From sequence record MZ574431.2: 64,000 nt of DNA. One strand, written 5' to 3'. Below, piece by piece: positions 1 through 64,000 of the stretch. A model generated the notes under the pieces. The model had not been told where the DNA came from. It did no database searches and was given only the letters and a program-made list of their open reading frames with translations. Position 1 is the first letter of the stretch, and the number at the start of each line of letters is the position of its first letter. A program made the position numbers and the translations under genes.

Positions 1-63
1 CTCAACCACGCCAAGAAGAACCGCACCCGCTACGGCAGCCGCAAGATCACCAAGCATACCTGA
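1..63 (+). CDS. 3' end of upstream gene (partial)
   Basis: Frame 1 LNHAKKNRTRYGSRKITKHT*; its TGA overlaps the ATG at 63 (TGATG coupling). Confidence 0.45.
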   Translation, partial: LNHAKKNRTRYGSRKITKHT

Positions 64-503
64 TGAGCACCCTGGCCTACAAAGACGGCGTCCTGGCCGC
101 AGACACTCGCGTCACCGACGGAGGTGTCATTGTCGGCTCGGTGTCCAAAATCCGCCGTGTCGGACCGGTCCTGATCGCTGGCTGCGGGGACCTGCTGGAC
201 TTGGAACGTTTCCACGTCTGGGTGAAGGCGGGCCTGGAGGATGGCTTTGCAGTGGAAGACAGTGAGTGCTGGTTGATCGCACCGGGTCACCCGTTTCTGG
301 TCTTCGAGGCCACGGGCTTTCTGAGCCTGGAGGCGCCGTTTCATGCGGCGGGCTCGGGCGGCAAGTTCGCGCGCGGCGCCCTGTCGATGGGCGCAGATGC
401 GGTTGAGGCGATCCGATGCGCTCAGCAGCACGACACCCTAAGCGGTGGCCCCATCGACGTCCTCTACCTCGACGGCCGCCCCAGTCAACGGCTGGCCAGC
501 TGA
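63..503 (+). CDS. HslV/proteasome-beta-like Ntn-hydrolase
   Basis: N-terminus MSTLAYKDGVLAADTRVT and GSGGKFARGAL match the proteasome-beta/HslV pattern; paralog at 44529. Confidence 0.7.
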   Translation: MSTLAYKDGVLAADTRVTDGGVIVGSVSKIRRVGPVLIAGCGDLLDLERFHVWVKAGLEDGFAVEDSECWLIAPGHPFLVFEATGFLSLEAPFHAAGSGGKFARGALSMGADAVEAIRCAQQHDTLSGGPIDVLYLDGRPSQRLAS

Positions 504-622
504 CTTTGCGGCCTGTGGGCTGCGTTAACCATGTTTGTTTACCCTCTTCGCCGCGTTAACCTTAACAAAATCCCAGGTAGTACCCGGTATGGCCGGTACT
601 ACCGGCGGTATTACCGGAGAAA

Positions 623-1159
623 ATGCCCGTGTTTCGCTATCTGAGCGCCCTTTTCGACCACATCGTCCACTACAAGCTCGCCCCCGCCCACCTGAAGGTG
701 GAGAACCAGTACGCCCTGGAGCGCCTCAAGGCCGTCGACCGCGAAATCGCCGCTGGCCGCTATGAGGGCGCCGACCTCTATGGCTCGCGCTCCTGGACCT
801 TCTGGCGCCTGAGCCCCACCGAGCGGCTCAAGCGCGCCAACAAGGCCATCGAAGGCCGCTATGGCCGCTTCCACGCCGGCGTCAATCTGGCCGCCCCGAT
901 CACCCCGGCCCGTCCTGGCGCGCGCGATCGCCGCGTCCTAGGGCACAACGCCGCCTATGACGCTGATCTGGTCCTGGGCTTTCACGATGCGCGCGAGGCC
1001 GTCGATGTCGCCCCTGCTCGCATCGAGCGCTATCCGCGCTACAGCGAACTGCCCGCGACCCTGCCGGCCCACCTCGACAAGGACAGCTTCCTGGACTCCC
1101 ACCCGGCCGACACCGGCGGGGACCCCTTCGCCACGGCCTCAGGGACCCTGGCCAAATAG
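623..1159 (+). CDS. hypothetical protein
   Basis: 178-aa ORF, GGAG 4 nt before ATG, phage-like codon use. Confidence 0.7.
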   Translation: MPVFRYLSALFDHIVHYKLAPAHLKVENQYALERLKAVDREIAAGRYEGADLYGSRSWTFWRLSPTERLKRANKAIEGRYGRFHAGVNLAAPITPARPGARDRRVLGHNAAYDADLVLGFHDAREAVDVAPARIERYPRYSELPATLPAHLDKDSFLDSHPADTGGDPFATASGTLAK

Positions 1160-1196
1160 CGTCAGGGACCCTGGCCCAAACCGGTCAGGGACCCTG
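1139..1196. repeat. 3 x TCAGGGACCCTG (palindromic core) at exact 23-bp period
   Basis: Copies at 1139-1150, 1162-1173, 1185-1196. Confidence 0.9.
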
Positions 1197-1220
1197 CGAC
1201 TTTTCGTTTCCAAGGCCGCC

Positions 1221-1358
1221 ATGAATTTGCTTCCCATCCTTGCCTTCTGCGCCACCCTGATCGTCCTGACCCTGGTCTGCGCCTCCTTGCGCCTGTTCCG
1301 CGCCCAGGGCGATCTGCACACGCTCGCCCACGATCTGGCCGGCCTACCCCGGTCATAG
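1221..1358 (+). CDS. small membrane protein (45 aa)
   Basis: MNLLPILAFCATLIVLTLVCASLRLF, one hydrophobic helix; AAGG upstream. Confidence 0.5.
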   Translation: MNLLPILAFCATLIVLTLVCASLRLFRAQGDLHTLAHDLAGLPRS

Positions 1359-1967
1359 TTCAGGGCAATCATGACAGGGTTTGATTTCATTGAGGAATTT
1401 CGGCCGCTGTCATCTTTCAGAGTGTTTCACGCATGCCCCGCGCCCTCGAAATCCACCCATTTTGGGCGAAATCGCTCGATCTCCTGATCTGGACCATCGC
1501 CTGGATCATGCTGGCCAAGGACGAGGTGCTCGGACCACCCACCAAGAGGCCGTGGTTGTCAAGACCCGCCTGAAATCGTGTCATAGATGGGCGGATTCGT
1601 GACAGAGTGGGCGAAAATAAACCCAAAAAGCCTACCAAGGCCCTGAAATCACAGCGAGAATCCTATTCTCCGCCGTTTCTGCGGCGATTGGGCCGCCTAT
1701 TCGCCGCATGTCGCCCCCGATGGCGCCGTACCGCAGCGCTTGACACGCCATTCGCCGCCGATTAGACGAAAGGCTCGGGACCGGCGAGGGGATGTCCACC
1801 CTCTCGCGCAGGACCTGCCCTGGAGCTAGGCTTAAGCCGCCTTCTAGCCTCGCGCTCCAGGGGACCTCGTCGAGCGGCAGGCCCCCATGCAGAGCCGCTC
1901 GACCCTGACGCCCGCCCTGGCCGCCCCCCGCGCGCCTCGGCGGGCGTCTTGCATTTGGGACCTTAAC

Positions 1968-2200
1968 TTGACGTCGGATCATTTCCCCCAGGCGCCGGGC
2001 CGGCCGATGTCGACGATCCTCGACATTGACAGGTGTCACCGATCGTCGACTTGACGTCGGATCATTTCGCCCAGACTTGACGCAAGCGCATTTTGCCGGG
2101 CGACTTGACGCGAGCGCATTTTTCAAATTTGACGCGAACGCATTTCGAATTTGACGCGCAAGCATTTCGTTTCCAAACTTGACTTGACGTCATTTCATTT
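1968..2200 (+). repeat. 7 x TTGACG-N6-CATTT iteron-like direct repeats
   Basis: TTGACG at 1968, 2051, 2077, 2105, 2129, 2151, 2184, each followed 6 nt later by CATTT. Confidence 0.85.
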
Positions 2201-2228
2201 CTTGACCTGACCGCGTTCCGATTCCCCT

Positions 2229-2503
2229 GGTTAACGAAGAAGGTTAACGGCCGGTTAACCATTGGGCCGTTAGGGTTAATTTTTAGGGTTAACACCCATG
2301 GTAAACAAACATGGTTAACGCGCCTTAAGGTTAACCGTTAGGGTTAATGCGCGTTAAGGTTAACGCCCTTAGGGTAAAGGGGCCGTTAGGGTTAACGCCC
2401 AGGCCCGCAGCGTTAAGGTTAACCCCGCCAGGGCGCGCGTTAGGGTTAATCCCGAGGCCCTGAGGCGTTAAGGTTAACGAAAAGGGCCAAAAATTAGGGT
2501 TAA
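2229..2503. promoter_or_regulatory. Dense array of GTTA(A/G)GGTTAA(C/T) / GGTTAAC motifs (CtrA half-site-like)
   Basis: More than ten copies in 275 bp of non-coding DNA. Confidence 0.7.
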
Positions 2504-2885
2504 GACGCGGAAAATCGCCCAAAATCGTGGATTTTGGGGTCAAAATGGCCATTTTTAGCGGTTTTTCGGCCGATTTTGGGCCTTCTAGCCCGTTTTTGGG
2601 TTAATTTCGGCGAGTCGCCCGGTTTTGGGTGTGCCCTGAGCGGCGGCGCGCGACCTGTCGTGATCCCAGGTCGCGCGCGGGTCAATGCAGGAGCCAGAGC
2701 AGGAACGCCAGCGTCAGCAGTGACCATCCGTTCAAAAGCTTCAGGCGCTCGCCTCCTTGGTTGCCGTGGCCGCTCGCCACGTTCAGACCCTAGCGCATAA
2801 GAAAAGTGTTGCCAAGCCCAACAATGCAGTTGACAGCATAATTCTGCTATGCGACAAAGGCTCATCGAAACGAGGAGCCGCCCAC

Positions 2886-3026
2886 ATGTGGGAAGTCAAG
2901 ACCTTCAAGACCCGCCTCGCCAAGGAGGCCTGGATCGCCCGCAATGAGGCGCGTTACCAGATCGTCGAGATCGTGGTCGCCAACGCCTACGGCGTCGAAT
3001 TCAAGCCCCTGCGACGCATCGGCTAG
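2886..3026 (+). CDS. hypothetical early protein (46 aa)
   Basis: GAGGAG SD, first gene after promoter 2830. Confidence 0.75.
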   Translation: MWEVKTFKTRLAKEAWIARNEARYQIVEIVVANAYGVEFKPLRRIG

Positions 3027-3045
3027 ACACGAAAGGAAAGCCCCC

Positions 3046-3237
3046 ATGATTCCGCCCGAGGTCCTCAACCCGCGCGACTACTGGACCCCCATCGCCACGC
3101 GTCAGAAAGCCGAGGCCCTCGCCGAACGCTACGCGGTGGACGACTACGAGGCGCCCGGAACCTACACCGTCGAAGAAAAGGGCGCGGCCTTCGCCATCGC
3201 CTATTACGAAGACGGCGAATTCATCGCCTACGTCTAG
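3046..3237 (+). CDS. hypothetical early protein
   Basis: AAGGA SD; followed by terminator. Confidence 0.75.
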   Translation: MIPPEVLNPRDYWTPIATRQKAEALAERYAVDDYEAPGTYTVEEKGAAFAIAYYEDGEFIAYV

Positions 3238-3243
3238 GCCAGA

Positions 3244-3276
3244 CCCGGCGCCCCCTCCCCAGGGCGCCGGGTTTTT
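3244..3276 (+). terminator. intrinsic terminator
   Basis: CCCGGCGCCC/GGGCGCCGGG stem plus T5. Confidence 0.85.
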
Positions 3277-3450
3277 CCTGGCGCCCAGCCGTTAAGGTTA
3301 ACCCGGCGTTAAGGTTAACGCCCCATTAGGGTTAACGCCGCGTTAGGGTTAATCGGCCATTAACCCTCCAGGCGAAAATAGTGCAAGAAAGCGGTTGACT
3401 GCATATCAGGCCTATGCGACAAGAGGGCGTCCCCAACGAGGAGGCCTCTC

Positions 3451-4086
3451 ATGGCTCTGCCGGAACACCTTTTCATCGCCGATCACGGCGACCTCTACGA
3501 TACCAGCGTCGAAGGCTGGAGCGCCAAGGCGCCCCTGCGCCGCGCCTATCGCGTCGCCCTGCCCAAAATCGAGAGCATGGGCCACGTCAAGGCCGCGCTG
3601 CGCTATGGCGACACGACTGACCTGGGCGGCTATCCGCTCTACTTCGTCACGCGCGATGGCGCGGCGCTGTCGTTCGAGAGCGCCCGCAAGATGCTCTATC
3701 AGATCGCGCTCGACTTCCAAGCCGACGCCTCGACCGGCTGGCGCATCGCCGCCGTCCAGATCAACTATGAGGACGGCGACTTGCGTTGCGATCATAGTGG
3801 CGAGCGCATCCCCTGCGCCTACAATGACCCCGAAGTCATGGCCTGGGCGAGCGGCTCCAACGTGTCGGGCTTCATGCCGGACAACGAGCCTTCCCATCAT
3901 GCGACCTGGGAAGAGGCCCGCGACGCGCTCAAGCAAGACATCGAATTCGCGCGCGAGGCCTGCGAGGAGGGGAGCGAGGAGGACGGCCAATTCGCCCACG
4001 TCCTCGACGTCCTGGCCACGCTCCAAGAGGGCGCGGAATTCAACTACGGCGCCAACGGTTACCGTTGGTGGGTCGAAAAGCTCTAG
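3451..4086 (+). CDS. hypothetical early protein
   Basis: GAGG SD after promoter 3395; contains GGYPLYFVTRDG motif. Confidence 0.85.
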   Translation: MALPEHLFIADHGDLYDTSVEGWSAKAPLRRAYRVALPKIESMGHVKAALRYGDTTDLGGYPLYFVTRDGAALSFESARKMLYQIALDFQADASTGWRIAAVQINYEDGDLRCDHSGERIPCAYNDPEVMAWASGSNVSGFMPDNEPSHHATWEEARDALKQDIEFAREACEEGSEEDGQFAHVLDVLATLQEGAEFNYGANGYRWWVEKL

Positions 4087-4100
4087 CGAAAGGAACGCCC

Positions 4101-4247
4101 ATGTTCATCCTGATTGTCGGCAATCCCGTCGATGGCTACGCCTATTATGGTCCCTTCCATGACCATGACGATGCGACCAACTATGCCGAGAACACCGGCA
4201 CGGAAGGAAACCCTTGGTGGGTCGCGCCGCTTGAAGAGGCCGAGTAA
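4101..4247 (+). CDS. hypothetical early protein (48 aa)
   Basis: AAGGA SD, MFILIVGNPVDGY. Confidence 0.75.
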   Translation: MFILIVGNPVDGYAYYGPFHDHDDATNYAENTGTEGNPWWVAPLEEAE

Positions 4248-4284
4248 CCCCGCGATCTAAACCCCCTTTAAGAGGAGACCGCCC

Positions 4285-4587
4285 ATGGGCGCCGACTGTT
4301 TTGTGACCACCGCCAAGGGCAAGAACGCCAAGGAAGCGTTTCGCGACGCCGTGGACGAAGCCCAGTATAAATATGGCCATGGTGGCTATACCGGAACCAT
4401 CGCCGAAAAGCACGAATTCGCCATGGACAAGGGTTTCAAGCCCGACCCCGCGAGCGAAAAGACGGTGATCGAGCAAGCCCAAGACTACGCCTGGACCAAG
4501 GTCGAGGACGAAGACAAATATGGGCCTGCCGTGTGCCTGGACCTGGGCGAAGGTCAATTCCTGTTCTACGGCGTCGCCAAATGCTAG
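4285..4587 (+). CDS. hypothetical early protein
   Basis: GAGGAG SD; YGHGGYTGTIAEK motif. Confidence 0.85.
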   Translation: MGADCFVTTAKGKNAKEAFRDAVDEAQYKYGHGGYTGTIAEKHEFAMDKGFKPDPASEKTVIEQAQDYAWTKVEDEDKYGPAVCLDLGEGQFLFYGVAKC

Positions 4588-4590
4588 GCG

Positions 4591-4617
4591 AGTCCAGGCC
4601 TTCGCGGCCTGGGCTTT
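4591..4617 (+). terminator. probable intrinsic terminator
   Basis: CCAGGCC/GGCCTGG stem then CTTT. Confidence 0.6.
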
Positions 4618-4765
4618 GCCCTCCCGCCGGCGTTAACCTTAACGCGGCATTAGGGTTAACGCCGGCCGCCCAGGCTGTTAACCACCTTGCGAAAATAGTG
4701 CAAGAAAGCTGTTGACTGCATCAAAGCCCCATGCGACAAGAGGTCATCGAAACGGGAGACACCCC

Positions 4766-5317
4766 ATGACCGACAAGACCACCGACCTGCTCTATCCGCA
4801 AACCCTGCTGGCCCAGAACCTGCCGGGTCGCCCCGGCATGCTGCCGGCCTGGATCGTGCTGCGCGACATGGGGCCGAAATCCCATCACCGCTACGTCACC
4901 CATATGCGGCTCGAATATCCGGCCATTGACGAGGCCGGCCCGAAATACGGCTTTGACCATGGCCATTATTTCGCCGACCTGCGCGAGGCGATCGAAGACT
5001 ATAGCCAGCGCTGCGCCGATAAGGTCATGAGCGCCATGCGCCAAGCCTACGACGTACCGCGCGCGCCGGACAAGCCGCGCACCGTGACCCTGCCGCTGGG
5101 CGTGGTCCAGGCCGCCTATGGCCTGATCGACGGCAACACCTTCGACCTCAACGCCGCCACCGAGGACAAGGACTTGGTGAACGCCACCGAGGAGGCGCTT
5201 CGCGAGGCCCTGGGCTCCGATCGCTTTTTCCGCGATGTCGAAGCCGCCTCCAAGGCGCTCGCCGACGCCTACCGCGCCGCCAATCAACCGCCGGCCGAGG
5301 AGACCGCCCATGGCTGA
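4766..5317 (+). CDS. hypothetical early protein
   Basis: GGGAGACACCCC-ATG leader after promoter 4712. Confidence 0.85.
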   Translation: MTDKTTDLLYPQTLLAQNLPGRPGMLPAWIVLRDMGPKSHHRYVTHMRLEYPAIDEAGPKYGFDHGHYFADLREAIEDYSQRCADKVMSAMRQAYDVPRAPDKPRTVTLPLGVVQAAYGLIDGNTFDLNAATEDKDLVNATEEALREALGSDRFFRDVEAASKALADAYRAANQPPAEETAHG

Positions 5318-5825
5318 TTATGAGGCCTATGTGGTCTTGGACAAGCGCCGTCGCCATGTGGCGACGGTGACGTTCAAATTCACCGAAAGCCAAGTGACGG
5401 CCACCGTCGTCACGCCGTGGTCGGCGCCGGAGTCCCTGGCGCGCATCGCCAAGGTCAAGGGCTGGGTGATCGATCAAAACCGGCTCATCGATCCTGCGAC
5501 CGGCAAGGCCGTGGCCTATGTCTCCAAGGTCCAGGAGCAGACCGGCAAGGCCGGCGGCTACGGCTACGACAAGCGCGCCGCCTCGCTCGCCGGCCTCTAT
5601 GTCGATGGCCACGAGATGGGCGACCATTCGTCCAGCCTCGGCGCCCCGAAAAAGCCCAAAGGCGCCGACCTCTACCCGGCCGACTTCACCCCGCCCAAGG
5701 GCTACCGGCTGGCCAACTACCAGAGCGCCACCGAGACCAAGGAAGCCGGCTATATGTCGTGTTTCCGCGAGCAAGGGCTGAACTACCTGACCGCCCTGGG
5801 CTACGACGTTATCCAGGCGCTCTAA
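5310..5825 (+). CDS. hypothetical early protein
   Basis: GAGGAG SD, overlaps previous stop; GKAGGYGYDKRAAS motif. Confidence 0.85.
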   Translation: MADYEAYVVLDKRRRHVATVTFKFTESQVTATVVTPWSAPESLARIAKVKGWVIDQNRLIDPATGKAVAYVSKVQEQTGKAGGYGYDKRAASLAGLYVDGHEMGDHSSSLGAPKKPKGADLYPADFTPPKGYRLANYQSATETKEAGYMSCFREQGLNYLTALGYDVIQAL

Positions 5826-5829
5826 GGCG

Positions 5830-5854
5830 AAGGCCCGCCACACCGGCGGGCTTT
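5830..5854 (+). terminator. intrinsic terminator
   Basis: GCCCGCC/GGCGGGC stem plus TTT. Confidence 0.7.
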
Positions 5855-6040
5855 CTGCTGGCCCTAGGCGTTAACCTTAACCGGGCGTTAGGGTTAACGG
5901 GGCGTAAACAAACATGGTTAACGCGGCCCATGGTCAGCCCAGGCGAAAAGGTGCAAGAAAGCTGTTGACAGCATTTCGACCCCATGCGACAAGGGGGCTC
6001 CAAACAACGCCAACGCCCCAAGCGGGCAGGGAGACACCCC

Positions 6041-6622
6041 ATGGCCCTGGTCACCGAATCCTTCGCCGTCGACATCGACTGCACCCGCGCCCTGACCCCT
6101 GCCGAGCGGCGCGGTCTGGCCGCCGCCATCGCCCATCTGCTGGCCATCAACATCGATAAGGTCGAGCCCGAGCCGGGCGGCTACCTGACCGCCAATATCG
6201 GCCGCGTTCGCCCGGCCGGCATGACCGGCGAGGCCGGCCGCGAGGCGCGGATCAGGACCGAGGCCCTGACCAGCCTCGACCATGACGCCCCGGTCGCCCT
6301 GACCCTGGAGTGTGGCGGCAGCGTCGATGTCATCGCCCGCTTCTACACCATGGCCGACGCCGAAACCTACCTCAACGAAAACCCGGAAATCGACCCGGTG
6401 TCGCTGAACCTGGGCTGCTACGGCATCGACGCCCCCTATGGCGTGGCCAGCGATGCCGACGCTGATAAGCTGCTCTACGACCTGGGCTATCGCCTGCACG
6501 CCACGGCCGGCGGCTCCTGGACCTTCACCGACCCGAAGGGCTATCTCTGGGACGGCGGCGCCAAGCGTGAGGCCGTGGTCATGATCGCCCTGGCGCAAGC
6601 CGCCCAAATCGAGGAGGCGTAA
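6041..6622 (+). CDS. hypothetical early protein
   Basis: GGGAGACACCCC-ATG leader. Confidence 0.85.
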   Translation: MALVTESFAVDIDCTRALTPAERRGLAAAIAHLLAINIDKVEPEPGGYLTANIGRVRPAGMTGEAGREARIRTEALTSLDHDAPVALTLECGGSVDVIARFYTMADAETYLNENPEIDPVSLNLGCYGIDAPYGVASDADADKLLYDLGYRLHATAGGSWTFTDPKGYLWDGGAKREAVVMIALAQAAQIEEA

Positions 6623-6627
6623 ACGCC

Positions 6628-7053
6628 ATGACCCGCTATTCGATCATGGTCGAGGTCCAGACCCTCGCCGACAGCGAAACCCAGGCCCGCAAGGACGTTG
6701 AATTCGCCATCATTGAGGGCCGGTTCCCCGAGCACATGAATTGGATGGTTCGCCAGAGCGCCCCTTGCGCCGGCGAGACCGTCCAGGCCGATGACACCCC
6801 CACCCGCTGGGCGACCTTTGTCGGTCAAGCCTGGGTCCAGGGCCACAGCATGGAGGTGGACGACGCGCGCGTGCGCTACGGGATCACCGACGCCGAATTC
6901 AACGCCAATGGCGGCGATGAGCCCGCCGACTTCGACGCCCTGGCCCAAGCCGCCCGCGCCCCGCAATGGGTCAAGGACTGGTCAGGCCCGTTCGACGTCT
7001 ATATTTCCGACATCGAGGACGGGGAAGACCCCGAGGAAGTGCGCCAGCTATGA
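6628..7053 (+). CDS. hypothetical early protein
   Basis: GGAGG SD, acidic 141 aa. Confidence 0.85.
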   Translation: MTRYSIMVEVQTLADSETQARKDVEFAIIEGRFPEHMNWMVRQSAPCAGETVQADDTPTRWATFVGQAWVQGHSMEVDDARVRYGITDAEFNANGGDEPADFDALAQAARAPQWVKDWSGPFDVYISDIEDGEDPEEVRQL

Positions 7054-7600
7054 AACGCCGCCACAGCCTTTATTTGCTGGTGATCAACACCGGCCCCTGG
7101 TGATCCTCCAGGCGCCGGCCGATTTCCTGCGCTGGGACATCCACCGCGCCGCCATCCTGCGCATGATGCGCCGTGACCATGGCGTCAAGGCCAAGGACGT
7201 TCACGCCATCGAAGGCCTCGCCGGCTCGCCCTACGGCGCCGACGATGACCGCGAGGCCCTGGGCAAGCTCAAGGAAACCTTCGCGGGCCTGCGCCACGGC
7301 TTCGCCGCCTTCCACCTCTACACCTGGGACGGCAAGGACTATCAGCCCTTGCGCGAGCCCCTGACGCGCCCGCAAGGCCTTGTTCGCCTCCTAGGCCCCT
7401 ATCCGCCGCCGAGCGGCGTCTATGGGCCGCACGCGCGCAAGACCGCCTCCCACGTCTATCAGGTCTTCAACGCCGATGGCGTCAAGCTGGTGGGCGGCTC
7501 GTTCGGCCCCGATCCTGACGCGGCCCTGGCCTATGCCCGCGCCCAAGCCGCCGCCAAGGGCTACCCTGACCCGGCGGTCGAGATCGTCACCCCGAATTAA
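7050..7600 (+). pseudogene. hypothetical protein split by an apparent 1-nt deletion in the C-run at 7094-7097
   Basis: ATG 7050 frame stops at 7101-7103; one extra C gives continuous MKRRHSLYLLVINTGPLVILQAPADF...EIVTPN. Confidence 0.6.
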
Positions 7601-7685
7601 ATGCAAGAAAACTGTTGACAGCCTTTCGGGGCCATGCGAGAACAAGGCTCAAGACGAGACAAGAGACAGCCAAGAGGAGGACATC

Positions 7686-7694
7686 ATGAAGTAG
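7686..7694 (+). CDS. Met-Lys-stop minigene
   Basis: AGGAGG-ACATC-ATG AAG TAG directly after promoter 7615; twin at 33972-33980 (-). Confidence 0.55.
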   Translation: MK

Positions 7695-7715
7695 CGACAA
7701 TCTGGAGCACACCTC

Positions 7716-8174
7716 ATGAATGTATTCGTCCGCGACGATCTTTTTCAAACCGATCTCGACGAGTGTGGTGACCCGCTTCTGGGTCGCGTCTTCTACGTCG
7801 TTGTCGAGGATCAGAACGGCGCCCGCATCGCCCACGATCGTTGTTTCTACGATCACCGGCGCGTCACCGATGAGGATGGCTTCGCCTTCTGGCAAGCCCT
7901 CTCTTACGAAGACGTCGCCGCCGAGGAAGCCAAGGCGAAAGCCCTGGCCGCCAAGATCGAGAGCCATCTGGCGCGGGGCGGCGCCCTGGACCCCGAGCAC
8001 TGGCGAGACATCGACCCGTGCTATGGCTCCAAGGCCTATGCCGATCTCGACCGGTTCGGCTACTTCCTGGCCAAGGAACGGGCCGCCGACCGCGATCGAG
8101 GCGAGAACGTCCCTGACAGCCCTTGGGACGGCATCGCCGCCATGGTCGATGGCCCCAACTGGTTCGACCGCTGA
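7716..8174 (+). CDS. hypothetical early protein
   Basis: GGAG SD; 152 aa. Confidence 0.8.
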   Translation: MNVFVRDDLFQTDLDECGDPLLGRVFYVVVEDQNGARIAHDRCFYDHRRVTDEDGFAFWQALSYEDVAAEEAKAKALAAKIESHLARGGALDPEHWRDIDPCYGSKAYADLDRFGYFLAKERAADRDRGENVPDSPWDGIAAMVDGPNWFDR

Positions 8175-8178
8175 TCTT

Positions 8179-8206
8179 AAGGCCTCGCCACCCGGCGGGG
8201 CCTTTT
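8179..8206 (+). terminator. intrinsic terminator
   Basis: GGCCTCGCC/GGCGGGGCC stem plus T4. Confidence 0.7.
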
Positions 8207-8347
8207 GACCACCGCCTGGGCGTTAACCTTAACCGCCCGTTAGGGTTAACCCCGTCGCGCCCGGCGTTAACCCTGTGGCGCAAGAAAGCTGTTGACAGCA
8301 TATCAGCCCCATGCGACAAGAGCCCATCACAACGAAGGAGGTCGCCC

Positions 8348-9025
8348 ATGGGCGCCGGCATTTCAAAGACCGCACTGAACGCCCGCGTTCGGCGCCGCCT
8401 GCAAAACTTCGCCCACGCCAACGGTGGGACCTACGCCAAATATCAGGCCCAAGGCGTCAAGGACGGCCTGCCCTGGACCAAGGGCGTCAACGTACTTCGC
8501 GCCTCCAATGGCGAGACCTTTGGCCTTGACTGCATCGTCATCGGTCAGGGCGAGGCCGCCCGCCCCTACGGCTTTTCCGACCTCGATAGCGCGATCCTGG
8601 CCTATCGCCTGGACGAGGCCGAAACCGGCGCGGCGATCTTCGCGGGCCAGCGCGGCGATTACAAGCGCTTGATCGGCCGGCGTAGCCCGTTCATCCAGAC
8701 CTGGGGCTTTGACTATTGCCTCGCCCTGGAGTTGGACGACGGCGGGTTTACGCTCTTTCGCCCGAACGGGACCATGCTTCCCTTCCGGGGCGAGGCCGCC
8801 GACAGTTGGGCGCGTGAGCTTTGGGTTCTGTTGCCCAAGGTCTACCGCCGCCACGACGAGCGCAAGCCGCTCTATCGCAGCGAGGCGATCGCCCAAGCCC
8901 AGGCCCTGGACCTGTGGGCCAGCCAGTTCGCCGACGAGGATTGGACCACCGCCGGGGATGACTGGCGCGGCAAGCCCGACCACTACAAAGGCCCCCGCAA
9001 CCTGCCCCACGGCGACCCGCTCTAG
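8348..9025 (+). CDS. hypothetical early protein
   Basis: AAGGAGG SD after promoter 8292. Confidence 0.8.
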   Translation: MGAGISKTALNARVRRRLQNFAHANGGTYAKYQAQGVKDGLPWTKGVNVLRASNGETFGLDCIVIGQGEAARPYGFSDLDSAILAYRLDEAETGAAIFAGQRGDYKRLIGRRSPFIQTWGFDYCLALELDDGGFTLFRPNGTMLPFRGEAADSWARELWVLLPKVYRRHDERKPLYRSEAIAQAQALDLWASQFADEDWTTAGDDWRGKPDHYKGPRNLPHGDPL

Positions 9026-9179
9026 CCAGAGGATCACCCAGGCCCCGCGCCTGGGTTCGATCCTTGCCGCGTCCGTTAACCCTAACACGGCGTTAAGGTT
9101 GACAAAAATAAATGCAAGAAAGCTGTTGACAGCATCGAAGCCACATGCGACAAGAGGTCATCGAAACGGGAGACACCCC

Positions 9180-9680
9180 ATGAACGACCAATATCCGCCC
9201 CTGACCGATGGCCAGCAAGCGGCCCTGGTCGCCTTCGCCGACCAGCATGGCGGCCTGGGCGAGGCCTGGAAGGAAGCCCTCGGCGACGCCTGGAGGACGT
9301 GCAGCGAGCCCGAGGCCCTCAAGGCCGACCTGCGAACCATCCGCAACACCTATGGCCCCTCCTGGCTCTATGATGAATATGCCTGGGGCTGGCGCCCGAC
9401 CCTGCCGGAGTGGGAGCGCGCCGGGCGCTGGACCGACACCCCGCCGCAGCCGACGCCGGGCAAGGCCCGCTGGAGCGCGTCGTTCGACCCGCCGGCCATC
9501 GGCGAGCGCGTCCGGGTGACCACCAACGGCCTGGGCTGGGCGAGGGTCACCGGCTACTTCGTCGAAGGCGACTGGCTGGGCGTGATCGTCAAGCTTGAAG
9601 CCCCGGCCGACTGGTATGTCAAGCAGAACGGCGGCAACGTCCCCGGCCACAGCTTCGGAACCGAAATCGCCCTGGATTAA
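9180..9680 (+). CDS. hypothetical early protein
   Basis: Leader identical to that of gene 4766; WKEAL...IRNTYGPSWL motif. Confidence 0.85.
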   Translation: MNDQYPPLTDGQQAALVAFADQHGGLGEAWKEALGDAWRTCSEPEALKADLRTIRNTYGPSWLYDEYAWGWRPTLPEWERAGRWTDTPPQPTPGKARWSASFDPPAIGERVRVTTNGLGWARVTGYFVEGDWLGVIVKLEAPADWYVKQNGGNVPGHSFGTEIALD

Positions 9681-9892
9681 CCATCTGGGACTAGCCTGGG
9701 CGGCCCTGGCTGGGAAACCAGCCGGGGCGCAAGGCCGCCGGCCGGCGTTAAGGTTAACCTCTCTCGCCCGGCAGTTAAGGTTAAACCCGCCGCCCAGGCC
9801 GTTAACCAAGGCGCCCAAGAAAGTGCAAGAAAGCTGTTGACAAGCATCTAGGCCACATGCGACAAGAGGGCATCACAACGGGAGACACCCCC

Positions 9893-10746
9893 ATGACCAC
9901 CGCCCCGCGCCTGTTCGCCGATCTCGACGACCTCGCCAAGACCACCTATGTCGTCCGCATCGTCGACAACGGCGGCGAGAGCGCCGACCGTTACACGATC
10001 GTCACCGCCGACGGCGACTATTACGCCTACAGCGCCAACCCCGGCCATCCCCAAGGCGTGGGCCTGTCGGGCGAAGGCATCGACCCCAAGTGCTGGCCAC
10101 CTGGGTTGAGCGCGGCGAGGCCGTGGACCTCACCCTAGGCGAGCTTCCCGAGGCCGCCGCAAGGTGCCTGCTGGGCTCGCTGAACCAGTCTTTCGAGGAC
10201 TTCCTGAAAGCCGTCGAGGACGGCGCCCGCGACGCCGTGGCCCCGACTCGCGAAAAGGCCTCGATCCATGACGGCTCTTACGACTCGTTCGGCAAGGGCC
10301 TCTATCGGGTCGGTGAGGCCCTGGCCATCCGCCGCGACGGCGACGACGCGGGCGACGATCTAGGCCCCTACATGACCGCCGTCGAGGCGGTCAAGAACAC
10401 CCTCCCCGATGAATACGCCTTCGCCGGCGAGGAATATCTGTCGCCCCGCGACATGACCTTGACCGAGCCGGTCGCCAAGCCGCTGGCCCTGGTCCACGCC
10501 CTGGAGGCCATTCGTGACTATGAATATCAGCGCGACAACCCCGGCTCGTTCTTCGACGGCCTCAACGAGGACGACACTGACGCGGGCCTGGGGACCGATC
10601 GCCGTATCGCCTACCTCAACGCCGTGACCAGTGATGCGCGCATCGTGTCGCGGATCGGCGAGGCCGACGCCCTGGCCCTGGCCCATGAGTGCCTCGCCGA
10701 ACTGTGGACCCTCGCCCAAGAGCGTTGGGAAGAGGCCAAGGCCTAA
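9893..10746 (+). pseudogene. hypothetical protein split by an apparent 1-nt deletion in the C-run near 10084-10087
   Basis: GEGIDP in frame 9893 continues as QVLATWVERGEAVD in frame 10090 if one C is added. Confidence 0.65.
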
Positions 10747-10757
10747 GACTCCTGCAT

Positions 10758-10788
10758 CGCCCCGGCCTCATCGCCGGGGCGTCTTTTT
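10758..10788 (+). terminator. intrinsic terminator
   Basis: CGCCCCGGC/GCCGGGGCG stem plus T5. Confidence 0.8.
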
Positions 10789-10934
10789 GACCACCGCCTG
10801 GGGTTAACCCTAACGCGACGTTAAGGTTAACCCCGGCGGCCCAGGCCTTAACCATCTTTTCCCGCAAGAAAGCTGTTGACGGCATGGCATGGACATGCGA
10901 TGTCACAGAAACACCGAACGGGAGACACCCCCTC

Positions 10935-11900
10935 ATGACCACCTATCGGACGACCACCCGCCCCGACCGCCTGACGCAGATGGCGTTTTTCTCGTTCGAC
11001 GCCCTGCGCTCGGACTCGCCCTTCGCCGTCAAGCCCGCCTGTGGCAAGGCGCCGCGCGAGCGCGCCCTGGAGGACTTCGACCCGGCCGTGATGTTCACCA
11101 TCAAGCCGCGCGATCGCGGCGACGGCTACACCGCCCATGCCAATTTCGGCGGCTCTGAGGTGTCGTGGATCAGCATCGCCGGCTATGGCCTCACCGAGGA
11201 GGCCGCCCGCGCTGATCTCCTCGCCCGGTTCATCGCCGATCGCAACGGCGAGGGCAAATATGGCCCTCATGAGCCGCTGCATGGCTATGCCTGGACCAGC
11301 CAACTGGCGCCGTACTGGGATTTGCTGGAGCGTGAGGCGGCCATTCGCCAGCCCTTCGCCCGCACTCTCTATCTGGGCAAGCTCAAGTCGGGCCGCCCCA
11401 ATCCCAAGGGCTTTGACGTGTTCGTCGATGTCACATGGACCGGCGAGCGCCTGACGCTGTCGGGCGTCATTGGCCCCAAGGCTAACGGCAATTCCTGGGG
11501 CGGCTGTGGCCAGATCATCGACAGTCTGGAGCGCAAGGCCTTCCTCGAATTCGCCCCGTCCTGGCATTATGACAGCGCCCTGACGGGCCTTGTGCAGGCC
11601 TGGACGCGCTGGCATTTGAACGACCTTCGCGCCGGCTCGCCGGCTCAGGAAAAGCACCTGCGCCACTATCAGGCCAAGCTCAACATTGAGCAGGCCATGA
11701 CCGCCGGCGCCCATCATCTGGACGCCACCCGCGCCGAACTGGCGCGCGTGGGCCTGGAGCCTGACCCCTACCACCGCCACGGCGTCGGCTCCAAGGCCTA
11801 CAGCTACGGCAGCGGCTGGCTGAAAGAGGAGGTTCCAACCCACGTTCTGGACTTCCTGCGCAACCTACCCGCCCCCATCAAACAAAGCCCCTGGAGGTAA
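10935..11900 (+). CDS. hypothetical early protein (321 aa)
   Basis: GGGAGACACCCCCTC-ATG; GGCGQI and WHLNDLRAG motifs. Confidence 0.85.
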   Translation: MTTYRTTTRPDRLTQMAFFSFDALRSDSPFAVKPACGKAPRERALEDFDPAVMFTIKPRDRGDGYTAHANFGGSEVSWISIAGYGLTEEAARADLLARFIADRNGEGKYGPHEPLHGYAWTSQLAPYWDLLEREAAIRQPFARTLYLGKLKSGRPNPKGFDVFVDVTWTGERLTLSGVIGPKANGNSWGGCGQIIDSLERKAFLEFAPSWHYDSALTGLVQAWTRWHLNDLRAGSPAQEKHLRHYQAKLNIEQAMTAGAHHLDATRAELARVGLEPDPYHRHGVGSKAYSYGSGWLKEEVPTHVLDFLRNLPAPIKQSPWR

Positions 11901-11904
11901 TCGC

Positions 11905-12293
11905 ATGGCCCTAAACACCGCCGGCCTCGTCGCCCGTCTGCGCGAGGTTCTCGCCGCCGCCCGTCCCTGACCGAATGGGCCAAGGGGCGCGGTCTACAGC
12001 ATCAAAACGTGTCCGCCGTGGCGCGTGGCGACACCGTGCCGCAAACCTCGATCGCCACGGCCCTGGGCTTGCGCCGGGTGACCATCCAAGCCTATCTGGC
12101 GCCCAGTGAAGCCCTGCCCCTGCTTCCGCCGGGCTGGGAAGAGGTGCAGCCCGGATCGGCGACCCCGGTCGGCTGGACCCCTCGCGACAAGGCCGCCCAA
12201 CCCATCCCGCAAAGCGGTTCGGCCGATCGCGCCGCCCGCGCCATCCGCCTGGAGCGGCTGCGAAACGAAAAAGAAATGCGAGAAAGCCGTTGA
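11905..12293 (+). pseudogene. Cro/XRE-like helix-turn-helix protein split by an apparent 1-nt deletion at 11960-11962
   Basis: GGAGG SD; MALNTAGLVARLREVLAAA joins PSLTEWAKGRGLQHQNVSAVARGDTVPQTSIATALGL (HTH pattern) with one extra C. Confidence 0.6.
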
Positions 12294-12343
12294 CAGCATA
12301 ACAAGGCCATGCGACAAAGCCTCATCAACTGAGGAGCGCCGCC

Positions 12344-12562
12344 ATGGCCTATGCTCAAGCCTTCGTCGTCAACGCCTACATCAACGCTCATGTCGAGGAA
12401 ATCGCCTATAGCGCCATGATGGAAGACCGCGCCGCCGAGGAACTCGACGGCCTGGACTTTGGCGACCGCTGTTACTACGGCGACCGCGCTTATACGGAAC
12501 AAAGGATGCTGGAGCGCTACGCCCTGGCCGCCGCTGATCTTCACCCCATCCTCTACGCCTGA
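12344..12562 (+). CDS. hypothetical early protein
   Basis: GAGGAG SD after promoter 12290. Confidence 0.8.
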   Translation: MAYAQAFVVNAYINAHVEEIAYSAMMEDRAAEELDGLDFGDRCYYGDRAYTEQRMLERYALAAADLHPILYA

Positions 12563-12576
12563 AAGGAGGGCGTTCC

Positions 12577-12969
12577 ATGGCTAAGAAAAAGCTTCCGACG
12601 CCAAACCCGTATCGCCGCTACAGCGTCGAGGGCCTGGACGCGGCGACGAAGGCCGCCCGCCGTCCTTCGCGCGCCTGCATCCGCCATCACGTGGAAGAGG
12701 CCGCCAAGCGCCGCGCCGACGCCCTGGCCGCCCTGGCCAGCAAGACCCGCGTTTCGCGCGCCTCGACGATGAGCCTCCAGATGTGGCAAGAGGCCGCCAC
12801 CGTCTCGCTCCACATCCTGGCGCGCAAGGCCCTGGAATACCATCGCATGAGAGCGTTCGCCGTCTCCAGCGGCGGCGGCTCCTACGCCCCGAGCGGCTGG
12901 CCTCTCGACCGCCACGCCCGCGACCAATGGGCCGCCCTCAACCCTCAAGCTTTCAGCGAGGCCGCATGA
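12577..12969 (+). CDS. hypothetical basic Ala/Arg-rich protein
   Basis: AAGGAGG SD. Confidence 0.8.
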   Translation: MAKKKLPTPNPYRRYSVEGLDAATKAARRPSRACIRHHVEEAAKRRADALAALASKTRVSRASTMSLQMWQEAATVSLHILARKALEYHRMRAFAVSSGGGSYAPSGWPLDRHARDQWAALNPQAFSEAA

Positions 12970-13178
12970 CCCTGACCTATCGCACCGACTACACGCCCGA
13001 CGACGGCAAGACCATCGAGGTCAGCGACCCGATGACGCGTGAGCAGGCCATGCGGCAAGCCGCCTACCTGTCGCGCACCTACGGGACCGCCTACGCCATC
13101 GCCAGCGACGGCAAACGCGACACCGGCCAAAGGGTCTATCAAGACGGCCGGTTCGCCTACCAAGACGACAAGTTCTAA
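12966..13178 (+). CDS. hypothetical early protein
   Basis: ATGA overlap with previous gene. Confidence 0.8.
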   Translation: MTLTYRTDYTPDDGKTIEVSDPMTREQAMRQAAYLSRTYGTAYAIASDGKRDTGQRVYQDGRFAYQDDKF

Positions 13179-13180
13179 GG

Positions 13181-13207
13181 AAGGGCCTGGAGCGATCCGG
13201 GCCTTTT
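13181..13207 (+). terminator. intrinsic terminator (near-identical copy at 15923-15949)
   Basis: AGGGCCTGGAGCGATCCGGGCCTTTT present twice. Confidence 0.8.
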
Positions 13208-13348
13208 CATCGCCGGCCGGCGTTAACCCTAACGCGGCGTTAAGGTTAACCCTGGGACGCGGGGCGTAAACCAAGGAAAATGCAAGAAAGCTGTTGACAC
13301 GCATCGAAGGACCATGCGACAAAGGCTCACCAACAACGGAGAGCCCCG

Positions 13349-13906
13349 ATGCTCGACCACCCGCTGATCGTCACCGCCCTGGCCAATCTTCGCGAAGGCC
13401 CCGGCATGACCAATTCCGCCGATCGTCAGACCAAGGTCACGAGTCATCAACTGACCACGGCGATCATGCTCAAGGCCGCCGACCAGATCGCCCAAGCCCT
13501 GGGCGACCTCACCCCGCCGCCCTGCCTGGGCTATTTCCTCGCCAACGAGTTTGATCGCCTGGGAGACACCTGGGGCGACTTCATGACCGCCTTCGACGAA
13601 GGTCAGGCCCTTGCGGATGCTGACGAGGTGCTGGCGTGGTATCGCCGCACCGTCCGCGACGATCCCGAGGGCTACGCCGAGCGCATGGACGGCGCCTTGC
13701 CCAACGCCGCCACCCGAGCCCAGATCGAATCCGACTACGCCGCCGCCAAGGCCGGCGGCCGGTTCATCGTGGTTCACGGCAAGACCGGCTCGCAGTACGG
13801 CGACCGCCTGTCGCAACGCTTCGCCACCTACGAGGCGGCCGAAGAAGCCTGCGCCCCCTACCGCAAGCCCGGAACCTGGGCTTATGTCGATGAGGCCGCC
13901 TCGTGA
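13349..13906 (+). CDS. hypothetical early protein
   Basis: GGAG SD after promoter 13294. Confidence 0.85.
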
Positions 13907-14304
13907 CCAAGTTCGAGCGCCTGGACGGCTTCACGCAAGCCTTCATTTCGTCGATGGTGACGGGCAAGCCCTACGGCTTCGCCGACCTGTCGCCCGACGC
14001 CCTGGCCCGCATCATCGCCGATTGCGAGGCCTTCCAATGCGGGCGCCTGGACAAGCCCGCCCGCATGGTCTTTGGCCGCACGCCGCCGGCCACCACCGCC
14101 GTCATGGCCGTGGTCCGGGGCTCCCTGTGCTGGCACGCCGGCCGGCACTTCTGGTTGTCGCGCCAAGGCCTGCCCGACGGCTTCGACCAGAGCGAGGCCT
14201 TCGCCGGGACCTGGGCGCCGCTGCTGCACAAGCTGGCCCTGACCTTCCCGCCCCTCACCGTTCACCAAGACGCCCAAGGCGTCGTCACCGTCTCGGAGGC
14301 CTGA
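13903..14304 (+). CDS. hypothetical protein, paralog of 21884..22540
   Basis: GTGA overlap; shares IIADCEAFQ and [11 protein letters not shown] motifs. Confidence 0.8.
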
Positions 14305-14306
14305 CC

Positions 14307-14942
14307 GTGGACCGCATCGAATCCGCCACCCGCGCCGTGGACACCTTCGTAGGCGCCACGTGCGCCCCCGCCTCCATGTTCGGGCATCTGCGAGACGACG
14401 ACGCCCGCGACGGCGCGCTCTGCGAACTGCTGCGCAATCTGCGCCACTTCGCCGACACCTACGGCCTGGACTTCGCCGCCCTGGACGCCCGCGCCGGCCG
14501 GCTCTACGAGGGCGACACCGCCCAACTCGGGACCCTCGTTCTCGACGAGTCGGCCTGGAGCGCCTACGGCGACACCCTGGACACGCGCCGCGCGGCGATC
14601 GCCGCCGCCCTGCTGGCCAAGGACCACGCCGAACCGTCCGCCAGCCGCGAGGAGGCCGAAACCGAGGCCATGACCGATCACGCCGCCGTCGTCGGAACCG
14701 TGATCCGGGTAAACGACATCACCGGCTATTACGGCGAGACCGGGCAAGAGGACTTGCGCCCCCATGACGGCGCCCCGCCCTTCGCCGTCGTCGTCATGCC
14801 CTCGCCGCGCGATGATGTCATCTACTGGAATGACGAGCATCTGGACGCGCGATGGAACGTCGAGCCCGCGCCGGGCGAAACCCGCCTCTATGGCCTGCGC
14901 TCGCTCTGGGTCTTTGGCCGCTCTTTCGTCGTGGAGGGCTGA
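14307..14942 (+). CDS. hypothetical early protein
   Basis: GGAGG SD, GTG start within track ORF 13611..14942. Confidence 0.8.
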   Translation: MDRIESATRAVDTFVGATCAPASMFGHLRDDDARDGALCELLRNLRHFADTYGLDFAALDARAGRLYEGDTAQLGTLVLDESAWSAYGDTLDTRRAAIAAALLAKDHAEPSASREEAETEAMTDHAAVVGTVIRVNDITGYYGETGQEDLRPHDGAPPFAVVVMPSPRDDVIYWNDEHLDARWNVEPAPGETRLYGLRSLWVFGRSFVVEG

Positions 14943-14944
14943 TC

Positions 14945-15088
14945 ATGACCAGCCTGCAACGCGCCGGCTACGAGGCCCAGCGCGCTGGCGTCAAGTGGTG
15001 GCACAACCCGCACCCGTCGGGCTCCCCCGCCGCCTATCAATGGGACGAGGGCCACACCTTCGCCCGCCGTTCGATCACCCCCGTCTAG
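14945..15088 (+). CDS. Rmf/CrpP-like small protein (47 aa)
   Basis: GGAGG SD; RAGYEAQRAG..NPHPSGSPAAYQWDEGH resembles the Rmf-type GY.A...G...PY...W..GW pattern. Confidence 0.5.
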   Translation: MTSLQRAGYEAQRAGVKWWHNPHPSGSPAAYQWDEGHTFARRSITPV

Positions 15089-15100
15089 GAAAGGCCACCC

Positions 15101-15397
15101 ATGACCGAAGAACCGATTCGCCTGCGCTCCGAGCCCGCCAACATGACCACCGTCGCCGTGGGCGGGGTGCTGCTGTACTTCTCATATCTGACCCTGGTGG
15201 GCTTCCGCTGCCCGCGCCTGGGAACCGTCGTCAATCCCGAGGGCCGGGCCAAGTCCAAGACCACCGCCGCCCACATGACCCACTTTGGCCTCAACGCGCT
15301 GGGAACGGGTCAATGCAGCACTGAAGAAGACTTTCAGACCCTGGCCATGGGTGCGGTCATGGGTTCGAGCGGCCCTGATCACCTGTTGCTCAACTAA
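15101..15397 (+). CDS. hypothetical early protein
   Basis: AGGAAAGG SD. Confidence 0.8.
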   Translation: MTEEPIRLRSEPANMTTVAVGGVLLYFSYLTLVGFRCPRLGTVVNPEGRAKSKTTAAHMTHFGLNALGTGQCSTEEDFQTLAMGAVMGSSGPDHLLLN

Positions 15398-15512
15398 AGA
15401 CCTCTCCAAGGTCTTGGGCTGTCATCTTCCCGTTAGACTATGACAGCCCAGCCCCCGCGAACACTTCCCAACACTCGAAAACACAACCCTGTGTAGAAAG
15501 CGATTCCAAGTA

Positions 15513-15575
15513 ATGCGTTTGATCGAAGGCGGCGGCTTCCTGGCTTTGTGCTTCCTGCTGTGGCTGCTGCACTGA
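15513..15575 (+). CDS. possible 20-aa hydrophobic peptide
   Basis: MRLIEGGGFLALCFLLWLLH*; no clear SD. Confidence 0.25.
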   Translation: MRLIEGGGFLALCFLLWLLH

Positions 15576-15650
15576 GAAAACTGCAAGAAGGCTGTTGACA
15601 GCATCGAGAGCCCATGCGACAAAGGCCCATCGCAACCGGAGACCGCCGCG

Positions 15651-15917
15651 ATGGCCACCGACTACGACGATTACGGGCAAGACGCCTACGACAATTACGA
15701 AGGCTCTGTCATTGACGAGGCTTTCGAGCGCAACGCCGAAGACGCCTATGAGGACGACCTGGGCGCCGAAGACCCCGACCTCGAATTCCCCGACGAGGAG
15801 GACGACGAGGCCGACCTTCGCCGGGCCGAAGGGCTCATGCCCTGGGCCACCCCCGAGGGCGTGGAGCCGGGGCAGTTCCCCCGCCGCGCCTACGACGACG
15901 ACGAAATCCCGTTCTAG
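15651..15917 (+). CDS. very acidic protein ending in an SSB C-terminal-like tail (DDDEIPF)
   Basis: About 32 of 88 residues are D/E; GGAG SD after promoter 15595; no OB-fold-like sequence. Confidence 0.8.
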   Translation: MATDYDDYGQDAYDNYEGSVIDEAFERNAEDAYEDDLGAEDPDLEFPDEEDDEADLRRAEGLMPWATPEGVEPGQFPRRAYDDDEIPF

Positions 15918-16119
15918 CGGGGAGGGCCTGGAGCGATCCGGGCCTTTTTCGCGCCGGCCAGCGTTAACCTTAACGCGCGCTTAAGGTTAACCCCGCCCGG
16001 ACCGTTTTTCGTTTTGGCTGTCGGGCGGGATTTCGTTTTGTCTGTCGAGTGCAAGAAAGCTGTTGACACGCATCGCAGCCCCATGCGACAAAGGCTCATC
16101 ACCAACGGAGGCCTTTTTC

Positions 16120-16419
16120 ATGGCCAGCTACGAGATCACCATTTCGGTTGACGTGTCGGTCGAGGACATCGAACTCCTTTACGCCGCCGCCCTGGCCCGC
16201 GCCAAGCAAGAGGGTCAACCCGACGACAACGCCGTCGCCCTGCTGACCAATAGCGACCCGCTGGGCCGCCCTGACGTGCCGTCCTGCCTCATGATGCTGT
16301 TCGATCCGGGCGTGAGCCCTGACGGCACCTCGATCAACAACACCGCCGCCAAGCGCGCGGAGTACGACGAGGACGAGGACATGGACGCCTACGAGGAATC
16401 CCTGGAGGACGACAAGTGA
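16120..16419 (+). CDS. hypothetical early protein
   Basis: GGAGG SD after promoter 16063. Confidence 0.8.
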   Translation: MASYEITISVDVSVEDIELLYAAALARAKQEGQPDDNAVALLTNSDPLGRPDVPSCLMMLFDPGVSPDGTSINNTAAKRAEYDEDEDMDAYEESLEDDK

Positions 16420-16871
16420 GCTATTCCGGCCCCATCACCATCAGCCAAGGTCTGCGCTGGCGCCTCGATAGCTACGGCAACGGCGCGGCCTATGCCTTCT
16501 ACGACCTTTCGGCCGGCGCCAGCGTCTGGCTTGAGGGCGACGACGCCAGCGCCTTCCGCGAGGCCCTCGATACGGTCGAGACCCTGCGTCCGCAAGACGA
16601 GCCTGACGAAATCCTGGGTCATCTCTGGGACGAGCACGACTATGGCGCCGCCGCCACGGTGCAGGTTGTCGTCGTGCGCCGGGTGATCCGTGAAGACACC
16701 GTCATCGCCTTGCGCCCTGGCGAGACCGAAGCGCAAGCCAAGGAACGGGCGATTTTCAATCAATCCTCCCTCAAGTGGGATACCTACGACTGCGAATATA
16801 GCGCCGACCCCGTCACCACCGAGCCGGCCGCCGAATACGACTATCTGCGCCAACTGCCCGGCGCCATCTAA
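16416..16871 (+). CDS. hypothetical early protein
   Basis: GTGA overlap; GGAGG SD. Confidence 0.8.
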   Translation: MSYSGPITISQGLRWRLDSYGNGAAYAFYDLSAGASVWLEGDDASAFREALDTVETLRPQDEPDEILGHLWDEHDYGAAATVQVVVVRRVIREDTVIALRPGETEAQAKERAIFNQSSLKWDTYDCEYSADPVTTEPAAEYDYLRQLPGAI

Positions 16872-17036
16872 GGCCCTGGCCCGCCCTGACCCGGCGGGCC
16901 TTTCTTTCGCCGATCGCCGTTAACCCTAACCGCCCGTTAGGGTTAACGCCAAAGAAACTACAAGAAAGCTGTTGACACGCATAGCGGCCCTATGCGAGAA
17001 CGTCCCTGCCGCATTGGCGGCCTGGAGACCTATGCC

Positions 17037-17615
17037 ATGACCCGCGATTTCGTTCCGCACGTCATCACCGCCCGCACCATCGACGGCGCCTGCTATTTCA
17101 TCGGCGGCCAGACCTATGGCGATCACCTGGGCCACGCCCGCGTCATGACCAAGGACGACGCCGAACGCCGCGTCGGCGCCCTCCAGCGCCTGGAGCGCGC
17201 CAGCGCCGAGACCCGCCGCGCCAACGACCCCCATGAGGACGACTTTTCGGGCGTCTATGGGCTCGCCGTCGTGGCCACGACCTGGGAAGCCCTGGACAAG
17301 GCCGCCGAGGCGGTCAAGACCTGGGAAGAGGCCGACCTTGCCGCCGAGGAGGCTCACGACGCCCTTTATGACGACTATGACCCGAACGAGGGCATGAGCG
17401 CCGAGGAGATCGCCGCCGAAAGCGCGTGGTGGCGCGAGCAGATGGCCAAGGACCAGCCTTTCGCCCCTGGCCAGTCGGTGACCATCACCGATGAGCTTCA
17501 CCCCGACCACGGCGCCAGCGCCCGCGTCGTCGAAGCCGAGCAATCGGGCTATCTGGTGCTTGCCCTGGGCGAGCGCCTGACCTGGGGCTTGGCCAAGGGC
17601 GTGGCCGCCGCCTAA
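17037..17615 (+). CDS. hypothetical early protein
   Basis: GGAG SD after promoter 16972. Confidence 0.8.
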   Translation: MTRDFVPHVITARTIDGACYFIGGQTYGDHLGHARVMTKDDAERRVGALQRLERASAETRRANDPHEDDFSGVYGLAVVATTWEALDKAAEAVKTWEEADLAAEEAHDALYDDYDPNEGMSAEEIAAESAWWREQMAKDQPFAPGQSVTITDELHPDHGASARVVEAEQSGYLVLALGERLTWGLAKGVAAA

Positions 17616-17617
17616 AG

Positions 17618-17647
17618 AAAAAGGCCCTGGCGAGCGCCGGGGCCTTT
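17618..17647. terminator. bidirectional intrinsic terminator
   Basis: A5-GGCCCTGGC-GAGC-GCCGGGGCC-TTT between convergent genes. Confidence 0.75.
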
Positions 17648-17686
17648 CGATCGTAAGCTGTGATTAACCCTAACGCCGCCTTAAGG

Positions 17687-17923
17687 TTAATCCTTGGCCG
17701 AGCGCCGATGCGGGTTCGAGCGAAGCCATGTGTCGGCTTCGGTGCGGGTCGAGAACGGCGCCCCGCCAATGCCCGTGGTTCCGTCATCCCATTGGATCGT
17801 CCAGCCGACCTGAATGACTTCCCAGTCCTGGGAGACGCCGAACGGGATCGTAGCATGGATAGGGATACGGTTATGGGGCGGGCGCTTGAGTTGGCGCACC
17901 CGCGCCGGGATCACTTGCGGCAT
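17687..17923 (-). CDS. hypothetical protein, the only leftward gene in the early region
   Basis: AGGA SD; own TTGACA-N16-TACTTT promoter; bidirectional terminator downstream. Confidence 0.6.
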   Translation of the reverse strand: MPQVIPARVRQLKRPPHNRIPIHATIPFGVSQDWEVIQVGWTIQWDDGTTGIGGAPFSTRTEADTWLRSNPHRRSAKD

Positions 17924-17965
17924 TGGGATTTCCTGTAGGTCAAGCGGAGGCTTGGGCCATCGAGG

Positions 17966-17993
17966 AAAGTACCACGCCGCCGGCCCATGTCAA
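17966..17993 (-). promoter_or_regulatory. sigma70-type leftward promoter
   Basis: Minus strand TTGACA (17993-17988), 16 nt, TACTTT (17971-17966), with TG extension. Confidence 0.55.
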
Positions 17994-18097
17994 GAACGGC
18001 GCCACGGGTCAAGAATCGCGACTCAAGGCGCAAGAAAACTGTTGACACGCATCGCGCCGCCATGCGACAAAGGCTCAGCACAACAGGGACACCCGCC

Positions 18098-18541
18098 ATG
18101 AACCTCGAAGACTGGTTTTACCCTTCCTCCGACATCTCCAACTCTGACCAGACCATCGACTCCCGCGACGTCATCAAGCGGGTCGATGAACTGCAAGCCG
18201 CTTTCGATGACGCCGAGATCGATCCTGATCAGGTGCTCGCCGACGACGAGCTAGACCTGGGCAAGGACGCCGAGGAAATCCGCGACGCCGCCCAAGAGCT
18301 TAAGGCGCTCAAGGACTTCGCCGAGGAGGGCGAGAACTACGCCGCCGACTGGACGAGCGGCGAAACCCTGATCCGAGAAAGCTATTTCGTCGAGTATGCC
18401 GAGCAGCTTTGCAAGGACATCGGCGACCTGCCCGACAACATCCCCGGCTATCTGGCCATTGACTGGGAAAAGACCGCCAACAACATCAAGGCCGATTACT
18501 CCGAAATCGAGTTTGACGGCGTCACCTATCTGGTCCGCTAA
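18098..18541 (+). CDS. acidic protein with ArdA-like C-terminus (putative DNA mimic)
   Basis: YFVEYAEQLCKDIGDLPDNIPGYLAIDWEKTANNIKADY resembles the ArdA C-terminal pattern; strongly D/E-rich. Confidence 0.5.
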   Translation: MNLEDWFYPSSDISNSDQTIDSRDVIKRVDELQAAFDDAEIDPDQVLADDELDLGKDAEEIRDAAQELKALKDFAEEGENYAADWTSGETLIRESYFVEYAEQLCKDIGDLPDNIPGYLAIDWEKTANNIKADYSEIEFDGVTYLVR

Positions 18542-18855
18542 GGCGAGCGGCCGGCGTCCCCTGGGCGCCGGCCTTTCCCTGGCCACGATCGGTTAACCTT
18601 AACGCCTGGGGCCAGACGGTTAAGGTTAACGCAAGGCCCTGGCGAGGGAACGTCAAGGCCGCGAGCTAGGATTACTCGCGAATGGCTTAGCCGGCGTCCA
18701 GCCGGCGGCGCCTTCGACCACCGCGAGGCGGCCTTGACCCTGACAGTCTCGCCCAAGCGCCGCGCCATGTCAACCGATTTCTTATGTGCAAGAAACCTGT
18801 TGACAGCATGTCCGCCCCATGCGAGAAAGCCTCATCATTCACTGGGAACGACCCC

Positions 18856-19515
18856 ATGCCCCGCACCGTCACCAAACAGGTCTACAAGTTCACCGAACTG
18901 AGCGACAAGGCCAAAGCCAAGGCCGTCGAGTGGTATCGCGAGCTTGAGATGCAAGAAACCGGCTGGTGGGATTACGTCTATGAAGAGGCCGACCGCATCG
19001 CCGACGCCTTCGGGATCACGCTCAATCGCAGCGAAGCCGGCAAGCCCATGTCCGGCCCCGACATCCTGTTCAGCGGCTTCTACAGCCAAGGCGACGGCGC
19101 CTGTTTCCAAGGCCGCTACGCCAGCCCCCAAATCCCGGCCGTGGAGGGCTTCGCCGCCCTCGGGATCGAAGACGACAACCTCAAGGCCCTCGCCGTGCGC
19201 CTGGACGCTCTGAGCGCCAAGACCGGCGGACGCCTGACGACCGTGGTTCGCCACAGCGGTTACTATTATCACGAGTATTGCACCGCCTTCGAAACCGAAC
19301 TGACCGACCCTGAAGACGGTTCGGACTTCGACCCCTACGCCTATGACGTGGAGGATGAAAAGGAACTGGTCGACATCCTGCGCCGGTTCATGAAGTGGAT
19401 TTATCGTCAGCTTGAAGAGGCCGATGAGGCCCGCCTGTCTGACGAGACGATCACCGAAGCCCTCGCCGACTCCGACTACGAGTTTGAGGCCAGCGGGGCG
19501 CCGACCAGAGACTAG
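18856..19515 (+). CDS. conserved-looking phage protein
   Basis: VYKFTELSDKAKAKA and FSGFYSQGDGACF motifs; after promoter 18800. Confidence 0.85.
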   Translation: MPRTVTKQVYKFTELSDKAKAKAVEWYRELEMQETGWWDYVYEEADRIADAFGITLNRSEAGKPMSGPDILFSGFYSQGDGACFQGRYASPQIPAVEGFAALGIEDDNLKALAVRLDALSAKTGGRLTTVVRHSGYYYHEYCTAFETELTDPEDGSDFDPYAYDVEDEKELVDILRRFMKWIYRQLEEADEARLSDETITEALADSDYEFEASGAPTRD

Positions 19516-19705
19516 GCCAAGACGGCGCCCGGCCCTCCCGCCGGGCGCCGATCGTGGTTAACGCCGTGTCGGGTTTTTGTAACCTTAACCCTCTGTTAAG
19601 GTTAATGAAAAAGGCCCTTTCCGTTAACCACGAATAATGCGAGAAAGCTGTTGACACGCATCGCAGCCCCATGCGACAAAGGGCCATCGCAACGGGAGAC
19701 ACCCC

Positions 19706-19993
19706 ATGACGAAACAAGCCCCAAAGCGCCGCAAGCGCTACCCGCCCAAGAGCGACGCGGCCAAGGCCCGCGCCGCCGCCAAGAGCAAGGCGTTTTTCGC
19801 CCGCCACGCCCTCAAGGCCACCGAGGCGGCTATCGCCGCCATGGCGGCGGGCGATCAAAAGGCCGTCCAACGCCACGCCAAGGACGCCCGGCGCCTCAAT
19901 CGCTGGATGTGCCACAAGCGCGACATCGCCGCCGCCTTCAAGGCCGTGTTCGACATCCGCGCCGCCGCTCAAGCCCTGCGAACCGCCGCATGA
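19706..19993 (+). CDS. basic Ala-rich hypothetical protein
   Basis: GGGAGACACCCC-ATG leader. Confidence 0.85.
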   Translation: MTKQAPKRRKRYPPKSDAAKARAAAKSKAFFARHALKATEAAIAAMAAGDQKAVQRHAKDARRLNRWMCHKRDIAAAFKAVFDIRAAAQALRTAA

Positions 19994-20205
19994 TCCGCCG
20001 CCCCGCCCTCATGACCTGCATCGCCGGCGCCGCCCTCATCCTGTCGGGCGTGGCCGTTTCGGCCGCCAGCGCCCCGGAAAAGCGGGTTCTCGTCGGTCAA
20101 TACTGCGACGGCGACCCCGTGCGCCTCTATGGCCTGGAGGACGGCGAGGAAGCCGCCCAAGCCTGCGCCATCGTCGAGGTCCACGCCCTGCCGAAAGGAC
20201 TCTGA
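19990..20205 (+). CDS. small protein with N-terminal signal-like segment
   Basis: ATGA overlap; MIRRPALMTCIAGAALILSGVAVSA. Confidence 0.7.
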   Translation: MIRRPALMTCIAGAALILSGVAVSAASAPEKRVLVGQYCDGDPVRLYGLEDGEEAAQACAIVEVHALPKGL

Positions 20206-20207
20206 CC

Positions 20208-20666
20208 ATGCCCGGACATCCCGCCTTCGATCTTGATGAGCGCGAAGCCGCCGCCGTCATTGCCGGCCTGCGCCTGCTGCAACGCATCGGCGTGCCGGTC
20301 GAGCTAGAAGACGTCGCCACCAACGGCGGCGCCTTCGACGTGCTCGATGACACCGCCATCGACGCGCTCTGCGAGCGCATCAATCTGGACCTGACCACCA
20401 CGCCGCCGCCCGTGCTGATCGAGAGCCGCGAGGAGCCGGTTCGCGTCGAGGACCTCAAGGGCGGCATGATGTGCGACCTTGAGGGCGACATGTTCGCCGA
20501 CAACGCCGGCCGTTACCCCGAATTCGAGTTCGCCTATGCCGTCGTTGTCGAGGTGCAGGTCAACCCGAAGGGCGAGCCGCCTGGAACCGTGATCGTCGAG
20601 TTCGACAAGATCACCGTGGCCTTTCCCATCGGCCACACCCTGCCGACCATCAAGGACCCGCAATAA
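20208..20666 (+). CDS. hypothetical early protein
   Basis: AAGGA SD. Confidence 0.8.
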   Translation: MPGHPAFDLDEREAAAVIAGLRLLQRIGVPVELEDVATNGGAFDVLDDTAIDALCERINLDLTTTPPPVLIESREEPVRVEDLKGGMMCDLEGDMFADNAGRYPEFEFAYAVVVEVQVNPKGEPPGTVIVEFDKITVAFPIGHTLPTIKDPQ

Positions 20667-20747
20667 AACGCAAGAAAGCTGTTGACAGCATAATCAGCCT
20701 ATGCGAGAAAGGATCGTCAAAGGCGATCCCGCCTCGTGGAGACACCC

Positions 20748-21092
20748 ATGAAACTGGTCAAGTCCAACATCATCGACAACCACCGCATGACGGCGCTGCG
20801 CAACTGCATCACCGTCGCCATCGAGCGCTTTCAAGAGCACGTCGATGAGATGAAGCCGGCCGCCGAGCAATACGAGGCCGCCGACGACGCGGGCAAGAAG
20901 GCCCTGGAAGCGGCCACGCCCATGGTTCACCCTCGCGTCTATCGCCAGCTTTCCGACCAGTTCGAGGGCCAGATCGAAGAAGCCCGCAAGCTGCTGGACT
21001 GGCTGGACGGCGACGCCTACCAAGACGCCTCGGGCGAGTTCCCCGAAGGCACCGATTTCGTCGTCGTCGCCGGCCTCGTCCGCGACTACTGA
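20748..21092 (+). CDS. hypothetical early protein
   Basis: GGAGACACCC-ATG leader. Confidence 0.85.
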   Translation: MKLVKSNIIDNHRMTALRNCITVAIERFQEHVDEMKPAAEQYEAADDAGKKALEAATPMVHPRVYRQLSDQFEGQIEEARKLLDWLDGDAYQDASGEFPEGTDFVVVAGLVRDY

Positions 21093-21099
21093 CCAAGCC

Positions 21100-21126
21100 A
21101 AGGCCCGCCTCACCGGCGGGCCTTTT
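21100..21126 (+). terminator. intrinsic terminator
   Basis: AAGGCCCGCC/GGCGGGCCTTTT. Confidence 0.85.
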
Positions 21127-21268
21127 CCTCGCCAGCCCACGTTAACCTTAACGCCGCGTTAGGGTTAACGGCGGGCCGGTTTTCGTTAACCAAAGAAAAT
21201 GCAAGAAACCTGTTGACTGACATCTTGGTTCTATGCGACAAAGGCCCATCACCAACGGGAACGCTCCC

Positions 21269-21667
21269 ATGACCCAAGACCTGACCACCGAAGAACGCAA
21301 CGCCAAGCTCGCCGAAATGGCCGATCACTGGCGCGAGCAACTCAAGGTCGCCCAGGCTCGCCTTGACATGACCGTGCTGGTCGGCAAGGGCTTTATCTGC
21401 GCCCTGGACCGCGATCAATCGATGGCGATCCGCGCCGATGGTCCCGACCGCTATCGCCTGTGGCCGGTGTCGGCGCACCTGACCCACCTCCTCCACTTCA
21501 CCAAGCTTGACGCCATGCGGGTCGCCGCCCATTGGAACGCGCGCCTCCCCGACGACAAGCAAGACCTGCGAGTGAGCGCCATCCACTACCGCGACGCGCT
21601 CAAAACCTTCGTGGAAGTGGCCAAGTCGCAAATCGCCTGGATCGAAGGCGGCTGCAAGGCGGCCTGA
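21269..21667 (+). CDS. hypothetical early protein
   Basis: GGGA SD after promoter 21213. Confidence 0.8.
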   Translation: MTQDLTTEERNAKLAEMADHWREQLKVAQARLDMTVLVGKGFICALDRDQSMAIRADGPDRYRLWPVSAHLTHLLHFTKLDAMRVAAHWNARLPDDKQDLRVSAIHYRDALKTFVEVAKSQIAWIEGGCKAA

Positions 21668-21883
21668 TCTTGACGCCCTCCGGCTCCGGCCGGAGGGTTA
21701 ATTTTTGGCCAGCCTGCATTAACCTTAACGCGCAACCGTTCTCAGGTTAACCTTAACGTGAAAACGGTTGCAGGTTAACCTTAACCCCGCCCGCCCAGGC
21801 CTTAACCAAACCTCGCGAGAAAACTGTTGACTCGCATCGAGGCCCCATGCGACAAGGTGACATCGACAACCGGAGGCCCTTCC

Positions 21884-22540
21884 ATGGCCAGCCCTGAAGA
21901 CATCGCCACCGTCCAAGCCGCCGCCGTCTCTTTCGACCTGGAAGCGTGGGAAGCGGAAAAAGGCGAGTATGCCGAGGCTCATTGGCGTTATCTGAACTAC
22001 GCCTTTGAAATCGAGACCTATTCGCACATGTTCAGCCAAGCCGAACGCGACGCCGCGCGCCGTCTCATCGAAGAATATGAGACCGCCCAGACCGACCATC
22101 AAGGCACCTATGTTGACGAGAGCGCCGCGCTCATCGCCAGCGCCGACGCCTTCACCCGCCAATATATCGCCAGCGCCCTTTGGACCGGCGTCGAGTTGCC
22201 CTATGGCGACGACCGCGCCGACAGCGGCGGCGCCTATGACCTCGAAGAGGATTCGATCATCCCCGCCACGCTGCGCGACATGATCGAAGATTGCGCCACC
22301 TTCCAACGCGACAACGCCGACACCCTGGCCAAGGCCTATGAGTCGGACGTGTATATTCAAGGCGAGCGCTACAACGCCAGCAACGCGGGGCACGATTTTT
22401 GGCTGACCCGCAACGGCCATGGCGCGGGCTTTTGGGATCGCGGCCTAGAAGAGGTCGGCGAGGCCCTGACCAAGGCCTGCAAGGCGTTCGGGGAATACTA
22501 TCTCGCCATGAGCGACAACGGCGAAATCTCCAAGATGTGA
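21884..22540 (+). CDS. hypothetical protein with AGHDFWLTRNGHGAGFWDRG motif
   Basis: GGAGG SD; paralog of 13903..14304. Confidence 0.85.
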   Translation: MASPEDIATVQAAAVSFDLEAWEAEKGEYAEAHWRYLNYAFEIETYSHMFSQAERDAARRLIEEYETAQTDHQGTYVDESAALIASADAFTRQYIASALWTGVELPYGDDRADSGGAYDLEEDSIIPATLRDMIEDCATFQRDNADTLAKAYESDVYIQGERYNASNAGHDFWLTRNGHGAGFWDRGLEEVGEALTKACKAFGEYYLAMSDNGEISKM

Positions 22541-22545
22541 CGATC

Positions 22546-22573
22546 AAGGCCCGCGCTTGACGCGGGCCTTTTT
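22546..22573 (+). terminator. intrinsic terminator
   Basis: AAGGCCCGCG/CGCGGGCCTTTTT. Confidence 0.85.
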
Positions 22574-22700
22574 CTGCCCCGTCCGGGTTAACCTTAACGC
22601 CGGGCGACTTTCCGTTAACCGAAGAAAATGCAAGAAAGCTGTTGACTCGCATCTTCGTTATATGCGAACTTGACGACATCGGAAATCAAGGAACGCCGAC

Positions 22701-23075
22701 ATGGCTAAGACCGAAACCGTCGACCTCGCCCTGGTCATGCTCGATGAGAGCAAGGCCGCCAAGGGCGCCCCGCGCGCCTTCACGTTCGGCGAAGTCCGCG
22801 AGGCCTTCACCGACGCGCACGCCTTGACGTTGCTTCAAGCGCGCTTGCGCCAGATCAACGAAAACGAGTGCAACGGCTATCGCGACGAAACCGCCGAACG
22901 CCTGGACGCGCGCCGCGAGGAGCGCGCTAAGGCCGCCGTCGCCGAGATCGCCAAGCGCTACGGCCTGACCTTCCATTTCAACGGCGATCCGCGCGGGTCG
23001 GCGCTGAAGCTGAAGACGCCTCACACCGGCCGTTATAACGGCTTTGGCGGCCGTGAGGATGGTTGGGCCGTCTAG
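22701..23075 (+). CDS. hypothetical early protein
   Basis: AAGGA SD; ENECNG and NGDPRG motifs. Confidence 0.85.
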   Translation: MAKTETVDLALVMLDESKAAKGAPRAFTFGEVREAFTDAHALTLLQARLRQINENECNGYRDETAERLDARREERAKAAVAEIAKRYGLTFHFNGDPRGSALKLKTPHTGRYNGFGGREDGWAV

Positions 23076-23143
23076 GCCCAACTTGACGCCGCTTCACCCC
23101 CTGTAACGCGTCCCCTTCCACCCCTAGGCCTTGGAGACACACA

Positions 23144-23353
23144 ATGGCCCGCACTGCCGATCACACCACCGCCGACCGTACCCGCGCCCCTCGCGACCTC
23201 GCGCCGTGGGAACTCGACGCCGAACGCCGCCGCGCGCGCAAGGCTTCCAAGTCCTGGCGCGCCGAACGCAAGGGCGTGCGCTCGATGGGCGACTATGCCC
23301 AGGGCGACGACATGCGCACCCTCGCCGATGGGGCCGATTTCTACCCGAACTAG
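23144..23353 (+). CDS. hypothetical early protein
   Basis: GGAGACACACA-ATG. Confidence 0.75.
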   Translation: MARTADHTTADRTRAPRDLAPWELDAERRRARKASKSWRAERKGVRSMGDYAQGDDMRTLADGADFYPN

Positions 23354-23455
23354 GGCGCGCCCTGGCCAGCGAAAAAAAGTGCCGTCAACGCAAGAAAGGC
23401 GTTGACGGCATAATCGCCATATGCGACAAAGGCTCATCGGCAACGGAGACACGCC

Positions 23456-23650
23456 ATGACCTTCCACCACAACCTGATGAGCAAGCTGGACGCGGCCCAA
23501 ATGGCGGGCGAAATGACCTACGCCCAACACGCCGACATGCGCGCCACGCTGCGGGCCTCCAACATGCGCGGTCAAGTCTTCACCTCGATGGATGAACTGC
23601 GCAAGGCCTGCAAGGGCGCCGGTCGCGACTTCCAAGGCCGGTTCGCCTAA
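23456..23650 (+). CDS. hypothetical protein, duplicate of 24341..24535
   Basis: 53 of 64 aa identical to the paralog. Confidence 0.9.
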   Translation: MTFHHNLMSKLDAAQMAGEMTYAQHADMRATLRASNMRGQVFTSMDELRKACKGAGRDFQGRFA

Positions 23651-23666
23651 GACCCCCTCCCCTGAG

Positions 23667-23692
23667 AGGCCCGCCCTAGAGGCGGGCTTTTT
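23667..23692 (+). terminator. intrinsic terminator
   Basis: GCCCGCC/GGCGGGC plus T5. Confidence 0.85.
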
Positions 23693-23880
23693 CTTGGCCG
23701 TTAGCCTACCGTTAAGGTTAACCCCCAGGCCCTCTGGGGTTAACCCTAACGCCGCGTTAAGGTTAACCCCGGCGGCCCAGGCCTTAACCATGACAAGGAA
23801 AAAAGATCGCTTTCCTGCGAGAAAGCTGTTGACCGCATAAAGGCGATATGCGACAAAGGGTCATCAACGGAGCAAGTCCA

Positions 23881-24051
23881 ATGTCCTTCCGCCTCGCCCT
23901 TACCGAAGACGCCCGCTTCACCGCCGCCCGTGGCGCGGTCCGCACCGTCCGCGAGCAAGCCCGCCCGGCGCCGCACAAGGACATTGACGGCAAGGCCCTG
24001 CTGGCGCCCGCCTCGGCGCTGGACCGCATCCGCGCCGTTCTCGGGAACTGA
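23881..24051 (+). CDS. hypothetical early protein
   Basis: GGAG SD after promoter 23829. Confidence 0.75.
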   Translation: MSFRLALTEDARFTAARGAVRTVREQARPAPHKDIDGKALLAPASALDRIRAVLGN

Positions 24052-24054
24052 GTC

Positions 24055-24246
24055 ATGAAGGTCATCGCGCACTATGCCAACGGCCTGCAACGGGTCATCC
24101 CCTGCGAGACCTCGCAAGAGGCTGTGGCCGCGATCAAGGCGGCTCTGACCTATGATCGCGCCGCCAAGTTCACGCTTGACAAGCGCCTTGCCTCGGCGAT
24201 CCCGACCCGCGCCGCCTCCGAACGGGTTTGGCTGTTGAGCGCGTGA
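24055..24246 (+). CDS. hypothetical early protein
   Basis: Follows previous stop by 3 nt. Confidence 0.75.
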   Translation: MKVIAHYANGLQRVIPCETSQEAVAAIKAALTYDRAAKFTLDKRLASAIPTRAASERVWLLSA

Positions 24247-24340
24247 GGGCGATCGAAAAAAGATCGCCTCACCGCAAAAAACCTGTTGACTCGCATAAGG
24301 CCCCTATGCGATAAAAGGTCATCGGCAACGGAGACACGCC

Positions 24341-24535
24341 ATGACCTTCCACCACACCATGATGAGCAAGCTGGACGCGGCGATGATGTCGGGCGAACTG
24401 ACCTACGCGCAACACAGCGACATGCGCGCGGCCCTCCGCGCCGCCAACATGAGCGGCCAAGTCTTCACCTCGATGAACGAGCTTCGCGCCGCTTGCAAGG
24501 GCGCGGGCCGCGACTTCCAAGGCCGGTTCGCTTAA
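24341..24535 (+). CDS. hypothetical protein, duplicate of 23456..23650
   Basis: Same CATCGGCAACGGAGACACGCC-ATG leader; 53/64 identity. Confidence 0.9.
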   Translation: MTFHHTMMSKLDAAMMSGELTYAQHSDMRAALRAANMSGQVFTSMNELRAACKGAGRDFQGRFA

Positions 24536-24558
24536 GAGCCGGCAACCTTACTGACCAG

Positions 24559-24584
24559 AGCCCGCCCTTCGAGGCGGGCTTTTT
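24559..24584 (+). terminator. intrinsic terminator ending the early region
   Basis: AGCCCGCC/GGCGGGCT plus T4. Confidence 0.85.
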
Positions 24585-24677
24585 CGTGCGCGCCGCTAAG
24601 GGAGGCTCCAAGGCCGGCGCCCCGGCCGGTATGACCATAAGAAGGTTCCAAGAAAGTATGGCCCTACCAAAAGGGTC

Positions 24678-25092
24678 CAGGGACCCAAGGCCGGGGTTTG
24701 TTGCATTTCTGCAACAGGCCCTCAGGCGCCTCTGAATCACATTGAAAAATCCAGATACCAAAGGTCTCTGAAAATCGAAGGCCCTGTTTTCCGGCCGGCG
24801 ATCGCCTAAATCCAGGACCCCTGTCTCTAAAAATTTTATAAAAAATTCAAGCACTTGGAAAGGGGTCCCTGTTTTCCGGCAGGGTAAAAATAATTCTCAA
24901 GTACCACTTCTAAAAATTTTTTATAAAAATGCAGTTTAAGGTAAAGTACCACTATAAGTTGCATATCCGGCCATTTGCCGGACATTTGCCGGACATGTCC
25001 AGCGCGCACCAGTATCAATGAATTCAAAGGCTTAGGTGAAAAGCTGGACATTTGCCGGACATCATCCGGCCAAATCCGGCCAAATCCGGCCA
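24678..25092. repeat. AT-rich non-coding zone with several repeat families (candidate terminal-repeat boundary or origin)
   Basis: CTAAAAATTTT..ATAAAAA x2 (24827, 24910); CCCTGTTTTCCGGC x2 (24782, 24867); AAGTACCACT x2 (24899, 24944); CATTTGCCGGA x3 (24972, 24983, 25049); ATCCGGCCA(A) x3 (25064-25092). Confidence 0.85.
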
Positions 25093-25105
25093 GAGCCCCA
25101 CAACC

Positions 25106-25438
25106 TTAGCGGATGACACCCGAGGTCATCAGGTCCTGGCAGGCGTCTTCGACCGGCGGCGCGGCGGTATAGGCCTGGGTGTGATCGCGCATCGACAGCG
25201 CCGGCAGGGCGTCCAGATAGAGGCGATTGAACCGCGCGGCCTTGAGCATGTAGTCCTGGGTGAGCGCCGCGCGCCCGACAGTGCCGGCTGGCGCCTCGCA
25301 GACCTTGAGCGCTGCGTCCATCCACTGGCGCTGGGCCAGATTGAGCGCCTCGATCTGGCGATTGTGACGATCCCACGGCGTGGCCAGTATCACGACCACG
25401 ACGATGACGCCAAAGAGGATCACGGAAAGGCGCATCAT
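25106..25438 (-). CDS. membrane-anchored hypothetical protein
   Basis: MMRLSVILFGVIVVVVILATPW N-terminal helix; ATGA overlap. Confidence 0.75.
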   Translation of the reverse strand: MMRLSVILFGVIVVVVILATPWDRHNRQIEALNLAQRQWMDAALKVCEAPAGTVGRAALTQDYMLKAARFNRLYLDALPALSMRDHTQAYTAAPPVEDACQDLMTSGVIR

Positions 25439-25659
25439 CGGTGTCTCATCCAATCGAGCAGCGGCGGCAGGAAGCCGTCATAGAAGGCAAAGACCATCAG
25501 CACCAGGAACACCAGCCACAGCACGATCCCGGCGATGTCGGCCAGCAGGTTGGGCTCCTCGCCCATCGGCTCCCAGCCGGTGCCGTCGCACTCGCCCATC
25601 TGGCAGAGGATGCAGTCCTCGTGGTGGTGGTAGAGGACCTTGTCAGGCTTGGACGCCAT
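25435..25659 (-). CDS. small membrane protein with His/Cys motif
   Basis: HHHEDCILCQMGEC plus hydrophobic C-terminal helix. Confidence 0.65.
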   Translation of the reverse strand: MASKPDKVLYHHHEDCILCQMGECDGTGWEPMGEEPNLLADIAGIVLWLVFLVLMVFAFYDGFLPPLLDWMRHR

Positions 25660-25876
25660 CGTCGTCCTCGTCGTCGGGGTTTTCCTCGTCATAGACGCAG
25701 TCGGGGCAGGTCAGGTCGCCGTCCATGTTCACCCGCCAGCCATTGACCTCCAGTTCGGTCTTGGCCTCTTCCAGCGACAGGGTCAGCGGCCCGCCGGCGC
25801 GGAAGGCCTCCACCGGCTCGCTCTCGGTCTTGCACTTGTCGCACGACACGTCGACCATGGCTCGATCAAACCCCAT
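25643..25876 (-). CDS. small Zn-ribbon-like protein
   Basis: CDKC...CPDC, acidic tail; GAGGAG SD. Confidence 0.7.
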   Translation of the reverse strand: MGFDRAMVDVSCDKCKTESEPVEAFRAGGPLTLSLEEAKTELEVNGWRVNMDGDLTCPDCVYDEENPDDEDDDGVQA

Positions 25877-26447
25877 GGGCCTCACTCCTCTCACTTTCGG
25901 CAAGGTGCGCCAGCACCGTCGGATACCGCTTGGCCATCTCGGCGGCGAACGACTTGGCGTCGATGCGCCCATCGGGCGTGGCGCGCCCGGCCGCCAGCTT
26001 GTCGAGCCGCTCGATCAGCGCGTAGGCGCTCGCCTCGCAGCCGTTATAGTAGGCTTCCATCATCCCGATCAGCGAGTCCAACTCCGAGATCACCTCGTCG
26101 AGGACGCTGGCCTTGACCACCACCATGCGCTCGGCGCGGAACGCGGCTTCCTGCGCCTCGGCCTGCTTGCGCGCCCGGCGCTCCTCGTTGACGGCATGAC
26201 ACACCCGGTCGATCGCCTTGTCAAAGCCGGTGACCTCGGGATGCGACGAGCGCACGTGATCGCGCAGCGGGGCAAACAGGCGATGGTAGTGATAGCCGTC
26301 GCGCTTCCAGGTCTTCTCGCAGAACGGGCAGAACATGCGCCCGCCGCCGGCCATGGCGCTGAGCGCGGTGATCGTGCCGGTCGCCATCGACGGCGGCGCC
26401 TTCAGCATCGCCTGGGCGTGGCGCTGGTAGTCGCAGGCCTCAAACAT
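25866..26447 (-). CDS. hypothetical protein with Zn-finger-like motif
   Basis: CPFC...DHVRSSH. Confidence 0.75.
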   Translation of the reverse strand: MFEACDYQRHAQAMLKAPPSMATGTITALSAMAGGGRMFCPFCEKTWKRDGYHYHRLFAPLRDHVRSSHPEVTGFDKAIDRVCHAVNEERRARKQAEAQEAAFRAERMVVVKASVLDEVISELDSLIGMMEAYYNGCEASAYALIERLDKLAAGRATPDGRIDAKSFAAEMAKRYPTVLAHLAESERSEAHGV

Positions 26448-27156
26448 CGCGGCGCTCCCAGGTGGCGATGACCTCGCGCACCAGGGCGTGCAGCACGTGG
26501 CGGCGATTGCGGTCCATGAAGAGGTATTGGCGTTCGGCCGCGTCCTGGGCCGGCATCGGGCCTAGCAAGAGGTTCTGGCGCGTGACGACGTCATTGCCGA
26601 ACACGAAGTCGGACTTGGCCTCGGCCAGTTGCGCCTGGGCCGCCGCGACCTGGGTCGTCTCATCGGCGCCGGCCGTGGTCTTGAAGCCCACCGCGATCAC
26701 GTCGGGACGGTGGTTCTTGATCTTGCCCAGGAGCTTGGTCGCCGGCGTCAGCCGCATGGTCTGCTCGCCGTGACGGCTTTTCAGGCGCTCGGCGTGAGAC
26801 CCTGACGGCGTCGGCTGCCCATCCTCCAGGATCGTGCCGTTGTAGTCGCACAAGGCCACGTTCATGATCACCACGGCGGTGGCCGGATCATCCAGGATCG
26901 CTTCGAGCCGGTAGTTGACGTCGCGGTTGGTGATCAGCGTGCTTCTGTGGTCGGCCATCTTGGTCAGGTGCAGCTTGACCTCCGGCTGCCCAGGCAGGAT
27001 GAACCCCTCGACCGGGTGGCGCGTCTGGGGCAGGTAGAGATTGAAGAGAGCCGTCAGATCACGCGCCGTTCCGCCAAACGCCCGCGCCGCCAGCGACAGG
27101 TGACTGCGCACGTCGCTGAAGGTGCCGCCGCCCAGGATGTGGATGTTGCCGCGCAT
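26440..27156 (-). CDS. CoaB/Dfp-like (phosphopantothenate-cysteine ligase domain) protein
   Basis: ILGGGT..VR N-terminus, VIMNVALCDY, LTPATKLLGKI, AVGFKT, SDFVFGND line up in order with CoaB motifs. Confidence 0.65.
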   Translation of the reverse strand: MRGNIHILGGGTFSDVRSHLSLAARAFGGTARDLTALFNLYLPQTRHPVEGFILPGQPEVKLHLTKMADHRSTLITNRDVNYRLEAILDDPATAVVIMNVALCDYNGTILEDGQPTPSGSHAERLKSRHGEQTMRLTPATKLLGKIKNHRPDVIAVGFKTTAGADETTQVAAAQAQLAEAKSDFVFGNDVVTRQNLLLGPMPAQDAAERQYLFMDRNRRHVLHALVREVIATWERRDV

Positions 27157-27160
27157 GATC

Positions 27161-27340
27161 TCAGACCCATTCCGCATAGAGGATGTTGCCGGGGCAGTCT
27201 GCCCCATCGCCGCCTTTGTGCCGGCGCGGGAACCGTTCGCTGCCATCGCCCACATGGCGGCCTTCACGCGGCAGCCGACCCGCCGACAGCTTGCCGCAGA
27301 CGACGCACTTGAACCGCGTGGGCTGGCCGGCCTCAGTCAA
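27161..27340 (-). CDS. small Cys/His protein (59 aa, TTG start)
   Basis: MTEAGQPTRFKCVVCGKLSAGRL...RRHKGGDGADCPG fills the gap between flanking genes. Confidence 0.6.
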   Translation of the reverse strand: MTEAGQPTRFKCVVCGKLSAGRLPREGRHVGDGSERFPRRHKGGDGADCPGNILYAEWV

Positions 27341-27776
27341 GTCGATCCACGATGCTCACGCCATGGAACATCGCCGTCGGATAGACCTTGGCCATGTACT
27401 GGCCGTGCAGGTCCTCCTCGATCTCCTCGGTCAGGACCTTGGCCACCTCCAGGTCGGCGCTGGCCTGCCGCCCGCGCAGCAGCGCGATCGTCACCCGGAT
27501 CAGCGCGCGCAGCAGCAGAGCGTGACGATCTCTCGACCCGGCCGCGTCGAGCAGCAATTCCATGCCTTCCAGTCGCATGGCGGCGCGGTACGACGTCTCA
27601 TAGTAGGGGCGCGAGCCCTCGGCTGGCGCGATCGTATCGAGCAGCATCACGAACGTCGAAGGCGTGGCGTTGTCGCTCGTCCCGAGCAAGAGCTTCCAGG
27701 CGCGCGCGACGCGGTCGATCAGGTCGACGACCGGCGCAAGGCGGATCGGATCATGACCTTCGATAGCATCGATCAT
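27333..27776 (-). CDS. hypothetical protein
   Basis: ATGA overlap in leftward operon. Confidence 0.75.
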   Translation of the reverse strand: MIDAIEGHDPIRLAPVVDLIDRVARAWKLLLGTSDNATPSTFVMLLDTIAPAEGSRPYYETSYRAAMRLEGMELLLDAAGSRDRHALLLRALIRVTIALLRGRQASADLEVAKVLTEEIEEDLHGQYMAKVYPTAMFHGVSIVDRLD

Positions 27777-28240
27777 GCCGCACCCGCCTTCTCGGTGCTC
27801 AGCGGCAGCACGACCTCACCACACGGGGCCTCGGCCGGCGCATCCACGGGTGGGAAGACCGACAGGTCCACATAGGTCCAGGTCTTGATCCACCAGCACC
27901 AGCACAGGCGCCCGTGAGGCTTGGGACGGTCGCGGTTGGGCGCCACCTCATCGCTGAGCCCGTAGAGTTTCTTCAGTTCATGGCGGATGGCTCTGGCCAG
28001 CGTCTCGGGCGCGACGGCCTCGGCGGTCCAGGGCACGGCGACCAGATCGATGTCGCGCTCGCGGCTGCCATGCACCGCCAGGGCATAGCCCAGCTTCCGC
28101 GCCTCACGCCGCAGCGGGCGGATCAGGCGGCGCGCCAGGGCCTTGACCTTCTTGGGGTCGGCCGCGTCGGTGGAGTAGCCCCCATTGTGGACCTTGATCG
28201 GCTCGACCGACTTGTCGGGCGACTTCTTCTTCATGCTCAC
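27773..28240 (-). CDS. minimal nucleotidyltransferase-fold protein (Pol-beta superfamily)
   Basis: GYALAVHGSRERDIDLVAVPW has the GS-x3-D-x-D signature; later YVDLSV provides a third Asp. Confidence 0.6.
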   Translation of the reverse strand: MSMKKKSPDKSVEPIKVHNGGYSTDAADPKKVKALARRLIRPLRREARKLGYALAVHGSRERDIDLVAVPWTAEAVAPETLARAIRHELKKLYGLSDEVAPNRDRPKPHGRLCWCWWIKTWTYVDLSVFPPVDAPAEAPCGEVVLPLSTEKAGAA

Positions 28241-28656
28241 TTCCAGGCATCCTTCGGCAGCAGCGGGCGCAGGATGCGGCTGATCGTCGAGGTGGCGGCA
28301 TACAGCAGGTCCCGCACGCCGCTGGGATTGTTGTCGCCGGCAAAGCGGCTCTCACGCACGACCTGATCGCTGTATTCGAGATTGCCCAGCGCGCGATGCA
28401 GGTCCTTGACCTGATAGGCCGGCAGCGTCACGGTCACCGCGCCGTCACGGGGCATGTCGCTGATCGCGTCGAAGACCCGGTCGACCCACTGGGCGAACCG
28501 CGCCGCCGTCTCAGCGTCCGTGAACGACACGGACTTGACGAACATGCGGTTGAGCAACGCCAAGTCCTCATTCTCCTCGATCAGCTTCGACAGGCGCACC
28601 AGATGCGTCACGGGCTCGATCTCGTCGATGGAGGCCCAGGTCGTGTACTCGGTCAT
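28237..28656 (-). CDS. hypothetical protein
   Basis: Coupled overlaps both sides. Confidence 0.75.
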   Translation of the reverse strand: MTEYTTWASIDEIEPVTHLVRLSKLIEENEDLALLNRMFVKSVSFTDAETAARFAQWVDRVFDAISDMPRDGAVTVTLPAYQVKDLHRALGNLEYSDQVVRESRFAGDNNPSGVRDLLYAATSTISRILRPLLPKDAWK

Positions 28657-28904
28657 CAGTAGCTCTGTTTTCTGTCCCGAGGCGTGAACTGCCCCGGATT
28701 GAGATCAGCGTTCGGCTCGCGCTTGATCGACAGCAGGCGCGAGCCGTCATCGGCCTCATGCCAGTCGTCAAGATCGCCAGCGTCCAGCCGCGCGCGGGCC
28801 TCGGCCTCCGAGGTCGCCTCGACATACTGGATGATCTCGCGGCGCACGGCCACGCGGTAGGCGTACTGCTTGATCAGCTTGGGCGCCGGCTCAGTCCTGC
28901 TCAC
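28656..28904 (-). CDS. hypothetical protein
   Basis: Coupled overlaps. Confidence 0.7.
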   Translation of the reverse strand: MSRTEPAPKLIKQYAYRVAVRREIIQYVEATSEAEARARLDAGDLDDWHEADDGSRLLSIKREPNADLNPGQFTPRDRKQSY

Positions 28905-29278
28905 GTGTCCTGGTCCCCTGACTTGAGGCCATGCAGGCGGGTCATCAGGTTGGCCGCGAGCAGTTCCGGGAACAGCTTTGGATGATTCCAGCGGGTATCA
29001 GGCGGGAACAGCACCAGTTTCTCGCCGCTGAGATAGGTGAAGACCCGATCGACGATCTCGATCATCAGCGACTTCATCTCTTCGTCCGAGATGCGGCTAA
29101 GATCGTTCCAGGCGATCTCGCCATAGGGCGAGACCACCTTCACGTCGCTGTAATCGCCCGTCTTGGAGGACGGGAAGATACCGGCGTGGAGGTCTTCTAG
29201 CTGCGTGTTGCGCACGCAGTTGAGCACCAGCGACAGGACGTCGAGTTCATCGGCGTTCCAGCCGTCATAGAGGCCCAT
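28901..29278 (-). CDS. hypothetical protein
   Basis: CVRNTQLEDLHAG..GDYSDVKVVSPYGEIAW motif; coupled overlaps. Confidence 0.8.
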   Translation of the reverse strand: MGLYDGWNADELDVLSLVLNCVRNTQLEDLHAGIFPSSKTGDYSDVKVVSPYGEIAWNDLSRISDEEMKSLMIEIVDRVFTYLSGEKLVLFPPDTRWNHPKLFPELLAANLMTRLHGLKSGDQDT

Positions 29279-29523
29279 CAGTAGTCCCTCGGCGGATCAT
29301 AGGCGCGCTGGTTGTGCATGATCACCGCCTCGTCCATGAACTCGTCGACGAGATCGGCGAACGCCTCGGCCGACTCCCTGGTCGGGAACGTCGTGGCCAG
29401 CGCCAGCCCGTGGCGGAAGCGCTCGGTCTCGATGGGCGTCAGCCGCACGTACCAGATCAGGCGTTGCAGAGCCGGATCGACGTCCGAATAGACCAGGGTC
29501 CAGTCGCTCTCACGATGTTGCAT
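29278..29523 (-). CDS. hypothetical protein
   Basis: TGATG coupling. Confidence 0.7.
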   Translation of the reverse strand: MQHRESDWTLVYSDVDPALQRLIWYVRLTPIETERFRHGLALATTFPTRESAEAFADLVDEFMDEAVIMHNQRAYDPPRDY

Positions 29524-30088
29524 TATAGACCTGCTTGAGCGTCCTGCGGCGGGGGAAGTGCGGGGTCAGGAACCAGCCGACCTCGTGATCGCCCGGCCGG
29601 GAGAACCCCGGAACGATGACGAAGCGGGCCTCGCCGCCGATCACGTCCCAGTCGCCCACGTGCTCGGGCTTGACCCCGCGCCCAGGCACGATGCGCACCT
29701 GGGCCACGGCGCGGAAGAGGAGGTAGTGGCTGCGCGGCAGGGTGATGCGCAGGTCCGCCGGCCCCACCTCGGGATCGAACCCAAACAGCATGTCGACGCC
29801 AGGATAGTGCTGATCCAGCGTCTCGCCGCGCACCAGTTCCAGCACCACCGCGCCCAGGTCGTCGCGCCCGTCGGACAGCACGTACCAGTAGCTGGAGTAG
29901 ATGTGCGGGATCGTCGGGTCGTCGAACACCTGGGCGATGACCATCACCCCGTCTTCGAGGATGGTGTTGATCTCGCCCAGCGTCGTCGTGCCGATGATGT
30001 CGCCCAGGGCGCCGACGTCATCGTCGCCGTGCGGGAACGTCAGCACGAGGTTGACTTCGTCCTCGGGATTGCCCTTCAGGTGTCGCAT
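29510..30088 (-). CDS. hypothetical protein
   Basis: TGATG coupling with upstream gene. Confidence 0.75.
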   Translation of the reverse strand: MRHLKGNPEDEVNLVLTFPHGDDDVGALGDIIGTTTLGEINTILEDGVMVIAQVFDDPTIPHIYSSYWYVLSDGRDDLGAVVLELVRGETLDQHYPGVDMLFGFDPEVGPADLRITLPRSHYLLFRAVAQVRIVPGRGVKPEHVGDWDVIGGEARFVIVPGFSRPGDHEVGWFLTPHFPRRRTLKQVYNATS

Positions 30089-30354
30089 CACCACGCCTCG
30101 CCGTACCAGCCGCCATGATCCTCGTCGGCCGGCGGGCGATAGTCCAGCAGCAGCGTCAATTCGTCATCGGCGTAGGGGTGGATGTACCAGTCGCCCCAGT
30201 AGTCCTCGCCCAGGTCATAGTCATGCCCTTCCCAGACTTCCAGCTTCCCCTCGGCGATCGCCGCATGGAAGTCGGCGGCCGGCAGCGTCACGCGCGTGTC
30301 GTCCAGGCCGATGTGGTCGGCAAAGCGCAGATGGGCTGTGATGGTCTCGGACAT
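30088..30354 (-). CDS. acidic hypothetical protein
   Basis: 88-aa ORF in operon. Confidence 0.75.
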   Translation of the reverse strand: MSETITAHLRFADHIGLDDTRVTLPAADFHAAIAEGKLEVWEGHDYDLGEDYWGDWYIHPYADDELTLLLDYRPPADEDHGGWYGEAW

Positions 30355-30363
30355 GGATGGCGC

Positions 30364-30696
30364 CTAGCGAGCGACGGACGCGGCGATCACCGGCCGGCGG
30401 TGCGTCGGCGTCCAGCCTTCGGGCTTGGGCGCGCCGTAGTCCACCGAGCAGTCGCCGGTGAGTTCCTGAGTGCGGCCCGAGGTCTGGCTGGTGTAGTAGA
30501 AGCCGTCGCTCTCGCCGTGCTTGGACACCTTGCCGGTGGAGAAGTCGTCGACCGTGATGTACCCGCCGCTGAAGCAGGTGATCCGCGCGGGCTTGCCGTA
30601 GTTGCTGAAGCTGTAGTCGGCTTCGGCTTGGGTGCAGGCCGACAGGGCCGCAAGGCTCAGCGCCGAGGCGCCGGCGATCAACAGGGTCTTGAGCAT
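30364..30696 (-). CDS. lipoprotein
   Basis: Signal peptide with lipobox LSAC; GAGGA SD; ITCFSGG motif. Confidence 0.8.
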   Translation of the reverse strand: MLKTLLIAGASALSLAALSACTQAEADYSFSNYGKPARITCFSGGYITVDDFSTGKVSKHGESDGFYYTSQTSGRTQELTGDCSVDYGAPKPEGWTPTHRRPVIAASVAR

Positions 30697-30724
30697 GGTG
30701 TCCTCGTGCTGTGATGTTGCATGA

Positions 30725-30758
30725 CACCTACGGCGTCACCATGTCACTGTCAACAGCA
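30725..30758 (-). promoter_or_regulatory. internal leftward promoter
   Basis: Minus strand GCTGTTGACA (TTGACA 30753-30748) followed by GTGACATGG. Confidence 0.5.
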
Positions 30759-30995
30759 TTATGGCGCCAGCACCAGCCCCGCTTCCATCCAGGCGTCATC
30801 GACCTCGCCGTTCACCGCCACCGGCTCGTTGAGATAGATGATCCGCACCACTGGATCGTCGACCAGTCGCCGCCGCCGGCCGTCAAAGGCCAAGCGCTGG
30901 AACGGCGAGGCGCCCTCGACGATCCGCGTCGTCCCGGCCGGCCATTCGGGATGGGTGACGACGTCGCCGGTGTTAAGGGAATGGGGCTCAGCCAT
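30759..30995 (-). CDS. hypothetical protein
   Basis: 78-aa ORF in operon. Confidence 0.65.
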   Translation of the reverse strand: MAEPHSLNTGDVVTHPEWPAGTTRIVEGASPFQRLAFDGRRRRLVDDPVVRIIYLNEPVAVNGEVDDAWMEAGLVLAP

Positions 30996-30998
30996 GGG

Positions 30999-31289
30999 TC
31001 ACCACATCGAGCGCTCGGGATCGAAGTCTCGCGTCAGCGCATGCACCGACATCGATTCCACCACCGCGTCGTCCCAGCGGAACATGCCGATGACGTCCTT
31101 GAACACCTCGGTGATCTCGATGGTCCACACGCCGGCCGGCAGGTCATCCTCGTCCCTGGACCGGAAGGTCAGGACATCGCCCTTGCGCAGGGTCAGCGCG
31201 TCGCCGCGCGTCCAGTTGTCGCTCCAGACCTTGTGGACCGTGTCCCCGTGGCCGATGTGGAACTGGATGTTGATCTGCTTGTCGCTCAT
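30999..31289 (-). CDS. hypothetical protein, paralog of 31286..31582
   Basis: ALTLRKGDVL..DDLPAG motif; ATGA overlap. Confidence 0.75.
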   Translation of the reverse strand: MSDKQINIQFHIGHGDTVHKVWSDNWTRGDALTLRKGDVLTFRSRDEDDLPAGVWTIEITEVFKDVIGMFRWDDAVVESMSVHALTRDFDPERSMW

Positions 31290-31582
31290 GCGCACATCTC
31301 GTCTTCGGGATCGTAGCCGATCAGCGTTGCGAACACCTCAAGGTGCCAGAGCGCGGCGGCGGCGGGGTGATCGAAATCGTCGGCGACCTTGATCACCGAG
31401 ATCAGGTGGAGGAGATGGCGCCCGGCGGGCAAATTATCGACCCCGTGGACGAACACCTGCTTGAGGTAGTCGCCGCCTTTGAGCGACAGCGCCAGATCGG
31501 TCGGCCAGCGCCCGGAGATCACCGTGGCCACGGGATCGCCTTCACCATCGCGGATGATCAGCTTGACAGTACAGGTGCTCAC
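31286..31582 (-). CDS. hypothetical protein, paralog of 30999..31289
   Basis: ALSLKGGDYL..DNLPAG motif. Confidence 0.75.
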   Translation of the reverse strand: MSTCTVKLIIRDGEGDPVATVISGRWPTDLALSLKGGDYLKQVFVHGVDNLPAGRHLLHLISVIKVADDFDHPAAAALWHLEVFATLIGYDPEDEMCA

Positions 31583-31854
31583 GGTCGGTTTCCTCTCAAC
31601 TCTTCGCGCCGCGCCTGGGCGACAAGATCGCAGGCGGTCCCGTGGATTTGCTCCAGCACCGCCAAACTGACCTGCGCCTCGGCGATACCATCTGTGATCC
31701 GGCTAATCTCCTCGAAGAAGCGAGGATCATCAGGGTTCAGCATCAACTCGCAGTAGCGCAGCGACAGGTTCTCGATGTGCTGGCGGATCGCCACCTTCTT
31801 GGAACCGATCGACGCGGCGACACGACTGCGCTCCGCCAGCGACACGCTAGTCAT
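31579..31854 (-). CDS. hypothetical helical protein
   Basis: Coupled overlaps. Confidence 0.7.
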   Translation of the reverse strand: MTSVSLAERSRVAASIGSKKVAIRQHIENLSLRYCELMLNPDDPRFFEEISRITDGIAEAQVSLAVLEQIHGTACDLVAQARREELRGNRP

Positions 31855-32125
31855 GCGGCGGCGCCCACAGATCGTTGTTGACCGCTTCGGCGCCGCGCAG
31901 CACCTCCCGCAGGAGCGCCTCATCCGAGATCGCCGAGCGCAGGTCCGCGCCCATGGTCGCCATGAGACAAGCGACCGCCATTGGCGAGCTACCCTTGGCC
32001 TTGAGCATGCGCAGACCGATCGCCTTGGACAGCGACTTCACCCGCCCCTCGGCGGCGCGAAGCTGCGAGCGCAAGGTCGCGACCAGTTCGGAGGCCTCGC
32101 GCTGCTCGTCGGTCATCTCGATCAT
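31847..32125 (-). CDS. hypothetical helical protein
   Basis: Coupled overlaps. Confidence 0.7.
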   Translation of the reverse strand: MIEMTDEQREASELVATLRSQLRAAEGRVKSLSKAIGLRMLKAKGSSPMAVACLMATMGADLRSAISDEALLREVLRGAEAVNNDLWAPPHD

Positions 32126-32355
32126 CAGCCCTGCTTTCCCATCGGCGTCACGTCCGCGCGGATGTCGCTGACCACGATGCCGGCCGGCGCGCCGTGCTGC
32201 TCGACCGTCTCGATGTCGCGCACCACCTGACCGACCACCCAGAAGGCGCCGGCCTGCTTGAAGGTCGAGCCCTCCTCGATCGTCAGGGCCGCCTCCTGCT
32301 GGGTGTGGAACGACGCCACGCGCGTGCCTTCGTGCCAGAACTCAACCCGCGTCAT
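32125..32355 (-). CDS. hypothetical protein
   Basis: TGATG coupling. Confidence 0.7.
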   Translation of the reverse strand: MTRVEFWHEGTRVASFHTQQEAALTIEEGSTFKQAGAFWVVGQVVRDIETVEQHGAPAGIVVSDIRADVTPMGKQG

Positions 32356-32761
32356 GCGCCGCCTTTCGTTCAGCCCGCAGCCGCTCCATGGTCGAGGCGA
32401 CAAGCTCGCGGTCGAGCCAGATCACCATGCCGAACTTGTCCAGGCCCCTGTCGAACGAGATGGTGTTCTCCGTCTCGAACGACACGATCGTCGAGCCCCG
32501 CGAGGCGCTCCAGTCCAGGTCGCGCACGCAGGTGTCCAGCGGCTGGAAGCCGATCGCCGCATCGCCCACGGCGTTGAGCAGCGTCGTCATCGTGATCGGA
32601 CCCTTCGGGGCCGGCACGACATCGTCGACGATCGACATCAGGAAGAGAGCTTCCTTGGCCTCGTCCATCGCGACCTGGAGCGTCGGGCTCCAGGCCTCGC
32701 CGGACTTGACGGCGCTGGCCAGCATCGCCAGGGCCGCGCCGATCTTGGCGCTGTGGCTCAT
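32342..32761 (-). CDS. hypothetical protein
   Basis: ATGA overlap. Confidence 0.75.
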   Translation of the reverse strand: MSHSAKIGAALAMLASAVKSGEAWSPTLQVAMDEAKEALFLMSIVDDVVPAPKGPITMTTLLNAVGDAAIGFQPLDTCVRDLDWSASRGSTIVSFETENTISFDRGLDKFGMVIWLDRELVASTMERLRAERKAAHDAG

Positions 32762-33093
32762 TCCGTAGGGTCTCCCGGCCGATGGGTGATCAGCACCTTG
32801 ATGTCGACCGAACTGACGAAGCCTTCCCAGCCCTTTTGTCCATTCTTGGTTTCGAACGGCGTCGTGATGACGGTCTTAGCCAGATCGATGATGCGACCGA
32901 CATAGCCGCCGGCCTCCAGCCGATGGCCATCAAAGTCCCCGCCCATGGCGTGGAAGCTGATCTCCTCGCCGATGCGCAGCGACAGAGCATGGCCCTCAGG
33001 CATCGGCCCCAGGCTGTACTCGGTCGGCCACAGCTTCACACCCCTGGTCGGGTAGTGAAGCTCGGCAAAGACCATCATGGTGTCCTTGGCCAT
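32758..33093 (-). CDS. hypothetical protein
   Basis: Follows YqeY-like gene. Confidence 0.7.
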   Translation of the reverse strand: MAKDTMMVFAELHYPTRGVKLWPTEYSLGPMPEGHALSLRIGEEISFHAMGGDFDGHRLEAGGYVGRIIDLAKTVITTPFETKNGQKGWEGFVSSVDIKVLITHRPGDPTE

Positions 33094-33094
33094 G

Positions 33095-33850
33095 TCAGCC
33101 CCCGTTGGCGATCTGCGACGCCAGCTTGCCGTCGAAACGGCCGGCATGATGCGTCTTCAGGTACGCCATGATCTCGCCGATCTTGGCGTCGGCCTTGGCC
33201 GCCTTGAACGCAGCGATCACGCCACGCAGTTCGTCCTCGGTCAGCGGCGTCGGCGCGGCCGGCAGATAAGTGCCCAGGAGCGCGGCTTCCATCAGCGCCT
33301 TTTCGGCGCCGGCCTTGTCGCCGCGCTTCTCCAGGGCGATGGCCGAGGCCTGCGCGCCCTTGTAGAAGTTGCGCACGACCTCGATCACCTCCTCGTCGGT
33401 CGGGTCTTCCTTGGCCTTCTGGGCCAGATCATACAGCGCCTGCTCCAGACGACCCAGCGGCCAGCCCTCGGCTTCGGCCTGCTGCTCGGCGGCGGCGATC
33501 GCGCTGCCCTCCATGGCGGCGAACTCGTCGTTGACGACGTTGATGGCGTCAAGCACCACCTGCTCGCCCCGGCCGGCATAGTCGGCCTGCACCTTTTCCA
33601 GGGCGGCGGCGCGCAGCGGCTTGAAGAAGGCGATCGTGTCCTTGCGGGCTTGTTCGAGTTGACCCAGCGGCCACTTCTCGACCTCGGCCTGCTTGCGGAT
33701 GGGCTTGGCGCCCTCATTGTACTTGGTCGCCGCGACCGAGTTGGTCAGTTCCGAAAGCAGCAGCGACAGCAGCGTGGCCTCGGCCACCCGCGCGGGTTTT
33801 TCGGACTTGGCGCTGGCGAGGTCGGCGCGGATTACATTGATGAGGCTCAT
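33095..33850 (-). CDS. GatB/YqeY-domain protein with internal insertion
   Basis: TDEEVIEVVRNFYK, E..LL.TYLP..LTEDEL, IGEIMAYLK..GRFDGK.AS match YqeY. Confidence 0.75.
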   Translation of the reverse strand: MSLINVIRADLASAKSEKPARVAEATLLSLLLSELTNSVAATKYNEGAKPIRKQAEVEKWPLGQLEQARKDTIAFFKPLRAAALEKVQADYAGRGEQVVLDAINVVNDEFAAMEGSAIAAAEQQAEAEGWPLGRLEQALYDLAQKAKEDPTDEEVIEVVRNFYKGAQASAIALEKRGDKAGAEKALMEAALLGTYLPAAPTPLTEDELRGVIAAFKAAKADAKIGEIMAYLKTHHAGRFDGKLASQIANGG

Positions 33851-33971
33851 GAAAACTCCCGATTGCGGGACGCAGTAGGCCCCAACTTAAAATAGAATAC
33901 GCGCGCCGCCTTCATCATTCTCGGCGGCGCGCTGGCTCTGATCGGCCGGATTGGCTCCGGTGGGCGAAAGA

Positions 33972-33980
33972 CTACTTCAT
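33972..33980 (-). CDS. Met-Lys-stop minigene
   Basis: Minus strand AGGAGG-CGGTC-ATG AAG TAG, first start signal after the leftward promoter. Confidence 0.55.
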   Translation of the reverse strand: MK

Positions 33981-34049
33981 GACCGCCTCCTGGGTGGCTC
34001 TGTAGCCGCGCCCTCGTCGTTATGGAGCGCAGCCTGGATCAAGATGACG

Positions 34050-34084
34050 GAACCTCTACCGATCCGAGCAGGGTGTCAACAGAA
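34050..34084 (-). promoter_or_regulatory. leftward promoter for the 25-34 kb operon
   Basis: Minus strand CTGTTGACA (TTGACA 34079-34074), back to back with the portal promoter. Confidence 0.6.
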
Positions 34085-34092
34085 AAATCGCG

Positions 34093-34130
34093 GTGACGTA
34101 ATTCTTGACACGTGTCGTTAACCATGTCAC
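34093..34130 (+). promoter_or_regulatory. late-type promoter upstream of portal
   Basis: GTGACGTAATTCTTGACA-CGTGTCGTTAACCATGTCA; related motifs at 51020, 53935, 57484. Confidence 0.7.
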
Positions 34131-34265
34131 ACCGGCCTCACGGTCGAGCCGCATCCCGCGACCCGATCGTTCTTTCGTCATCGGCCTTGGGCGGGGCCAG
34201 TAAAGCCGGATCAGCATGCCGGCCTGAATACCCCGCCTCTTTTTTCAGACCGCGAACCGACCAAT

Positions 34266-36074
34266 ATGGCTGGCCAATCCGCCAACTCCGTCAATATCGA
34301 ACGCGTCTCGCGCGCCGTGTCCAACACGACGAACGCGATCGTCCACCCGGAGTACCAGTATTGGCTGCCCGACTGGGTCAAGCTACGCGACACCCTGGCT
34401 GGCCAGCGCGTCGTCAAGTCCAAGGGCGAGGCCTACCTGCCCCGGAACCTCGGCGCTGAAGCCCTGGAATACAAGGCCTATCTCGACGGCGCAATCTTCT
34501 TCAACATGGTCGATCAGACCCTGAACGGCATGACCGGTCAGGTCTTCCGGCGCGCGCCGGTGATCCGCAACCTGCCCGAAAAGCTCCAGGACAAGATCAT
34601 CCACCTGGGCCAGGACGGCTCCAGCCATGTCGCCTTCACCAAGACCGTCGTGCGCGAAGTCTGCGCCATGGGCCGCTACGGCGTCCTTGTCGACGCGCCC
34701 AAGACCTCCGGCGACAGCTACGCCGTCGGCTACCGCGCCGAGGACATCCTGGACTGGACCATCGAGAGCATCGGTGGCGTCCAGCGTCTGACCCGCGTGC
34801 TGCTGCGTGAATTCAAGCGCGTCCAATCGACCCTGACCGGCCGCGCCAAGGTGCGCAGCGGCGGCCAGACCTACCAGTACGAGACCGTCTACCGCGAACT
34901 GGTCCTGGAATTCGTCGACGGCCGCTGGACCTACTTCCAGAACATCTACGACAAGGGCGGCCCCCAGGGCGTGCCGACCGACATCATCCGTCCGGTCATC
35001 AACGGCAACCCGCTGACGGCGATCCCGTTCGTCTTCTTCGGCCCGACGGGCAACACGCCCGACTGCGAAAAGCCGCCGCTGATCGACATCGCCGAACTGA
35101 ACCTGTCGCACTACGAAGACTATGCCGACTTCCAGCACGGCAAGAAGTACACCTCCCTGCCGATCTACGTCGTGCCGGGCGGCAGCGAAGGCGGCGCCGA
35201 CGAGTACAAGATCGGTCCCAACACCATTTGGGAAGTGCCGATCAACTCCAAGCCCGAAATCCTGGAGTACAAGGGTGACGGCCTGAAGACCCAGGCCAAC
35301 GCCCTGTCGACCAAGGAGCGCCAGATCGCCGCGATCGGCGGCCGGCTGCTGCCGGGCATGGGGCAGGGCATCTCGGAGTCGAGCGAGCAGGCGACCATGC
35401 GCGGCGCCTCCGAGCAGTCGATCCTGCTCAACGTCATCCTGTCCGTCCAGGACGGCATGTCGCTGGTCCTGCGCTACTGGGCCGCGTGGCGCGACGTGCC
35501 CATGGCCACCACCGCCCAGGTCCGCTACGTCATCAATTCCAACTTCCTGGTCGGTCACGTCGACGCCCGCGTGCTGCGCGCCCTACAGATGCTGTGGGAA
35601 GCCGGCCTCGTGCCGATCGAGGTGCTGTTCGACAACCTGCGCGACCTGGAGGTCCTGTCCGACGACTGGACCCTGGAGATGTTCATCGAGCGCATGCAGG
35701 ACCCGACCGCCTTCGTCAACAACCCCGACGCCCAGGCCAAGACGCGCGGCTACGCCAGCCGCAAGCAGGAACTGGACGAGGCCGCCCGCAAGATCGAGCA
35801 AGGCCAGCAGGACCGCGCCCTGGACATCCAGGAAGAGAGCATCGACGGCCTGGACGACGGCGACGTGCTGCGCAAGCGCGAGGACCAGCAGATGGACTTC
35901 GAGCGCCAGCAGCACGAGGACCAGATGCAGTTCCAGTACGACAAGCTGGCCTCCGACGAGGCCCTGGCCAAGCAGAAACTGGCGACCCAGAAGGCGATCG
36001 CGGCCAAGGCCGCCCAACGCCCGGCCGTCCCGGCGCAACAACCCAGCCGGCCGCCGGCCGGTGGTCAAACCTAA
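34266..36074 (+). CDS. portal protein (DUF4055-type)
   Basis: 602 aa; HPEY..W..W..RD..AG...VK..GE.YLP, Y..Y...A.F.N....TL.GM.G.VFRR, IPFVF, PPL.DIA.LN.SHY motifs. Confidence 0.85.
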   Translation: MAGQSANSVNIERVSRAVSNTTNAIVHPEYQYWLPDWVKLRDTLAGQRVVKSKGEAYLPRNLGAEALEYKAYLDGAIFFNMVDQTLNGMTGQVFRRAPVIRNLPEKLQDKIIHLGQDGSSHVAFTKTVVREVCAMGRYGVLVDAPKTSGDSYAVGYRAEDILDWTIESIGGVQRLTRVLLREFKRVQSTLTGRAKVRSGGQTYQYETVYRELVLEFVDGRWTYFQNIYDKGGPQGVPTDIIRPVINGNPLTAIPFVFFGPTGNTPDCEKPPLIDIAELNLSHYEDYADFQHGKKYTSLPIYVVPGGSEGGADEYKIGPNTIWEVPINSKPEILEYKGDGLKTQANALSTKERQIAAIGGRLLPGMGQGISESSEQATMRGASEQSILLNVILSVQDGMSLVLRYWAAWRDVPMATTAQVRYVINSNFLVGHVDARVLRALQMLWEAGLVPIEVLFDNLRDLEVLSDDWTLEMFIERMQDPTAFVNNPDAQAKTRGYASRKQELDEAARKIEQGQQDRALDIQEESIDGLDDGDVLRKREDQQMDFERQQHEDQMQFQYDKLASDEALAKQKLATQKAIAAKAAQRPAVPAQQPSRPPAGGQT

Positions 36075-36092
36075 GCTAGATCAGACAGTTCC

Positions 36093-36257
36093 ATGACTAC
36101 CCCGCGTTACGAGTCCTACGAAGACTTCGTCCATGACCTGGACCAGTCCGGCCATCTCTCCGACGATCCCTTCGGGATCGATCTGGACATCGGGGCGCTC
36201 GACGACGCTGACCTCGAACTGCTGATCCCCACCGCCAAGAAGAAGAAGGCGACCTGA
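36093..36257 (+). CDS. small acidic protein with basic tail (54 aa)
   Basis: MTTPRYESYEDF...AKKKKAT*. Confidence 0.6.
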   Translation: MTTPRYESYEDFVHDLDQSGHLSDDPFGIDLDIGALDDADLELLIPTAKKKKAT

Positions 36258-36259
36258 TC

Positions 36260-36394
36260 ATGAGCACCACCACCGACGCCCTGGGCGCCAAGGCCGAGAC
36301 CGCCATCGGCAAGGCCGCCGCCTGGGTCCAGGCCCACACCACCATGGTGCTGGTCTTCATCCTCGGCTTCGCCGCCGGCGTCCTGTTCGTCTGA
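36260..36394 (+). CDS. small membrane protein (44 aa)
   Basis: C-terminal helix MVLVFILGFAAGVLFV. Confidence 0.65.
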   Translation: MSTTTDALGAKAETAIGKAAAWVQAHTTMVLVFILGFAAGVLFV

Positions 36395-36568
36395 TCCCGA
36401 CGCGGTCCCTGAAACGATAGGGGACCTCTGGCCGCGCCCTTTTGAAAAACGCCCGCGCGGGGGCGAGCCTGAGACCCTCCACCGTCTCCAGCCCTGGCTG
36501 CTTTTGAAACCTGATCGGTCGCCAGGGCGCCGGCCAGACCAACAATCCCACCCGACGGGAACATTCCG

Positions 36569-36805
36569 ATGACCTTCCATTACGACGCGCTCGACGAGTG
36601 CGTGAACTCGTGCGCGCCGGCTCCGACGATCTCGGTGGTGCGCGGCCTCTTCATCGACGACGGTGACAAGGCCCTGGGCAGCCCGCGCTTTGTCGCCTCC
36701 GAGGCTGGCCGCTTCATCGACATCACCACGCCGGCCTTCGAAGGCGTGCTGCATGAGGACGAGGCCTATCCGCTGCTCAAGCAACTGACGGCGGTGCTCC
36801 TGTGA
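36569..36805 (+). CDS. hypothetical protein
   Basis: GGGA SD, first of a coupled operon. Confidence 0.7.
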   Translation: MTFHYDALDECVNSCAPAPTISVVRGLFIDDGDKALGSPRFVASEAGRFIDITTPAFEGVLHEDEAYPLLKQLTAVLL

Positions 36806-37011
36806 GCCCCTTCATCACCCTGACCCTGGCGGTTGAATACGACGACGTCGAGGTGACGCTGAACGCCATCATGGTCGAGGCCTTCTTCGCCAGCGCCAGC
36901 ATCGCGGGCGTCACCGAGGTCCGCACCACGAGCGGCAAGGGCTACAACGTCCGTGAGACCTACGAGGTCGTCAAGGAGCGCGTGGCCGCCGGCCTGCGCT
37001 GGGAGGCGTAA
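36802..37011 (+). CDS. FlbD/SwrD-like small protein 1
   Basis: ITLT..VTLNAIMVEAF..T.V.T.SGKGYNVRETYEVVKERVAA parallels the SwrD family pattern. Confidence 0.6.
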   Translation: MSPFITLTLAVEYDDVEVTLNAIMVEAFFASASIAGVTEVRTTSGKGYNVRETYEVVKERVAAGLRWEA

Positions 37012-37017
37012 AGCCCC

Positions 37018-37275
37018 ATGTTCGTCAAGCTCACCCACGCCCATGGCAGCGAGGCCACCGAGGACCTCTACGTCAACCCGCTCAACATCATCGCGATCCG
37101 AGCCGACGGCGCCAACGCCCGGCTCTACGCGACCGATGGCGGCCTTTATCCGGTCGCCGAGAGCGCCGGCGACGTGGCCGAGGTCTTCGCCCAGGCGCTC
37201 GACACCAACCGTGAAAGCAACGACGCCATGCAGACGCTGCTGTCGCTGTTCGTCCAGAGGAGCCCCGCGTCGTGA
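37018..37275 (+). CDS. FlbD/SwrD-like small protein 2
   Basis: MFVKLT..G..LYVNPLNIIAI..L..TDGGLYPVAESAGDV. Confidence 0.55.
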   Translation: MFVKLTHAHGSEATEDLYVNPLNIIAIRADGANARLYATDGGLYPVAESAGDVAEVFAQALDTNRESNDAMQTLLSLFVQRSPAS

Positions 37276-37610
37276 TCATCCTGCATCGCAAGCACCCGGT
37301 CGGCGGCGGCCAGTTCACCATCCAGCGCATCGCCATTCGACCGAGCGCCCTGGACTTGATCATCGAGACCGCCCCCGACGCCCCGGCCACCATCGAAGTC
37401 AGCGGCGACCGCTATGACGTCGTCGAGACCTTCGAGCAGATCACCGGCCTGATCGGCTGCTGGAAGCACAGCGACATCCTGATCAGGGGTCACGCCCTGG
37501 CCAAGGGCGAATCGCTCCAGGACTTCCATCTGGCCGGCATCGAGTACGAGCCCGGCGCCGCTGAGAAGCACGAAGAGATGGTTCTGGTCTTGAACCCCTG
37601 GACCGAATGA
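37272..37610 (+). CDS. FlbD/SwrD-like small protein 3
   Basis: IAIRPSALDLIIETAPD..TIEVSGDRYDVVETFEQITGLI. Confidence 0.5.
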   Translation: MIILHRKHPVGGGQFTIQRIAIRPSALDLIIETAPDAPATIEVSGDRYDVVETFEQITGLIGCWKHSDILIRGHALAKGESLQDFHLAGIEYEPGAAEKHEEMVLVLNPWTE

Positions 37611-37882
37611 TCGTCGTTCACTGCCATTTCGCGCCCAACGAGGCGATCTTCCTCCACCCCGAGCGGATCACCAAGTTGCACAAGCCCTCGACCACGCAAC
37701 TGTGGGTCGAAGGCTATGAGTGCTGCCTTCAGATCAAGGAGACCCCCGAACAGGTCGCCAAGCTCTGCGCGGCCTGGGCCGATCGCTGGCGGTGGGAAGA
37801 CTTCAACAACGCAACCGCCAACTACGCCGTCTTCGACAAGGAAGCCGGCGTGGTGGTCTTCAACTTCAGCGAAAGACCCTGA
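37607..37882 (+). CDS. FlbD/SwrD-like small protein 4
   Basis: IFLHPERITKL..STTQLWV..LQIKETPEQVAKL. Confidence 0.5.
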   Translation: MIVVHCHFAPNEAIFLHPERITKLHKPSTTQLWVEGYECCLQIKETPEQVAKLCAAWADRWRWEDFNNATANYAVFDKEAGVVVFNFSERP

Positions 37883-38130
37883 TGAGCAAGCACACCGACA
37901 GCCTCATGGCTGACTGCCAGAAGCTGGTCGCCCTGACCGAGAAGATCACCGAGGCCTCCGACGGCCTGCGCGACCTGATCGTCCAGATTCCGAGGAGCCG
38001 CGAGGGCGCCCTGGCCCTGACCAAGCTCGACGAGTTGGACTACTGGGCCGGCCGCGCCATGCGCGAAATCCTCGAACCGATCCTGGGCGAGCTTCAGGAA
38101 GCCGGCCTCGTCAAGATCACCGAAGCCTAA
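37882..38130 (+). CDS. Acb2/Tad1-like helical hairpin protein
   Basis: PRSREGALALTKLDELDYWAGRAM resembles the SRE.(S/A).A.TK.EEA..W motif of these sponge families. Confidence 0.5.
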   Translation: MSKHTDSLMADCQKLVALTEKITEASDGLRDLIVQIPRSREGALALTKLDELDYWAGRAMREILEPILGELQEAGLVKITEA

Positions 38131-38188
38131 CTGGCCACATTTGGCCAGTTAGCCCCGGTTCTCCCTCACATCTGGCCACATTTGGCCA
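38131..38188. repeat. 2 x CTGGCCACATTTGGCCA
   Basis: 38131-38147 and 38172-38188, intergenic. Confidence 0.9.
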
Positions 38189-38214
38189 CTTAAGCCTAAG
38201 CCAAAGACCACGCT

Positions 38215-39039
38215 ATGACCCTCACCTACACCAAGGCGCTCGTCTGCGCCGCTGAGCACGCGCTTGCCGAAGCCATGGCCACCAAGGCCATCTATCCCGG
38301 CAACGAGCACATGACCGCCGCCATGGGCGAGGAGTTTGGCGAGGTCTGTCAGGCCCTCCTCGACGCCAGCCGCGCCCCCAAGAGCGAGACCGCCCAGGCC
38401 AAGGTCTACGCCGAGGCCATGCAACTGGCCGCCATGGCCCTGCGCATCGCCATCGAAGGCAGCGCCGAATTCCCCTATGCCTTCAAGGACGACTACGCCG
38501 CCGCCTTCAAGCCGACGACGTCCAAGAAGTCCGCGCCGGCCGACAAGCCCAAGAAGGTCAAGGAGCAGGACAAGGCCCAGGCCGACGCCGAGGCCCTGAA
38601 GAAACTCTTCGACGAACTGCGCCGGTTCGAACAGGTCAAGAAGACCGAGCCCTGGGAATATGACATCCGCTATGGCGCCGCACCAGCGCCCCGCGCCATG
38701 TGGGCCGGAGGTGGCTCGGGCACGCCGGGCGTCGGCCTGGGCGTCAGCAGCCAAGGCGCTGCGAGCGGAGGCCACTGCGTTGGTGGCGCGGGCGGAGCCT
38801 ACAGCTACAACGGCGCCGCCGAAACCGACCGACTGGTCGCCGAGACCCTGGCCAAGGCTAAGGCAGCCGCCGCCGTCAGCAAGAAGATCGCCGCCAAGAC
38901 CGACGGAGCCTTGACCGTCGACAAGGACCCCGCCCCGCCGACGGGTGACGACGCCCTGTCGGCCACGCTCGACATCATCGGCGGCCTTTTCGGCGCGATC
39001 GCCGACAACATCCCCGATCTGGACATCGACTTCTCGTGA
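38215..39039 (+). CDS. MazG-like NTP pyrophosphohydrolase domain plus low-complexity C-terminus
   Basis: GEEFGEVCQAL...EAMQLAAMALR. Confidence 0.6.
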   Translation: MTLTYTKALVCAAEHALAEAMATKAIYPGNEHMTAAMGEEFGEVCQALLDASRAPKSETAQAKVYAEAMQLAAMALRIAIEGSAEFPYAFKDDYAAAFKPTTSKKSAPADKPKKVKEQDKAQADAEALKKLFDELRRFEQVKKTEPWEYDIRYGAAPAPRAMWAGGGSGTPGVGLGVSSQGAASGGHCVGGAGGAYSYNGAAETDRLVAETLAKAKAAAAVSKKIAAKTDGALTVDKDPAPPTGDDALSATLDIIGGLFGAIADNIPDLDIDFS

Positions 39040-39212
39040 CCGAGCGCCCCACCATCCAAGTCCTGGCCATGCACGAGGACGAGCACGCCGTCTTCGTCCC
39101 CACGCCCGAGCAGGCCGCCGCGATCGCCAACGGCTCCTTGCGCATCGGCATCATCCGCTACGCGCCCAACCCCGACTATGTGCCGCCCGCCGGCCAGGAC
39201 GCCGCCCCGTGA
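39036..39212 (+). CDS. hypothetical protein (58 aa)
   Basis: GTGA overlaps at both ends. Confidence 0.65.
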   Translation: MTERPTIQVLAMHEDEHAVFVPTPEQAAAIANGSLRIGIIRYAPNPDYVPPAGQDAAP

Positions 39213-40528
39213 TCTCCATCACCATCGACAAGATCGCCCAGGAGCTTTCCCTGGACGAGACCGCCTCGGTCCCCGCCCGCTTCCTGGCCAACGCCATCCT
39301 GCTGCGCGCGATCGAGGACGACGACCTGCGCGCCGAGCATGAAGCGCTCGAACGCGTCGTCGAGAGCCTGCGCGACAAGCTCGAAGACGCCGAGCGCAAG
39401 ATCGATCGCGCTTTCGAAACCGGCCGCGACGCGGTCATGGTCACCACCCAGATCGAGCGCGCCAAGCAGCGCGAACTGCTCGACGAGATCGGCGACCTGA
39501 AAGCCAAGCTCGTCGTCGGCGATCCCGACCTGATCGCCAAGCTGCGTCGCGACATCCGCGACTACCAGACCCGCGAAACCCGCGCCGACACCAAGCTGGC
39601 CGAGTTCCGCGACAACAACATCGGCCTCTTGAAGGACCGCGAGGCGCTCGTCGAGGAAAACGACGCCCTGGTCGAGGAACTGAGGCTCGCCGACGAAGCG
39701 CGTGGCGCGGCCGAGGAACTGAGCCATGGTCTCTTGGCGCGCGCCCGCGCCGCCGAGGACGCCCACGATGCGCTCCAGGAGGCGCTGAAGAAGGCGCAAG
39801 GCGAGATCGCCACCGCCAGGGTCCGCTACGACGACCTGCTCAAGTCCAGGGCCAACCTCCAGAGCCGCGTCGACAACGCCCTCCAGGCCCAGGAAGACGG
39901 CGAGCGCGAGCGCCGCATCATGCTGGCCAATCAGCGTGACATCGAAGCGCGCATGAACCAGTACAAGCGCGTCGCCGAGAAGCTCGAACAGACCGCCGAC
40001 GTGGCCTATGTCGACAAGCTGATCCGCGAGAACGAAAAGCTCACCGCGCGCGACCGCGAACTGTCCACGACCCTGTTCGACCGCGATCGCACCATCGCCG
40101 AACTCAAGGCCCGGCTCAACGAGCCCGAAAATCGCCCCGCCAAGGACCTGATCGACACGATCAACGCCCAGGCCAAGCGAATGGGCGAGCTTGAGGCCAA
40201 GCTGGCCCGTGGCGATGGCTTCGAGGCCGCCAGCATCGAGCGCACCACCGCCGAGGTCCCCGTCCTGGTCGCCTGCGAGAGCGAAGTCGACCTCCTGAGC
40301 CTGCGCAACAGCTTCTGGCGCACCTCCCTGGCCGGCCATCTGGTCTTCCGCGTCATCGGCCACGACGAAGTGCCCGATCACCCGCTCGGCGGCATCATCG
40401 TCATGCCCGAGCAGGCCAAGCGCCTCAAGCGCGCCGCCGCCAAGGGCCAGGACCGCAACGAATGGCTGGCCAAGGCCCAAGCCCAACTCGTCGACGGCGC
40501 CGTGCAAGTCACGATCGCCAAGAACTAG
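39209..40528 (+). CDS. long coiled-coil protein
   Basis: Heptad-rich E/R/K/L/A sequence; GTG start inside track ORF 38945. Confidence 0.8.
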   Translation: MISITIDKIAQELSLDETASVPARFLANAILLRAIEDDDLRAEHEALERVVESLRDKLEDAERKIDRAFETGRDAVMVTTQIERAKQRELLDEIGDLKAKLVVGDPDLIAKLRRDIRDYQTRETRADTKLAEFRDNNIGLLKDREALVEENDALVEELRLADEARGAAEELSHGLLARARAAEDAHDALQEALKKAQGEIATARVRYDDLLKSRANLQSRVDNALQAQEDGERERRIMLANQRDIEARMNQYKRVAEKLEQTADVAYVDKLIRENEKLTARDRELSTTLFDRDRTIAELKARLNEPENRPAKDLIDTINAQAKRMGELEAKLARGDGFEAASIERTTAEVPVLVACESEVDLLSLRNSFWRTSLAGHLVFRVIGHDEVPDHPLGGIIVMPEQAKRLKRAAAKGQDRNEWLAKAQAQLVDGAVQVTIAKN

Positions 40529-40543
40529 AAAAGAAAGACGCCG

Positions 40544-40744
40544 ATGACCTCTCCGACCCTCTCCCTGACCGTCTCGGGCGCCCGCAGCGCCGGCAAGACC
40601 GTCTTGATCCGCAAGATCGCCCAGTTCCTGCGCGAGCAGGGCTACACCGTCGACACCGAGCGCCTGCCGCGTGGGACCGACTACGCCTTCGACGGCGTCA
40701 AGGCCGACGGCCGCGCCGTCACCCTGTTCGAAGGCGGCCTCTGA
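40544..40744 (+). CDS. 66-aa protein with isolated Walker A motif
   Basis: LTVSGARSAGKTVLIRKIAQFL. Confidence 0.7.
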   Translation: MTSPTLSLTVSGARSAGKTVLIRKIAQFLREQGYTVDTERLPRGTDYAFDGVKADGRAVTLFEGGL

Positions 40745-41094
40745 TGGGACGCTATCGCAAGACCACGGTGATCGATGCGGTCCAGTACATCGCCGGCGAG
40801 ACCCTGCCCGACGGCGTCCACGTTTCTCCCGACGGCGTGGCCTTCCTGATCACCCTCCAGGGCTCGACCATCGTCTATTCGGGCGACTGGGTCTGCACCG
40901 GGCCGGGCGATCAGCAGTGGGTGGTGCGCAAGGCCGTCTTCGCCGCCAACTACGAGCAAGTTCCCGACGAGCCGGCCGCCGGCGTCCCCATCGACGAGGT
41001 CCGCGACGACCTGCGTTACGCCGATCCGCTCGCCTGGGCGATCGCCAACCGTCCTGGCCTGATCATCGGCCGCGACCCCATTCCGCACGGCTGA
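40744..41094 (+). CDS. hypothetical protein (PGDYG-like pattern)
   Basis: YRK..VIDAVQY, TLQG, GDWV, VF..NYE. Confidence 0.7.
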   Translation: MGRYRKTTVIDAVQYIAGETLPDGVHVSPDGVAFLITLQGSTIVYSGDWVCTGPGDQQWVVRKAVFAANYEQVPDEPAAGVPIDEVRDDLRYADPLAWAIANRPGLIIGRDPIPHG

Positions 41095-41097
41095 TCC

Positions 41098-41490
41098 ATG
41101 ACCCTTCCCGACCCGACCAATGTCGGCCAGATGCAGATCACCGCTGCCCTGGAAGGCTATAACCCCAACGACCACTATCCGCCCAAGGGCACGCCCAACA
41201 CCTGCCTGATCCTGGCCCTGACGTGCGACAACTTCACCGTCCTGGGACACACCGGCCGCTATCTGCATGCCATGATCAACTGCGCCGGCTTCAACGGCGA
41301 GGAACTGGGCCTGGAGAACGTCCCCGACGAGCCCGGCTACTGGGTCTGCGAGAACGGCGACGTCAACGCCGGCACCGACAGCTTCACCGGCGAGGGCTAT
41401 GCGGAGATGTATGGCGATTGGCGTCGCGCCCGCCTGAGCGACTTTGCGCGCTTTGAGGTCGACATGCCGCTGGACCTCTCGGAGGCCTGA
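41098..41490 (+). CDS. hypothetical protein
   Basis: 130-aa ORF in operon. Confidence 0.75.
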   Translation: MTLPDPTNVGQMQITAALEGYNPNDHYPPKGTPNTCLILALTCDNFTVLGHTGRYLHAMINCAGFNGEELGLENVPDEPGYWVCENGDVNAGTDSFTGEGYAEMYGDWRRARLSDFARFEVDMPLDLSEA

Positions 41491-41759
41491 TGGGCTACGC
41501 CTACCGCTATCGCACCACCCGCGCGATCCCGCAACGCAAGCCCTCCTCGGCCAACTTCCATCGCTACAAGCCCCAGGCGAGCAAGCCGCCGGCCGCCAAG
41601 CTGAGCGTGACCAAACCTCCGATGCGGCCCAAGCGCCCCAGCCCCGTCATCGAAGGCGGCTTGAACCTGTCGCCGGTCTGGACCCGCATCGCCGAGATCG
41701 CCGGCTCCGCCCTGGGCGGCTGGCTGGGCGTCTGGGCCTATCACGCGGTGTTTGGATGA
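41490..41759 (+). CDS. basic protein with C-terminal hydrophobic segment
   Basis: GGAGG SD, TGATG coupling. Confidence 0.7.
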   Translation: MGYAYRYRTTRAIPQRKPSSANFHRYKPQASKPPAAKLSVTKPPMRPKRPSPVIEGGLNLSPVWTRIAEIAGSALGGWLGVWAYHAVFG

Positions 41760-42070
41760 GCAGCTATTCCGACTACGCCGCCTATCGCGAGAAGGAATTG
41801 CGGCTGGCCAAGCTGGTCGGCGGTGAAAGCGAACTGAGGCGCCTGCTCCAGGAGGGTCGCCGCATAGGCCCTGGCGCCATTCTTCGCCGCGATCCCTACA
41901 CCCACAAATACCACTACGCCCATCCTGGCTCCTCGGTCCAGAAGCCGGCCAAGCCCCGAGGCCTGTCGGTCGCCAAGCCTCCCGCTCCCAAGCCACCCGC
42001 GCCCCAACCGCCGCCTCGGCGAACCTTTCTGCAATCACTACGGGAATTCCTCCTCTATCTCTCCACCTAA
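41756..42070 (+). CDS. Pro-rich hypothetical protein
   Basis: ATGA overlap. Confidence 0.7.
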   Translation: MSSYSDYAAYREKELRLAKLVGGESELRRLLQEGRRIGPGAILRRDPYTHKYHYAHPGSSVQKPAKPRGLSVAKPPAPKPPAPQPPPRRTFLQSLREFLLYLST

Positions 42071-42092
42071 AGCCGCCTTCGGGCGGCTTTTT
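42069..42092 (+). terminator. intrinsic terminator
   Basis: AAAGCCGCC-TTCG-GGCGGCTTTTT. Confidence 0.9.
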
Positions 42093-42093
42093 C

Positions 42094-42162
42094 GTGACGC
42101 GTCCATTTTCTTGGTGCTGTTTTTCTTGACGCATGACGTGATCCATGACACGACATGGTTAA
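42094..42162 (+). promoter_or_regulatory. promoter region
   Basis: GTGACG at 42094, TTCTTGACG at 42123, GACATGGTTAA half-site. Confidence 0.5.
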
Positions 42163-42175
42163 TCACGAGGTTCAC

Positions 42176-42889
42176 ATGAACGCCCTCCTCTCCCAAGACG
42201 AAATCGACGGCCTCTTCGACGACGAACCGGCCGTCTACACCCTCACCGGCGTCACTCACGTGCCGACCCTCAAGCCGGGCGTCTACCAGACCGGCTACGA
42301 GACCACCGCCAACATGAACTACGCCCCCGGCGTCTCCCAGACCGAGATCAGCACCCTGACCGTGCCGGGCATCCACACCACCGCCCGCTATCTGAGCGCC
42401 ACGGTCCCGACCGACGCGCTGCTGCATGGCGTCGGCGACACCATGGTCGGCGCGCCGATCTTCTCGGACGTGTTCGTCATCGACGAGGCGGCGCCGCTGC
42501 TGTCGCGCGATCTGGTCGCCAGCCTGGGCCTGGAAGGCTACTATGGCGACATCGCTCCGCTGCAAGCCCCCGGCCCTGGCCGCGTGATCGATGGCGGCGA
42601 CGTCACCTTCACCGTCAACACCTTCTCCTGGCCCAAGGCCGCGCCCCTGGCCGGCGACCTGGACGATGAGGAGGAATTCTTCCTCGACGAAAGCCCCGAC
42701 GGCTTTAGCTGGTGCCTGATCCCCGACGCCAAGCGCACCGCCTGGAACGCCTTCTGCGCCGGCTTCGAAGCCACTGCCTTCGACGATCCCGATGATCCGC
42801 CGTCGGCGCATCTGCCCGACTGGGTCAAGGTCATTGAAGGCCACCCGCGCTGGACCGTCTTCAAGCGCCCCCGCCAGAAGTTCTCGTAA
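42176..42889 (+). CDS. hypothetical protein with FliM-N-like N-terminus (LLSQDEIDGLF)
   Basis: GAGG SD; first gene after own promoter. Confidence 0.8.
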   Translation: MNALLSQDEIDGLFDDEPAVYTLTGVTHVPTLKPGVYQTGYETTANMNYAPGVSQTEISTLTVPGIHTTARYLSATVPTDALLHGVGDTMVGAPIFSDVFVIDEAAPLLSRDLVASLGLEGYYGDIAPLQAPGPGRVIDGGDVTFTVNTFSWPKAAPLAGDLDDEEEFFLDESPDGFSWCLIPDAKRTAWNAFCAGFEATAFDDPDDPPSAHLPDWVKVIEGHPRWTVFKRPRQKFS

Positions 42890-42911
42890 CCCCCGCGTCC
42901 GAGTAGCCGAC

Positions 42912-43193
42912 ATGACCACGACCGCCAAGACCGTCGATCAGTTCGCCGCCAACGAGCGTGAAAAGATCGCCGACCAACTCAACCCCTTCGCCCGCGAGCG
43001 CTTCCTGGCCGGAAAGCTGCCGCTGGACGTCATCGAATACCGTGGCGAGGGCGTGCGCTCGATGGAACGCGCCATCGCCGCCAAGCGCCGCAACGGCCAG
43101 AGCGTCACCAAGGACGAACTGGAAGAACTGGCCTTCGTCAAGAAGTGGACGGCCGATCCGATCATCGTCATCCCCACCGATCTGGCGGCCTGA
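42912..43193 (+). CDS. hypothetical protein
   Basis: ATG at 42912 in track ORF. Confidence 0.7.
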   Translation: MTTTAKTVDQFAANEREKIADQLNPFARERFLAGKLPLDVIEYRGEGVRSMERAIAAKRRNGQSVTKDELEELAFVKKWTADPIIVIPTDLAA

Positions 43194-43411
43194 TGATCCC
43201 GTACGATCTTCGCCAGCAGCATGACGAGTGGGGCAACAGCCCCGCCCTGCTGTCGGCCGAGGATCGTGCGGCCCTCGACCTCGGCGCCTGGAAGCGGGCG
43301 GGTCATGAAACCCTCTGCCAGACCTGCGACCGCCCCTACTGGAAACACCCCGAGGTCATCGGCGCCCTGTGGCTCCATCGCCTCTGCGACAACACCCTGG
43401 TGAAGCTATGA
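43193..43411 (+). CDS. small Cys/His protein
   Basis: CQTCDRPYWKHP..HRLC; TGATG coupling. Confidence 0.7.
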   Translation: MIPYDLRQQHDEWGNSPALLSAEDRAALDLGAWKRAGHETLCQTCDRPYWKHPEVIGALWLHRLCDNTLVKL

Positions 43412-43656
43412 GCAAGATCAACGGCCCCTTCTGGGCCATCACCTACAAGACCGAGAGCGGCGACGAGGGCTTCTACGGCGTCTTCAACGAGGAGCCGACC
43501 GACGAGCACTTCATGGCCATCGCCATGGAGGACTTTCCCGACGAGGTGATCGAGGAAGAGAACGACGAGGGCGAGACCATCCGCAGCCTCTACATCTACT
43601 TCCGCGCCCACGAGATCGAGAGCATCGTCGATCTGCCCGAACCGGTGGAGGTCTGA
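43408..43656 (+). CDS. acidic hypothetical protein
   Basis: ATGA overlap. Confidence 0.75.
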   Translation: MSKINGPFWAITYKTESGDEGFYGVFNEEPTDEHFMAIAMEDFPDEVIEEENDEGETIRSLYIYFRAHEIESIVDLPEPVEV

Positions 43657-43658
43657 TC

Positions 43659-43964
43659 ATGGCCCTCATCCAAGCCTCCGAGGCCCTGCGACTGGTGGCC
43701 GGAACCACCGCCGACGAACTGCTCGAAAAGCTGAACGCCGAGATCACCAGCGCCGCCAAGGCCGGCCGCCGCGCGATCACCATCGGCCAGAGCTTGGTCC
43801 GCCAGACCCTGATCGACGATCACGTCAACGGCAAGAGCAAGCCCGGCGATCTGCTGGTGGTGATCGAAAACCGCCTCAACGCCGCCGGCTACACCCTGAC
43901 CAAGAACAAGGGCTACTCCGATCCGCGCGAGTACCAGTCGCCCTACCTGTCCGTGACGTGGTGA
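43659..43964 (+). CDS. hypothetical protein
   Basis: GGAGG SD. Confidence 0.8.
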   Translation: MALIQASEALRLVAGTTADELLEKLNAEITSAAKAGRRAITIGQSLVRQTLIDDHVNGKSKPGDLLVVIENRLNAAGYTLTKNKGYSDPREYQSPYLSVTW

Positions 43965-43969
43965 GCATC

Positions 43970-44236
43970 ATGCCCGAGCAAGCCATCATCTGTCTCGACG
44001 ACGAGGCCCTCGACCAGGAGATCGCCGCCGCCGCCCAGGTGGAGACCTGCCCCTTCTGCTGCTCGACGCGCATCGAGGCGCCGATGGAAGGACACCCGTC
44101 CGGCTACGGCGCGATGATGCAGACCGGTCCGACCGTCTGCTTCGATTGCGAGGCCTACGAGATGTCGCACTGGCGCGACTATCCCGAGGCCACGCCCGAG
44201 GAGAAGCAAAAGGGCTGGATCAGGGGCACGGTCTGA
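43970..44236 (+). CDS. small Zn-ribbon-like protein
   Basis: CPFC...CFDC. Confidence 0.7.
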   Translation: MPEQAIICLDDEALDQEIAAAAQVETCPFCCSTRIEAPMEGHPSGYGAMMQTGPTVCFDCEAYEMSHWRDYPEATPEEKQKGWIRGTV

Positions 44237-44508
44237 TGAGCGCGCCGCTGATGATCGAATACAGCAACGCCCAGACGGGCTTGCGTGGCTTCATCTCGCC
44301 CGAGCATGTCATCCAGGCCTTCTGGAGCAACGGCCGGCGCTACATCGTCCTGGCCCACGACAAGTCGGCCATGGAGATCGACCAAGCCCCTGACGTGATC
44401 GCCGCCCTACGGCGCGTCGCTCTGCGGGGGACGGGCGGGCAGCCTCAAGACTACGCGGTTCGTTGGGACGGCCGCGCTGGAAACATCCGGTTCGTCGGCC
44501 CTCAGTAG
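44236..44508 (+). CDS. hypothetical protein, weak FlbD/SwrD-like pattern
   Basis: FISPEHVIQAF..YIVL..AMEIDQAPDVI; TGATG coupling. Confidence 0.6.
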   Translation: MSAPLMIEYSNAQTGLRGFISPEHVIQAFWSNGRRYIVLAHDKSAMEIDQAPDVIAALRRVALRGTGGQPQDYAVRWDGRAGNIRFVGPQ

Positions 44509-44528
44509 CTTTTTCGGAGTACCCTCGC

Positions 44529-44960
44529 GTGACCACCATCGTCTTCAAGGACGGCGTCGTCGCCGCTGACCGTCTCGTGACGGAACGCGGCGCCAGCCTT
44601 GGCTACAAGACCAAGATCGTCAAGAAAGGTGGGGCGATCGCGGCGGGCGCGGGCTCCTCTATCGTCTGCCGCCAGTTCACCGACTGGTTCCTGGCCGGCA
44701 TGCGAGGCAACCCGCCGGCCATGCGCACCGATCCACAGCGCCCGGCCTCCGAGTGCGTCATCTATTTCGGCAAGGACCGCTTCGTCACCTTCGATGGTGA
44801 CGGCGTCAGCGAAATCTTCGCCGACCACCACACCCTGGGCTCGGGGGCTCCGTTCGCGCGGGGCGCCCTGGCCGCCGGCGCTGATCCGCGTCGCGCCGTG
44901 GAGATCGCCATGCAGTTTGATCTCTACAGCGGCGGCGCGATCGACGTCCTTTCCCTCTGA
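44529..44960 (+). CDS. HslV/proteasome-beta-like Ntn-hydrolase
   Basis: GGAG SD, GTG start giving (M)TTIVFKDGVVAAD (Thr1); TLGSGAPFARGAL. Confidence 0.72.
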   Translation: MTTIVFKDGVVAADRLVTERGASLGYKTKIVKKGGAIAAGAGSSIVCRQFTDWFLAGMRGNPPAMRTDPQRPASECVIYFGKDRFVTFDGDGVSEIFADHHTLGSGAPFARGALAAGADPRRAVEIAMQFDLYSGGAIDVLSL

Positions 44961-44969
44961 GCCAAGCCC

Positions 44970-45758
44970 ATGTCCTCCTGCATCGTCTGCCGTCCCAAGC
45001 CCAAGGACGGAAAACCCGTCCCCAAGCTGAAGGCCTACAAGGTCCTGGAGGTCGACGAACACACTGGTGGGATCGTCTTCGCCGCGCACCACGCCGTCGC
45101 CCGCCGGGCCGGCGCCAACGAATGGGGTGACGGCGAATGGGACTATGTCGAGTGCAGCCGCGCGCCGCAGTTCGACGCCATCGGTCCCGAGGGCATGAAC
45201 GATCTGGTGCTGTGGCGCGATGGCTGGTGGTTTGAGTGCCACTGCGGCGCGCGGATCGACGACAGCTTCCCCAAGCGGTCCAGCGACATGGTCTGGGACC
45301 CCGCAGAAGGGGACTTCGTCCAGCGCAAGCATCCGCTCAAGCGCCTCTACTGCGCGCCGGCCAGGGACGAGCCGGTCCTGCACAAGGGCTCGCTCTATTG
45401 CGACCCCTGGTGCGTGTTGACGCGCAAGGACTTCATGCTCCAGCGCGCCCAGGAAGCCCGTCTGGCCCTGACCATGGCGCGCCTGACGGGCAAGCTCGAA
45501 GGCTGCACCCACCTGTCGGGCCGCGCCTACCACGAGACCCTGTACGACGAGGACGAAGAGTTCATCGATCGCTATGGCCGCCCGCGCCGCCGGCGTCGGG
45601 AAGTCAAGGTCTACGAGGTCACGTTCAGATTTCCGGGGTCCAAGTTCAACGGCTCCTGGAAGCACACCGATCCGACCAAGGTCTATGTCAGCAAGACCGA
45701 CATTGAGGCTTGGCACAAGTTCGAGGAGACGCGCCGTGCCGCGAGTTCAACTGGATGA
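44970..45758 (+). CDS. Cys-rich hypothetical protein
   Basis: CIVC, FECHCG, YCDPWC motifs. Confidence 0.75.
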   Translation: MSSCIVCRPKPKDGKPVPKLKAYKVLEVDEHTGGIVFAAHHAVARRAGANEWGDGEWDYVECSRAPQFDAIGPEGMNDLVLWRDGWWFECHCGARIDDSFPKRSSDMVWDPAEGDFVQRKHPLKRLYCAPARDEPVLHKGSLYCDPWCVLTRKDFMLQRAQEARLALTMARLTGKLEGCTHLSGRAYHETLYDEDEEFIDRYGRPRRRRREVKVYEVTFRFPGSKFNGSWKHTDPTKVYVSKTDIEAWHKFEETRRAASSTG

Positions 45759-46347
45759 CTATGACGACGAAGAAGACGACCTGAGCTACGGCGGCGCGGT
45801 CCGCCCGCTCAAGCCCAAGTTCTCCAAGATCAAGGACGGCTCCAAGCGCCGCAACTACGAGAAGTACGTCAAGCGCGAATTCGAGATCAAGAACATCGCT
45901 CCGATCTGCATCGAGTGCGGCTCCCTGGCCAAGCTCACCAGTGGCGCGATCGCCTTCCCCCGCCGACCCGAGTTCCACCGCGAGCAGGCCTATCTCTGCG
46001 ACTGCGGCGCACGGGTCCGCTGCCACCCCGGCACCACCATCGCCCAAGGCTTCCCGGCCAAGCACCGGGTCTCCGAGGCGCGCTGGAGCGCCCACAACGC
46101 CTTCGACGCCCTGTGGCGCGATGGTCCCTTCACCCGGTTCCTGAACGCCCGCTCTCGCGCCTATGCGTGGCTGGCCGAGGAACTGGAGATGGACATCGAA
46201 GACTGCCACTTCGGCATGTTCGATCTCAACACCTGCCGCCGGGCGACCACCCTGTGTGAGACCCTGGCCCGAACCGGAACCGTGTCATGGCCGATTGGCG
46301 CCGCACCCGCTACGTCGACGACATCCTCAAGCGCCTGGAGACCATGA
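45736..46347 (+). CDS. DUF3268-like zinc-finger protein
   Basis: CIECG, CDCGARVRCH, AHNAFDALW, AYAWLAEEL..CHFGMFD. Confidence 0.7.
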   Translation: MPRVQLDDYDDEEDDLSYGGAVRPLKPKFSKIKDGSKRRNYEKYVKREFEIKNIAPICIECGSLAKLTSGAIAFPRRPEFHREQAYLCDCGARVRCHPGTTIAQGFPAKHRVSEARWSAHNAFDALWRDGPFTRFLNARSRAYAWLAEELEMDIEDCHFGMFDLNTCRRATTLCETLARTGTVSWPIGAAPATSTTSSSAWRP

Positions 46348-46487
46348 CCATCCGCGAGATCGCCGAGGCGATCGACGATCTCGAAGTCAAGGTCGAGGAC
46401 CTGGAGTCCGAGGTCGTCCGGCAGGCCAACGAGATCGACGACTACCACTACCAGACGTCGATGGGAGACAGCGATGCGTCGGACTGA
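46287..46487 (+). CDS. small coiled-coil protein
   Basis: IDDLEVKVEDLESEV heptads. Confidence 0.65.
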   Translation: MADWRRTRYVDDILKRLETMTIREIAEAIDDLEVKVEDLESEVVRQANEIDDYHYQTSMGDSDASD

Positions 46488-46800
46488 CCGCGAGATCAAA
46501 CCCACCGACCTCTTCCCGTCGGCGTTCACCGGCGGCCTCAACCGCTACCTGCCGATCAGCATGGCCTCCTACGACTATGACGGGCCAGCGCCCGACGAAG
46601 CCGTGGTCAAGGTCGAGCGCGAGCAGCACTACAAGATCAAGGTCTGGATCGACGACCTCGTCGACAAGACCAACGATGTCATCTGGGTCCGATGCCTGGG
46701 TGATCAGGTCCTTCAGGACCATCCATGGCTTCTGCTGCGTTTCACCAACCACGCACACCGAAGCAAATTCCTCAACGATTTCAAGGAGTACCTCTGTTGA
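46474..46800 (+). CDS. hypothetical protein
   Basis: GGGAG SD. Confidence 0.7.
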   Translation: MRRTDREIKPTDLFPSAFTGGLNRYLPISMASYDYDGPAPDEAVVKVEREQHYKIKVWIDDLVDKTNDVIWVRCLGDQVLQDHPWLLLRFTNHAHRSKFLNDFKEYLC

Positions 46801-46997
46801 GCAAGATCATCTCTTTCCAGGACGTGACCAACGAACTGGGCAACCGCATTTCGCTGAAGGTGCTGTTGAACGACGACGCCACCCTGACGATCGAGATCAC
46901 CGGTCCCGACAGCCAGTCGACCAACACCCTGACGCCGACCGAGTTCAAGGCCCTGGCCGGCGTGCTGCGCACCGCCCTGCCCAGCATCACCTTCTAG
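46797..46997 (+). CDS. hypothetical protein
   Basis: AAGGAG SD, TTGA overlap. Confidence 0.7.
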   Translation: MSKIISFQDVTNELGNRISLKVLLNDDATLTIEITGPDSQSTNTLTPTEFKALAGVLRTALPSITF

Positions 46998-47009
46998 GGC
47001 GCTCCAGCC

Positions 47010-47525
47010 ATGACGTCGCAGATCAGCACTGAACGGATCGCTCAGATCATGCGCGAGCAGACCCTGCGGCGTCTGGCCTTGGAAAACCCCTGCCGTCCGT
47101 GTGGCGCCCTTGGTCGTGTCAAGATCGACGACACCGAGGACGCCGACGGCTACTACGAGACCAAGGACTGCGAGCACTGCAAGGGCCGAGGCTGGTTCAA
47201 AAAGACGCTGGACGAGGTCATGGCCATGCGCTTTGGCCCCGAGTGGCCGACCCGCCTGACCCTAGAGCAGAAGCTTCGGGCCTTGGAGAACCGCTTCTAC
47301 AACCGAGCGACCTGGGAGCCCAAACCCGGCGATCTCTACACCACCAGCCGCGCCGATTTGGAGCTTTACGAGGTCGTCGATGTTGCCGACGGACATATTT
47401 GCACACGCTACCGGACGCAACCGGACGGGGCGATCTCGCGGTGGCCGGCGGAAGAGTTCCTCGCCGAGCACACCTTCGGACACGCAAGGACCCACGTACC
47501 CAATTGGGTCATCGCCTTTTCCTAG
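47010..47525 (+). CDS. hypothetical protein with CxxC pairs
   Basis: CRPCGALG, CEHCKGRG (DnaJ-like CxxCxGxG repeats). Confidence 0.75.
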   Translation: MTSQISTERIAQIMREQTLRRLALENPCRPCGALGRVKIDDTEDADGYYETKDCEHCKGRGWFKKTLDEVMAMRFGPEWPTRLTLEQKLRALENRFYNRATWEPKPGDLYTTSRADLELYEVVDVADGHICTRYRTQPDGAISRWPAEEFLAEHTFGHARTHVPNWVIAFS

Positions 47526-48033
47526 GGGACAGCATCGCGTCTGGCCGGGCAAGTTTGCCCCGTTCGAGCGCGGCTGCTGCCGCTGGTGCGGCGCCACTAT
47601 CCTGCGGGCCGACGGCACGGTCAACCGGCGCAAGCAGTTTTGCGATCGCCACTGCGTCAACGAGTTCCTGCTGCGGACCGATCCGCAGCGCTGGCGGCGC
47701 AACTGCTACAAGGAGTCGATGGGCATCTGCCATCGGTGCAGCGAGGTCTTCGACTATTACGAGGACGACGGATGGGAGGCCGATCACATCGTGCCCCTCT
47801 ACCACGCCCACCGGATCGGCGACTGGACCGCCTGGGACCCCGAGAACCTCCAGCTTCTCTGCATCCCCTGTCACAAGGACAAGACGCAGGAAGACTACGA
47901 CACCTACGGCCGGCCCTGGCTGGACGAAAGCCCCGACGTGCTGCCCACCAGCGACCAGCCGCACCCGGATGATCTGCCTGACTTCGGCGAAGAAGACGAA
48001 ATCGACTTCGACGCCGATGAAATCCCATTCTAA
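47380..48033 (+). CDS. HNH endonuclease with SSB-tail-like C-terminus (true start uncertain, probably near 47534)
   Basis: CRWC, CHRC, EADHIVP, ENLQLLCIPCHKDKT; ends DFDADEIPF. Confidence 0.8.
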   Translation: MLPTDIFAHATGRNRTGRSRGGRRKSSSPSTPSDTQGPTYPIGSSPFPRGQHRVWPGKFAPFERGCCRWCGATILRADGTVNRRKQFCDRHCVNEFLLRTDPQRWRRNCYKESMGICHRCSEVFDYYEDDGWEADHIVPLYHAHRIGDWTAWDPENLQLLCIPCHKDKTQEDYDTYGRPWLDESPDVLPTSDQPHPDDLPDFGEEDEIDFDADEIPF

Positions 48034-48049
48034 GACAAAGACTTAAGCT

Positions 48050-48934
48050 ATGATCATCGACCGCTTGCAAAAGGACGGCCTGATTGCGCCGCCCAAGTGG
48101 CTGCCGGCCAACACCCACTACCTGACCCAGATGGGCTCGATCGCCTATGCGGTCCACACGCCCGAGAGCGACATCGACGTGGTGGGCTTCGCCATCCCGG
48201 CCAAGACCGAGGTCTTCCCGCATCTGGCCGGCCACATCGAAGGCTTCGGCGCGCCGCGCAACCCGTTCTCGTCCTGGGCGCAGCATCACGTCCAGCCGCC
48301 GGGCGGCCAGGAATACGACTTCACCGTCTACTCGATCATCAAGTTCTTCCAGCTTTGCCTGGAGAACAACCCCAACATGATCGACACCCTGTTCACCCCG
48401 CGCCGCTGCGTGCTGCACGCCTCCAACATCGGCAACTACGTGCTGGAGAACCGGCGCCTGTTCCTGCACAAGGGAAGCTGCCGCAAGTTCCGGGGCTATG
48501 CCTTCTCGCAACTGGCCAAGATCAGGTCCAAGACCGCCTCCCAGAACCCCAAGCGCCAAGCCTCGATCGACGCCCACGGCTACGACGTCAAGTTCGCCTA
48601 TCACGTCGTGCGGCTGGCGCTCGAAGCCGAGCAAATCCTGACCGAGCACGACCTGAACCTGGAGGCCAACGCCCCCATCCTGCGCGACATCCGCGCCGGC
48701 AACTGGTCGCTGGATCACCTGGAAAAGTGGTTCGAGGTCAAGGAGATCGCCCTGGAGGAACTGCTGGGCAAGTCCGACCTGCGCGCCACGCCCGACGAGG
48801 ACGCCATCCGCACGGTCCTGCTCAACGCCCTGGAGATGCACTACGGCACCATCTCCCAGGCGATCGCGCGCGAGACCAATGTCGAGCGGGTCCTGAGCGA
48901 GATGCGGGCGGTCATCGACCGGCACGCCGCATGA
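48050..48934 (+). CDS. RlaP/Nuc-transf-family nucleotidyltransferase
   Basis: GSIAYAVHTPESDID, NNPNMIDTLF, FRGYAFSQL, YDVKFAYHVVRL. Confidence 0.8.
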   Translation: MIIDRLQKDGLIAPPKWLPANTHYLTQMGSIAYAVHTPESDIDVVGFAIPAKTEVFPHLAGHIEGFGAPRNPFSSWAQHHVQPPGGQEYDFTVYSIIKFFQLCLENNPNMIDTLFTPRRCVLHASNIGNYVLENRRLFLHKGSCRKFRGYAFSQLAKIRSKTASQNPKRQASIDAHGYDVKFAYHVVRLALEAEQILTEHDLNLEANAPILRDIRAGNWSLDHLEKWFEVKEIALEELLGKSDLRATPDEDAIRTVLLNALEMHYGTISQAIARETNVERVLSEMRAVIDRHAA

Positions 48935-49512
48935 GCGCCATCCCCACCTCCAAGCGCGACATCGTCGACGCCATCCTCGCGGACATCCCGGCCTGGATGG
49001 CGCCGGCCATGACCGCCCAGTTCGGTGACGACCCCGAGGATGGTCCGATCGTCGACCACACCGCCCCGTCCAGCCTGCGCAAGCTGCTGGAGGAGACCGT
49101 GCCCTTCGCCGCCGTCGAGGAGAGCGAGTTCTGGTATCGGATCGGTGTCGTCCACGGCGTCCTGGCCCACGGCTCTGGCCGCTTTGACTGGCCGGCCGCC
49201 TTCGAGGAGGCCAAGCTGATCATGAAGGCGCGACGCGGCGACATCCCGCCCGAGCGTGTCCAGAACCGCACCTATACCCACCCCGACTGGTACACCGGCG
49301 ACTGCCCCCACTTGGCGCCCTACCGCACGGCCGGCGGCTACGACGGCGCGGTCCTGCCGCGCTATCCGCTGCGCTACGGCAGCGCCGAGGTCGAGGTCTG
49401 CAACGCCTGTGAGGCCTACCGCCTCAACGTCCACAGCCCCAAGCAGTGGTGGAAGGGACCGTACCTCGAAAAATACCGCCAAGCCATGCAGGACATAGAA
49501 GACGAATGTTAA
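48931..49512 (+). CDS. hypothetical protein
   Basis: ATGA overlap. Confidence 0.75.
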   Translation: MSAIPTSKRDIVDAILADIPAWMAPAMTAQFGDDPEDGPIVDHTAPSSLRKLLEETVPFAAVEESEFWYRIGVVHGVLAHGSGRFDWPAAFEEAKLIMKARRGDIPPERVQNRTYTHPDWYTGDCPHLAPYRTAGGYDGAVLPRYPLRYGSAEVEVCNACEAYRLNVHSPKQWWKGPYLEKYRQAMQDIEDEC

Positions 49513-49904
49513 GCGCCGCCGAATCCCGCATCGAAATCCTTGAAGAAGACCTGGAGCAGACCAAAGAAGCCCTGTCCATAACCAAGGTCTGGCTCACCGA
49601 GGACAAGCAGCGTTTCGCCGACCTGTCCAAGGACTTTGACCGGCTGGTCGAGCAGGACGCCCTCAAGGCGGCCGAAATCCGCGATCAGGAAGCCCAGATC
49701 GAGGCCCTGACCGAGGCGCTGCAACAGGCCGAAGACGCCCGCGACAACTGGCAGGAAGCCTATCAGGACGTCGCCACGCGCCTGGAGGACATCGCCGACT
49801 ATCTGCGTGAGCATCTGCCGATCGGGCACCTTCAGCGAAAGGCCAAGCAGATCAACGCCGTCCTGGCGCTGTTCGCCGCCGACGACCCCCTCACCGAAAT
49901 CTAA
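49506..49904 (+). CDS. coiled-coil protein
   Basis: Heptad-rich acidic sequence. Confidence 0.75.
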   Translation: MLSAAESRIEILEEDLEQTKEALSITKVWLTEDKQRFADLSKDFDRLVEQDALKAAEIRDQEAQIEALTEALQQAEDARDNWQEAYQDVATRLEDIADYLREHLPIGHLQRKAKQINAVLALFAADDPLTEI

Positions 49905-49921
49905 CCGACGAAAGACCTTCT

Positions 49922-50380
49922 ATGCCCATCCTTACCTACGGCTCGCTTCCCGAGGTTCCCGAAGCGCTCCGCTCGATCGCCAAGTCCTGCGCCTTCCCCG
50001 TCGGCGGCTATCAGGTCGAAGTCGTCCCCGCGCTGCGACTGGACGAATTCCGTGAGGCCAACATCGCCATCACCAAGGAAAATCACACCCTCAAGACCGA
50101 GAACGCCGCGCTCAAGCTGATCGACGAGGCCGCCGAGTCCGTCGCCGCCAAGCTGCGCGAGGTCCAGAACGCCTTTGAGATCGCCTGCGCCGAACGCGAC
50201 ACCTACAAGGCCGCCTGCAAGGAACACCAGGACACGGCCAACGAGGCCCTGAGCGAAGTGGCGCTGCTGGCCGAGTTCATCCGCGCGCGCATCGGCCTTC
50301 AGGGCCTGCGCCAGGAAGCCGCCGCCATCGACATGGTCCACGACATCGTCATCGACATCACCGGCGAGGACGACCAGTGA
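49922..50380 (+). CDS. scaffold-N-terminus paralog with coiled coil
   Basis: MPI..L..VPEALRS.AK..V.VVP..L.EFR..NI..TK.N shared with 51196. Confidence 0.8.
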   Translation: MPILTYGSLPEVPEALRSIAKSCAFPVGGYQVEVVPALRLDEFREANIAITKENHTLKTENAALKLIDEAAESVAAKLREVQNAFEIACAERDTYKAACKEHQDTANEALSEVALLAEFIRARIGLQGLRQEAAAIDMVHDIVIDITGEDDQ

Positions 50381-50781
50381 CTAGCATCCTCTACGCCACC
50401 AAGGCCGACGTTCCCGTCGAACTGAGCGCCTACGCCAAGCCCTACCGCGATGAGCAGCATTTCGGCGCCGCCGTCATCACCACTGAGGGCTTGGCCGTCG
50501 AGGTGGTCGCCAAGGCCGAGTACGATGCGACCAAGGCCGCGCTCGATCTGCTGGACAGCGCCTATGGCGCCCTGGCGGCCGATCACAAGGCCCTCACCGC
50601 CGAGCGCGCCCGCCTGATCTACCAGAACGAGCAGATGAGCGCTGAGCATGCTCGCCTGACGGCCCAGGCCGAGGAGCGCGCCCTGCTCAAGGCCTTCGTC
50701 CTCGACCACATCGCCGAGAGCGACATCGAAGATCGCATCCTCGACCTCAAGGCGGTCCGGGACGTCGTCTTCCGTCACTGA
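50377..50781 (+). CDS. coiled-coil protein, weak scaffold-N similarity
   Basis: VPVELSAYAK..VEVV; GTGA overlap. Confidence 0.75.
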   Translation: MTSILYATKADVPVELSAYAKPYRDEQHFGAAVITTEGLAVEVVAKAEYDATKAALDLLDSAYGALAADHKALTAERARLIYQNEQMSAEHARLTAQAEERALLKAFVLDHIAESDIEDRILDLKAVRDVVFRH

Positions 50782-50804
50782 TTTCGCTTAAAATACAAAC
50801 GATT

Positions 50805-50839
50805 AGGCCCGCCATGACCGACATCATGGCGGGCCTTTT
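50805..50839 (+). terminator. intrinsic terminator
   Basis: AGGCCCGCCATGA/TCATGGCGGGCCTTTT. Confidence 0.9.
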
Positions 50840-51019
50840 CTGTCGTCATGGGCCTTGGGAGACACCAACGGCGGAGGACCTGCGGAGACACCCGGAGCCC
50901 TCCGCCGCTTCGCGTCCAGAGGCCGGCGGGGCCTGTGATCTGAACGCCCCCGAAGAGTGCCGAAAAACATTTCCGTCGTCAACTCAACAAAAAGCTTGAC
51001 AGACGCGAGAAATGGCGCC

Positions 51020-51060
51020 GTGACGCAATTCTTGACATTAGGAATGTTTTCCTATACGTT
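51020..51060 (+). promoter_or_regulatory. capsid-operon promoter with internal palindrome
   Basis: GTGACGCAATTCTTGACA then TAGGAA-N4-TTCCTA (51039-51054). Confidence 0.7.
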
Positions 51061-51195
51061 GCGCCACATCCCGACAACCGGTGGTGGCTACCGAAAGCCA
51101 CAGCCTACAAGTGTGTCTTAGCTCGACTGCACGAGACGGGTCGTCACGCGCGCTCCCCAGGGTGGGGAAGCCCAACCGAGAAAGTCTAAAGTTTC

Positions 51196-52014
51196 ATGCC
51201 CATCATTTCGTTCGAGGACCTGAACGCGGTCCCGGAAGCCCTTCGCTCCTTCGCCAAGACCGAGGAAGCCACGGGTAAGGTTACCGTCAACGTCGTTCCC
51301 GAGGTCAAGCTGTCGGAGTTCCGTGACAAGAACATCGAACTGACCAAGAGCAACGAAGACCTGAACGCCCGAGTCACCATGCTTGCTGGCATCGTCGGTG
51401 AAGACCCCGACAAGTTCAAGCAAGAGATCGAAGACATGCGCGCCGTGCGGCAGCGCGTCGCCGACGGTGAACTGCGTGAAGGCCGGCAGATCGAAGAAGC
51501 GATCGCCAAGCGGACCGAGGAGATGCGCAAGGGCTACACCGACCAACTCGCCTCCGAGAGCCGTGAAAAGGCCCTCTGGAAGCAGAAGTGGGAACAGGAG
51601 AACAACAAGTACAAGGAACAGATCGTCGTCGGCGCGATCAAGGATGCGTGTATGGACCCCGCCCTGGGCGTGGTCACGTCGGCCATCGGCGACATCACGC
51701 AGCGCGCCAAGTCGGTCTTCCGGGTTTCGGACGACGGTCGTCTGACGGCCTACAACGGCGAAGCGGTCATCTACGGCGGCGACGGCACCTCGTCGATCAC
51801 GCCGAAGGACTGGGTCGTCAAGCTGAAGGACGAAGCCGACTACTTCTTCAAGGGCAGCCACGGTGGTGGCGCCGGCGGTGAAGGCGGGCGTAGCTCGTCG
51901 ACCGACAAGAAGGTCGCCGGCAAGTACACGCCCGAGCAGTGGGCCAAGATGGACGCTCGCGCCCGTCTCGCCGCCGCCAACGGTCAAGACCCCAACGCCG
52001 CGTTGGGCTTCTAA
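51196..52014 (+). CDS. capsid scaffolding protein
   Basis: Directly upstream of major capsid; coiled coil; C-terminal YFFKGSHGGGAGG motif. Confidence 0.75.
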   Translation: MPIISFEDLNAVPEALRSFAKTEEATGKVTVNVVPEVKLSEFRDKNIELTKSNEDLNARVTMLAGIVGEDPDKFKQEIEDMRAVRQRVADGELREGRQIEEAIAKRTEEMRKGYTDQLASESREKALWKQKWEQENNKYKEQIVVGAIKDACMDPALGVVTSAIGDITQRAKSVFRVSDDGRLTAYNGEAVIYGGDGTSSITPKDWVVKLKDEADYFFKGSHGGGAGGEGGRSSSTDKKVAGKYTPEQWAKMDARARLAAANGQDPNAALGF

Positions 52015-52213
52015 GAACTACCCGGTTGCAGGCCCGCGCGGTGATCCGCTGCGGGCCGCACCACCCACGAGTTTCGTACGCGGCTCTCACGACCTCAAGT
52101 CGGAGGGCTGTATGCGCAAAGAATACCCTCGGTGTCGCTGACGGCCGAGGGGCGATCCGAGGCGGGGGCCGTCTCTCAACTGTCAGTATTTTTCACCAAG
52201 AGGAGCTAGCCCA

Positions 52214-53149
52214 ATGGCTGCTTTGACCCTTCTGCAAGCCGCCGAAATGGCGAACGGCCGCGACGAAGTTAAGCGCGGCGCCATCATCGAACTGTTCGCG
52301 GAGCCCGATCTGCTGCGCGTCCTGCCGTTCATGAACGTGACCGGCTCGGCCTACTCGTACATCCAAGAAGGCCAACTGCCCGGCGTCGCCTTCCGTGGTA
52401 TCAACGAGTCGTACACGACCACGACCGGCGTCGTCAACCCCCAGACCGAACGCCTGCGCATCGCCGGCGGCGACCTGGACGTCGACAAGTCGCTGATCAA
52501 GACCCACGGCGCCGACGTTCGCGGCACCCAGGAAGCCATGAAGGTCAAGGCTCTGGCCCTGTACCTCGCTGGCAAGATCGTCAACGGCGACAGCGAAGCC
52601 GATCCGCGTGAGTTCGACGGCCTGCGCAAGCGCATCGTCGGCGACCAACTGATCGCGGCCGGCGCTTCGGCCGGTGGTGACGCCCTGAGCCTGACGGTGC
52701 TGGACACCGCCATCGACCAAGTCGACGGCGCGACCCACATCATCATGTCGAAGAAGATGCGTAACCGTCTGAACGCGGCCTCGCGTCAGACCGGCGTCGC
52801 GGGCTTCATCACCTGGGACAAGAACGAGTTCGGCACCCGCATCGCGTTCTACAACGACCTGCCGATCCTCGTCACCGACTACGACGACAAGAACCAGCAA
52901 GTCATCGCCTTCAACGAAGCCTGCCCTGGCGGCGGCGCTACGGTCGGCACCTCGATCTACGTCGTGAACATCTCGGAAGCCGGCGTCGTCGGTCTCCAGA
53001 ACGGCGTGATGGACGTCACCGACCTGGGCGAAGTCCAAGACAAGCCGGTGCTCCGCACCCGCGTCGAGTGGCTGATCTCGCTCGCCGTCCTGAACGGCCG
53101 CGCTGCGGCCCGTATCTGGGGCATCAAGGACGCGGCGGTGGTGGCCTAA
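52214..53149 (+). CDS. major capsid protein
   Basis: 311 aa; LLRVLPF, GVAFRGINE, NGDS..P.EFDGL, RTRVEW motifs; GAGGAG SD; strong codon bias. Confidence 0.9.
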   Translation: MAALTLLQAAEMANGRDEVKRGAIIELFAEPDLLRVLPFMNVTGSAYSYIQEGQLPGVAFRGINESYTTTTGVVNPQTERLRIAGGDLDVDKSLIKTHGADVRGTQEAMKVKALALYLAGKIVNGDSEADPREFDGLRKRIVGDQLIAAGASAGGDALSLTVLDTAIDQVDGATHIIMSKKMRNRLNAASRQTGVAGFITWDKNEFGTRIAFYNDLPILVTDYDDKNQQVIAFNEACPGGGATVGTSIYVVNISEAGVVGLQNGVMDVTDLGEVQDKPVLRTRVEWLISLAVLNGRAAARIWGIKDAAVVA

Positions 53150-53184
53150 CGGTCACCCCCACCTACTCCTTCTAGGATTGTGAT

Positions 53185-53204
53185 GGGAGGGCTTCGGCCC
53201 TCCC
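53185..53204 (+). other. GC hairpin with UUCG loop, no U-tract (attenuation or mRNA stabiliser)
   Basis: GGGAGGGC-TTCG-GCCCTCCC between the capsid genes. Confidence 0.6.
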
Positions 53205-53249
53205 TCCCACCGTCCACCTTCAACCTCTTTTTCTAGGGAAGCTCCTGAT

Positions 53250-53690
53250 ATGGAATCCGCCGTCCGTCACCAATACGACGCCCTGCTCGCGCTGCAAGCC
53301 ATCGGCTCGGCCGCTGTCACCGCCACCGCCGTCGGCAGCAACAAGATCAGCCTGCAACGCCTGACCGCCGGTCGCGGCGACCTCAATGGCCGCTACGGCC
53401 AAGGCGCCTTCGACGTGGTTGTCTACGTCTCGGCTCTCGACGCCACCTCGGGCAACGAGACCTACGAACTCCAGTTCGTGACCTACGACGCCGCTGGCGC
53501 CAACGAGACCGTCATCGAGAAGGCCACGATCACGTCGGCCCAGGTCGGTGAAGTCCTGGAATTCAAGTTCCAGCCGATCACCATCGCCAAGCTCGATGCC
53601 GACGCCGCCCAGTTCGGCGTCAAGATGGTTCTCGCCGGCACCACGCCGTCGGTCACCTACTACGCCTTCGCCTCGCAGGACACCCACTAA
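53250..53690 (+). CDS. minor capsid/decoration protein
   Basis: 146-aa beta-rich protein directly after the major capsid gene. Confidence 0.7.
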   Translation: MESAVRHQYDALLALQAIGSAAVTATAVGSNKISLQRLTAGRGDLNGRYGQGAFDVVVYVSALDATSGNETYELQFVTYDAAGANETVIEKATITSAQVGEVLEFKFQPITIAKLDADAAQFGVKMVLAGTTPSVTYYAFASQDTH

Positions 53691-53727
53691 CACTGGGTCC
53701 CTGCCCGAGAGGGCATCGACGATCAAG

Positions 53728-53757
53728 AAGCCGCCAGCCAAAAACTGGCGGCTTTTT
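53728..53757 (+). terminator. intrinsic terminator
   Basis: AAGCCGCCAG/CTGGCGGCTTTTT. Confidence 0.9.
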
Positions 53758-53808
53758 GCTGCCTGAACTCCGCCGCCCATAGCCTCCAAGCTATAGTGGC
53801 ATCAGGCA

Positions 53809-53882
53809 TTTATGCTCTTTAGGACATAAATCTGGTTTATGCTCTTTAGGACATAAATCTGGTTTATGCCCTTTCGGGCATA
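53809..53882. repeat. 27-bp tandem hairpin repeat (2 exact plus 1 variant)
   Basis: TTTATGCTCTTTAGGACATAAATCTGG at 53809 and 53836; TTTATGCCCTTTCGGGCATA at 53863. Confidence 0.9.
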
Positions 53883-53934
53883 TCGTGACGCCGATCCTGT
53901 CATGTGACACGCATGCTATCTTAATGCAGCGTTT

Positions 53935-53960
53935 CTTGACATGCGTCGTTAACCATGTCA
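53935..53960 (+). promoter_or_regulatory. late-type promoter
   Basis: CTTGACATGCGTCGTTAACCATGTCA, 24/26 identical to 34104-34129. Confidence 0.75.
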
Positions 53961-54041
53961 TCAAGGACGCCTCTTCTCGCACGCCTTTGTGGCGTTGCGT
54001 CGGCCCGTTGGTGGCCCACCCTCCTCCACATTGAGAGCCCC

Positions 54042-54461
54042 ATGACGATCCCTTACGTTACCGTCTACACGCCGGACGGCGATGCCGAGACCCACAGCCG
54101 CCTGAACGCCGTCGATCTGGTCCGCAACAACGGCTATACCTACAAGCCCGGCCGCGCCTACACCCCGGTCGAGTCCGCGCCCTACGCCCAGCACGCCGCC
54201 CCCAACACGCCCGAGCCGGCTCATGCCGTCCTGGCCTCGGTCGGCAGCGGTTCGGCCATCGGCGCGATGGACGCCGCCCCCGTCGCGTTCAACGCCCCGG
54301 CCGCCGCTGTCGCCACCCCGGCTCCGACCGAAATCTTCGACGCCGGCAAGGAAGCCGAAGCGCCGGTGATCGCCACCGAGAGCAAGCCGGCCGTGCGCCG
54401 TGGCCGTCCCTCGAAGGCCCAACTGGAAGCTGAAGCCGCCGCCGCCGCTGGCGACGAATAA
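54042..54461 (+). CDS. Ala/Pro-rich hypothetical protein
   Basis: GAGAG SD; ends RRGRPSKAQLEAEAAAAAGDE. Confidence 0.75.
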   Translation: MTIPYVTVYTPDGDAETHSRLNAVDLVRNNGYTYKPGRAYTPVESAPYAQHAAPNTPEPAHAVLASVGSGSAIGAMDAAPVAFNAPAAAVATPAPTEIFDAGKEAEAPVIATESKPAVRRGRPSKAQLEAEAAAAAGDE

Positions 54462-54512
54462 TCCCTGGGCCTTGGCCGGAAGAGTACCCGGCTAGGCCGC
54501 GTTCCCAAGATC

Positions 54513-54540
54513 AAAGCCCGCCGACTACTCGGCGGGCTTT
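54513..54540 (+). terminator. intrinsic terminator
   Basis: AAAGCCCGCCGA/TCGGCGGGCTTT. Confidence 0.8.
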
Positions 54541-54566
54541 GTCGTATCTCAGCAGGACAACCTTAA

Positions 54567-54857
54567 ATGGACACTCGCATCCTTCTGCTCGGCCCGACCG
54601 ACAAGCAGACCCTGGTCGAAGGCGCGGCCAATACCTTCGAGGCCCAGCGCCCCTATTCGTCGGTGGTCATCCACAGCGATCGCAACCTCTATGTGCGCAC
54701 CGGCGGCGGCGACGCCACCCCCGCTGATTTCTACTGGCTCAAGGACGCCTACCTGACCCTGGCGTCCGACGAGGGCATGGAAATCTCCGTGCTGGTGGCG
54801 GCCGACCAGGACAGCGGCGGCGTGGTGCGTTTCACTCAGGCAGGCGTGGCGGGCTAA
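54567..54857 (+). CDS. putative virion protein
   Basis: AGGA SD; beta-rich 96 aa. Confidence 0.7.
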   Translation: MDTRILLLGPTDKQTLVEGAANTFEAQRPYSSVVIHSDRNLYVRTGGGDATPADFYWLKDAYLTLASDEGMEISVLVAADQDSGGVVRFTQAGVAG

Positions 54858-54864
54858 CCCACGG

Positions 54865-55260
54865 ATGCCATCGCTTTCCTACCCGGTCCACGCCAAGCTT
54901 TTCAACTGGATGAAGGGCGCAAGCTTCGGCGCTGCGCCCACCTCGCTCAAGGTCGGTCTTCTGACCGCTCCGCCCAATCCCGACGGCACCGGCATCGTTG
55001 AACCCGTCGGTGGCGGTTATGCCCGCCAGACCCTCGTCCTGGGCGCGATCGCCGTCGCCGACGGCATTTCCACCGCCAAGAACGACAACGCCGTGATCTT
55101 CGGCGCCGCCACCGTGCAGTGGCCGGCGGTCACCCACCTGGGTGTCTTCGGCAGTGACGGCACGCTCCTCTTCTATGGCCCCCTGGCGGCCTCGCGCGTC
55201 TGCACGGTCGGCGACAGCATCGCCTTTGGCATCGGGGCGATCCAACTGCGTCTGCGGTGA
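54865..55260 (+). CDS. putative virion structural protein, paralog of 57701
   Basis: PNPDGTG..EP..GYARQ..QW.AVT..G.F motifs. Confidence 0.75.
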   Translation: MPSLSYPVHAKLFNWMKGASFGAAPTSLKVGLLTAPPNPDGTGIVEPVGGGYARQTLVLGAIAVADGISTAKNDNAVIFGAATVQWPAVTHLGVFGSDGTLLFYGPLAASRVCTVGDSIAFGIGAIQLRLR

Positions 55261-55736
55261 CGGTCCTTTCCGTCAAATACACCGGCAACGGTGGCGCCAT
55301 ACCGGACCAGCCCCTGGCGCGTCCGGTATTGCTGCTTCAGGTCTCTGCCGACCTGATCATGGACACCACCGGCTGGGCCGGCACGTCCTGGACCCTCGAC
55401 AGCGGCGCTGTGCTGTTTTCGGATACCTCCGGGTCGGTCTGGGAACGCGCCGCTTACGGTGGCTGGGCCAGCCTCTACGCGGGCCTGCAACCCAACGACG
55501 CCTTCTGCGACGACGTCATCGCCGTCATTGATGATCCGGCCAGCGCCGTCGTCTTCGAGGTAGGCGCGATCGACGAATCGATCGAGCCGATCCTTGATCT
55601 CCCCAAGCTCCTGGCCATCACCGAGGCCCAGGTCGCAGAACTCGAAGCCGCGTTCCAACGCGCCGGCATCGATCCCGACACCCCTGACGTCCCCGACGAC
55701 GTCGACTTCGTCCTTATCTTCAACGCCGGTCTCTAG
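55257..55736 (+). CDS. putative virion protein
   Basis: GTGA overlap; ends DVDFVLIFNAGL. Confidence 0.7.
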   Translation: MTVLSVKYTGNGGAIPDQPLARPVLLLQVSADLIMDTTGWAGTSWTLDSGAVLFSDTSGSVWERAAYGGWASLYAGLQPNDAFCDDVIAVIDDPASAVVFEVGAIDESIEPILDLPKLLAITEAQVAELEAAFQRAGIDPDTPDVPDDVDFVLIFNAGL

Positions 55737-55742
55737 GAACCC

Positions 55743-56249
55743 ATGGCAACTCTCGTCACACGCATTTCCGATCTCGCCAGCCGCATCTCGGCCGAGATCA
55801 AAGCCCTTCGCACCCTGGTCAACGGCAACGCCGCCGATCTCTCGGCTCTGACGACCACCGACAAGTCCAGCCTTGTCGCCGCCCTCAACGAACTGCGCAC
55901 CTACACCGCCTCGGTCATCGACGACACCGCCACCTCGGCGGCGACGGCCAAGACGTGGTCGGCCAGCAAGATCACTGGCCAGATCAACGCCGCCGTCAGC
56001 GCCCTGGTCAATGGCTCGCCCGGCGCGCTCGACACGCTGAAGGAACTGGCCGACGCCCTGGGCAACGACCCCAACTTCGCCGCCACCCTGACCACGGCCC
56101 TGGGCAACCGCGTCCGTGTCGACGCGGCCCAGACCTTCACCGCCCCGCAGATGACCCAGGCGCGCGCCAACATCGACGCGGCCCAGGCCAGCGCCATCGG
56201 TGATCCCGACACCAACTTCGTCGCCGTCTTCAACACCGGCCTGACCTGA
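55743..56249 (+). CDS. fibre-like virion protein
   Basis: DKSSLVAALNEL, TWSASKI and ALDTLKELADALGNDPNFAAT motifs typical of phage fibre proteins. Confidence 0.75.
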   Translation: MATLVTRISDLASRISAEIKALRTLVNGNAADLSALTTTDKSSLVAALNELRTYTASVIDDTATSAATAKTWSASKITGQINAAVSALVNGSPGALDTLKELADALGNDPNFAATLTTALGNRVRVDAAQTFTAPQMTQARANIDAAQASAIGDPDTNFVAVFNTGLT

Positions 56250-56253
56250 TCCC

Positions 56254-56664
56254 ATGACCCTGGCGGCCCGGATTAGCGCCCTCGCCGGCGCGGTCCGCGA
56301 CAAGCTCAACACCATGACCCCGCGTCTCCTGCCTGCTGGTGGGAGCGTGGGTCAGGTGCTGACCAAGACCGCAGGGACCGACTACGCCGCTGGCTGGGCA
56401 GGCCCCGCGCCCGCCACGCCAGCGACGGTCACCGTGCCCTTCCCGCCCCGCTACGAGTGGGAAGAAGCCGTGGCCAACACCAGCCTCACCGGAGCCGAGG
56501 TTCTGGCGGTCTGGCTGGCGCCCACGACGTCGAGCGATGAGAACGAAAGCGACATGCTCGATCTCGTCACCCTGACGGCCCAGGCCAGCGCCGGCGTCGT
56601 CACCTTCAAGCTCTCCTTTTCCGAACCCACGAGCGGCCCCATCAAGCTGCTCTACAAATCCTGA
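56254..56664 (+). CDS. fibre-associated virion protein
   Basis: LPAGGSVGQVLTK...DYAAGW motif. Confidence 0.7.
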   Translation: MTLAARISALAGAVRDKLNTMTPRLLPAGGSVGQVLTKTAGTDYAAGWAGPAPATPATVTVPFPPRYEWEEAVANTSLTGAEVLAVWLAPTTSSDENESDMLDLVTLTAQASAGVVTFKLSFSEPTSGPIKLLYKS

Positions 56665-56667
56665 TCC

Positions 56668-57408
56668 ATGGCGCGCCTTTCCAAAGACCAGTCCGCTGGC
56701 ACCTTACATCCTCGCGAAAACTACGTCGCCAATGGCACGCTCGGCAGCGTCAACGCCGAGATCGTCCTGGAGACCCATGGCAACTCCATCGTCACCCTGG
56801 ACCTGCGCGGCACCTTCAACCTGACCGTCGAGCTTCAAGGCTCGGTGGACCTGATCAACTGGGTGGCCCTGCCTACCCTGCCGTTGATGGAAAACAGCGG
56901 TCTGTTGATGAACATCGCCGGCTCCACGCCCGGTAGCTGGATGGCGCGGTGCGCCGGCTTCCAGCGGCTGAAGGCCAAGGTGACGGGCTACACCTCGGGC
57001 GCGGCGACCGCGACCATGGTGGCGTCCACGGCCCCCTTCGGCCTGGGCGCGGAGCCCACGACCCCCAACATCGTCACCGCCACGGGCTCGGCCGGCGCGG
57101 CGGTCACCCTGACCCTGCCGACCGCCGCGCCCCTGACCCACCACATCACCTTCATCTCGATCACGCGCTTTGCCGCCATCGCGCTCACCGCCAACGGCGC
57201 GCCCTCGATCGTGACGACGACCAACCTTCCTGGCGGCTTGGCCTACAGCCTGCCGCGCGAGGCCGCCGCCCTGGGCACGGCGTTCAGCATGCGCGAGGAC
57301 TACTCCAACGCCTTGCGCGCCTCCGACGTTGGACCCACCACCATCGTCCTGCCGGCCACGACCGGTGTCATCTGGCGTGTCACGGTCGGCTACTACAACG
57401 CCCCCTGA
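56668..57408 (+). CDS. beta-rich putative virion protein
   Basis: Thr/Ala/Gly-rich 246 aa in structural block. Confidence 0.7.
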   Translation: MARLSKDQSAGTLHPRENYVANGTLGSVNAEIVLETHGNSIVTLDLRGTFNLTVELQGSVDLINWVALPTLPLMENSGLLMNIAGSTPGSWMARCAGFQRLKAKVTGYTSGAATATMVASTAPFGLGAEPTTPNIVTATGSAGAAVTLTLPTAAPLTHHITFISITRFAAIALTANGAPSIVTTTNLPGGLAYSLPREAAALGTAFSMREDYSNALRASDVGPTTIVLPATTGVIWRVTVGYYNAP

Positions 57409-57483
57409 TCGCCAGAGGCCTTCTAAACCGCTGCAAACCGTCGCCACCGAGGCCCTGGTCTCGGTGACGCGAACCCTTGCGCG

Positions 57484-57527
57484 GTGACGCAATCCTTGAC
57501 ACGCGGCACATCTTGTGGCACATGTCA
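57484..57527 (+). promoter_or_regulatory. late-type promoter
   Basis: GTGACGCAATCCTTGACA; downstream CATGTCAA forms an inverted repeat with TTGACA. Confidence 0.65.
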
Positions 57528-57562
57528 AGATCATTTTCCCCCAAAAATTTGGAGAGCGCTCC

Positions 57563-57679
57563 ATGCGTCGTCCCATCGTGCTTCGCGACGGTTTCAGCGG
57601 CCTGGGTGACGGGGGCGGCGGCTGCATCGGCGATGGCGGCAGCGAAGGCCTCACCGGGGACGGCGGCACCCAGATTTAA
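57563..57679 (+). CDS. 38-aa Gly/Asp-rich peptide
   Basis: GGAG SD; MRRPIVLRDGFSGLGDGGGGCIGDGGSEGLTGDGGTQI*. Confidence 0.5.
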   Translation: MRRPIVLRDGFSGLGDGGGGCIGDGGSEGLTGDGGTQI

Positions 57680-57700
57680 CCTTAACCAGCGGACCTCCTC

Positions 57701-58072
57701 GTGCCGAATTTCACCTACCTCATTCATGACGAACTGGTCGATCGCCTCGCGGGCGCCAAGGCCGGCGTCCTGACGGGTGCGCCAAACCCGGACGGCACGG
57801 GCGTGTTCGAGCCCAACGTCGCCGACGGCTACGCGCGACAGGACTTCGTGTTCAACGTCACCAAGTCCCAGGGCGTCACCACCATCTCCAACAGCCAGCC
57901 CCTCGTCTTCGGCCCGGCGCTGAACCAATGGCTGGCGGTCACCTATTTTGGCCTGTTCGACGGCGTGTCGGGCGACCTGCTGCTCTATGGCCGCCTGCGC
58001 TCCACGCGCGTGGCCAATGCCGGCGACTCCCTCTCGTTCCAGGTGGATGCGATCAACATCGGACTGCGCTAG
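57701..58072 (+). CDS. putative virion structural protein, paralog of 54865
   Basis: PNPDGTGVFEP..GYARQ..QWLAVTYFGLFD..AGDSLSF. Confidence 0.75.
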   Translation: MPNFTYLIHDELVDRLAGAKAGVLTGAPNPDGTGVFEPNVADGYARQDFVFNVTKSQGVTTISNSQPLVFGPALNQWLAVTYFGLFDGVSGDLLLYGRLRSTRVANAGDSLSFQVDAINIGLR

Positions 58073-58075
58073 TCC

Positions 58076-59959
58076 GTGGCCGTCGCGCAGCTTCAATCCA
58101 ATGCCAAGCTGGAAGTTGTGGTCGACGCCAATCTGGCCGTCTTCCTCGACAATCCGGCTGATGGCGACAGCGAACTGCGCTGCAACACCTTCGACATGTG
58201 GTTGGAGGTGGGCGAGGACATCAACATCCGCCACGCCCAGCCGCTGGTGTTTGGCACCCAGCCCGAGGACGAAGGTCCTACGGCCGGCGTCCTGGAAGCC
58301 TGCGATGTGGAGACCTTCTGCGGGCCTTGCGGCACGGGTGGGTCGACGGGTGGCGGCGGCGGCGAGTTCGACGGCACGGGCTTTGACATCGTCCTTGGTC
58401 CGGTCGCCCAGCAGGGCGATGGCTCCTGGGATGGCGCCGCGCCCCTGAACGACAGCACGCCGGTTTCAGAGGCCATCGACCGCCTCAACGAAATCCTCGG
58501 CCGGCTGGTGCCCAGCGCGCCGCCGGAATTCCCCAACGGGACCCTGTCGGTGTCCAACGCCAGTGGCGCCTCGCCAAGGCTGGCCTCGGGCGTCTCCGAC
58601 AACAGCGGCGATGCGCCCTACGCGCCCGGCGCGAGCGTCACGCGGATCACCGCCTCGGGCGTCTCGTGCTTCACGTTCAACGACGTGGGTCCGGGCAACA
58701 GCGGCGCCATCCAGGTGCTGGTCAACGGCGCGATCGCCGCGACCCGGACGCTGACGGGCGCCGACGAGGGCAACTACGCCGGCTTGGTCATCTCCGACCA
58801 GAAGGACTACCCGGTCGCCACGCCGGGCTTCTACAAGTCGCTGGACGCGACCGCCTCGGGCGTCGCCGCGCCTGTCGGCGTCAACAAGTTCCAGATGAAG
58901 CACACGGGCGCGGGCCAGACCAACACCGTCTACTTCGTCCGTGACGCCTTCACTGCCTCGCCGCAGGTGACCTCCCCGTCCCTGGCGCTCCAGGCTCTGG
59001 GCACGCCGGCCTACTCGTCCAGCGTGCCCCACTTCGGTACGGGCGGCCAGCTTCTGGTCGGCGCGTCGAGCAACAACTTCTCGGGTGAGACCTACTATGG
59101 TGGGTCTGACCCGTTCAGCGTTTCGGGCTCGGGCGGCATCATGTCCACCCAGAGCTTCGGCTACGGCGCCTTGGGTCTTTCGGTCCCGTTCGCCCGCAAC
59201 ACCACGGCCGCCGCCGCCCTGACCCCGCAGGTGGTCAACATCGACGGCTCGGTCCATGGCGTGGGGCAGGTGTCGGGCACGGCCCGCAACGTCAATGGCT
59301 CGGGCAGCGCGCTTCTGGCCTCGACCCTGATCCTGGTCAAGCGCGGGGGCGCCGGCGGCCGGATCGACGAGATGAACGTGCCGGTCTCGGGCCTGGGGTC
59401 GAGCCCCAATGGTCTTGCCGCCGTCCGCGTCGGCCTAGGCAATGGCGACACGCCCGGCGGCGCGGCGCAGGCCTGGGACAGCAGTGCTGGGCTGGACGCC
59501 TGGGAAGCGGCGGTCGTGGCCGGCGTCCTGGCCCACAACCAGACGGACTATTCCTCGGGCGTCTACCTGCCGCAAGGCCCCGACCTCTCGATCGGCCGCA
59601 GCGGCGCCCAGTACGTCACCTTCCTGTTCCAGCGCGCGCCGCTGTCGCAGTTCAAGATCGCGGTGACCGGCTCCTACGCCGGCTGCTGGACCAAGCTCCC
59701 CGGCGTGTCGGACGCGACGCCCAATGCGCCCAACGGGTGGTGGAACGGCTTCAAGGCCTACGACGGCGCAGGCGTGCCGGGTGAGGCGGGTGACCCAGAC
59801 GCCGGCTGCGCCACGGGCGCGGTCATGACCGGCGGCTCGGGCACCTTCACCATGACCTTCGGGACCCAGTCCTCCACCAACGCGGCCGGCAACACGATCC
59901 TGGTCCGCTTCAAGCTCAACCCAGGGCAGTCGATCACTGCCCTCTCCTTCACCGCCTAG
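58076..59959 (+). CDS. large virion structural protein (domain X + B)
   Basis: C-terminal ~500 aa strongly similar to 59968 protein. Confidence 0.8.
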   Translation: MAVAQLQSNAKLEVVVDANLAVFLDNPADGDSELRCNTFDMWLEVGEDINIRHAQPLVFGTQPEDEGPTAGVLEACDVETFCGPCGTGGSTGGGGGEFDGTGFDIVLGPVAQQGDGSWDGAAPLNDSTPVSEAIDRLNEILGRLVPSAPPEFPNGTLSVSNASGASPRLASGVSDNSGDAPYAPGASVTRITASGVSCFTFNDVGPGNSGAIQVLVNGAIAATRTLTGADEGNYAGLVISDQKDYPVATPGFYKSLDATASGVAAPVGVNKFQMKHTGAGQTNTVYFVRDAFTASPQVTSPSLALQALGTPAYSSSVPHFGTGGQLLVGASSNNFSGETYYGGSDPFSVSGSGGIMSTQSFGYGALGLSVPFARNTTAAAALTPQVVNIDGSVHGVGQVSGTARNVNGSGSALLASTLILVKRGGAGGRIDEMNVPVSGLGSSPNGLAAVRVGLGNGDTPGGAAQAWDSSAGLDAWEAAVVAGVLAHNQTDYSSGVYLPQGPDLSIGRSGAQYVTFLFQRAPLSQFKIAVTGSYAGCWTKLPGVSDATPNAPNGWWNGFKAYDGAGVPGEAGDPDAGCATGAVMTGGSGTFTMTFGTQSSTNAAGNTILVRFKLNPGQSITALSFTA

Positions 59960-59967
59960 GAACTCCA

Positions 59968-62148
59968 GTGGCCATCAGTGACAGCGAAAAGGTCGACTTC
60001 CTCTGGAAGAAGATCATCTACGGCGCCACCAAGACGGCGAGCGCGGCCAACAAGGCTGGCTCGAACGAAGCCATCCCCTCGCCGGTGGTGGCCTTCTCCG
60101 ACTACGTCTGGACGCAGTCCAATCTGATCCCGCTGAGCCCGCCGACCAATTCGACCCCGATCGTCGAGGTCTATACCGGCGTCCACCGCATCCAGATGAC
60201 CAACGACCCGACCTCGCCGGTCAATCAGTCCTGGCTGGCCACGGTCCTGCCGCCTGATCTGGCCAGCCGCGTCGGCGACTTCATCCCGCCCGCGTTCGGC
60301 ACCGGCTACGCCGTCAAGGTCTTCATCGGCGATCCGGCGACGGGTCCGGCCGCGCGTATCTTCCCCGAGACGACCAACGAAGAGTGGGTGTTCGACTACT
60401 CGGCGGGCGTGGTCACCTTCCCCAACAGCGTGCCGGCCGCCAAGACCGCCACCATCGGCTCGGGCACGGTGGCCGTGGGCACCCATGGCATCTTCGTCGA
60501 AGGCTACCAGTACATTGGCAAGACCGGCGGCGGCGCGGGCGAACTGGTCATCGAAAGCGGCTTTGACCTGCCGCTGGGCGAGACCGCCACGGCGGGCGAC
60601 GGCTCCTGGACGGACGGGGCCATCCCGTTCACCGACGACACCAAGGTCTCTGACGCCATCGACCAACTCAACGAGGTCCTGGGCCTGCTTGTCCCGGCCC
60701 AGCCGCCGGCCTTCCCCAACGCCGCCCTGAGCGTGGCCAACAGCACGGGTAGCAGCCCGCGACTGGCTGTGGGCGTGACCGACAACTCGACGACCTCGAC
60801 GATCACCGCCGGCTCGGCCGTCACACGCATCACCGCCGCAGGCGTCTCGTCCAACCTCTACAACGACGTCGGGCCGGGCAAGAACGGTAACGTCGCCCTC
60901 TTCGTCAACGGCGCGATCGTGGGCCAGCGCGCCCTGGTCGGCTCGGGCGACAACGGGACCTACAACGGTCTGGTCATCGCCGACCAGAAGGACTTCCCCG
61001 TCGCCACGCCGGGCTTCTGGAAGTCGGTCGACATCTCGGTCAACCTCGCCACCGTCCCCGACGGCGTCAACAGCTTCCAACTGGCCCACAGCGGCGCGGG
61101 CGCGACGGGCGTCGTCTACTTCGTCAAGGACAACATGACCGCCGTGCCGGCGCTGTCGACGACCTCGGTGGTCGAGGCCAGCCTGGGCACGGTCGCCTAT
61201 TCGTCCTCGATCCCGCACTACAACACCGGCGCGTCCCTGACCGTCCAGGCGTCGATGAACAACATCGCCGGCGAGACCTTCTATGGCGGCGCTGATCCCC
61301 TGACCCTCCAGGGCACCAACAGCATCGCCACGGCCCAGACCTACGACTACACCGCCCTGGGCATCACCACGCCGATCGCGCGCCAGACCACCACGCCGGT
61401 CATCCTCTCGCCCGTCACCATCCAGATCAACGGCGCCAACGTCCACGCCGCCGGCACGATCCAGGGCTACGGCAAGAACCCGGCCGGCCAGGGCGCGGCG
61501 GCCAACATGTCGCTGACCTCGATCCTGGTCAAGCGCGGTAGCGCCGGCGCCCGCATCGACGAGATGAGCGTCCCGGTCACGGGCCTGGGCTCCTCGCCCA
61601 ACGCCAACAACGCCGTGCGCGTCTCGGCGGGCTCGGGCGACACCCCGACCGGCTCGGCCACCGCCTGGAACAGCGCCAACGCCCTGGCTACCCATGAGGC
61701 GGCCGTGGTCGGCGGCGTGCTCAAGCACGACCAGACCAACTACACCACCGGCGTCCTGCCAGTCGGCCCGGACCTGTCGGTGGGACGCAGCGGCGCGCAG
61801 TACGCCACCTTCAGCTTCAACCGCTCGGCGCGCTCGGGCTTCAAGATCGTCATCGCCGGCAGCTACGCCGGCTGCTGGGTCAAGCTGCCGGGCGTTTCGA
61901 CGGCCCAGCCCAACGCGGCCGGCGGCTGGTGGAACGCCTTCCAGGCCTATGACGGCGCGGGCATCCCCGGCGAAGCGGGCGACCCCAACGCCGGCTGCGC
62001 CACCGGCGCGGTCATGAACGGCGGCTCGGGCACCTTCGCCATCACCTTCGGCACCGAGTCGTCCACCAACGCCACCGGCAACGAAATCATCGTCCGCCTC
62101 AAGCTGAACCCTGGCCAGTCGGTGACGGCGCTCAGCTTCACCAACTAG
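59968..62148 (+). CDS. large virion structural protein (domain A + B)
   Basis: AGGA SD; N-terminus shared with 62161, C-terminus with 58076. Confidence 0.85.
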   Translation: MAISDSEKVDFLWKKIIYGATKTASAANKAGSNEAIPSPVVAFSDYVWTQSNLIPLSPPTNSTPIVEVYTGVHRIQMTNDPTSPVNQSWLATVLPPDLASRVGDFIPPAFGTGYAVKVFIGDPATGPAARIFPETTNEEWVFDYSAGVVTFPNSVPAAKTATIGSGTVAVGTHGIFVEGYQYIGKTGGGAGELVIESGFDLPLGETATAGDGSWTDGAIPFTDDTKVSDAIDQLNEVLGLLVPAQPPAFPNAALSVANSTGSSPRLAVGVTDNSTTSTITAGSAVTRITAAGVSSNLYNDVGPGKNGNVALFVNGAIVGQRALVGSGDNGTYNGLVIADQKDFPVATPGFWKSVDISVNLATVPDGVNSFQLAHSGAGATGVVYFVKDNMTAVPALSTTSVVEASLGTVAYSSSIPHYNTGASLTVQASMNNIAGETFYGGADPLTLQGTNSIATAQTYDYTALGITTPIARQTTTPVILSPVTIQINGANVHAAGTIQGYGKNPAGQGAAANMSLTSILVKRGSAGARIDEMSVPVTGLGSSPNANNAVRVSAGSGDTPTGSATAWNSANALATHEAAVVGGVLKHDQTNYTTGVLPVGPDLSVGRSGAQYATFSFNRSARSGFKIVIAGSYAGCWVKLPGVSTAQPNAAGGWWNAFQAYDGAGIPGEAGDPNAGCATGAVMNGGSGTFAITFGTESSTNATGNEIIVRLKLNPGQSVTALSFTN

Positions 62149-62160
62149 GGGAGGGGATGA

Positions 62161-62853
62161 GTGACCATCACCATCGACCAGAAGGTCGACTTCCTCTGGA
62201 AGCGGTTGATCTACGGGGTCACCAAGACCGCGACGGCGGACGATAAGGCCGGCTCCAACGAGTCGATCCCTTCGCCGATCATCGTCTCGGCCAACGACGT
62301 CTGGTCCGATGTCGACCTGATCACCGCCAGCCCGCCCGTGGCGGACACTGCGGTGATCAAGCTGTGGACGGGCCTGACCCGTCTTCGGGCCTCCAGCGAT
62401 CCGACGGCTCAGCCGAACTTCACCTGGATCGCGACCAGCACCTTTGGCGATCTGGCCTCCCGCAAGGGCGAGTTCATCCCGCCCGGCTTCGGCTCTGGCT
62501 ACGCCGTCAAGGTCTACATCGGCGACCCGGCGACGGGACCCGCCGCCCGCATCTTCCCCGACACCACGGGCGAAGAGTGGGTCTTCGATTACGCCGCAGG
62601 TGTACTCAACTTCGCCGGCGCAGTGCCGGCCAATAAAACCGCCACGATCGGTAGTGGAACAGTCTCGGTAGCCAGTAATGGAATCTACTTCGAGGCCTAC
62701 CAGTACATCGGAGAAAAGGGCGGAGGCGGAGGCGTGGAACCCGAAGACTTGGGCACCATGGCTTACCAAGACTCCGACGACGTCAACATCACTGGTGGCA
62801 CTATCGCAAACGCCACTTTCATCAACGTCACCATCGATGGTGGCACTTTCTAA
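62161..62853 (+). CDS. virion structural protein (domain A + short tail)
   Basis: KVDFLWK..IYG.TKTA..KAGSNE.IPSP; tail LGTMAYQD..VNITGG..IDGGTF. Confidence 0.8.
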   Translation: MTITIDQKVDFLWKRLIYGVTKTATADDKAGSNESIPSPIIVSANDVWSDVDLITASPPVADTAVIKLWTGLTRLRASSDPTAQPNFTWIATSTFGDLASRKGEFIPPGFGSGYAVKVYIGDPATGPAARIFPDTTGEEWVFDYAAGVLNFAGAVPANKTATIGSGTVSVASNGIYFEAYQYIGEKGGGGGVEPEDLGTMAYQDSDDVNITGGTIANATFINVTIDGGTF

Positions 62854-62867
62854 GAGGAATTGCCGTC

Positions 62868-63284
62868 ATGGCCTCTCTCGTCTACAACTCGATGCTGGAT
62901 GATCTCGTCAAGGGCGCGATCAACTTCAACAGCGATACCTTCAAGGTTATGCTGGTGACTTCGGCCTACACGCCGAACAAGGACACCCACACCCGCAAGA
63001 ACCAAGTCACCAACGAAGTGACGGGCACCGGCTACACCGCCGGCGGTCAGGCCTCGGCCGTGACCATCACGCCCGACACCACCAACGACCGCGAAGACCT
63101 GTCGTTCGCCACGGTGACCTGGACCTCGGCCACGATCACCGCGCGCGCCGCCGTGATCTACAAGGACACCGGCACGGCGTCGACGAGCCCGCTGGTCGCC
63201 TATGTCGACTTTGGCTCGGACGTCTCGTCCACGAACGCCAACTTCGCCGTGTCGTTCTCCAGCCCGCTGCGCTTCCAGAACTAA
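62868..63284 (+). CDS. putative virion structural protein
   Basis: GAGGA SD; DTFKVML, EVTGTGYTAGG, ARAAVIY, YVDFG motifs. Confidence 0.8.
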   Translation: MASLVYNSMLDDLVKGAINFNSDTFKVMLVTSAYTPNKDTHTRKNQVTNEVTGTGYTAGGQASAVTITPDTTNDREDLSFATVTWTSATITARAAVIYKDTGTASTSPLVAYVDFGSDVSSTNANFAVSFSSPLRFQN

Positions 63285-63293
63285 GCGCGACCT

Positions 63294-63327
63294 GATGGCG
63301 ACGCCTTCGGGCGTCGCATCGGTTTTT
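63294..63327 (+). terminator. intrinsic terminator
   Basis: GCGACGCC-TTCG-GGCGTCGC then T5. Confidence 0.75.
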
Positions 63328-63353
63328 CTTCCGCCCTCAACCAGGATCGCCTA

Positions 63354-64000
63354 GTGGCCACCCTTCCCCTTGGAACGCCCGTCAGCGTCGCCTATTCAGG
63401 CGCGTCGGTGTCGTACGTTCCTACTGCGGACGGGCAAGTCACGATTCACCTGTGGGGTGGGGCCGGTTCTGGCGGTTATTACGCCGACGGTAGCGGCAAC
63501 CTCAACAAGTATGGTGGGGCGGGCGGCTATACCAACGTCCGTTTCATGGCTAAGGCCGGCGACACCATCGACATCGAGGTGGGCCAGGGCGGGCAGGTGC
63601 CGACTGGCACCGGCACGACCGCTTCCTCGGGCGGCGCGGGCGGCTGGCCTGACGGTGGTTACGGCGGACGCTCGACCACCGCCTATGTCGGTCTGGGCGG
63701 CGGCGGGGGCTCCTCTCGCGTCTATCTCAACGGCGAACTTATCGCTGTGGCGGGCGGCGGCGGTGGCGCAACTGGCTTCTATGCCGGGGGCAATGGCGGC
63801 GGTGGCATCGGCGTAACGTCGACCGACACCTCCTCGGGTGCCGGCGGCACTCAGCTTACGGGCGGCGTGGCCGGCTCGGGCACGCTTGCCGTGCAGAGCG
63901 GCGGCTACTTCAGCGGCGGTAAGGGCGGCGCAACGGCGGCCACGGCGCATGCCTATGCGGGCGGCGGCGGCGGCGGCGGCCTCTATGGCGGTGCGTCGAA
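63354..64000 (+). CDS. glycine-rich virion/fibre protein (partial, runs off window)
   Basis: AGGA SD, GTG start; IHLWGGAGSGG, GGAGGY, VGQGG, GGGGGSS, LIAVAGGGGG pattern; no stop before 64000. Confidence 0.7.
   Translation, partial: MATLPLGTPVSVAYSGASVSYVPTADGQVTIHLWGGAGSGGYYADGSGNLNKYGGAGGYTNVRFMAKAGDTIDIEVGQGGQVPTGTGTTASSGGAGGWPDGGYGGRSTTAYVGLGGGGGSSRVYLNGELIAVAGGGGGATGFYAGGNGGGGIGVTSTDTSSGAGGTQLTGGVAGSGTLAVQSGGYFSGGKGGATAATAHAYAGGGGGGGLYGGAS

What the first reader, a model, noticed from the sequence alone, without database searches (positions are those of the whole stretch)
15651..15917. Stand-alone SSB C-terminal-tail mimic
88 aa, about 36% D/E, no OB-fold-like part, ending YDDDEIPF. Established: the bacterial SSB tail (DDDIPF) docks ExoI, RecQ, PriA, RecO, RecG and Pol III chi. 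Expressed alone from its own early cassette. Inference: a decoy that titrates host replication and repair proteins, possibly also a DNA mimic.
Basis: partly seen in the sequence, partly recalled or inferred. Interest (0 to 1): 0.75.

Follow-up and report, generated by a model that had tools for sequence, protein, structure and literature searches.

The report
Acidic phage protein with SSB tail
A small, extremely acidic, apparently unfolded protein from the early region of a Caulobacter jumbo phage ends in exactly the six residues that the host's single-stranded-DNA-binding protein uses to recruit replication and repair enzymes. It most likely plugs or hijacks those docking sites, but this has not been tested.

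Summary
The window is bases 1-64000 of Caulobacter phage J4 (Bertelyvirus, 312 kb). The finding is CcrJ4_gp029, annotated hypothetical, inside the 24.7-kb terminal repeat.

The ORF is 88 aa with 36% D+E, has no OB fold, and ends in DDDEIPF. Its last six residues, DDEIPF, are identical to the SSB tip of the host genus (131 of 131 Caulobacter-type SSBs). That tip is the alphaproteobacterial variant of DDDIPF.

The expected number of such tails in the J4 proteome is about 1e-5. The C-terminal 33 codons show 5-7 synonymous and 0 non-synonymous differences between J4 and its two relatives. The tip also survives in the most diverged relative.

The gene sits in its own cassette: a host RpoD-like promoter (16 copies in the repeat), an RBS and a hairpin terminator. 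AlphaFold gives no confident fold.

A second J4 protein, an HNH endonuclease, carries a DEIPF tail found only in this phage genus. J4 has no canonical SSB. In viral contigs the same tip sits on helicases, primases, ATPases and unusual SSBs, but none is as acidic or lacks a recognisable domain in the way gp029 does.

The decoy function is plausible but unproven. Adaptor and phage-partner readings remain open.

The parts
15582..15625 (+). Promoter block of the gp029 cassette: a -35-like TTGACAG at 15595-15601 and a -10-like GCGACAAA at 15616-15623, inside a longer conserved box.
   Evidence: The same box occurs 16 times on the + strand between 2.8 and 23.9 kb; 17 matches were found in the window against 0.63 expected. 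It is conserved upstream of the orthologs in CcrSC, CcrBL9 and L004. It resembles the Caulobacter RpoD consensus, -35 TTGaCgS and -10 GCtANAWC (PMC8144410). The generic E. coli-type scan finds nothing here. Function is inferred.
15638..15642 (+). Shine-Dalgarno-like GGAGA, 8 nt upstream of the ATG.
   Evidence: Read directly from the sequence. It is invariant in all four relatives.
15651..15917 (+). CDS CcrJ4_gp029: 88 aa, net charge about -27, the most acidic of the 45 terminal-repeat genes.
   Evidence: Orthologs. Purifying selection. No family or fold.
15651..15815 (+). Residues 1-55: variable, hyper-acidic, Tyr/Phe-rich region with three low-confidence helices.
   Evidence: pN/pS is 0.24-0.53. 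AlphaFold2 predicts helices at 5-16, 23-37 and 49-59 with pLDDT 52-61.
15816..15914 (+). Residues 56-88: invariant C-terminal block, predicted coil from residue 60. It contains MPW, P-x-G, PG and PR landmarks and the terminal DDDEIPF.
   Evidence: It is identical in J4, CcrSC and CcrBL9, with 5-7 synonymous and 0 non-synonymous differences between J4 and each of them, and 2 and 0 between CcrSC and CcrBL9. Identity to the diverged relative L004 is 17/34, with the last 7 of 7 identical.
15897..15914 (+). Terminal hexapeptide DDEIPF, identical to the host-genus SSB C-terminal tip.
   Evidence: 131/131 Caulobacter-type SSBs end in DDEIPF and 129 end in DLDDEIPF. SSB identity was confirmed by Pfam PF00436. 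LDDEIPF is reported as the alphaproteobacterial SSB-C7 (PMC13490951).
15917..15952 (+). Terminator-like G+C-rich hairpin with a U run, starting at the stop codon.
   Evidence: RNA fold gives -28.5 kcal/mol, z -3.08, with 1 of 200 shuffles as stable. The simple terminator scan did not list it.
15963..15991 (.). Perfect 11-bp inverted repeat (GTTAACCTTAA ... TTAAGGTTAAC) between the terminator and the next promoter. It belongs to a recurring intergenic element of the repeat.
   Evidence: Read. Similar elements precede many cassette promoters. Function unknown.
47380..48033 (+). Second carrier of the tip in the same phage: an HNH endonuclease (maximal ORF 217 aa) with an acidic, Pro-rich C-terminal extension ending in DADEIPF. 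GenBank annotates only 47719-48033 (gp101).
   Evidence: It is the only other IPF-ending ORF in J4. Pfam HNH scores 5e-8 and phrog_11604 scores 1e-39. The tail is kept in CcrSC and CcrBL9 but absent from the phiCbK and Brevundimonas phage orthologs, which end in basic tails. Annotation and start.

Best explanation
gp029 is a protein made from a single-gene cassette in the terminal repeat of the jumbo phage, which is presumably the first DNA expressed. It is intrinsically disordered and hyper-acidic, and its conserved C-terminal 33 residues end in the exact tip of the host SSB. The most likely mechanism is motif mimicry of the SSB hub. The free C-terminal ...DDEIPF inserts into the SSB-tip-binding pockets of host genome-maintenance proteins and competes with the tails of SSB bound to single-stranded DNA. 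The invariant block just upstream (residues 56-82) probably adds contacts that raise affinity for one or a few partners. The result would be to uncouple those host enzymes from SSB-coated DNA, including the phage's own replication intermediates, since J4 encodes no canonical SSB.

Shown: the ORF, its composition, identity of the tip to the host tip, selection on the C-terminal block, the cassette anatomy, and the absence of an OB fold.

Inferred: early expression, binding to SSB partners, and an inhibitory rather than recruiting outcome.
For: The tip is identical to Caulobacter SSB and to the published alphaproteobacterial SSB-C7 core (PMC13490951). The SSB tip is an established docking peptide for DnaG, ExoI, RecO and many others (abstracts of PMC5872125, PMC10143822 and PMC7913777).

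The chance expectation is 1.6e-5. There are zero non-synonymous changes in the last 33 codons, and the tip is retained in the most diverged relative.

There is no DNA-binding or other domain. The gene has its own host-type promoter, RBS and terminator, conserved in four relatives.

The neighbourhood consists of small early-type cassettes, one of them weakly ArdA-like. J4 has no canonical SSB.
Against: There are no binding, expression or phenotype data.

A monomeric single-tail decoy must compete with multivalent SSB on DNA, so it would need high copy number or extra affinity. Neither is known.

The same tip on an HNH nuclease of the same phage, and on helicases, primases and ATPases of other phages, shows that the tip is often a recruiting handle rather than an inhibitor.

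Position -7 is Asp where the host has Leu, and published work assigns specificity to the last 7-8 residues (10.1101/2020.04.14.041095; PMC13490951).

The family is tiny: three phage species plus one metagenomic contig. Conservation statistics therefore rest on few comparisons.
Confidence: 0.45

Rival explanations
1. Adaptor, or a tail supplied in trans. The acidic N-terminal region binds a basic partner, such as a phage single-stranded-DNA-binding protein of an unrecognised family or a host DNA-binding protein. The tip then recruits host SSB-partner enzymes to that complex. On this reading gp029 supplies the missing SSB tail to a phage that has no canonical SSB.
For: The tip is used as a handle on many phage replication proteins and on the J4 HNH endonuclease. 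J4 has no canonical SSB and no other IPF-ended protein. The N-terminal part is under moderate purifying selection, pN/pS 0.24-0.53.
Against: No partner is identified. The N-terminal part is the less conserved half and has no confident fold. An early stand-alone cassette among host-takeover-type genes fits an inhibitor at least as well.
Confidence: 0.2
2. A docking peptide for a phage-encoded partner. The DEIPF tails of gp029 and the HNH endonuclease would bind a J4 protein, for example its T7-like DNA polymerase, a helicase or an exonuclease. This would resemble the way the acidic, Phe-ended tails of T7 gp2.5 and gp4 share sites on T7 DNA polymerase (the T7 comparison is my own knowledge, not tested here).
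For: Two unrelated J4 proteins carry the tail, and the HNH tail arose only in this genus. J4 encodes its own polymerase, helicases and a DnaQ-like exonuclease.
Against: The tip is letter-for-letter the host's, which is what host-directed mimicry predicts and is not required for a phage-internal contact. gp029 sits in a host-promoter cassette in the terminal repeat, whereas the replication genes lie more than 100 kb away.
Confidence: 0.12
3. A nucleic-acid mimic. The poly-acidic, aromatic-rich chain would occupy the DNA-binding groove of a host protein, such as a restriction or defence nuclease or the OB fold of SSB itself, which is known to bind its own acidic tip. The tail would be secondary or would only help binding to SSB.
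For: 36% D+E, net charge about -27, 11 aromatic residues, and the most acidic of the 45 repeat genes. A weakly ArdA-like gene lies two cassettes downstream. Acidic phage DNA mimics such as T7 gp5.9 are established (PMC9836394).
Against: Known DNA mimics are folded scaffolds, whereas gp029 has no confident fold. The most acidic part is the least conserved, and selection is strongest on the Pro/Gly-rich tail block. This reading does not explain why the tip is exactly the host's.
Confidence: 0.12
4. No specific function: a fast-evolving orphan ORF whose tail resembles SSB by accident or as a relic of a degraded phage SSB gene.
For: The family is very small and has no homologs outside Bertelyvirus-like phages. 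The called gene in L004 carries one apparent frame change.
Against: Chance expectation is 1.6e-5. There are 0 non-synonymous against 5-7 synonymous differences in the tail block. The promoter, RBS and terminator are conserved. There is no similarity to an SSB linker or OB domain. In L004 the tip is still encoded, in another frame.
Confidence: 0.04

Closest known systems
C-terminal tip of bacterial SSB (SSB-Ct; DDDIPF in E. coli, LDDEIPF in many alphaproteobacteria)
   Same: The last six residues are identical to the Caulobacter SSB tip. They sit at the free C-terminus, preceded by further acidic residues and by a disordered segment.
   Different: gp029 has no OB fold, no Gly/Gln/Pro-rich linker and no sign of tetramerisation. 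Residue -7 is Asp, not Leu. The rest of the protein is unrelated to SSB.
Phage replication proteins that carry a host-type SSB tip: non-canonical phage SSB families, Gp2.5-like proteins, helicases, primases, AAA ATPases and an SSAP found in IMG/VR
   Same: They have the same terminal DDEIPF grafted onto a non-SSB body. The J4 HNH endonuclease is a further case.
   Different: Nearly all of those have a recognisable enzymatic or DNA-binding body, and at most 23% D+E with 15-19% K+R. gp029 has no domain at all and 36% D+E.
Acidic C-terminal tails of T7 gp2.5 and gp4, and of T4 gp32 (my own knowledge; PMC12339929 deals with T7 SSB and polymerase)
   Same: An acidic tail ending in an aromatic residue acts as an exchangeable docking peptide within a replisome.
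   Different: Those tails belong to DNA-binding or helicase proteins and dock on phage partners. There is no sequence relationship, and no PDB match was returned for gp029.
Acidic phage and plasmid DNA mimics (Ocr, ArdA, T7 gp5.9, Ugi)
   Same: They are small, very acidic, early anti-host proteins. One weakly ArdA-like gene is a neighbour.
   Different: Those are folded proteins that imitate the shape of DNA. gp029 has no family match and no confident fold.
Phage inhibitors of other replication hubs, for example the Twort Gp168 beta-clamp inhibitor (PMC8565349)
   Same: The concept is the same: a small phage protein that blocks a host replication hub.
   Different: The hub, the mechanism and the sequence all differ. 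No described case of a stand-alone SSB-tip protein was found in three literature searches.

Membership tests
Bacterial SSB family (Pfam PF00436) | N-terminal OB-fold single-stranded-DNA-binding domain | tested here: not met
   No Pfam, PHROG or NCBIfam hit even at E<=10. No hit to a local profile of 50 alphaproteobacterial SSBs. The AlphaFold2 model has no strands.
Bacterial SSB family (Pfam PF00436) | Gly/Pro/Gln-rich disordered linker followed by an acidic tip | tested here: inconclusive
   The tip is present. The segment before it is Pro/Gly-containing coil, but the rest is acidic and helical-prone, unlike the Gly-rich linkers of Caulobacter SSBs.
SSB-Ct type docking motif (short linear motif) | Located at the extreme C-terminus with a terminal Ile/Leu-Pro-Phe | tested here: met
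   The protein ends in ...IPF followed by a stop codon.
SSB-Ct type docking motif (short linear motif) | Run of acidic residues immediately before IPF | tested here: met
   DDDE precedes IPF.
SSB-Ct type docking motif (short linear motif) | Matches the tip of the cognate host's SSB | tested here: met
   6 of 6 residues are identical to 131/131 Caulobacter-type SSBs, including one named C. vibrioides OR37. The -7 residue differs, D against L. The SSB of strain CB15 itself was not retrieved.
SSB-Ct type docking motif (short linear motif) | Evolutionary conservation of the motif in orthologs | tested here: met
   Invariant in J4, CcrSC, CcrBL9 and L004, with 0 non-synonymous changes in the last 33 codons.
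SSB-Ct type docking motif (short linear motif) | Binds the hydrophobic pocket and basic ridge of SSB-interacting proteins | not testable with these tools
DNA-mimic proteins (Ocr / ArdA / gp5.9 type) | High density of surface carboxylates | tested here: met
   36% D+E and net charge about -27.
DNA-mimic proteins (Ocr / ArdA / gp5.9 type) | Stable fold that arrays the charges like a DNA backbone | tested here: not met
   Mean pLDDT 57, pTM 0.18, and no residue at or above 70. The alignment had only two sequences, so this negative is weak.
DNA-mimic proteins (Ocr / ArdA / gp5.9 type) | Sequence or profile membership in a known mimic family | tested here: not met
   No Pfam, PHROG, NCBIfam or PDB hit.
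T7 gp2.5-like SSB | gp2.5-type OB fold / Pfam SBB_T7 / phrog_112 | tested here: not met
   No hit for gp029, whereas other tail-bearing viral ORFs do hit these families.

The most novel reading that the evidence does not exclude
gp029 would be the first described viral 'hub plug' for the bacterial SSB interactome. On this reading it is a domain-less, disordered protein whose only business end is a host-exact SSB tip plus a specificity block, made at the very start of infection to disconnect host repair, restart and nuclease enzymes from SSB-coated DNA. It would be the extreme case of a wider and so far little-noticed phage habit of grafting the host's SSB tip onto arbitrary proteins, including nucleases, helicases, primases and ATPases.
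Probability: 0.3. Interest if true: 0.85.

Novelty: new variant of a known kind. Interest (0 to 1): 0.66.

Why it matters
The SSB tip is the single handle by which well over a dozen bacterial replication, recombination and repair enzymes find single-stranded DNA. It is already pursued as an antibacterial target (PMC5872125, PMC10143822).

A natural protein that consists of little more than this handle, tuned to its host, would show how a virus can disable or redirect a whole interaction hub with one short motif. It would also provide a natural high-affinity ligand design for the pocket.

It would further explain how a jumbo phage that lacks a canonical SSB handles host SSB on its own DNA.

The survey result also bears on host-range prediction and on choosing recombineering proteins by SSB-tip compatibility (PMC13490951). 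In that survey the host-type tip sat on many unrelated phage proteins.

Tried and rejected
- **Homology.** Pfam, PHROGs, NCBIfam and PDB sequence searches of gp029 found nothing. The 5.8-billion-protein word search and the 1.84-billion-representative HMMER search found only the Bertelyvirus orthologs, one Logan contig, and one spurious hit to a 2108-aa repetitive surface protein. IMG/VR returned only CcrSC and CcrBL9, and JGI metagenomes returned nothing.
- **Fold.** AlphaFold2 gave no usable model, so no fold search was run on it.
- **A phage SSB as the source or partner of the tail.** No SSB is annotated in J4. No J4 ORF matches a bacterial SSB profile or any of 121 tail-bearing viral proteins. 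gp483, which has an acidic tail ending in LF, has no PDB or Pfam match and does not look like an OB fold.
- **Common origin of the gp029 and HNH tails.** BLASTP finds nothing beyond a 7-residue chance match.
- **ArdA identity of neighbour gp034.** Only sub-threshold Pfam support was found: 23.5 bits against a cutoff of 27, with 13 of 33 homologs at E<1e-3. A PDB profile search was empty. Foldseek on a good model (pLDDT 84) was not significant, with ArdA 2w82 at rank 2-3 and E about 1. I keep it only as 'weakly ArdA-like'.
- **Scans.** The generic sigma-70 and terminator scan missed both the cassette promoter and the hairpin. They were established by motif counting, alignment and folding instead. 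Rfam found nothing in 1-26000.
- **Literature.** Three searches found no description of a stand-alone phage SSB-tip protein. The Ped1 paper concerns DnaB, not SSB.
- **Not achieved.** I did not retrieve the SSB of strain CB15 itself. The nearest is the 131/131 result for the genus.

Full report
**Identity of the window.** Bases 13000-21000 match Caulobacter phage J4 (MZ574431.2) at 100% at the same coordinates. J4 is a Bertelyvirus of the Dolichocephalovirinae, 312,338 bp, with host C. vibrioides CB15. Six sister isolates match at 99% or better, and CcrSC and CcrBL9 at about 81%. The finding is CcrJ4_gp029, 'hypothetical protein'. It lies inside the 24,723-bp terminal repeat, so each genome carries two identical copies.

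**The observation.** The ORF at 15651-15917 (+) encodes 88 residues with 18 Asp, 14 Glu (36.4%), 5 Lys+Arg and 11 aromatic residues. It ends in ...RRAYDDDEIPF. G+C by codon position (0.76/0.36/0.84) is that of a real gene in a 65% G+C genome. gp029 is the most acidic of the 45 annotated terminal-repeat genes; the next reaches 24%. Only 2 of 5205 stop-to-stop ORFs in J4 bases 1-289000 end in IPF. From the local amino-acid frequencies, 1.6e-5 DDEIPF tails are expected in 565 proteins.

**Relatives and selection.** Protein-level searches of the phage collection, of 5.8 billion clustered proteins and of 1.84 billion representatives were run, together with IMG/VR and JGI metagenome scans. They found only the Bertelyvirus orthologs and one Logan contig, L004 from SRR27946880. 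J4, CcrSC and CcrBL9 differ at 14-16 positions, all within residues 1-55. Residues 56-88 are identical. Nei-Gojobori counts give pN/pS of 0.23-0.39 overall. In the last 33 codons there are 5-7 synonymous and 0 non-synonymous differences between J4 and the other two.

In L004 the called gene has one apparent frame change relative to J4. The separate frame piece that ends at a stop still encodes the tail block. It has 17/34 identities to J4, the final seven residues are identical, and the MPW, P-x-G, PG and PR landmarks are kept. Whether that frame change is real or an assembly error cannot be told here.

**What the tail is.** PMC5872125 describes DDDIPF as the conserved SSB C-terminal hexapeptide. 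PMC13490951 reports LDDEIPF as the SSB-C7 of Rhodobacter sphaeroides, present in 5795 of 18,841 alphaproteobacterial assemblies. I made the window's own tail DNA degenerate at three wobble positions and scanned one genome per GTDB species. Almost all are alphaproteobacterial genes of 150-200 aa ending in DLDDEIPF. They include a Caulobacter sp., a Caulobacteraceae MAG and several Phenylobacterium. Three that I tested are Pfam SSB at about 1e-37.

Using the C. mirabilis SSB from the same 90% cluster as a query, all 131 Caulobacter-type SSBs retrieved end in DDEIPF. Of these, 129 end in DLDDEIPF and 128 in FSADLDDEIPF. One is named for C. vibrioides OR37 and as 'MULTISPECIES Caulobacter'. So the last six residues of gp029 are the host-genus tip, letter for letter. 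Position -7 is Asp instead of Leu. A DDDEIPF ending does occur in some marine alphaproteobacterial SSBs, for example Ruegeria (L032) and Pseudophaeobacter (L037).

**What the rest is.** There is no hit in Pfam, PHROGs, NCBIfam or PDB sequences. AlphaFold2 on the two-sequence alignment gives a mean pLDDT of 57 and pTM of 0.18. It predicts three low-confidence helices (5-16, 23-37, 49-59), no strands, and coil for the last 29 residues. The protein is therefore best described as disordered or folding only on binding, and it has no OB fold. The negative is weak because the alignment is shallow.

**Cassette.** A long conserved box precedes the gene at 15582-15625. It contains TTGACAG, a 14-nt spacer and GCGACAAA. 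The core motif occurs 16 times on the + strand between 2.8 and 23.9 kb, and 17 matches in the window compare with 0.63 expected. It resembles the Caulobacter RpoD consensus, -35 TTGaCgS and -10 GCtANAWC (PMC8144410). The box, the GGAGA at 15638-15642 and the spacing to the ATG are conserved in CcrSC, CcrBL9 and L004.

The stop codon opens a hairpin at 15917-15952 (-28.5 kcal/mol, z -3.1) with a U run. An 11-bp perfect palindrome follows, and the next promoter box is at about 16050. So the gene is a single-gene unit with host-type signals. That it is 'early' is an inference from these signals and from its place in the terminal repeat. No expression data exist.

**Context that changes the picture.**

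1. The only other IPF-ended ORF of J4 is an HNH endonuclease at 47380-48033 (Pfam HNH 5e-8; phrog_11604 1e-39). Its acidic, Pro-rich C-terminal extension ends in ...DFDADEIPF. CcrSC and CcrBL9 keep this extension. The orthologs in phiCbK and in Brevundimonas phage Gurke end in basic tails without it. The tip was therefore gained on the nuclease within the same genus that has gp029. BLASTP shows no relationship between the two tails beyond the tip.

2. J4 has no annotated SSB. No J4 ORF matches a profile of alphaproteobacterial SSBs or any of 121 tail-bearing viral proteins. No Bertelyvirus appears among the rows or organism tallies shown for the 1462 phage records with a canonical SSB homolog, whereas Caulobacter phage Sansa does.

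Of 121 ORFs, 36 matched my SSB profile. The 68 unique complete non-matching ORFs include alternative phage SSB families, Gp2.5-like proteins, Enc34-type ssDNA binders, helicases, primases, AAA/MoxR-type ATPases, a clamp-loader-like family, an SSAP and several families of unknown function. The host-type tip is thus a portable tail in phage proteomes. None of these carriers approaches gp029 in acidity: the maximum is 23% D+E with 15-19% K+R.

4. Two cassettes downstream, gp034 (17987-18541) is weakly ArdA-like. Pfam gives 9.5e-5, below the gathering score, and 13 of 33 homologs hit ArdA. Structural comparison was not significant.

**Mechanism.** The best-supported reading is that gp029 is a host-directed mimic of the SSB tip. 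The free C-terminal DDEIPF would occupy the pockets on host SSB-partner proteins that normally take the SSB tail. The invariant 27 residues before it would supply further contacts. This would detach those enzymes from SSB-coated DNA.

That outcome would be useful to a phage which apparently relies on host SSB for its own single-stranded intermediates and brings its own polymerase and helicases. The tip identity, the selection pattern, the lack of any other domain and the cassette are shown. Binding, timing and an inhibitory outcome are inferred.

I put this at about 0.45. The narrower statement, that the tail is a functional SSB-tip-type docking peptide, I would put near 0.75.

Rivals:
- An adaptor that lends a tail in trans to a DNA-binding partner (0.2).
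- Docking on a phage partner, in the manner of the T7 gp2.5 and gp4 tails (0.12; that comparison is from my own knowledge).
- A nucleic-acid mimic that binds a DNA-binding groove, including the OB fold of SSB itself (0.12).
- No function (0.04).

What the tip does on the HNH endonuclease remains unexplained. It argues that in this phage the tip is at least sometimes a recruiting handle.

**Novelty.** Three full-text searches found no described phage protein that is a stand-alone SSB tip. Conceptually it belongs to a known kind: short-motif mimicry of a host hub, acidic early anti-host proteins, and SSB-type tails on phage replication proteins. I therefore rate it a new variant of a known kind.

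None was put into a tool call or used as evidence.
The paper found (PMC8144410) then confirmed them, and only that paper is cited.
- One search printed three-frame translations of the L004 locus. I have not listed the place of its frame change anywhere.

Noticed in passing
window 47380-48033 (+): An HNH endonuclease has an acidic C-terminal extension ending in DADEIPF, an SSB-tip-like tail. The extension is present in J4, CcrSC and CcrBL9 but absent from the phiCbK and Brevundimonas phage orthologs. GenBank annotates only the last 104 codons (47719-48033), which cuts off part of the HNH domain. The only in-frame ATG upstream of the domain is at 47380 and overlaps gp100.
   Followed up: partly
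window 2830-23859 (+), e.g. 13294-13325, 15595-15625, 16063-16094, 18042-18073, 19651-19682: Sixteen copies of one long promoter-like box (GCAAGAAAGCTGTTGACA-N13/14-ATGCGACAAAGG) all point the same way through the terminal repeat. Each is followed about 20-45 nt later by an RBS and a start codon. The box resembles the Caulobacter RpoD -35/-10 consensus.
   Followed up: partly
window 15963-15991 and many other intergenic sites in 4.6-24 kb: GTTAACCTTAAC / GTTAAGGTTAAC-type perfect palindromes recur between the terminator hairpins and the next promoter box. They may be operator or processing sites. Function is unknown.
   Followed up: no
window 15513-15575 (+); L002 5422-5484; L003 1371-1433; L004 3720-3782: An unannotated 20-codon ORF lies just upstream of the gp029 promoter and encodes a peptide with a hydrophobic C-terminal half. 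It is conserved in four relatives, with conservative replacements and synonymous changes.
   Followed up: partly
window 17987-18541 (+), gp034: An acidic 184-aa protein has a sub-threshold Pfam ArdA (antirestriction) match. Of 33 homologs, 13 hit ArdA. The AlphaFold2 model is good (pLDDT 84), but Foldseek against the PDB is not significant, with ArdA 2w82 at rank 2-3 and E about 1.
   Followed up: yes
J4 record 282655-283209 (L009:18655-19209, +), gp483: A 184-aa protein annotated 'DNase H-like' has a Gly run followed by an acidic tail ending in ...DDEDEDLF. This is a second kind of acidic, Phe-ended tail in the phage. It has no Pfam or PDB match and hits only phrog_12078 (unknown function).
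   Followed up: partly
whole J4 genome (window plus L005-L009): No canonical SSB gene is annotated or detectable in this 312-kb phage, although it encodes its own T7-like DNA polymerase, helicases, ribonucleotide reductase and about 30 tRNAs.
   Followed up: partly
IMG/VR loci L134-L253: The alphaproteobacterial SSB tip DDEIPF ends many non-SSB phage proteins: helicases, primases, AAA/MoxR-type ATPases, clamp-loader-like proteins, an SSAP, Pam3_Gp34-like proteins and several unknown families. It also ends three small ORFs with no obvious recognisable body: L230:239-430, L227:7546-7758 and L203:2233-2451.
   Followed up: partly
L004 3856-4212 (Logan contig from SRR27946880): In the most diverged relative of gp029, the gene is called as a 118-aa product because of one apparent frame change. 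The tail block is still encoded in another frame. Whether this is an assembly error or a real break is undecided.
   Followed up: partly
genome loci L073, L019, L086, L119, L121, L125, L128: Bacterial genomes also hold non-canonical carriers of the tip. Examples are a 565-aa protein in a Phycisphaerales MAG and a recurrent family ending in ENPELVDRDDEIPF.
   Followed up: no

Follow-up and report, generated by a model that had tools for sequence, protein, structure and literature searches.

The window analyzed in this study, a 64,000-nucleotide stretch of sequence record MZ574431.2, carries an array of four small tandem genes from a giant Caulobacter phage. Bases 36500-38200 of the window showed 100% identity to Caulobacter phages J4, RB23, C2, and BL47 and to one further Bertelyvirus record, and 99.9% identity to phage C1 and a second Bertelyvirus record. 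The window has the same coordinates as J4, a member of Dolichocephalovirinae, genus Bertelyvirus, with a genome of 312 kb. A first-pass annotation of this DNA had invoked phiCbK; because the phage is a Bertelyvirus of the J4/RB23 type, an identification as phiCbK was not supported. The four open reading frames (ORFs) reported in the annotation were present at their exact coordinates, all on the plus strand, and the J4 record, which is 100% identical, labels them hypothetical proteins gp075-gp078.

Upstream of gp075-gp078 lie, in this order, the portal gene (gp072), two tiny ORFs, and gp074. The first gene of the tightly packed block, gp074 (36569..36805, plus strand; 78 aa), lies outside the SwrD-like family described below, matched nothing in Pfam or PHROG, and has orthologs with 70-93% identity in phages CcrSC and CcrBL9 and in contig L005. 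It is followed by gp075 (36802..37011, plus strand), which overlaps the gp074 stop by 4 nt and encodes an acidic protein of 69 aa (pI 4.6), and, after a gap of 6 nt, by gp076 (37018..37275, plus strand), which encodes another acidic protein (85 aa, pI 4.5) and is the most weakly linked member of the family. The other starts and stops within gp074-gp078 overlap by 4 nt, namely those of gp077 (37272..37610, plus strand; 112 aa) with gp076 and of gp078 (37607..37882, plus strand; 91 aa) with gp077. gp077 consists of a SwrD-like core (residues 1-65) and an extension, and this division into two parts recurs in gp078, which is the most strongly conserved member. The block is closed by gp079 (37882..38130, plus strand; 82 aa), which overlaps gp078 by 1 nt and is also outside the family. 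Since these starts and stops overlap or nearly abut, gp074-gp079 have, as judged from the sequence, the layout of one translationally coupled block. A conserved non-coding stretch located 5' of gp074 (36395..36568, plus strand) may have a regulatory role for the block; over four lineages it exhibits 75% mean column identity with a 23-nt invariant run and can form a hairpin with two compensatory pairs, and an Rfam search of this stretch gave no match.

The gene order of the array is kept in four diverged lineages, J4, L005, CcrSC, and CcrBL9, at 27-68% identity. L005 is a 9.6-kb Logan contig and the source of the one new ortholog (P0009) obtained by a HMMER scan of 1.84 billion representatives; it represents the fourth lineage and carries all four genes in unchanged order. 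Three long repeat proteins from the same scan were rejected, as their scores were sums of weak hits. CcrSC and CcrBL9 have positional orthologs of gp076, gp077, and gp078 with 27-50% identity, and no gp075 ortholog was found in either phage. The gp075 ortholog of L005 is a 135-aa protein in which the first 70 residues show 39% identity. Orthologs of gp076 (CcrSC gp083, CcrBL9 gp087, and L005 4502-4753) are 27-31% identical and those of gp077 in CcrSC, CcrBL9, and L005 are 38-47% identical, and the identity of the gp078 orthologs is 68% in L005 and 40-46% in CcrSC and CcrBL9. Gene order kept at such divergence, together with the confident structure model presented below, shows that gp075-gp078 are real genes that are expressed and under constraint.

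A weak tblastn match led to a second group of phages. CcrPW, a member of the genus Colossusvirus, has a tandem trio (gp068-gp070) of the same family, and CcrColossus has one copy that is 93% identical to CcrPW gp068. Another tblastn match, in a Manatee Spring phage, was dropped because it falls within a 158-aa protein. The family is known only from Bertelyvirus (seven near-identical J4-type records, CcrSC, CcrBL9, and L005) and Colossusvirus (CcrPW and CcrColossus). At the sensitivity of a pattern scan, no family relative beyond those Caulobacter phages was found in IMG/VR, and none in 185,579 species genomes (GTDB) and JGI metagenomes. Word-indexed protein searches with gp075 and two family alignments retrieved only the proteins of the phages themselves, and an NCBIfam search gave no match.

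The location of the array differs between the two genera, and this bears on whether the proteins belong to the structural module, as head-assembly or virion-associated proteins. In Bertelyvirus the array is situated 0.7 kb 3' of the portal gene and shares its strand with the following genes, which speaks for such a role. In CcrPW and CcrColossus, however, the genes surrounding the family carry the annotations HD phosphatase, DHH phosphoesterase, and HslV-family peptidase, and the 9-kb stretch examined contains no annotated portal gene; a possible fifth copy in J4 adjoins an HslV-like gene. Furthermore, no structural-protein family in Pfam or PHROG was matched, and we regard a virion role as very unlikely.

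The first-pass annotation described the four proteins as a tandemly expanded family with a shared residue pattern. By pairwise BLAST, similarity among gp075-gp078 was barely detectable. When subfamily alignments were compared by hhalign, all six pairs aligned in the same register with P values of 0.0033-0.052 (0.005 for gp076 against the gp075 family), and approximately 30 control pairs with five neighboring small-protein families gave P values of 0.046-0.95. Hidden Markov models (HMMs) built with one subfamily left out ranked the omitted protein among 500 window ORFs at position 1 for gp075, 4 for gp077, 16 for gp078, and 59 for gp076. An HMM of the gp078 family scored CcrPW gp068-gp070 at E values of 3e-10 to 3e-5, and an HMM of the CcrPW trio alone placed gp078 first (E 1e-9) and gp077 second (E 0.035) of the 500 window ORFs; gp077, gp078, and CcrPW gp068-gp070 can be aligned over their full length. 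With an HMM of the gp077, gp078, and CcrPW members, gp076 and gp075, on which it had not been trained, came third and fourth among the 500 window ORFs. From these rankings and the weak leave-one-out results for gp076 and gp078, we conclude that gp077 and gp078 are, by their sequences, clear paralogs and that gp075 and gp076 are probable paralogs of the same family.

The residue pattern was also real. In an 18-member alignment, the second core column holds Ile (14 members) or Val (4 members), and Pro (11/18) or Ala (7/18) stands three residues ahead of a column of Ile (13/18) and Val (4/18). At the start of the helix, Val (13) or Ile (4) is followed, after one variable residue, by Glu (14/18) and then Thr (9) or Ser (4); further conserved columns hold Leu (13), Val or Ile (13 and 5), and Leu (12). 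Both the expansion, through the in-register hhalign results and the HMM rankings, and the pattern, through the conserved Ile/Val, Pro/Ala, and Glu-Thr/Ser columns, were thereby borne out.

An ORF at 44236..44508 (plus strand; 90 aa), which encodes a basic protein (pI 9.5), is unannotated in J4, and is found only in the J4 group, had been proposed as a further, weak member. It aligned in register with the gp076 family (hhalign P 0.006) and is located two genes after a homolog of CcrPW gp066 and directly before an HslV-like gene, which is the position of the array in CcrPW. The leave-one-out HMM, on the other hand, ranked it at 135. Its membership is uncertain, and 44236..44508 is a possible divergent fifth member of the family.

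We then consider how the family is connected with FlbD/SwrD. In a Pfam scan of the 18 family members against 24,736 models, PF06289, whose gathering cut-off is 24.7 bits, was the best family for three proteins: gp075 (E 0.0079, 16.2 bits; residues 17-63 on profile positions 11-53 of 59), CcrPW gp068 (E 0.02, 14.9 bits; residues 1-56 on positions 1-50), and CcrPW gp070 (E 0.016, 15.2 bits; residues 1-35 on positions 1-34). The two CcrPW matches begin at residue 1 of both protein and profile. Because the E values cover 24,736 models, the CcrPW scores for PF06289 alone, a model already picked out by gp075, would correspond to P <1e-6. No PF06289 match was obtained for the other 15 of the 18 members, including the L005 ortholog of gp075 and gp076-gp078, or among approximately 20 neighboring proteins, and BLAST gave no alignment between gp075 and CcrPW gp068 or gp070 even at E 100. 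PHROG 8458 ("flagellar protein") was matched weakly by all four subfamilies, through gp075 (E 0.066), gp077 (E 0.3), and the CcrSC orthologs of gp076 (gp083, E 0.12) and gp078 (gp085, E 0.022). The latter two matches cover near-identical spans (protein residues 12-57 and 12-53 on profile positions 27-71 and 27-67, respectively), and CcrSC gp083 additionally matched PHROG 7594 with an E value of 2.7e-6. The family profile retrieved no FlbD protein at E <= 0.001 among the 1.84 billion representatives, and neither gp075 nor two profiles found a match, SwrD chains included, when searched against PDB sequences.

The first-pass annotation had described the first protein as closely paralleling SwrD, which was overstated: gp075 scored 16.2 bits against the cut-off of 24.7, and gp076-gp078 did not match PF06289 at all. 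It had also assigned the proteins to the PF06289 type rather than to the sigma-54 activator FlbD and called for an HMM comparison. Here a remote relationship stands, with PF06289 as the top Pfam family for three members; membership in the Pfam family does not, as every score was below the gathering cut-off. The likeness to FlbD/SwrD is confined to the superfamily level.

Among the structure models, that of gp077 was the sole usable one. AlphaFold2 with a nine-sequence alignment gave a model with a pLDDT of 86.7 and a pTM of 0.78, and the pLDDT was 94-96 over residues 1-60. The predicted core comprises strands at residues 2-11 and 14-22, a helical turn at 24-26, strands at 27-31, 38-43, and 46-53, and a helix at 54-65. 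It is followed by a helix at 67-78 and strands at 85-92 and 103-109 (pLDDT 62-89), and gp078 aligns with this C-terminal extension, whereas gp075 ends a few residues past the core helix. In the published SwrD fold, a pair of antiparallel strands leads through a 3-10 turn into three further strands, and a terminal helix completes the fold (Nair et al.; PMC13740483); the order of elements in the gp077 core is the same as this published order. The gp075 model was poor (pLDDT 44.5).

A Foldseek search of BFVD with the gp077 model returned many phage proteins of 60-90 aa (probability 0.9-1.0, E 0.014-0.4), and the name "Flagellar and swarming motility protein" is borne by five of the best 50 matches, at ranks 11, 15, 18, 39, and 47. 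A control search with the poor gp075 model gave no FlbD-named matches and probabilities of <=0.6. The phage proteins under the PHROG 8458 and BFVD names share with our family the phage origin, the length of 60-90 aa, and the predicted fold (Foldseek probability 0.94-1.0, TM 0.45-0.77 on the target). They differ in sequence, with 12-24% identity, and neither tandem arrays nor extra C-terminal elements were seen among them.

Against the PDB (entries to April 2026), the gp077 model had no significant Foldseek match (E 0.8-4.2), and SwrD entries were not among the hits of any search. The best 50 matches, none of them significant, were headed by PH-like domains and included six LytTR domains. The first-pass annotation had named best hits to such folds, together with the lack of a motility phenotype, as grounds for rejecting the SwrD connection. 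PH-like and LytTR domains do lead the PDB matches, all at E >= 0.8, but this criterion is not decisive, as the matches are non-significant and LytTR is itself a published structural neighbor of SwrD, along with RemA, ComK, and DUF903 (PMC13740483). The LytTR matches (AgrA; E >= 1.9, TM 0.28-0.38, not significant) fit this published likeness; RemA and DUF903 were absent from the best 50 PDB matches. LytTR and RemA possess basic DNA-binding elements, whereas the phage proteins lack such elements and are acidic (pI 4.1-6.3 in seventeen family members), which argues against DNA binding of the LytTR or RemA kind. Similarly, DUF903/YgdR proteins have a signal peptide or lipobox and the phage proteins have neither. 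The PH-like matches (best E 0.8, TM 0.25-0.35) were not significant, and the order of elements differs, as gp077 has a helix between strands 5 and 6.

These comparisons bear on whether the FlbD likeness is due to chance, with gp075-gp078 being unrelated short orphans that share a strand-turn-strand-helix pattern. Every external match was below its threshold, the leave-one-out HMMs failed for gp076 and gp078, and the PDB fold matches were non-significant, all of which speaks for a coincidence. However, the same Pfam and PHROG families recur in members that cannot be aligned with each other and in none of their neighbors, the confident gp077 model has the published SwrD topology, and FlbD-named BFVD matches were enriched for the good gp077 model and not for the poor gp075 model. 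A chance resemblance is accordingly assigned a very low probability.

The phage proteins resemble SwrD (PF06289; B. subtilis and B. burgdorferi SwrD, PMC13740483) in size and in core topology, in which two strands and a short helical turn precede three strands and a helix, as seen in the gp077 model. In addition, they have a Pro/Ala-x-x-Ile/Val turn where SwrD has its pore turn, and Glu-Thr/Ser at the helix start. We mapped the SwrD residues using Pfam coordinates and the residue numbers of the structural study (PMC13740483). The pore turn, Asn15-x3-Leu/Ile19, is conserved in all SwrDs, and its Asn stabilizes the hexamer (PMC13740483). The Ile/Val of this turn is kept in 17 of the 18 phage members, and the Asn is kept in only three (gp075, its L005 ortholog, and gp076), the remaining members having Arg, His, Asp, Ser, Gln, or Ala at this position. 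SwrD Glu23 and the Pro-Asp-Thr loop between strands 3 and 4 have no conserved counterpart in the phage family; J4 gp077 has Pro-Asp-Ala in this loop, and its orthologs lack it. While SwrD carries a highly charged disordered C-terminal tail, the phage proteins have no such tail, and gp077 and gp078 have a folded extension instead. Moreover, SwrD is encoded by a single gene in a flagellar operon, and the phage genes are tandem paralogs in a phage block after the portal gene.

On balance, we lean slightly toward the view that gp075-gp078 are acidic proteins with the SwrD fold that oligomerize into scaffolds for a partner from the host or the phage. They would be anciently duplicated, co-expressed paralogs and would make up a branch of the SwrD/FlbD superfamily that is restricted to giant Caulobacter phages. 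All would share the SwrD-like core described above, to which gp077 and gp078 probably add a helix and two strands. As in the hexameric SwrD ring with its cross-subunit sheets and in SwrD relatives, the first hairpin of one subunit may pair with the three-stranded sheet of the next, and such pairing could generate homo- or hetero-oligomers, possibly rings. Being small, acidic, and cytoplasmic, the proteins would most likely act on such a partner as protein-binding scaffolds in the course of infection.

The flagellar motor is one candidate for this partner. By analogy with SwrD, the proteins may bind the Caulobacter motor at its stator, C-ring, or FliL and adjust or halt its rotation, for example limiting flagellum-dependent adsorption of further phages. 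SwrD, the only relative whose function has been studied, affects motor power (PMC13740483), giant Caulobacter phages are the only known source of the family, and the window contains five CtrA-box-like sites against 0.02 expected. No CtrA box lies near the array, however, nor was a consensus promoter found there. The SwrD-specific residues and the charged tail are missing as well, and in Colossusvirus the genes around the array are annotated as enzymes of nucleotide metabolism and an HslV-family peptidase, a portal gene being absent from the nearby annotations. Among the BFVD matches, the same fold also occurs in phages whose hosts (Mycobacterium, Gordonia, Rhodococcus, Klebsiella, and Cellulophaga) are not known to have flagella. 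In addition, PF06289 has been reported mainly from Bacillota, Actinomycetota, and Spirochaetota, and the contact between SwrD and MotA has not been confirmed biochemically (PMC13740483). Considering also the Acb2/Tad1-like neighbor gp079 described below, we judge motor binding to be unlikely. Its more specific form, in which the paralogs would assemble into a hetero-oligomeric SwrD-like ring that attaches to the flagellar motor of the infected Caulobacter cell and alters its rotation, is less probable still.

The neighbor gp079 resembles the Acb2/Tad1 hairpin domain. All four orthologs matched PF24729 with E values of 1.6e-4 to 9e-4, below the 27-bit cut-off, and the gp079 family profile matched the solved structure "Acb2 homolog 43" in the PDB (E 0.062). 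An Acb2/Tad1-like gene beside the array hints, at the level of sequence, at a counter-defense setting. The block gp074-gp079 might then be a cassette for counter-defense or host takeover, in which the four proteins would act as sponges or decoys for host immune components. Besides gp079 itself, which overlaps gp078 by a single nucleotide and shows the resemblance in four lineages, small, acidic, fast-evolving tandem paralogs would suit such a cassette, as would the different genomic places of the array in the two genera. Nevertheless, the gp079 matches were below the cut-off, and the neighbors of the CcrPW array, as far as their annotation goes, include nothing Acb2-like, so that we give this explanation a small chance of being correct.

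The structure of SwrD was first described in 2026 (PMC13740483). We found no paper on phage-borne SwrD relatives, which are known as automatic annotations only. The family described here offers a clean case, as it combines conserved tandem paralogs and an added sub-domain with phages whose relatives find their host via the flagellum. If motor binding proves true, a flagellum-seeking phage would have supplied the first rotary-motor regulators known from a virus, and with them a handle on the action of SwrD. If the partner is something else, the SwrD ring scaffold would have been reused by phages for other ends, and the family would caution against the "flagellar protein" label that has spread through phage annotation.

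The tightly packed block that begins at gp074 and holds gp075-gp078, four tandem genes for small SwrD/FlbD-fold-like proteins, is preceded by a conserved non-coding stretch at 36395-36568. Across the four Bertelyvirus lineages compared (J4, CcrSC, CcrBL9, and contig L005), this stretch is more conserved than its flanking genes, with a mean column identity of 75%, and it contains an invariant 23-nt run and one hairpin whose pairing is kept through two compensatory changes. The sequence CTTTTGAAA occurs twice in the window, both copies lying within 36395-36568, and no Rfam match was found for the stretch. Immediately upstream, a plus-strand ORF at 36260-36394, unannotated in J4, encodes 44 amino acids with one hydrophobic helix, and its counterparts (75-81% identity) are annotated in CcrSC, CcrBL9, and L005. 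In these three lineages, the small membrane ORF is separated from the gp074 homolog by a further gene of 76-82 amino acids (L002 3555-3803 in CcrSC, L003 3556-3801 in CcrBL9, and L005 3440-3670), which J4 lacks. Elsewhere in the window, five CtrA-box-like sites (TTAA-N7-TTAA) were observed at 2244, 3298, 3349, 15970, and 19585, against 0.02 expected; all lie inside the first 20 kb, matching the CtrA-site clustering known for CbK-like phages (PMC9437464).

Downstream of the array, the last gene of the block, gp079 (37882-38130, plus strand), overlaps gp078 by 1 nt and encodes a helical protein of 82 amino acids. All four gp079 orthologs matched the Acb2/Tad1 hairpin family PF24729 in Pfam with E values of 1.6e-4 to 9e-4 and scores short of the family's cut-off. 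In the PDB, the gp079 family profile matched "Acb2 homolog 43" at E 0.062, and "Thoeris anti-defense 1" at E 1.7. The protein is a candidate cyclic-nucleotide sponge. Further along, residues 6-39 of the 66-residue J4 gp083 (40544-40744, plus strand) weakly matched many P-loop NTPase families, so that gp083 resembles either a Walker A fragment standing alone or an NTP-binding protein of very small size.

The plus-strand ORF at 44236-44508 is likewise unannotated in J4, and annotated features cover the same span in sister records. Homologs of gp066 of the Colossusvirus phage CcrPW lie on its 5' side and the HslV-like gene gp094 on its 3' side; in CcrPW, the equivalent position is occupied by the tandem family trio gp068-gp070. 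Within the family itself, CcrSC gp083 (L002 4217-4456), the ortholog of J4 gp076, matched PHROG 7594, a family of unknown function, across nearly its full length (E 2.7e-6); J4 gp076 gave no match to this PHROG. PHROG 7594 may act as a bridge, and an alignment of it with PHROG 8458, the phage family labelled "flagellar protein", would be worthwhile.

Follow-up and report, generated by a model that had tools for sequence, protein, structure and literature searches.

The gene gp079 of Caulobacter phage J4 probably encodes a minimal and divergent protein of the Acb2/Tad1 sponge family, and the following gene gp080 a separate MazG-like protein with an EXXE...EXXQ motif. Membership of gp079 in the Acb2/Tad1 family is credible, and its homology to these proteins is supported by a family profile, by a conserved Arg/Thr pair together with conserved interface residues, and by a hairpin model. 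In this respect, the term "Acb2/Tad1-like", which an earlier sequence-only reading of this DNA had applied to gp079, is appropriate, while the sponge activity that it implies is a prediction from the sequence.

Genomic setting

The analyzed window is a stretch of 64,000 nucleotides comprising the left end of the genome of J4 (MZ574431.2), a Caulobacter jumbo phage (Bertelyvirus) with a genome of 312,338 bp and C. vibrioides CB15 as host. The 7.2 kb surrounding the two genes are 100% identical to the J4 record, and window coordinates equal record coordinates. The same stretch is present in six other isolates at 99.8-100% identity and in the phages CcrSC and CcrBL9 at about 77-78% DNA identity. 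Both genes are annotated as hypothetical in the GenBank record and are located within a run of small plus-strand genes immediately downstream of the portal gene (DUF4055), which matches phrog_145 at an E-value of 9e-109. The open reading frame of gp079 (CcrJ4_gp079; 37882-38130, plus strand) encodes 82 amino acids with a GC3 of 0.90, and its start codon (ATG) shares one base with the stop codon (TGA) of gp078.

For gp080, the record gives a protein of 206 amino acids (38419-39039) starting at M69, which cuts the second of the two motifs described below. The true start is at position 38215, resulting in a protein of 274 amino acids (38215-39039, plus strand), because GC3 is 0.91 over the extension (38215-38418) compared to 0.57 in the spacer, and because conservation among five related phages, namely CcrSC (gp087), CcrBL9 (gp091), L004, L005, and L012, is highest in the first 98 residues of the protein. 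A wastewater RNA library contained one contig of 207 nt that is identical to 38234-38301 and 38324-38462, with both segments joined on opposite strands; this is too little for a claim about transcription.

Assignment of gp079 to the Acb2/Tad1 family

The segment read as a Tad1/Acb2 hairpin in the earlier analysis corresponds exactly to residues 39-60 of gp079 (37996-38061, plus strand), which extend from the start of helix 2, and the Tad1 string given for comparison is as found in the PDB alignment. As a single query, gp079 matches the Pfam family Acb2_Tad1_hairpin (PF24729) at model positions 11-55 (45 of 58) with 20.1 bits and an E-value of 7.2e-4, which is below the gathering score of 27 bits. 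When the whole J4 genome (312 kb) was scanned with PF24729, gp079 was the sole match (19.9 bits, E 2.8e-4). The resemblance exceeds what chance would give.

Word-index protein searches with gp079 or gp080 alone returned only the respective query, and relatives of gp079 were therefore sought by exhaustive search. This search yielded four relatives, all of which match PF24729 (best E 6.7e-8). Eleven additional relatives were obtained by a profile search, and PF24729 was precomputed for 12 of the 14 further relatives examined. In the PDB, single-sequence searches with either gp079 or gp080 gave chance or low-complexity matches only. The four-sequence profile of gp079 retrieved Acb2 homolog 43 (9PTQ) at an E-value of 7.9e-5, and the 15-sequence profile had eight matches among 177,635 PDB sequences, all of them sponges of the Acb2/Tad1 type: Acb2_43 (1.3e-5), CmTad1 (4.5e-5), forms of CbTad1 (about 6e-4, up to 7e-4), and T4 Vs.4 (0.013). 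Acb2 from phage PaMx33 was absent from the PDB matches of this profile. The NCBIfam search gave no match, and all matches in PHROGs were to families of unknown function, apart from the weakly matching MazG-like phrog_1247 at 0.024.

Since both the hairpin and the MazG-like domain contain KL-EE-like helices, a shared origin of the two was considered as well; it was rejected based on an hhalign probability of 0.4% for the gp079 family profile against the gp080 domain, a comparison that served as negative control. The sponge paper has catalogued 4,204 Acb2 homologues, and no identifiers of CcrSC or CcrBL9 are found in the accessible part of its supplement.

Fold, conserved residues, and predicted ligands of gp079

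An AF2 model of gp079 based on 15 sequences is a two-helix hairpin (helices 3-35 and 40-73) with a mean pLDDT of 92.6, in agreement with the "two long antiparallel helices" given as the core of the sponge family. Fold searches with this model were unspecific, with Tad1 surfacing only at an E-value of about 1.5. Such a simple hairpin cannot be separated by fold search, and the case for gp079 thus rests on its sequence.

In the alignment of the 15 family members R40, T47, L49, E51, and W55 are invariant. R40 and T47, an arginine and, seven positions further on, a threonine in the first part of helix 2, match the phosphate ligands of cyclic trinucleotides by alignment. In Acb2 from PaMx33, the three cA3 phosphates are held by the corresponding residues R67 and T74, and binding is lost upon an R67A exchange (PMC10312549). 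In Tad1, R88 and T95 (R90 and T97 in CbTad1) are cA3 ligands which also contribute to the hexamer, and the hexamer interface is formed by Q98, E99, M102, W103, and K106 (bioRxiv 10.1101/2023.11.15.567273). Residues D50, E51, Y54, W55, and R58 of gp079 are the alignment counterparts of these interface residues, with E51, W55, and R58 matching E99, W103, and K106 of CmTad1 by alignment only. For the residues aligned with R40, T47, E51, and W55, roles in cA3 binding and hexamer assembly have been established by mutation. The conservation of R40, T47, and the interface residues suggests that the hexamer-forming part and the three-fold cyclic-trinucleotide pocket are intact in gp079. The presence of both Arg and Thr is no guarantee of cA3 binding, as a D61R mutant of T4 Acb2 still does not bind cA3 (PMC10312549).

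The closest solved relative of gp079 and the best match of its family profile is Acb2 homolog 43 (PDB 9PTQ; Hadary et al. 2025). With 76 and 82 amino acids, respectively, Acb2_43 and gp079 are similar in size, both have two long antiparallel helices, and the signature Arg is at position 38 in Acb2_43 and at position 40 in gp079. They also have the signature Thr, Leu, and Glu in common, as well as a basic residue at the position of K55 in Acb2_43, which aligns with R58 of gp079, whereas the Trp of gp079 is replaced by Phe in Acb2_43. Acb2_43 binds the Thoeris signal 3'cADPR via an N-terminal strand together with K19 and K55 and does not inhibit CBASS (bioRxiv 10.1101/2025.08.24.671296). This N-terminal β-strand comprises T4, H5, L6, and V7, while the corresponding ligand region of gp079 is outside the confident alignment and is modelled as a helix starting from residue 3. 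Within the clade of Caulobacter phages, the N-terminus M-S-K-H of gp079 is kept.

Tad1 (CmTad1, 8KBB; CbTad1, 7UAV) shares the C-terminal hairpin motif with gp079, and R88/T95, E99, W103, and K106 correspond to R40/T47, E51, W55, and R58. However, Tad1 proteins have 120-140 amino acids and possess an additional N-terminal domain, which provides the pocket for gcADPR and cyclic dinucleotides, and gp079 is devoid of such a domain. The hexameric sponges Acb2 from PaMx33 and Vs.4 from T4 (PMC10312549; PDB 7UQ2) are likewise small. A70 and I71 of PaMx33 Acb2 correspond to A43 and L44 of gp079, but PaMx33 Acb2 has about 27 more N-terminal residues, with 66 residues ahead of R67 compared to 39 ahead of R40, and these include Y11 and K26 for cyclic dinucleotides, which have no counterpart in gp079. 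Residues 1-53 of gp079 are free of Phe, Tyr, and Trp, Y54 being the first aromatic residue, and the Tyr of PaMx33 Acb2 that stacks on cyclic dinucleotides is therefore without an equivalent.

By analogy to its solved relatives, gp079 most likely forms a hexamer (trimer of dimers). In the proposed mechanism, the protein would fold as one long helical hairpin and assemble into this hexamer. Two pockets located on its three-fold axis would then be lined by R40 and T47, contributed by different protomers, and would grip the phosphates of cA3 or another cyclic trinucleotide. As is the case for Acb2_43, another type of pocket, situated at the dimer ends, may accommodate a TIR signal derived from ADP-ribose. 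Sequestration of such a signal by gp079 would keep the host effector switched off. The kinship with Acb2_43, the apparently intact Arg/Thr pocket, and the missing Tyr leave a cyclic trinucleotide and an ADP-ribose-derived signal as candidate ligands; the former is the candidate best supported by the residues and the latter is suggested by the nearest kin.

The MazG-like domain of gp080

The motif EE.GEV...E..Q, which the earlier reading had noted in the gene following gp079, is present in the open reading frame at 38215-39039 as E39-E40-F-G42-E43-V (38329-38346, plus strand) and E67-A-M-Q70 (38413-38424, plus strand). Both parts are located in the N-terminal domain (residues 1-98; 38215-38508, plus strand), for which a profile comparison with the PDB, hhalign, and the invariant residues point to a divergent MazG-like all-alpha domain. 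Homologues of the domain were found by tblastn in unrelated phages, where it is usually located at the C-terminus of larger proteins. Carriers include gp126 of Pseudomonas phage CHA_P1, JA29_029 of a Dickeya phage, gp40 of Rhodobacter phage RcTitan, and proteins of Microcystis, Xanthomonas, and Serratia phages, and the Iggy protein also has an RF-1 domain (E 3.4e-9). Across 14 homologues, E39, E40, G42, E43, E67, and Q70 are the only invariant columns.

The best PDB match of the domain profile is SSO3215 (1vmg), with an E-value that changed from 0.0074 with nine sequences to 5.6e-4 with 14; lower matches are 5ie9 and 2gta (YpjD). A comparison with XbC2_121 from a Xanthomonas phage, annotated as "MazG-like family protein", gave 96.4% in hhalign, and the nearest named clusters in the Atlas are MazG/PRA-PH. 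gp080, SSO3215 (1VMG), and YpjD (2GTA) all have an EExGE helix and, after it, an E-x-x-(D/Q) helix. In homologues with a short loop, the second Glu and the Gln are at +16 and +19 from the Glu of EExGE, exactly as Glu and Asp in 1VMG. Differing from SSO3215 and YpjD, the proteins from Caulobacter phages have a 9-residue insertion in this loop and a long disordered tail. Based on the profile match, hhalign, the Atlas clusters, and the Glu/Gln spacing, the assignment of the domain as a distant member of the MazG superfamily, in which Gln replaces the fourth acidic ligand, is supported.

The metal-binding motif of the MazG superfamily is EXXE-(12-28)-EXXD. E40-x-x-E43 and E67 of gp080 are at an allowed spacing, but the final Asp, the last metal ligand in MazG-like all-alpha NTP pyrophosphatases, is replaced by Gln70 in 14 of 14 homologues. 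J4 gp080 has no match to Pfam MazG (PF03819), which two of nine homologues reach at an E-value of 0.011, and no match in NCBIfam. The former label "MazG-like hydrolase" can accordingly be kept for its first part, as distant superfamily membership is indicated by 1vmg and hhalign, while "hydrolase" is uncertain because of the missing Pfam match and the Gln at the position of the fourth metal ligand. The invariance of this Gln speaks for a function that is under selection and may be altered, and the EXXE...EXXQ domain is a distinct subfamily that is spread over many unrelated phages. The N-terminal 98 residues would probably bind a nucleotide polyphosphate and may hydrolyze it.

The AF2 model of the domain, made from three sequences, is mediocre (pLDDT 75.9) and has three long and two short helices. 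Foldseek and VIA-align returned generic helical bundles only, and a BFVD search gave a few NTP-PPase entries at E-values of 1-2. As for gp079, fold searches are uninformative because the model is a simple helical bundle.

The C-terminal tail (residues 99-274; 38509-39036, plus strand), which is predicted to be disordered, is variable between the relatives and largely missing in the L012 homologue of 155 amino acids. Its elements are a conserved RAMW-GGGSG patch, a Lys/Ala/Pro-rich linker, and a Gly-rich low-complexity stretch. There is no usable Atlas match for the tail, and its PDB matches are low-complexity chance matches only.

An almost even chance is given to a reading in which gp080 has nothing to do with gp079 and takes part in the DNA metabolism of the phage, either as a normal enzyme of the nucleotide pool or as an inactive relic that binds nucleotides. 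In other phages, the MazG-like domain is encoded in neighborhoods for replication and nucleotide metabolism, adjoining genes for DNA polymerase, thymidylate synthase, SSB, and primase/helicase, and the EXXE...EXXQ spacing in the short-loop homologues equals that of the MazG site. In the Bertelyvirus-like clade, however, gp080 is far from the replication genes, and its invariant residue is Gln and not the Asp that a standard MazG enzyme needs.

Repeats in the spacer upstream of gp080

The 84-bp spacer in front of gp080 contains two exact copies of CTGGCCACATTTGGCCA (38131-38189, no strand assigned), which are 41 bp apart; 0.17 chance matches are expected in the window. Both copies are kept in CcrSC, CcrBL9, and the metagenomic locus L004, while the flanks diverge. 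Base changes in the repeat arms are not compensatory, and a protein-binding site therefore fits CTGGCCACATTTGGCCA better than an RNA hairpin. The pair of repeats is suggestive of an operator or another regulatory site for gp080. As no further exact copies occur in the 312 kb of the J4 genome, a role as general phage promoter was rejected. In the spacer between gp079 and gp080, no sigma-70-like promoter or terminator was found.

Possible sponge activity of gp079 and the Caulobacter host

It is rather unlikely that gp079 has the hairpin domain in common with the sponges and does not act on immune signals. In this case, self-assembly would be the only purpose of its conserved Arg/Thr/Trp patch, and gp079 itself would have a different task, for example as an assembly or regulatory factor of the portal block or as a binder of a housekeeping nucleotide of the host. 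The position at the divergent edge of the family, with a sub-threshold Pfam score, is compatible with such a role, as is the location just after the portal gene among small genes of unknown function with translational coupling to its neighbors. In addition, the conserved residues of this patch are involved in forming the hexamer (bioRxiv 10.1101/2023.11.15.567273). On the other hand, every solved protein found by the family profile is a sponge, and 65 of 84 tested homologues from three sponge families (46 Acb2, 20 Tad1, and 18 Tad2), about three quarters, were inhibitory to one or more of seven signalling systems. To our knowledge, the Acb2_Tad1_hairpin domain has no other function.

The gene content of the host species bears on both readings. 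Among 14 control genomes, that of C. vibrioides was the only one with a ThsB_TIR domain (PF08937), and TIR_2 was found as well. Neither SMODS, the CBASS cyclase domain, nor SIR2_2 was found in this genome, and the lack of a SMODS cyclase there is in line with a function of gp079 other than that of a sponge. For gp079 as a sponge, the presence of TIR domains and the absence of SMODS and SIR2_2 in this one reference genome mildly favor a TIR-derived signal as the target.

Do gp079 and gp080 form a pair?

The earlier reading had combined both genes into an anti-nucleotide-signalling pair, a proposal that is itself an inference and that finds no support beyond adjacency. This adjacency is limited to one phage clade with a generally conserved gene order. 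The two genes are neighbors in J4, CcrSC, CcrBL9, and three phages from metagenomes whose portal is of the same type, and any functional link beyond this is hypothetical.

A two-part counter-defence module would consist of a sponge that removes a TIR or cyclase signal and a MazG-like protein that removes a second nucleotide, for example (p)ppGpp or a nucleotide-triphosphate signal, with control via the operator-like repeats. A precedent for phage MazG-like enzymes as counter-defence factors is Atd1, published as a factor against TIR immunity that acts by depletion of (p)ppGpp, and owing to this precedent a joint role of gp079 and gp080 is conceivable. The adjacency in six related phages is maintained despite variation of the surrounding small genes, the homologues in L012 even overlap by 4 nt, the repeat pair is conserved and occurs nowhere else in the genome, and TIR-domain proteins exist in the host species. 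However, common descent and a shared overall gene order link all six cases. In an HMM scan, 23 hairpin loci from outside the clade were free of a MazG-like domain within 3 kb, and eight loci with the MazG-like domain in other phages, for which flanks of 0.6-1.5 kb were covered, lacked a hairpin gene. Furthermore, the location of the CTGGCCACATTTGGCCA repeats between the genes suggests separate control of gp080 and not co-regulation. A joint module is therefore judged to be unlikely. A private two-gene device against two nucleotide messengers of Caulobacter, in which the minimal sponge would take a TIR-derived signal or c-di-GMP and the EXXQ-type MazG-like protein would act on (p)ppGpp or a related polyphosphate by binding or cleavage, either blunting TIR immunity or steering the second-messenger-controlled cell cycle, is highly speculative.

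Implications

The corrected start of gp080 is of practical use for J4-type records. With its EXXE...EXXQ motif, the MazG-like domain represents a distinct subfamily that is found in unrelated phages. Should gp079 be active, Caulobacter jumbo phages would be added to the range of the Acb2/Tad1 sponge family, and the protein would be among the smallest versions of this fold. It would then help to define the minimum required for a three-fold cyclic-trinucleotide pocket, and it would point to nucleotide-signalling immunity in Caulobacter.

Start of gp080 and upstream signals

In the GenBank annotation of phage J4, the start of gp080, whose product carries an N-terminal MazG-like domain, is placed at 38419. 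This leaves out 68 conserved N-terminal residues (window 38215-38418) and thereby splits the MazG-like domain in half. The long form of the counterpart is annotated in both of the related Caulobacter phages CcrSC and CcrBL9. The motif AAAGACC precedes the start codons of both gp079 (window 37871-37884), encoding the divergent Acb2/Tad1-hairpin family protein, and gp080 (38201-38217), and AAAAGACC is located upstream of the gp080 counterpart CcrSC gp087. These motifs may represent a common translation-initiation or processing signal.

The spacer between gp079 and gp080 contains an exact pair of the 17-mer CTGGCCACATTTGGCCA (window 38131-38189), with a spacing of 41 bp between both copies, each of which includes two palindromic TGGCCA hexamers. 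No further exact copy was found across the whole phage genome, and the pair is kept in three relatives of J4, namely CcrSC, CcrBL9, and a related metagenomic locus. The repeats look like a candidate operator for a putative regulator. The neighboring gene gp081 (window 39036-39212; 58 aa) matches phrog_14485 (E 2.9e-19) and is among the few small genes of its block having relatives in other phages.

Related sequences and host context

One wastewater metatranscriptome contains a 207-nt contig that matches two segments of the gp080 N-domain (window 38234-38462) at 100% identity, the two segments being joined on opposite strands. Although the contig probably arose as an artefact of the library, it does reveal the presence of J4-type phage sequence in the wastewater sample. 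In Pseudomonas phage Iggy, the EXXE...EXXQ MazG-like domain seen in gp080 forms the C-terminus of QEA09758.1 (L009:658-1725; 356 aa) and is fused with an RF-1/peptidyl-tRNA-hydrolase-type domain at residues 32-88 (PF00472, E 3.4e-9). The metagenomic protein P0006 (138 aa) bears the Acb2/Tad1 hairpin signature twice in tandem within one chain and could be a single-chain 'dimer' of the sponge unit.

Among 14 control genomes, ThsB_TIR (PF08937) was present in Caulobacter vibrioides only. TIR_2 was also found in the C. vibrioides control genome, and neither SMODS nor SIR2_2 was found there. The C. vibrioides host may possess a TIR signalling defence of a non-canonical kind.
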